A stretch of DNA of 9,933 nucleotides, taken from positions 1-9,933 of the forward strand of contig NW_021827760.1 in NCBI RefSeq assembly GCF_006345805.1, read 5' to 3'. Numbering within the stretch: position 1 is the first letter of the stretch; every line of letters starts with the position of its first letter. The position numbers and the translations under genes were made by a program. The notes under the pieces were generated by a model. It made no database searches, was not told where the DNA came from, and was given only the letters and a program-made list of their open reading frames with translations. Shown here piece by piece: positions 1-9,933 of the stretch. The DNA comes from Octopus sinensis. Its lineage: Eukaryota.

Positions 1-41
1 TTAGGGGGTATAATAGTGGTTTTATCTCTAATTCATATTTT

Positions 42-72
42 ATATATATATAAAATATATATATATATGTAT

Positions 73-115
<43 letters not shown>

Positions 116-272
116 TACGTATACACACACACACACACATATATATATAATATATATATATATACATATCCATATACATATACATATACATACAAGAACA
201 TGGGTACGCACACATATTAATCTGCTGTGTGTGTGTGGTGTATATGCTTCTATTCGTGTGTATGTGTGTGTG
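42..272. repeat. Compound microsatellite: (TA)n, (CA)n, (TACA)n, then degenerate (TG)n
   Basis: Directly visible dinucleotide and tetranucleotide runs. Confidence 0.95.
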
Positions 273-591
273 TTATGTTAGTTTGGCACTACTAGCATGT
301 TTGCGAGCAAATGAGGCTAAAGTTTGTACTTTAATTCTTGCCAATAAAATATACGAGTTTGTATCTACCTAATGGCTTTTCTTGGATATTTAAATAAACA
401 AAAAATGTAAATCAAATAATGTTCTAATTGATTGCAAAGTATTTTTATGTAGCGCATAGAAATTAGAACAAAACATTGAAATACCGTTAGGCTTCCCTAT
501 CTTTCGCTATCAATGTGTACAGGCATAGTCATGTGATTAAAACGTTCACATGACTTTCTTATCAATCCCAGAAAATGTGATGTCTGTTGAA

Positions 592-907
592 GGCGCGTGG
601 CCTTGTGGTTATAGTGTTGCACGCACGATGAGGGAAGGGGTCGTGGTTTCAATCCCTGTTCCCGGTGGTGCTTTGTGTCCTTCAAAAAAACACTACATAT
701 AACGTTACTTTTTGATCACTTCGACGCCTGACATGTGATACACAGTGCACCTTTTTAGGCGTCGTCGATTTGATGGAGGAACTGAGCTAACACACTGCAG
801 GAACATTTCAAGGAGTGACACACAAATAAGAAAGAAGGAAGCAAAGGACCACTGATGCGATCACAGGAGTGTGACGAAAGAATTCTGGCCGAAATAAGAT
901 TAAGATT
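592..907 (+). mobile_element. tRNA-derived SINE (family C here), diverged
   Basis: GGCGCG start, Pol III A-box-like TGGCCTTGTGG (598-608), B-box-like GGTTTCAATCC (645-655), CORE-like TTGTGTCCTT..AAACACT (~673-694) and a short tandem tail TAAGAT-TAAGAT (895-906). The 3' boundary is inferred and no TSD was seen. Confidence 0.7.
846..890 (+). ncRNA. Candidate variant type I hammerhead ribozyme in the SINE 3' region
   Basis: Stem I GG(A)CCA 846-851 / TGGCC 886-890; core CTGATG 852-857; stem II TCACA-GGAG-TGTGA 861-874 closed by G859-C875; GAAA 876-879; short stem III region GAAT; UC cleavage site 884-885. Deviations are C at the A9 position and a bulged A860. Confidence 0.35.
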
Positions 908-1098
908 AATGTAAAAAACAAATAACGCTATAGCAAAGTAACACCAAATATATAATGCGTGTGTTTTTATTGGCTTAACTGGCAAAATGACCATTCTTAA
1001 ATACAACAATATCTGTTTCAACACACGATTTCACATCAAAAATCCTGCAAAACAAATATATAAACGTAAAAAAAACTCACCATTATTAACAAATCATC

Positions 1099-1109
1099 TG
1101 CGCATGCGC
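1099..1109. promoter_or_regulatory. NRF1/EWG-like palindromic site TGCGCATGCGC
   Basis: 11 of 12 positions match the NRF1 consensus YGCGCAYGCGCR, in an otherwise AT-rich context. Function is not shown. Confidence 0.3.
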
Positions 1110-1296
1110 CTCAGCAAAAAATTGCAGAACCATCTTTTACGTACTACGAAAGATACCAGCATGTGAATTGATTTCTTGATCCCGCTTCTTCACCATATTC
1201 ACATTATAACCGAAACCTTGTGAATTAAACCGGTTGAAAGGGAGGGAAGCCACGGGAAGGGCTTCTGCACACCCCTGGGTAGTATGCTTAACCTTT

Positions 1297-1313
1297 GATA
1301 TTTGTGTACCTTT
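1297..1313 (+). repeat. Left copy of a 17-bp target-site duplication (right copy 1545-1561)
   Basis: GATATTTGTGTACCTTT occurs identically at 1297-1313 and 1545-1561, exactly flanking the SINE. Confidence 0.95.
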
Positions 1314-1544
1314 GGCGGCGAGCTGGCAGAAACGTTAGCACGTCGGACGAAATGTGTTGTCGTATTTCGTCTGCCGTTACGTTCTGAGTTCAAATTCTGC
1401 CGAAGTCGACTTTGCTTTTCATCCTTTCGGGATTGATAAATTAAGTACCAGTTACGCACTGGGGTCGATGTAATCGACTTAATCCGTTTGTCTGTCCTTG
1501 TTTGTCCCCTCTGTGTGTAGCCCCTTGTGGGTAATAAAGAAACA
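1314..1544 (+). mobile_element. tRNA-derived SINE family A, full-length monomer
   Basis: GGCGGCGAGCTGGCAGAA head, A-box-like 1324-1334, B-box-like GTTCAAAT 1388-1395, central TTTCATCCTTTCGGG..GATAAATTAAGTACC block and AAAGAAA tail. Highly similar to 7541-7769, with a 17-bp TSD. Confidence 0.93.
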
Positions 1545-2249
1545 GATATTTGTGTACCTTTATTACAGTTCACTCCATTCTGAGTATTCGTTCCCGCTCC
1601 ACCGTTCTCAAAAATTAACATGATATTCTTATACTCTGGTATCGATACATTTATTGGTATCGTTAAGTATCAATACCTTTTCTGTAGTATGCCCTACGTC
1701 GAAAATTACTCCTTCTTTTCTTTCTCTCTGCCATCTATATCAAAAGGTCTGTAAAGTTTACAGTTGCTCTTCTTTCATTCTCTAAAATAAACTGTAAGAC
1801 CTGGGTACTTAAGCCAATAAGTTGCTAAAAATAAAATCCATTATCTTAACCCCGGCCTGATAGAATTAAATTGTAGAAATTTGCATAGAATGGGATTCTT
1901 AGGAGGCGGTTGAGTACGTCTTTTATGTTTCGTTCGTCCAGCAAGAAATAAAAATATGTAAAAGAAAAACAAAATAAACATCGACAACGAAACATTTCAG
2001 AAATAGAAACGGGAATTTCTGCGTACGGCTTGAGTAAATTTGGAATCTATTTGAGCCTTAAGACGACCAGAGATTAAACAACCGACCCAATAAACTCCGT
2101 CCATCATCTATAAACGTAGAGTGGGATTGACTTGTTGCGGCAGGTCATTGTTAATTCGAACAGAATTTTAATCGATAAAGTAACCTCTTATCTTCAAGCT
2201 ATGTCACTTATGAGATTTTCGTGGATTGAAGAAGACTGGATAGGATTTA

Positions 2250-2448
2250 GACACACGGAAAGACACACGGACAGACACACACACACACATGCACACACAC
2301 ACACGCACTTATATATCCTCACGCACACATATACATATATATATATACATACACAACACATACATAAGTGCGTGCGCATACACCATCACGCATCACACAT
2401 TTCATCTCTCCTCTCTCCATCTTACTCTCTCTTTCTACCTTTGTATGC

Positions 2449-2522
<74 letters not shown>

Positions 2523-2600
2523 TTGTCTATCTTTCTGTGTATGTGTGTATCTATCTTTCTGTTTATCTGTCTGTCTCTGTATCTGTCTCTCTCTTTCTCT
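2250..2600. repeat. Compound microsatellite including perfect (ATCT)18 at 2449-2520
   Basis: CA-rich tract, CT-rich tract, perfect ATCT array, then degenerate continuation. Confidence 0.95.
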
Positions 2601-2701
2601 ATCAATTTAATCATATGCATAAATTGGGAAAAATCCACTCATACACTCAGACGAACTTATGCAGCTGTACACCTATGAAAGCTAATACGTATAGAAATAT
2701 A

Positions 2702-4030
2702 CGAGGGTGGGCTGAAAAGTTCATAGGCTGACAATGAAGGGTTCATGCTAGAGCTGTGAAATCTTGCATACATTTACTTCAACACATCTTATTAATAACT
2801 GCATTGTTTATTTCTAGAAAAACGGACATGTGACTTTTCAATGACAACCTCAAGAGTAACTGGTAGTGACCTCTCTTATAAATGGTTTTTGGCAACGTGG
2901 TCTTACCTGCAACGTGGTCTTACCTGCAGAAAAGGTGTTTAGGCACCATGGACATTCATGTTGAGATTGTTGTTATATTAGGAGGTGACGCGTTATCAAT
3001 AGTGTTATCAACAGTGCAAAAACGGACAGCCGAATTTAGGAGGAGAAAGGAGAGTCTTGCAGATGACTTAAGGGCTGGACATCATGCAATTGCCCCTACC
3101 GAGGAGGAAAGCATCGTGTTCACCACATGGTGATGGAAGATAGGCCAGTGACTATAAATCAAATAGCCAATGCTATTGGTGTATCCTCTGAGAGAGTTGA
3201 GAATATTCTGCTCAGTAAACTTGGCATGGGGAAGGCTTCTGTTCTGTAGGTGCCATGTCTTCAAACACCTGATCAAAAGCACACCTGGCTCTTCATATCA
3301 CGGATATGTCTGACATTGCTTGAGGCGGATCTACCTGGTCTCTTTGAACATTTCGTCACCAAGTATGAGTTAGAGACAAACAAATGATGGAGTGGAAACG
3401 CTCCAGTTCACCTGCTCCAAAGAAGGCCAAAGGAGGCTTCCTTTGCTGGGAAGCGGATGGCCTAAGTTATTTGGAGTACACAAAGTATTGTGTTTATTGA
3501 CTATCTTCAAAAGGGTCACATCATCAATGGAGAGTACCATGCCAACACGCGGAGACAGTTATGAAAGGTTATGGAGATAAAAAAAGCCAGAAAATCTGTG
3601 GAAGGGGAGGGGTGTCTTCCTTCATCTGGACAATGCTCCAGCACACAAGTCTCTGGTTTCAATGATTGTTAGGCGTGACTGTGATTGGTTGATAACCTTT
3701 CCTTTTCTCCTGGTTTATGTTTGCCCACTGAAACCCTCTTTCATGGGGCCGAAGAGATGATAGTCCAGTGACGATGATAGTCCAGTGACGAGGAAGTGAA
3801 AACTGTAGTGAAGAAGTGGATGAAAAAACAGTCAATAGAATTTTACGGGACAGGCATACATGCTCTCATTCAAGGGTGGACATTGCTATTGAGAGAAACG
3901 ATGACTACGTTGAGGAGTCGGGATGTAATCTACAGAGGACCAGCTTCCTTTTGATGTATAATACATGTCCCTGTGTTAGTAATTATACCTGTCTTAAACA
4001 AGATGGCATTACTTTTTTGACCCTCCCTCG
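2702..4030 (+). mobile_element. Decayed mariner (Tc1/mariner) DNA transposon, 1329 bp
   Basis: TA dinucleotides flank both ends (2700-2701, 4031-4032). The left end CGAGGGTGGGCTGAAAAGT and the reverse-complemented right end CGAGGGAGGGTCAAAAAAGT form imperfect TIRs. Internal transposase motifs are present and the size is typical of mariners. Confidence 0.92.
2882..3920 (+). pseudogene. Mariner transposase pseudogene (frameshifts, stops, deletions)
   Basis: HTH region YLQK...LSTVQKRTAEFRRRKESLADDLRAG; *VPCLQTPDQK at 3247 (WVPHEL motif, W changed to stop); FVTKYE at 3352 (first catalytic D lost); HLDNAPAHK with D at 3629; DNLSFSPGL 3691-3717 (decayed HPPYSPDL, third D missing); C-terminal SSDEEVKTVVKKW...FYGTGIHALIQGW/IAIERNDDYVE from 3781. 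Confidence 0.9.
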
Positions 4031-4575
4031 TATATATCTCTGTGTGTATGTATATACATTCATATATGTACATTCATATACTTATATGCATGCATACATG
4101 CATACATACGGACAGACATACAGTTATTCATGCATACATATATATACAAACATACATTTGTGTATTCATACATAGATTCATTCTTAATTTCATATATACA
4201 TATATACATACGTTACATTAAATTTGCATGCATGCATACAAGGATGCATTCATTCATATATATTATATACATACATATATTCATACATTTACATACATAC
4301 ATATACACATACATACATACATACATGCATACATACATACACACAGACATACAGGGAATCCTACATATATTCATATATTCATACATATATATATACACAT
4401 ACATAGATACACATTCATAATTCATACATACATACATGCATACATACATACTTGAGTAGAGTGACTGTGAGAAAGGGAGTGAGTGAGCGAGAGTGTGTGA
4501 AAGAGTAAGAGAGAGGAATAGACAAACAGACAGAGAAAGTGAGAGAACGAGAGACAACCGAATTGACAGATAGAA
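4031..4575. repeat. Degenerate (TACA)n/(TA)n tract followed by a GA-rich tract
   Basis: Visible low-complexity sequence that explains the five overlapping H/I/Y/T-rich ORFs. Confidence 0.92.
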
Positions 4576-5224
4576 AGCTGTGGTTAATGAATTCAACTAT
4601 TTAATTAAAGTATCCTCTGTATATATATATATGTGTATTTGTGAAAAGCGGAGGTCGTACACATATCTGTTACTGTGTAAGCATATGTGCATATATGTGT
4701 GTTTATGGGACAATATGGCGACTACAATACTTATTATAATAGATTTTAATAGATTATGCTTTCAGGAAATAGAAGTAACGTAACCGAATCTAACGAAAGA
4801 AAAAAAAAATGTTTAGATTTATTCCTCTGTAAAGAATGCAACGAAAAAAAATATCATTCCGGTATATCTTCCAGAAAATTCTATTTTTATATCATGAATG
4901 AATTGTTAGGGCTTCCAATGTAAAATGATATCGTACTTCATAGAAACTGAACGAAAAAGCAGAGGCATTGACGCCATAGGGCGCCGTTGTGCATTTATAT
5001 CTTAAATTTAAAAGTGATAATGTTTAACATCACTTTACCATTGTTCCATATCATATTCAATGGAACACTATGGCAGATTTACATCCGGTTATTCTCAAAG
5101 ACTAACGTTATTACATAGAGGCAAAAACACCCACGTGCACATGCGCACAAACAAGTATACACCCTTACACATACGTTCACATCTATATGCACATACATTA
5201 CTAGTCGATGGAATAGCCACTATG

Positions 5225-5397
5225 TAGGCGTAAAACCTGCAAGAAATAGAATTCTCTCATATTAGAAAAAAAAAAAGGACGAGCACATTTAAATAATGTC
5301 AGTCCTAGCTACATGATGTTCGAATTAAAGAGTGGATTGTCACGAATGGAACGCTCTTGGTCATATGTTTCCTAGATCAGAGATTAACAACAATAGC
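5225..5397 (+). mobile_element. Probable old SINE/LINE 3'-end relic
   Basis: TGCAAGAAATAG...AAAAAGGAC..CACATT..ATAATGT.AGTCCTAG...GATCAG..., ending in an AACAACAA tail. The resemblance to a common octopus repeat is from memory only and there is no second copy in the window. Confidence 0.35.
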
Positions 5398-5411
5398 AGA
5401 CACACACGAGA

Positions 5412-5540
5412 ATATATATATATATATATATTGTTAAATTAATGGTATTATTAAATTATATCAATTTTTCACCCTCATTTTAAATTTTATTTAATAATAT
5501 ATATTATATATATATATATATATAATTATTATATATATAT

Positions 5541-5573
<33 letters not shown>

Positions 5574-5575
5574 TA
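5412..5575. repeat. (TA)n and AT-rich low-complexity tract
   Basis: Directly visible. Confidence 0.93.
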
Positions 5576-6377
5576 TAGTTATGGGTAATACATTTTTCAT
5601 TTTAAATCACCGAACAAGTGAAATGACAGTATGATCTAACGTAAATCTTATTTAAAGCAATCACCGGAGGAATCGCATCTTATACTGGGGATGGATGATA
5701 TTCATTACACAACATGTTAATTATATTACTTCACCGATATACTGCGAATGTAAAAATGTGTCGAAGCAATTCTGGTAGAAACGTTGAGTAAAATTCCTAA
5801 ATATTGACAAGTATTTCCTTTTTTTAGATGGTAGGAGCTGGATAGAACCCAACCACCATTTAACTGCCTTGGAAAAAATACCCTTAAAATTATGATATTT
5901 GTTGCAAAATATTAACAATGTTGGAACCTAATAATTTTGAAACCTAAATTAAATGAAGAAAAGTAGTGAAGAAAACGAAACCTAAGCTCAACGCTTTTCC
6001 TTTAAATTTGTTGATAATTCTCGTGACTATAGTAAATGAATTATAGCTCAAAAATATAATACGATATAAACCTCGATTGCTTCAGTTAATCTTTGAAAAA
6101 AGTTTTGTAATTTAAATGGAAGAGAAAATCAAGAAAAGTACAAGTGTTCTATTTTAATGAGATAAATATTTACGAAAATATTTGAGCAATGCAGATGGGA
6201 AATTAGGTAAAATACGTAAGGCGATGTTAATAAATGAAAGTAGAAAGAAAATATATTTTGTTATCTGTTATAAGTTATTTATCAATAGTATAACATTTCG
6301 GGAAATGATGCCCCTTTTCAAATAGAGGAAAAACAATGTTTTCTGATAAATATGTTGCTACCAGTAGGTCAATCAAG

Positions 6378-6980
6378 TGAGTGTGTGCGTGGGCATATGT
6401 GTGTGTGTGTGTGCGTATATGTATTGTGTGTGTATTATGTTCTCTGTGTGTGTGTGTGCATGTGTGTATGTCTATAAAAGAATATAATATTTGATATCAA
6501 AATCCTTCGATGTGCATGGTTACTGACAATCTACTTTATTGTTATCTCAGACAATCCTTTGTTCAATATTTACGAAGAGGTCAATGGCATTTCATACAAA
6601 TATGTATATATATATGTATGTATATATATATATATGTATATATATATCTATGCTATCTATATCTATCTATATATATATATAATATATATTATATATTATA
6701 TATATACTATACAACACTATATATATAATATATATATACATATATATACACATATATATACATATATATATAATGTTACGTATATATGAATGTATATTTT
6801 ATATATTCGTACATACATATTTGTATCTATCTATATATCTATATATATATATATAAATATATATATAATATGTGTGTGTGTGTGCGCGCGCTCGTATGTG
6901 TAGAATTAATCAAAGTTTTCGAATTAATCTGTTGTTACCTGTAAGTCATCAAGTATGAGTATGTTGCGCGTATGTGTATA

Positions 6981-7028
<48 letters not shown>

Positions 7029-7060
7029 TATATATATATTATATATGTATATATATATAC
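6378..7060. repeat. Cluster of (TG)n (6378-6472) and (TA)n tracts (~6600-6890, ~6975-7060)
   Basis: Directly visible, with short unique spacers between tracts. Confidence 0.92.
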
Positions 7061-7279
7061 AAAGGAGAAAGAGAAAGTGTCAGTTAGTGAGGGAGAAAGA
7101 AAGAGACAGAGAGATGAATATATAGAAAGATTAGAAATGTCGGAAACAGATAAAGGCCTACTTATCAGCTTAAAATTCTCCGATCTCAACGAATAAGTGA
7201 ATTTAAGTTCACTTATTCGTTGCGAATATAACTGTAACAAGCATGGATGCTTACTGAATGCTTACTTTTACCACCGAGA

Positions 7280-7540
7280 GAAGATGAATAGATGTATAGA
7301 CAAAGATATTATGTAAGAAGAGACAGACAGATAGATAAAATAGACAGTAAGACTGACAGTAAGATATATAGACAGATAGAGACACAGATCTAAAGATTGA
7401 AAGATACGCATTAGCAAAAGAAAAACAGAGAGGCAGGCAGATAGAAAGATTTGTAGAGAGAGATAAGAGATAGAAAAAGAGGTAGATTCATGAACAGATA
7501 GATAGATAGACAGACAGACAGATAGGCAGGTAGGTAGATA
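7280..7540. repeat. Degenerate (GATA)n/(GACA)n purine-rich tract, continuing at 7954-8078 after the SINE dimer
   Basis: GATA/GACA units lie on both sides of the SINE insertion. Confidence 0.85.
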
Positions 7541-7769
7541 GGCGGCGAGCTGGCAGAAAAGTTAGCACGACGGACGAAATGCTTAGCGGTATTTCGTCTG
7601 TGTTACGTTCTGAGTTCAAATTCCCGCGAGGTCGACTTTGCCTTTCACATCTTTCGGGTCGATAATTAAGTACCAGTTACGCACTGGGGTCGATGTAATC
7701 GACTTAATACCTATGTCTGTCCTTGTTTGTCCCCTCTGTGTTTAGCCCCTTGTGGCTAATAAAGAAATA
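7541..7769 (+). mobile_element. tRNA-derived SINE family A, full-length first unit of a dimer
   Basis: Colinear with 1314-1544 from GGCGGCGAGCTGGCAGAA to AAAGAAATA. Confidence 0.93.
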
Positions 7770-7953
7770 GGTATTTCGTCTGCCGTTACGTTCTGAGTTC
7801 AAATTCCGCCGAGGTCGACTTTATCTTTCATCTTTTCGGGGTCGATAAATTAAGTAGCAGTCACGCACTGGTGTCGATGTAATCGACTTAATCCCCTTGT
7901 CTGTCCTTGTTTGTCCTCTCTGTATTTAGCCCCTTGTGGGCAGTAAAGAAATA
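7770..7953 (+). mobile_element. SINE family A, headless second unit (no A box) fused head-to-tail
   Basis: Restarts at the internal GGTATTTCGTCTG and runs to AAAGAAATA. TAGGTAGATA at 7531-7540 and 7952-7961 may be a TSD around the whole dimer. Confidence 0.92.
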
Positions 7954-8079
7954 GGTAGATAAACAGACAAACAGTTAGATAGATAGAAAAGTAAATAGAT
8001 AGATAGATAGAAATATAGACATGTAGAAAGATAGATAGATGCAAATATAGTGATGTAGAGAGAAAGATGGATATAGAAA

Positions 8080-8106
8080 GCGGCGAATTGGAAGTCATTA
8101 GAGCGT
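8080..8106 (+). mobile_element. Decayed family A-like SINE head relic
   Basis: GCGGCGAATTGGAAG-TCATTAG resembles GCGGCGAGCTGGCAGAAACGTTAG of the intact copies. Confidence 0.45.
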
Positions 8107-8574
8107 GTCTAGAATTCCACAGTGTTTGTTTTCTGTTCACCGAAGTTATCTTTACGTTCAAAACTTCGACATCAATCAGAAAAAAGAAGGAACCAGCCCA
8201 GGGCAGCTCCGCCTCCAAGAAGGGCTTGGTGGTGGGGCGAGATGCCTTGTGGTATCCCTTCTCGATCGTTGCGTTCTGAAAGCAACAACAGCAGCGATAA
8301 AGAGTGCCAGGCCGTATCGTTCCATTGTCTATGGACTCTTTCTTGTGAAAACCTCATTGGTGTGGAGAGAAAAGACATTCATGTTTAGGTAACAGCTCGT
8401 ATTAAAAACGACCTTACTTGAGTTTGTGCATGTAAGTGTTGACGTTTTTGGTCAACGTTGACCGACGGGAACGAACTAATAATATTTGTTCACGTCTGGG
8501 CTATGAAAGGTCTTTGCATATTTTTGTTGGTCTTGGATGTTTGACATCCTTTTGAAGGATTTCGGTCTTCAACT

Positions 8575-8576
<2 letters not shown>

Positions 8577-8651
<75 letters not shown>

Positions 8652-8745
8652 ATATATATTGAGTGTAATGAATATCTTGTTATGGATATTCGTTAACCGA
8701 TACCTGGGTAGCAAATTCACATCAGGTTCAACTCCATTCTTTCAT

Positions 8746-8790
<45 letters not shown>

Positions 8791-8935
8791 CACACACATA
8801 TATATATATATATATATATTATTATATATATATATATATATAATATATTATAAATGTGTGTGTGTACACATATATATGCACACTCATATGTATGCATGTA
8901 CGTACGTACGTACCTACCTACATACCTATACATGC
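8577..8935. repeat. (TA)n arrays (8577-8658, 8744-~8850) and mixed microsatellite
   Basis: Directly visible, interrupted by a unique island at 8661-8743. Confidence 0.93.
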
Positions 8936-8936
8936 A

Positions 8937-9082
8937 TTTTTTTCTCTCCTTGTTTGTCTTCTTGTTTTTTTCTGTGTATCTTTCTGTAGAAGAGCGTAGG
9001 CTCGAAACGTAAAAGACTTTTTCTATTCCTGAGCGCTATACTAATACATTTGTTTGTACTCCATCTATTTTCGTAAACTTCC
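8937..9082 (+). mobile_element. Probable Penelope-like element terminal (pLTR) fragment
   Basis: T-rich island between microsatellites, carrying a minimal hammerhead-like motif of the kind known from Penelope-like pLTRs. No RT or GIY-YIG coding sequence was seen and the boundaries are approximate. Confidence 0.55.
8979..9016 (+). ncRNA. Minimal type I hammerhead-ribozyme-like motif (variant core)
   Basis: Stem I TCTTT 8979-8983 / AAAGA 9012-9016; core CTGTAGA(A) 8984-8991; stem II GAGC-GTAG-GCTC 8992-9003; GAAA 9004-9007; palindromic ACGT stem III; GUA site ending at 9011. Confidence 0.6.
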
Positions 9083-9083
9083 G

Positions 9084-9170
9084 TACCTACCTACCTACCT
9101 ACCTACCTACCTACCTGTTTATCTATTTATTTATCTATCTATCTTTATATACATATATGTTTATGTGTAT
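9084..9170. repeat. (CTAC)n then degenerate (TATC)n/(TA)n
   Basis: Directly visible. Confidence 0.9.
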
Positions 9171-9174
9171 ATAA

Positions 9175-9274
9175 TTCTGTTTGCGTTTGTCATCAGTCAC
9201 CGTGGATTTGTTTACCTCCGCAAAAGATATGCTATAGAATACGAACCAGACTTCAAAACACACACACACACACA

Positions 9275-9305
<31 letters not shown>

Positions 9306-9425
9306 CACAACAGAAAATAACAAAAACCAAACCATAAGCACTGGATTTGCTTTCTTCAACCAAAATCTTCAAGACGATGCTCCAGCATGACCGCAATCCG
9401 ATAACTAAAAGAAGCAAAATATAGA
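9175..9425 (+). mobile_element. Old, decayed 3' half of a family B SINE, interrupted by (CA)n at 9259-9309
   Basis: Colinear matches to the young copy: GTTTACCTCC 9210 vs GTTTACGTCC 9705; GCAAAAGA 9220 vs 9733; TGCTCCAGCATG 9378 vs 9813. Confidence 0.7.
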
Positions 9426-9450
9426 ACATGAACGACATACTATGTATAAA

Positions 9451-9871
9451 TGCACAGGAGTGGCTGTGTGGTAAGTAGCTTGCTTACCAACCACATGGTT
9501 CCGGGTTCAGTCCCACTGCATGGCATCTTGGGCAAGTGTCTTCTGCTATAGCCCCGGGCCGACCAATGCCTTGTGAGTGGATTTGGTAGACGGAAACAGA
9601 AAGAAGCCTGTCGTATATATGTATATATATATAAGTGTGTGTGTGTATATGTTTGTGTGTCTGTGTTTGTCCCCCTAGCATTGCTTGACAACCGATGCTG
9701 GTGTGTTTACGTCCCCGTCACTTAGCGGTTCGGCAAAAGAGACCGATATAATAAATACTGGGCTTACAAAAAAAGAATAAGTCCCGGGGTCGATTTGCTC
9801 GACTAAAGGCGGTGCTCCAGCATGGCGGCAGTCAAATGATTGAAACGAGTAAAAGAGTAAAGAGTAAAGAG
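9451..9871 (+). mobile_element. tRNA-derived SINE family B, full length, with internal microsatellite
   Basis: A box TGGCTGTGTGG 9461-9471, B box GGTTCAGTCCC 9504-9514, CORE-like CTTGGGCAAGTGTCTT from 9527, internal (TA)/(TG) tract ~9615-9668 and tandem tail (GAGTAAA)n 9847-9871. Confidence 0.9.
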
Positions 9872-9900
9872 ATGTACGCATGGAGCCCAGATAATCGTGT

Positions 9901-9927
9901 CATTAGCATGTTGGACGAACTGCTTAC
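9901..9927 (+). mobile_element. Decayed family A-like SINE head fragment at the window edge
   Basis: TTAGCATGTTGGACGAACTGCTTA vs TTAGCACGACGGACGAAATGCTTA (7562-7585). Confidence 0.5.
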
Positions 9928-9933
9928 CTTACA

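What the first reader, a model, noticed from the sequence alone, without database searches (positions are those of the whole stretch)
592..907. tRNA-derived SINE that appears to end in a hammerhead-ribozyme fold
Seen: just before the TAAGAT tail, all type I hammerhead parts occur in the correct order: stem I (GGACCA/TGGCC), CTGATG, a perfect 5-bp stem II with a GGAG loop, CGAAA, a tiny stem III and a UC site (885). Known: Schistosoma Sm-alpha is a tRNA-derived SINE-like repeat carrying a hammerhead, and Penelope elements and retrozymes carry minimal type I hammerheads. Inference: this may be a ribozyme-processed SINE family, or a tRNA head fused to a Penelope/retrozyme-derived tail, which I do not know to be described in cephalopods. 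Caveats: A9 is C, A860 is bulged, and linkage of the motif to the SINE head rests on one copy.
Basis: partly seen in the sequence, partly recalled or inferred. Interest (0 to 1): 0.8.

Follow-up and report, generated by a model that had tools for sequence, protein, structure and literature searches.

The report
Penelope hammerhead inserted into older SINE
The hammerhead-like motif is real but is not the tail of a SINE: it belongs to a 259-base end fragment of a Penelope-like jumping gene that sits between the two halves of a more diverged, likely older and likely tRNA-derived SINE, so this is most likely an ordinary one-off nested insertion whose ribozyme is predicted to be weak or dead.

Summary
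The motif at 846-890 is there as described, but 592-907 is not one element. 588-809 is the 5' part of a SINE family (73-78% identity to 29 other copies). Its 3' part resumes at 1079-1167. Between the halves, 810-1068 is the 3' pseudo-LTR end of a Penelope-like element (PLE). The motif has at least 1,644 exact genomic matches. In long copies it lies on the sense strand about 0.5 kb after an RT + GIY-YIG ORF. No other locus joins head and motif (0 of 88 motif loci, 0 of 29 SINE loci), and the junction is unique genome-wide. TAAGAT is internal sequence, not a tail. The fold fits the known minimal PLE hammerhead, and distant relatives keep it with different stems. C9 is the family majority; only 180 of 1,644 matches have A9. 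The youngest copies also change C17 to U. Verdict: new member of a known kind, low interest. Side leads: core drift in active copies, and an IFD-sized insertion in the RT.

The parts
588..809 (+). 5' part of a SINE of a tRNA-like family. A-box-like TGGCCTTGTGG at 598-608 and B-box-like GGTTTCAATCC at 645-655 (box consensus recalled, read by eye). Interrupted at 809/810.
   Evidence: 39 other matches at 72-78% identity among 40 scored of 1,087 candidates. A profile from 29 other copies matches 588-810 at model positions 2-220, E 5e-57. No Rfam tRNA or ARAGORN hit.
810..1068 (+). 5'-truncated 3' end (pseudo-LTR) of a Penelope-like element: end of the 3' UTR, hammerhead motif, start of the next ORF, tail.
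   Evidence: 44 other matches at 91-98%, all starting at or after 810. Maps to 503-703 nt after the stop of the RT + GIY-YIG ORF in L093. Contig depth about 1,000-fold higher over 810-1068 than on the flanks in runs X14 and X15.
846..890 (+). Minimal type I hammerhead motif. Stem I 846-851/886-890, core C3-G8 at 852-857, C9 at 858, extra nt 859, stem II 860-865/870-875, GAAA 876-879, 2-bp stem III, predicted cut after C885. This copy has two minority changes, G860A and C883T.
   Evidence: Same architecture with different stem sequences in distant PLEs L180 and L182. Cleavage not tested.
895..909 (+). TAAGAT x2.5: internal sequence of the pseudo-LTR, not a SINE tail.
   Evidence: homology continues past it in 27 of 29 loci.
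987..1068 (+). First 27 codons of the PLE ORF (MTILKYNNICFNTRF...), carried in the pseudo-LTR, 101 nt after the predicted cut site.
   Evidence: In tandem copy L205 the same peptide runs on for 58 codons and, after a frame change, into the ORF N-terminus seen in L167. Relative L182 starts its ORF at a similar distance.
1013..1068 (+). About 56-nt optional 'tail' between the two preferred 3' ends of the family.
   Evidence: Of 203 copy ends, 78 fall at 1005-1014 and 79 at 1060-1068. Loose ends at 1012 and 1068 in run contigs. Long copies with both ends usually carry the tail at one end only.
1079..1167 (+). 3' remainder of the interrupted SINE.
   Evidence: Profile match at model positions 220-307, E 0.004, continuing where the 5' part stops. 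Pairwise scores 76 and 71 against L045 and L036, best of 100 shuffles 31 and 27; many of the 29 copies score near shuffle level.

Best explanation
The stretch is a nested pair of retroelements: a 259-nt 3' pseudo-LTR fragment of a Penelope-like element (810-1068), which carries the hammerhead motif, lies between the two halves of a likely older, likely tRNA-derived SINE (588-809 and 1079-1167), most likely through one 5'-truncated insertion. Shown: the two families, their borders, the split SINE, the sense-strand position of the motif between the 3' UTR and the next start codon, and the two 3' ends. Inferred: the element's GIY-YIG nuclease nicked the target, and its RT copied the RNA from the far (tail) start site and stopped after about 260 nt. 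Inferred from known PLE biology: in tandem source elements the motif would cut read-through RNA after C17, about 100 nt before the start codon, probably slowly and as a dimer. With C9 in most copies and U17 in the youngest, cleavage is likely weak and may no longer be needed for transposition. This solo copy, with two further changes and no partner, is likely inert.
For: Independence of the two parts. Split SINE; also contigs of other SINE copies in runs X14 and X15 that join 794 to 1111 through 36 SINE-like letters (short side 28 nt). Age order: SINE copy 73-78% identical to its relatives, PLE copy 95% identical to its nearest. [quoted passage not shown] Most long-end copies are followed by (TA)n (read by eye). 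These match the PLE layout in PMC8557442 (passages). Hammerhead homology: L182 (47% aa identity) has a canonical core and L180 (46%) a U3-A8, C9 core about 130 nt after their ORF matches; 38 of 39 stem II cells pair, and 4 of 5 pairs change on both sides. The extra nt before 10.1, long helix II and G10.1-C11.1 fit PMC4209133. PMC11167929 (passages) reports that catalytic HHR mutants still insert in vitro.
Against: The 3' SINE half scores only E 0.004, and about 10 nt at 1069-1078 are unassigned, so no target-site duplication could be read. Run contigs identical to the window cross both junctions, but by only 16 and 28-29 letters, under the tool's 31-letter rule, so independent bridging is not shown. 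Pfam hits are below curated cut-offs (RVT_1 20.4 of 29.6 bits, GIY-YIG 21 of 22.6). Rfam finds no hammerhead. Loop III (GAAC) is not palindromic, unlike the published PLE pattern. 4 of 8 metagenome relatives with 3' flank showed no recognisable motif, and 2 of the 4 positives were picked by eye. The covariation alignment has 8 rows, 4 from one family, chosen because they showed the fold. This copy is not in a (TA)n target.
Confidence: 0.93

Rival explanations
1. A ribozyme-processed SINE family in the manner of Schistosoma Sm-alpha: Pol III head plus hammerhead, mobilised as a unit.
For: Order and orientation fit: a tRNA-like head on the same strand upstream of the motif. Such elements exist in schistosomes (PMC6765202 passages).
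Against: 0 of 44, 0 of 88 and 0 of 29 linked copies. Junction unique. SINE resumes after 1068. The parts differ about five-fold in divergence from their relatives. T-runs in the head (708-713, 752-756) would likely stop Pol III before the motif (inferred).
Confidence: 0.02
2. The motif is a fully working ribozyme variant: C9 is tolerated in this lineage, and cleavage still makes the 5' end of the element's RNA.
For: C9 is carried by the most intact and youngest copies and recurs with U3-A8 in a distant relative, L180. Stem II, C3-G8 and GAAA are unchanged in the majority of all four sub-groups. Active natural core variants are known (PMC3088659 section 8), though none at position 9 in the text I read.
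Against: A9 is part of the consensus core. C9 could pair Watson-Crick with G12 (inferred from recalled structure). The family's total divergence is only about 3%, so unchanged stems say little. Metazoan minimal motifs cleave poorly even with a perfect core.
Confidence: 0.3
3. The junction is an assembly chimera between two repeats, or the motif is a chance look-alike.
For: The window starts a short contig in a repeat-rich assembly. No Rfam support and an unremarkable folding z-score.
Against: The SINE halves are collinear on either side. Contigs from two DNA runs match flank-plus-junction stretches with 0 differences. The motif sits at the homologous place in distant PLEs with compensatory stems.
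Confidence: 0.03

Closest known systems
Minimal type I hammerheads in the pseudo-LTRs of metazoan Penelope-like elements (Cervera and de la Pena 2014, PMC4209133)
   Same: Sense-strand motif in the pseudo-LTR; long helix II; one unpaired nt between 9 and 10.1; G10.1-C11.1; tiny helix III; mostly found as solo truncated copies and as close inverted pairs.
   Different: C at position 9 in most copies (A in 180 of 1,644); loop III not palindromic; youngest sub-group has U17.
Canonical C-terminal-EN PLEs, closest by eye to Nematis (Craig et al. 2021, PMC8557442)
   Same: Single ORF with RT, a CX4CxxC linker with a short spacer to the next Cys, and GIY-YIG; pseudo-LTRs; inverted 5' copy; one-sided tail; (TA)n preference.
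   Different: 129-133 aa between RT motif A Asp and motif B' Gly in 25 of 26 aligned proteins (one not matched by the pattern), against about 63 in Poseidon and about 118 in human TERT (hand counts from Fig. S1 text). DKS in place of DKG. Tail about 56 nt rather than 30-40. No tree against reference clades was made.
Schistosoma Sm-alpha / Sj-alpha hammerhead SINE-like repeats (via review PMC6765202)
   Same: At this one locus a Pol III-type head lies upstream of a type I hammerhead.
   Different: Head and motif are not one family, are not tandem, and differ in age; the SINE continues after the insert.
Animal non-LTR retrozymes (bioRxiv 10.64898/2026.07.22.740005, part 1 of 5 read)
   Same: Type I hammerhead related to PLE pseudo-LTRs.
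   Different: This is a truncated end of a coding element and includes its first codons; no tandem array here.
Octopus tRNA-derived SINEs (OK, OR1, OR2; only OR2 and the 1994 citation were seen in PMC4758252, the other names are recalled)
   Same: About 300-nt repeat with A- and B-box-like motifs in an Octopus genome.
   Different: No reference sequences were available, so the family name is not assigned.

Membership tests
Penelope-like element, C-terminal EN+ | Single ORF with RT followed by GIY-YIG endonuclease | tested here: met
   ORFs of 525-1,120 aa with YVDD and VVYSIRC...YVGET..R; Pfam RVT_1 and GIY-YIG at E 4e-4, below curated cut-offs. The window holds only the first 27 codons.
Penelope-like element, C-terminal EN+ | Pseudo-LTR with a sense-strand hammerhead; tandem copies run into the next ORF | tested here: met
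   Motif 544 nt after the stop in L093; L205 reads from the pseudo-LTR into the ORF start.
Penelope-like element, C-terminal EN+ | Inverted 5'-truncated copy and an optional tail at one end | tested here: met
   two end peaks, 78 and 79 of 203. Tail about 56 nt.
Nematis clade | CX2-5CxxC linker before the EN with a short spacer | tested here: met
   LCTDNYCTVC-7 aa-C, compared by eye with Fig. S2 text.
Nematis clade | No insertion in the RT fingers (canonical PLEs lack the IFD) | tested here: not met
   129-133 aa spacing against about 63 in Poseidon; statement in PMC8557442.
Nematis clade | Grouping with Nematis in an RT tree | not tested
   No reference sequences were available as tool inputs.
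Minimal type I hammerhead of PLEs | Core C3 U4 G5 A6 N7 G8 A9 ... G12 A13 A14 A15.1 U16.1 H17 | tested here: not met
   Position 9 is C here and in 89 of the first 100 listed matches; a full core in 180 of 1,644.
Minimal type I hammerhead of PLEs | Long helix II closed by G10.1-C11.1, with an extra nt after position 9 | tested here: met
   Family majority G860-C875, 111 of 122. The window copy has A860 and needs a bulge.
Minimal type I hammerhead of PLEs | Palindromic 15.2-16.2 and loop III, for dimer formation | tested here: not met
   Majority GAAC; a dimer helix would hold two A-A mismatches (sequence). L180 and L182 have palindromic TA repeats there.
Minimal type I hammerhead of PLEs | Covariation of stems between lineages | tested here: inconclusive
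   Stem II: 38 of 39 cells paired, 4 of 5 pairs changed on both sides, 0 of 500 shuffles as high in score; only 8 hand-picked rows. No covariation within the octopus family. Stem I not counted.
Minimal type I hammerhead of PLEs | Self-cleavage after H17 | not testable with these tools
   Needs an in vitro assay; only contigs, no raw RNA reads, were offered.
Sm-alpha-type hammerhead SINE | Pol III head and hammerhead linked across many copies | tested here: not met
Non-LTR retrozyme | Non-coding tandem units, each with a hammerhead | tested here: not met
   Single copy here; derived from a coding element.
tRNA-derived SINE | tRNA-like head with A and B boxes; dispersed short copies | tested here: inconclusive
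   Box-like motifs conserved in the alignment of 30 copies, dispersed family of about 300 nt; no tRNA model hit.

The most novel reading that the evidence does not exclude
The host element belongs to an unnamed, widespread lineage of C-terminal-endonuclease Penelope-like elements with a telomerase-sized insertion in the RT fingers. In octopus its latest waves spread with a hammerhead that has left the consensus (A9 to C9, then C17 to U17). That is a natural experiment showing either that C9 is a working core variant in this lineage (it recurs in distant L180) or that the ribozyme is dispensable in vivo.
Probability: 0.3. Interest if true: 0.5.

Novelty: new member of a known kind. Interest (0 to 1): 0.2.

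Why it matters
The finding as posed matters little: nested insertions are common in repeat-rich genomes, and hammerheads in Penelope pseudo-LTRs are established. The useful by-product is a recently active octopus PLE family with near-intact ORFs and dated A9, C9 and C9/U17 sub-groups. They give ready constructs to test the open question of whether PLE hammerheads are needed for transposition. The long insertion at the IFD position also conflicts with the published statement that canonical C-terminal-EN PLEs lack one.

Tried and rejected
Rfam scans of the window, of 560-1200, of one SINE copy and of one A9 copy gave no hammerhead or tRNA hit; ARAGORN found nothing. Monomer folding z-scores of the window motif are unremarkable. 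Sequencing runs: no RNA holder listed, contigs only, so RNA ends at 885/886 could not be mapped; this is no evidence on expression. A single-protein metagenome scan found nothing; the alignment scan gave 11 loci. The lower substitution rate in core and stem II than in flanks was rejected as evidence, because about half of the loci were fetched by an exact pattern over those positions. The copy tree is weakly supported and unrooted, and it needs 4 changes for A9, so the order A9 to C9 rests on divergence levels and outgroup motifs, not on the tree. Some rows are the same insertion fetched twice. The pair count was mis-indexed by one column and was redone. L079 and L178 did not show read-through into the ORF; L205 did. 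PDB search gave only weak bacterial RT hits. A short upstream frame starting inside the motif was considered: 4 of 7 recurrent variants are synonymous, against 2 of 7 in each other frame, too weak to claim. Earlier scan notes: nothing for this genome or sequence; the 8 shown concern other genomes. Lunse et al. (RNA Biol 14:1499) is not held, so I saw only its citation; it may already describe C9 or U6 core variants.

Full report
1. Observation. A relaxed type I descriptor that I wrote hits only position 852 in the window, against 0.01 hits per locally resampled window (300 resamples). The motif alone folds no better than shuffles, and Rfam and ARAGORN report no hammerhead or tRNA. The host is most likely an Octopus: the element's protein is 98% identical to a predicted O. 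vulgaris protein.

2. The region is two elements. Searching the own genome with 592-910 gave 45 matches (40 of 1,301 candidates scored). The 44 that are not the window all begin at or after 810. In the 29 fetched loci the upstream DNA is either the element's own 3' UTR, an inverted copy of its downstream part, or unrelated DNA, and in 27 of 29 homology runs on at least about 60 nt past the supposed tail. Searching with 592-809 alone gave a separate family at 72-78% identity. In 29 fetched copies the family continues with its own 3' sequence and ends after about 300 nt; none has the 810+ sequence adjacent. Of 88 motif-bearing loci (some overlapping or duplicated), one holds a SINE head, about 820 nt beyond the PLE copy, and none holds it adjacent. 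The 27-nt junction has one match in the assembly at up to 3 mismatches, the window itself.

3. The SINE is split. A profile from the 29 other copies matches 588-810 at model positions 2-220 (E 5e-57) and 1079-1167 at positions 220-307 (E 0.004). The 3' piece scores 76 and 71 against L045 and L036, with best shuffles 31 and 27; many other copies score near shuffle level, which fits a sub-family with a different tail. In two DNA runs, contig depth rises about 1,000-fold across 810-1068 and falls again. One contig in each run joins 794 to 1111 through 36 SINE-like letters, as an uninterrupted relative would. Contigs identical to the window cross each junction, but by only 16 and 28-29 letters, so they do not count as bridges. 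No target duplication could be read.

4. The insert is a Penelope-like element end. A 34-nt pattern over the motif has 1,644 exact matches, control 0. [quoted passage not shown] The motif lies on the sense strand 544 nt after the stop in L093. A protein search found 151 scored matches with open frames up to 1,120 aa. Of 20 long copies fetched, most have the motif downstream of the ORF and many have an inverted copy upstream. Copy ends cluster at 1005-1014 (78 of 203) and 1060-1068 (79 of 203), a tail of about 56 nt, and long ends are mostly followed by (TA)n. The ATG at 987 is the ORF start: L205 reads from it into the N-terminus, and relatives L181, L182 and L186 start open frames a similar distance behind their 3' UTRs. 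This layout is that of PLEs in PMC8557442 (passages, sections 11-12 and part of the supplement) and PMC11167929 (passages). The linker resembles Nematis by eye. The RT has 129-133 aa between motifs A and B' in 25 of 26 aligned proteins, about twice the Poseidon spacing, so clade membership is left open.

5. The hammerhead. The family majority has a 6-bp stem II closed by G-C, one extra G after position 9, and a 2-bp stem III with an AA loop. This fits the minimal PLE hammerhead of PMC4209133 (parts 1-2 of 4 read), except for C9 and the non-palindromic loop III. A860 and T883 are minority states (10 and 9 of 122). A9 is present in 180 of 1,644 matches; 89 of the first 100 listed have C. The pattern requires C17, so the U17 group is not counted there. 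In a non-random sample of 123 copies, mean divergence from the group majority was 2.8% (A9, n=32), 3.1% (C9 on the older background, n=12 with the window), 2.0% (C9, n=53) and 0.6% (C9/U17, n=19). The longest ORFs mostly carry C9/U17. The run contigs show the same variants (A at 858 in 9-50% of depth, T at 885 in 2-32%). Among 11 metagenome relatives, 8 had 3' flank. My descriptor found a motif in 2 (L182, canonical core; L180, U3-A8 with C9), I read 2 more by eye (L181, L183), and 4 showed none. L180-L182 fold with stems I and II, and stem II pairs in 38 of 39 cells with changes on both sides in 4 of 5 pairs (small, hand-picked set). So the motif is a true homologue of PLE hammerheads. Whether the C9 form cuts is untested.

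6. Mechanism. Shown: borders, families, split SINE, position of the motif. Inferred: a source element's RNA was copied by its own RT at an endonuclease nick inside an old SINE, starting from the tail end and stopping after about 260 nt. From the literature: PLE hammerheads are thought to process tandem transcripts as dimers, cleave slowly in vitro (review PMC6765202 passages), and were not needed for insertion in vitro in an Anolis PLE. The spread of C9 and C9/U17 copies fits a weak or dispensable ribozyme (my odds about 0.65) over a tolerated variant (about 0.3). PMC3088659 (passages and section 8) lists A9 in the consensus core and describes active variants at other positions.

7. Novelty. 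Hammerheads in PLEs are known; PLEs are known to be recently active in O. vulgaris (PMC13282606 passages); 235 Hammerhead_1 hits were reported in giant squid (PMC6962438 passage). I found no description of this family's motif in searches for hammerhead + SINE + octopus, hammerhead + octopus + Penelope, hammerhead ribozyme + A9C + catalytic core, or Penelope/Nematis/IFD; these were search listings. The library lacks most subscription papers and Repbase, Lunse et al. is not held, and I read only parts of the Craig supplement and none of the Cervera supplements, which may bear on core variants. Verdict: new member of a known kind; interest 0.2.

Noticed in passing
window 8984-9010 (repeat about 8935-9085): A second minimal-hammerhead-like motif with U in place of A6 and a free position 7. 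It has 13,792 exact matches, control 0; all four bases occur at position 7, while 99 of the 100 listed keep T at position 6. L193 has a GIY-YIG frame upstream, and copies end in (TA)n, so it is likely another, much larger PLE family with a fixed core variant. It may be more interesting than the given finding.
   Followed up: partly
L161:3601-5841 and homologues P0002-P0056: C-terminal-EN PLE proteins with a roughly 70-aa insertion at the IFD position of the RT, shared by relatives at 41-50% identity; 173 homologues found, nearly all unnamed.
   Followed up: partly
window 855-914: The AUG inside the hammerhead core opens a 19-codon frame, in frame with the ORF start at 987 but separated by two stops. 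It is intact in 108 of 122 copies, and the common variants at 858, 860 and 885 are synonymous in it. In the Anolis PLE the ORF starts at the hammerhead. Weak hint only.
   Followed up: partly
L181:4965-5020; L183:3420-3465: Further core variants in distant relatives, read by eye: GAAU in place of GAAA (L181) and U3-A8 (L183).
   Followed up: no
window 1315-1548, 7540-7957, 9458-9870: Other SINE-like repeats: a family with three copies, two in tandem with period 184, and a longer one with an internal (TA)/(TG) tract that shares a short motif with it.
   Followed up: no
window 2701-4030: A degenerate stretch that looks by eye like a mariner-type DNA transposon (ends TACGAGGG... and ...CCCTCGTA are inverted); family label recalled, not tested.
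   Followed up: no
L096:479-2709: An inverted pair of a different GIY-YIG element with a Neptune-like long linker, next to a copy of this family.
   Followed up: no

What the first reader, a model, noticed from the sequence alone, without database searches (positions are those of the whole stretch)
8979..9016. Penelope-type minimal hammerhead with a non-canonical core (CUGUAGAA)
Seen: perfect stem I (5 bp) and stem II (4 bp, tetraloop), GAAA, and a self-complementary ACGU in place of stem III before a GUA site. Known: Penelope-like elements carry minimal type I hammerheads with tiny palindromic stem III regions that are thought to cleave as dimers. Unusual: the normally conserved A6 is U, there is an extra A before stem II, and the motif sits in a ~145-bp non-coding island between microsatellites. 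Inference: part of a non-autonomous, microsatellite-associated ribozyme-bearing repeat family, possibly with a variant catalytic core.
Basis: partly seen in the sequence, partly recalled or inferred. Interest (0 to 1): 0.75.

Follow-up and report, generated by a model that had tools for sequence, protein, structure and literature searches.

The report
Penelope retrotransposon hammerhead with U6 core
The motif is real and belongs to a truncated copy of a Penelope-like jumping gene; thousands of copies in the genome carry it with the same odd core letter, U where hammerhead ribozymes have A, which likely weakens or abolishes self-cleavage.

Summary
The motif at 8979-9016 reads exactly as described. 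A descriptor with position 6 left free hits once in the window and 0 times in 300 shuffles. It lies in a 146-bp, 5'-truncated copy (8937-9082) of the 3' end of a Penelope-like element (PLE), inserted into a microsatellite.

Longer copies run upstream into a reverse transcriptase, a CX4CxxC linker and a GIY-YIG endonuclease. Full-length copies carry the motif twice, 4.4-4.6 kb apart, in partial-tandem pseudo-LTRs. That is where published PLE mini-hammerheads sit.

The extra A, the G10.1-C11.1 pair, the 4-5 bp stem I and the ACGU palindrome are all standard for that class. Only U6 is unusual, and it is not private:
- 8,892 exact genomic copies carry the motif (98 of the first 100 listed have U6).
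- Four subfamilies have it.
- No U6 variant appears at 5% or more in contigs of runs labelled as four organisms.

Between subfamilies the 37-nt block is 95-100% identical while the 3' flank falls to 66%. It differs only at N7 and H17, the two free core positions. A second repeat family in the same genome keeps the canonical A6 (100 of 100 listed).

Self-cleavage and stem covariation could not be tested. This is a new core variant of a known kind. An earlier scan note concerns a different PLE core variant in another genome.

The parts
8937..9082 (+). 5'-truncated copy of the 3' end (pseudo-LTR part) of a Penelope-like element, subfamily A1. It carries an internal deletion of roughly 17-20 nt near 9060 relative to most other copies.
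   Evidence: Own-genome search: 729 first-look candidates, 40 scored at 89-100% identity. Alignment of 30 loci shows ragged 5' ends and a common 3' end. The deletion is my reading of those alignments.
8979..9016 (+). The block conserved between subfamilies is 8980-9016.
   Evidence: The block is 35-37 of 37 identical between subfamily majority rows.
8980..8983 (+). Helix I, 5' arm (CUUU). 8979 adds a fifth pair only in this subfamily.
   Evidence: Read. 8979 T>C is seen in about 40-53% of contig depth.
8984..8991 (+). Core box 1: C3 U4 G5 U6 (8987) N7 (8988) G8 A9, plus an unpaired A (8991) before helix II.
   Evidence: Among 99 copies, 8987 is T in 98 and G in 1; 8988 is A31 C33 G4 T31. No variant row for 8987 at 5% or more in 4 runs.
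8992..9003 (+). Helix II (GAGC/GCUC, with a G10.1-C11.1 closing pair) and GUAG loop.
   Evidence: Each position matches the window letter in at least 94 of 99 copies.
9004..9011 (+). Core box 2: G12 A13 A14 A15.1, then C G, U16.1 and H17 (A here). The predicted cleavage site lies between 9011 and 9012. ACGU (9007-9010) is the palindrome that would form helix III in a dimer.
   Evidence: 9011 is A80 T18 C1 G0 of 99. Subfamily B has U17.
9012..9016 (+). Helix I, 3' arm (AAAGA).
8891..8936 (.). Upstream part of the target microsatellite (GTAC/TACC-type repeats).
   Evidence: Read.
9083..9116 (.). Downstream part of the same kind of microsatellite, (TACC)8. The insertion sits inside a microsatellite.
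   Evidence: TRF row 9084-9116. Other copies are flanked on both sides by (TA)n or (TATG)n.

Best explanation
The motif is the mini-hammerhead block of a Penelope-like retrotransposon (PLE), and the window holds a dead, 5'-truncated copy of that element's 3' end inserted into a microsatellite; in the parent elements the block has been conserved between subfamilies, likely by selection, and its U6 core would cleave weakly at best, and only as a dimer or with protein help.

Shown:
- The parent element is about 4.4-4.6 kb. It encodes a reverse transcriptase, a CX4CxxC linker and a GIY-YIG endonuclease.
- It lies in partial tandems, so the block occurs in both pseudo-LTRs, about 110-140 nt before the element's 3' end.
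- Copies end at (TA)n or other microsatellites, and most are 5'-truncated.
- U6 is fixed in every subfamily examined and shows no variant at 5% or more in contigs of runs labelled as four organisms.
- The block is far better conserved between subfamilies than its flanks. It varies only at N7 and H17.

Inferred:
- The block is a hammerhead descendant kept by selection in the active master copies.
- If it cleaves, it cuts after GUA (or GUU in subfamily B). Two blocks would pair through the ACGU palindrome to build helix III.
- U6 strongly lowers the rate, so the block may instead be kept for a non-catalytic RNA role.
- The solitary window copy itself has no function.
For: Identity as a PLE:
- Long copies extend upstream into ORF fragments with RVT_1 (36.7 and 30.8 bits, cut-off 29.6).
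- They carry a GIY-YIG-like stretch (16.8 bits, below cut-off).
- Homologues of 800-1000 aa carry PF00078, and some also PF01541. P0002 scores GIY-YIG at 25 bits against a cut-off of 22.6.
- It is 49% identical to the L068 ORF over 641 aa, and the endonuclease part follows after a frameshift.

Pseudo-LTR position:
- 8 of 20 long loci show two same-strand motifs 4.36-4.56 kb apart under a strict scan.
- Direct repeats of 281-1976 bp at 88-98% identity all end at the element's 3' end.

Family-wide U6:
- All 30 aligned loci have T at position 6.
- There are 4381+4511 exact matches to CTGNNGAAGAGCGTAGGCTCGAAACGTA, against 0 for the reversed control. Of the first 100 listed, 98 have T and 2 have C at position 6.
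- 98 of 99 copies in the fetched loci have T.
- No variant appears at 8987 at 5% or more in contigs of runs coded as organisms A-D.

Conservation island:
- The block is 35-37/37 identical between the majority rows of subfamilies A1, A2, B and C.
- The 3' flank is 66-91% identical and the 5' flank 32-78%.
- Fisher tests of block against 3' flank give p = 6e-6 (A2-C), 2.6e-4 (B-C) and 6e-4 (A1-C).
- The only between-subfamily differences are at N7 and H17.
- Contigs in other runs match only from 8980/8981 to 9020-9027 and then diverge (table 7).

Fit to the published PLE mini-hammerhead class (PMC4209133, main text and supplementary file 2):
- a U-rich 5' flank
- a short helix I
- a base between positions 9 and 10.1
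- the G10.1-C11.1 pair
- GAAA
- a palindrome before U-H

Internal control: a second repeat family in this genome keeps A6 in 100 of 100 listed copies out of 1,847.

Weak cleavage expected: a natural A6C hammerhead has kobs below 0.1 per min, and earlier mutagenesis found low activity for changes at this position (PMC3088659, section 8 read). PLE mini-hammerheads are slow in vitro even with canonical cores (PMC4209133).
Against: - No stem covariation supports the fold. The stems are invariant between subfamilies, which says nothing for or against it.
- No Rfam hammerhead model matches, even at E up to 10. The same search also misses the canonical-core family, so this is uninformative.
- A2 against B shows no significant excess conservation over the 3' flank (p = 0.39), because the whole last 200 nt is conserved there.
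- Part of the N7 variability can be mutational. C7-G8 is a CpG, and C>T there is expected.
- 0 of 13 full-length copies with a recognisable junction have an upstream pseudo-LTR starting at the predicted cleavage site. Nothing in the genome therefore shows that cleaved RNA was copied.
- With U6, the predicted minimum-energy fold adds a UGU/ACG helix that competes with the active core.
- Subfamily samples were partly chosen by similarity to the region. Majority rows rest on 15-29 copies each.
- The runs are contigs with coded organism labels, so how far apart organisms A-D are is unknown.
Confidence: 0.8

Rival explanations
1. The U6 block is a fully working ribozyme. U6 is tolerated, or compensated by A7 or the extra A, or by dimer or protein context. 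The element would use it to cut unit-length RNA out of tandem transcripts.
For: The block stays intact through at least four subfamilies whose copies are 2-19% diverged, while the flanks drift. Variation is confined to N7 and H17, which is what a working hammerhead allows. A lizard PLE hammerhead cleaves only with its protein present (PMC11167929, passages read).
Against: Changes at position 6 give low activity, and a natural A6C variant has kobs below 0.1 per min (PMC3088659, section 8). 0 of 13 upstream pseudo-LTRs start at the predicted cut. There is no compensatory core change that I can name.
Confidence: 0.3
2. The block is a dead relic. A6U killed the ribozyme and the sequence persists by descent, or because the DNA serves another purpose such as a promoter element in the pseudo-LTR. 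There would be no selection on an RNA fold.
For: PLEs without canonical hammerheads proliferate well, and cleavage is not needed for insertion in vitro (PMC8557442 and PMC11167929, passages read). Between A2 and B the block is no better kept than the 3' flank. No covariation is available.
Against: Against subfamily C the block is 35-37/37 identical while the 3' flank is 66-73%. The edges of the island coincide with the hammerhead's helix I arms (loose ends at 8980/8981 and 9020-9027). The only changes fall at the two free core positions.
Confidence: 0.2
3. It is a non-autonomous, retrozyme-like or SINE-like ribozyme repeat, distinct from autonomous PLEs.
For: The 29 closest relatives of the window copy are all short, at most about 330 bp. 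A 2026 preprint argues that animal retrozymes derive from PLE pseudo-LTRs (10.64898/2026.07.22.740005, abstract only).
Against: Their 5' ends are ragged, as in 5' truncation. The same subfamily has long copies with the RT region and two pseudo-LTRs (L075, L063, L062). Two close same-strand pairs, 662 and 746 nt apart, are duplications that include host DNA.
Confidence: 0.1
4. It is a chance look-alike of a hammerhead in AT-rich repeat DNA.
For: The core breaks the consensus at one strictly conserved position, and no Rfam model matches.
Against: 0 hits in 300 shuffles. 8,892 exact genomic copies against 0 for the reversed control. It sits where PLE hammerheads are known to sit.
Confidence: 0.01

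Closest known systems
Minimal type I hammerheads of Penelope-like elements (Cervera and De la Pena 2014, PMC4209133; also Lunse et al. 2016, not held here and not read)
   Same: The motif lies in both pseudo-LTRs of an RT plus GIY-YIG element. It has a U-rich 5' flank, a 4-5 bp open helix I and an unpaired base between 9 and 10.1. It also has the G10.1-C11.1 pair, the GAAA box, a palindromic ACGU in place of helix III and a U-H cleavage triplet. Thousands of mostly solitary copies come from truncated elements.
   Different: Position 6 is U instead of the strictly conserved A, throughout the family. The published searches fixed CUGANGA in their descriptors (PMC4209133 methods; PMC8557442 methods), so such a family would not have been picked up. 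The core changes named in what I read are U3-A8 (PMC4209133) and A6C, A6a, U13a and U15.1-A16.1 (PMC3088659).
Neptune/Nematis-type EN+ Penelope-like elements (Arkhipova 2006, as cited in Craig et al. 2021, PMC8557442)
   Same: C-terminal GIY-YIG after the RT. A CX2-5CxxC linker (here CSRPRCRTC). Partial-tandem pseudo-LTRs. Insertion into (TA)n and other microsatellites. Heavy 5' truncation.
   Different: The clade was not tested by phylogeny. The ORF is followed by a long proline/serine/leucine-rich low-complexity stretch before the 3' end, which I did not compare with other PLEs.
Natural A6C hammerhead of phage Bcep176 (Perreault et al. 2011, PMC3088659)
   Same: A natural hammerhead with a substitution at position 6.
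   Different: That is a single bacterial-virus locus with C, measured as slow. Here U is fixed in thousands of copies of a eukaryotic retroelement, and activity is unmeasured.
Second mini-hammerhead repeat family of the same genome (family X)
   Same: Same architecture, with a short helix I, a palindrome before U-A (ACAAUUGU) and AT-rich flanks ending in (TA)n. It often occurs as close inverted pairs.
   Different: It has the canonical CUGANGA core (A6 in 100 of 100 listed). Its 10.1-11.1 pair covaries (U-A or A-U). No RT homology was found inside the three inverted pairs I inspected.

Membership tests
PLE minimal type I hammerhead | Lies in the pseudo-LTRs of an element encoding RT and GIY-YIG endonuclease | tested here: met
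   Two same-strand motifs 4.36-4.56 kb apart in 8 of 20 long loci, lying in direct repeats. RT and EN confirmed.
PLE minimal type I hammerhead | Core box 1 is CUGANGA | tested here: not met
   Position 6 is U in the window, in 98 of the first 100 genomic matches and in 98 of 99 fetched copies. C3, U4, G5, G8 and A9 are present.
PLE minimal type I hammerhead | Unpaired nucleotide (H) between A9 and 10.1 | tested here: met
   A at 8991, in 96 of 99 copies. The feature is stated in the PMC4209133 discussion and in the supplementary consensus CUGANGAH.
PLE minimal type I hammerhead | G10.1-C11.1 closing pair of helix II | tested here: met
   G8992 pairs with C9003. They are present in 95 and 98 of 99 copies.
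PLE minimal type I hammerhead | GAAA box, palindromic 15.2-16.2 or loop 3, then U16.1 and H17 | tested here: met
   GAAA-CG-U-A at 9004-9011, where ACGU is self-complementary. H17 is A80, U18, C1 and never G in 99 copies.
PLE minimal type I hammerhead | Helices supported by covariation within and between consensus families | tested here: inconclusive
   Helix I (4 bp) and helix II are identical in the majority rows of all four subfamilies. Invariant pairs give no evidence either way.
PLE minimal type I hammerhead | Self-cleavage after H17 (as a dimer) | not testable with these tools
   Only assembled contigs were on offer, with no raw RNA reads. 0 of 13 upstream pseudo-LTRs begin at the predicted site, which is indirect.
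EN+ Penelope-like element | RT followed by a C-terminal GIY-YIG endonuclease in one ORF | tested here: met
   RVT_1 above cut-off. The own copies score below cut-off for GIY-YIG (16.8 bits). They are colinear with P0002, which scores 25 bits. All copies examined have frameshifts or stops.
EN+ Penelope-like element | Partial-tandem pseudo-LTRs and variable 5' truncation | tested here: met
   Upstream repeats of 281-1976 bp end at a common junction. Short copies have ragged 5' ends.
EN+ Penelope-like element | CX2-5CxxC linker and microsatellite target bias (Neptune/Nematis type) | tested here: met
   CSRPRCRTC lies upstream of the GIY motif. Copies are flanked by (TA)n, (TATG)n or (TACC)n. The clade itself was not tested by a tree.
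Rfam hammerhead families | Match to a curated covariance model | tested here: not met
   No hit at gathering score or at E up to 10. The control with the canonical-core family X is not detected either, so the models do not cover this minimal class.
Non-LTR retrozyme | Short head-to-tail repeats, each with a hammerhead, giving small circular RNAs | tested here: not met
   The window copy is solitary. The two close same-strand pairs inspected are duplications that include host DNA. Only two cases were looked at, and circular RNA was not testable.

The most novel reading that the evidence does not exclude
A hammerhead with U at position 6 is a working, selected ribozyme core. The alternative is that the hammerhead block of Penelope-like elements is kept for a job that needs no cleavage at all. 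Either way, a family of about 9,000 or more copies is a natural mutant that separates the motif's conservation from canonical catalysis.
Probability: 0.3. Interest if true: 0.75.

Novelty: new variant of a known kind. Interest (0 to 1): 0.55.

Why it matters
What the hammerheads of Penelope-like elements are for is still open. They are slow in vitro. In the one element tested, cleavage is not needed for insertion. Whole PLE clades do without them (PMC4209133, PMC11167929, PMC8557442).

Here a very successful PLE lineage has replaced a strictly conserved core base and has still kept the rest of the motif intact while its flanks diverged. Comparing the natural U6 form with a U6A revertant would show one of two things: the core tolerates U6, or the motif is kept for a non-catalytic reason.

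There is also a practical point. Descriptor searches that fix CUGANGA miss such families, so counts of PLE hammerheads in invertebrate genomes are likely too low.

Tried and rejected
- **Rfam.** The gathering and E-value scans found no hammerhead. I dropped this as evidence after the canonical family X was also missed.
- **RNA evidence.** No RNA holder was listed, and every run on offer is stored as contigs. RNA ends at the predicted site could therefore not be examined.
- **Second read-laying run.** A call for a fifth organism label (X18) failed four times because the machine was busy. I gave it up.
- **Retrozyme reading.** Two close same-strand motif pairs turned out to be host-DNA duplications.
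- **Family X as a PLE.** Three inverted pairs enclose no RT homology to P0002. Its link to a PLE is untested.
- **Energy of the hammerhead fold.** My target structures were invalid because a hairpin loop was too short, so those two energies mean nothing. Only the minimum-energy fold is used.
- **Papers.** Lunse et al. 2016 is not held, so I cannot say whether it lists a U6 variant. A search for 'hammerhead ribozyme' plus 'A6U' gave 3 papers, 2 listed, neither on natural hammerheads. Supplementary file 1 of PMC4209133 could not be searched.
- **Earlier scan notes.** There is none for this sequence. One note concerns a different PLE core variant in another genome.
- **Not used as evidence.** The tRNA scan and the repeat scan of the window bear only on the items under Noticed in passing.

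Full report
**Observation.**
- In hammerhead numbering: C3 U4 G5 U6 A7 G8 A9 (8984-8990), an extra A (8991), helix II GAGC/GCUC with loop GUAG, then G12 A13 A14 A15.1 (9004-9007), C G, U16.1 and A17 (9011).
- The helix I arms are 8979-8983 and 9012-9016.
- A descriptor of my own, with position 6 left free, finds this one site on both strands of the window. It finds none in 300 dinucleotide-preserving shuffles. With the canonical box it finds nothing.
- Rfam finds no hammerhead at gathering score or at E up to 10. It also fails on a canonical-core mini-hammerhead of the same genome, so that negative carries no weight.

**What the island is.** The stretch 8937-9082 is one copy of an interspersed repeat of a 2.72-Gb genome.
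- The own-genome search gave 729 first-look candidates; 40 were scored, at 89-100% identity.
- Thirty aligned loci share a 3' end (...TTTTCGTAAAC-TTTCCC-TTTA) followed by (TA)n or another microsatellite. Their 5' ends are ragged.
- Several copies are flanked on both sides by the same repeat: (TA)n in L008, L009 and L026, and (TATG)n in L019. The window copy sits between GTAC/TACC repeats (8891-8936) and (TACC)8 (9084-9116).
- So the 'island between microsatellites' is an insertion into a microsatellite.

**The parent element.**
- A search with the sequence upstream of a longer copy gave 887 candidates, and all 40 scored hits covered most or all of the query. Some copies continue for more than 1.8 kb upstream.
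- That upstream DNA encodes ...FPCSRPRCRTCPY...NIIYCISCSLCHSLYIGQTGRRLADRFAEH....
- Pfam finds RVT_1 above its cut-off (36.7 bits; 30.8 bits in the 745-aa ORF of L068). It finds a weak GIY-YIG match (16.8 bits, below cut-off).
- Database homologues of 800-1000 aa carry PF00078, and some also PF01541.
- P0002 scores 25 bits for GIY-YIG against a cut-off of 22.6. It is 49% identical to the L068 ORF over 641 aa. Its endonuclease end matches L068 after a frameshift.
- RT followed by a C-terminal GIY-YIG is the architecture of EN+ Penelope-like elements.
- The CX4CxxC linker and the (TA)n target bias are described for Neptune/Nematis-type PLEs (PMC8557442, passages read). I made no tree.

**Position of the motif.**
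- Twenty long loci were fetched with an RT-region query.
- A strict scan finds two same-strand motifs 4.36-4.56 kb apart in 8 of them. It finds one motif of this family in 4 (L060, L066, L072, L075) and none in 8; in one of those 8, L061, its only hit is a family X motif.
- BLAST shows pseudo-LTR matches in most of the loci that the strict scan missed.
- The two motifs lie in direct repeats of 281-1976 bp at 88-98% identity. These all end at the element's 3' end, directly followed by the 5' end of the full copy.
- This is the partial-tandem pseudo-LTR arrangement in which PLE hammerheads were described (PMC4209133).
- The window's own subfamily also has long members (L075, L063, L062). The window copy is therefore a truncated copy of an autonomous element, not a separate non-autonomous family.

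**Which features are unusual.** Cervera and De la Pena give these as emergent features of PLE mini-hammerheads (main text; supplementary consensus 'U-rich, NNN, CUGANGAH, G...C, GAAA N palind N U H'):
- a short helix I
- a nucleotide between 9 and 10.1
- the G10.1-C11.1 pair
- a palindrome in place of helix III

The window motif has all of them. Only U6 departs.

**Is U6 private?** No.
- All 30 aligned loci have T at position 6; N7 is A in 24 and C in 6.
- The pattern CTGNNGAAGAGCGTAGGCTCGAAACGTA has 4381+4511 exact matches in the genome, against 0 for its reversed control.
- In the first 100 listed, position 6 is T 98 times and C twice. Position 7 is A30, C27, T37, G6.
- In 99 copies spanning the motif in all fetched loci, 8987 is T98/G1. 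8988 is A31 C33 G4 T31. 9011 (H17) is A80 T18 C1 G0. Every other position keeps the window letter in at least 88 of 99.
- Contigs of four public runs, coded as organisms A to D, were laid at 85% likeness or better: 1038, 181, 9404 and 6033 contigs.
- They show variants at 5% or more at 8979, 8988, 8996, 9008, 9009, 9011 and others, but none at 8987.
- The labels are coded, so I cannot say how distant these organisms are.

**Is the block conserved for a reason?** I compared four subfamilies:
- A1, the window type (29 copies)
- A2 (15 copies)
- B, whose RT region is about 75% identical to A's in DNA (15 copies)
- C, an older family with 2,527 first-look candidates whose copies are 81-85% alike (18 copies)

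The results were as follows.
- Between their majority rows the 37-nt block is 35-37/37 identical. The 3' flank is 66-91% identical and the 5' flank 32-78%.
- Fisher tests of block against 3' flank give 6e-6 (A2-C), 2.6e-4 (B-C), 6e-4 (A1-C) and 0.39 (A2-B).
- The only differences inside the block are at N7 (A, C, U) and H17 (A, or U in B). These are the two core positions a hammerhead leaves free.
- In other runs, many contigs match only from 8980/8981 to 9020-9027 and then diverge (table 7). This places the island's edges at the helix I arms.

Caveats:
- C7-G8 is a CpG, so part of the N7 spread is mutational.
- The stems never vary, so there is no covariation test.
- The subfamily samples are small and partly chosen by similarity.

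**Internal control.** A second repeat family (X) has the same architecture: CCAC CUGANGA, helix II, GAAA, CAAUUG, UA, GUGG. It has 1,847 matches to a pattern that also leaves positions 6 and 7 free, against 0 for the control. All 100 listed copies have A6. N7 is A, U or C, and the 10.1-11.1 pair occurs as U-A or A-U. So the genome holds canonical mini-hammerheads, and U6 is a fixed trait of one lineage.

**Function.**
- Published work gives low activity for changes at position 6, and kobs below 0.1 per min for a natural A6C variant (PMC3088659, section 8).
- Canonical PLE mini-hammerheads are already slow, act as dimers, and in one lizard element need the element's protein. There, cleavage is not required for insertion in vitro (PMC4209133; PMC11167929, passages).
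- Of 13 full-length copies with a recognisable junction, none has an upstream pseudo-LTR that begins at the predicted cut.
- RNAfold predicts that U6 lets U4-G5-U6 pair with A15.1-C-G. This extends the hairpin at the expense of the open core. It is a prediction only.
- My reading: the block is a hammerhead descendant kept by selection in active master copies. Its catalysis is likely much reduced. Whether it still cleaves slowly or serves as a non-catalytic RNA element cannot be decided here.
- The window copy itself is a solitary, truncated and most likely inert insertion.

**Novelty.** This is a known kind (PLE mini-hammerhead) with a new core variant.
- The published searches fixed CUGANGA (methods of PMC4209133 and PMC8557442), so they would miss it.
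- I found no mention of a natural U6 hammerhead in the papers I could read.
- Lunse et al. 2016 and one supplementary file of PMC4209133 were not available, so this is not proof of absence in print.

Noticed in passing
L061 (G000:C3:168494806-168503658), about 7090 in the element's orientation (about base 1764 of the stored locus); L059, about 2189; genome-wide: A second mini-hammerhead repeat family with a canonical core: CCAC-CUGANGA-helix II-GAAA-CAAUUG-UA-GUGG. It has 1,847 pattern matches, and the 10.1-11.1 pair occurs as U-A or A-U. It is often present as inverted pairs 60-4300 nt apart and ends in (TA)n. No RT homology was found inside three inverted pairs.
   Followed up: partly
window 1314-1548 and 7541-7957: Three copies of a repeat of about 185-235 nt (GGCGGCGAGCTGGCAGAAA.GTTAGCACG...GGTATTTCGTCTGC...GAGTTCAAATTCC...). 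Two of them lie head to tail at 7588-7957. It looks like a SINE with a tRNA-like box, but ARAGORN and Rfam call no tRNA.
   Followed up: no
L051-L055, L058-L071: between the GIY-YIG region and the motif: After the endonuclease motif, the reading frames run on for 150-250 codons of proline/serine/leucine-rich low-complexity sequence (CT-rich DNA). A family-specific AC-rich or TAATAC-repeat stretch then follows before the conserved last 200 nt. I did not examine whether this tail is translated.
   Followed up: no
G000:C1:14475800-14477800 (L106) and G000:C1:37711100-37713100 (L107): Tandem duplications of 662 and 746 bp. Each includes a solitary truncated PLE copy together with its flanking host DNA and (TA)n tract. 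This suggests that microsatellite-flanked insertions are sites of local duplication.
   Followed up: partly
window 8979-9016 (predicted RNA fold): With U6, the minimum-energy fold of the 38-mer (-8.0 kcal/mol) adds a three-pair helix, U4-G5-U6 with A15.1-C-G. An A6 core could not form it. It would compete with the active hammerhead conformation.
   Followed up: partly
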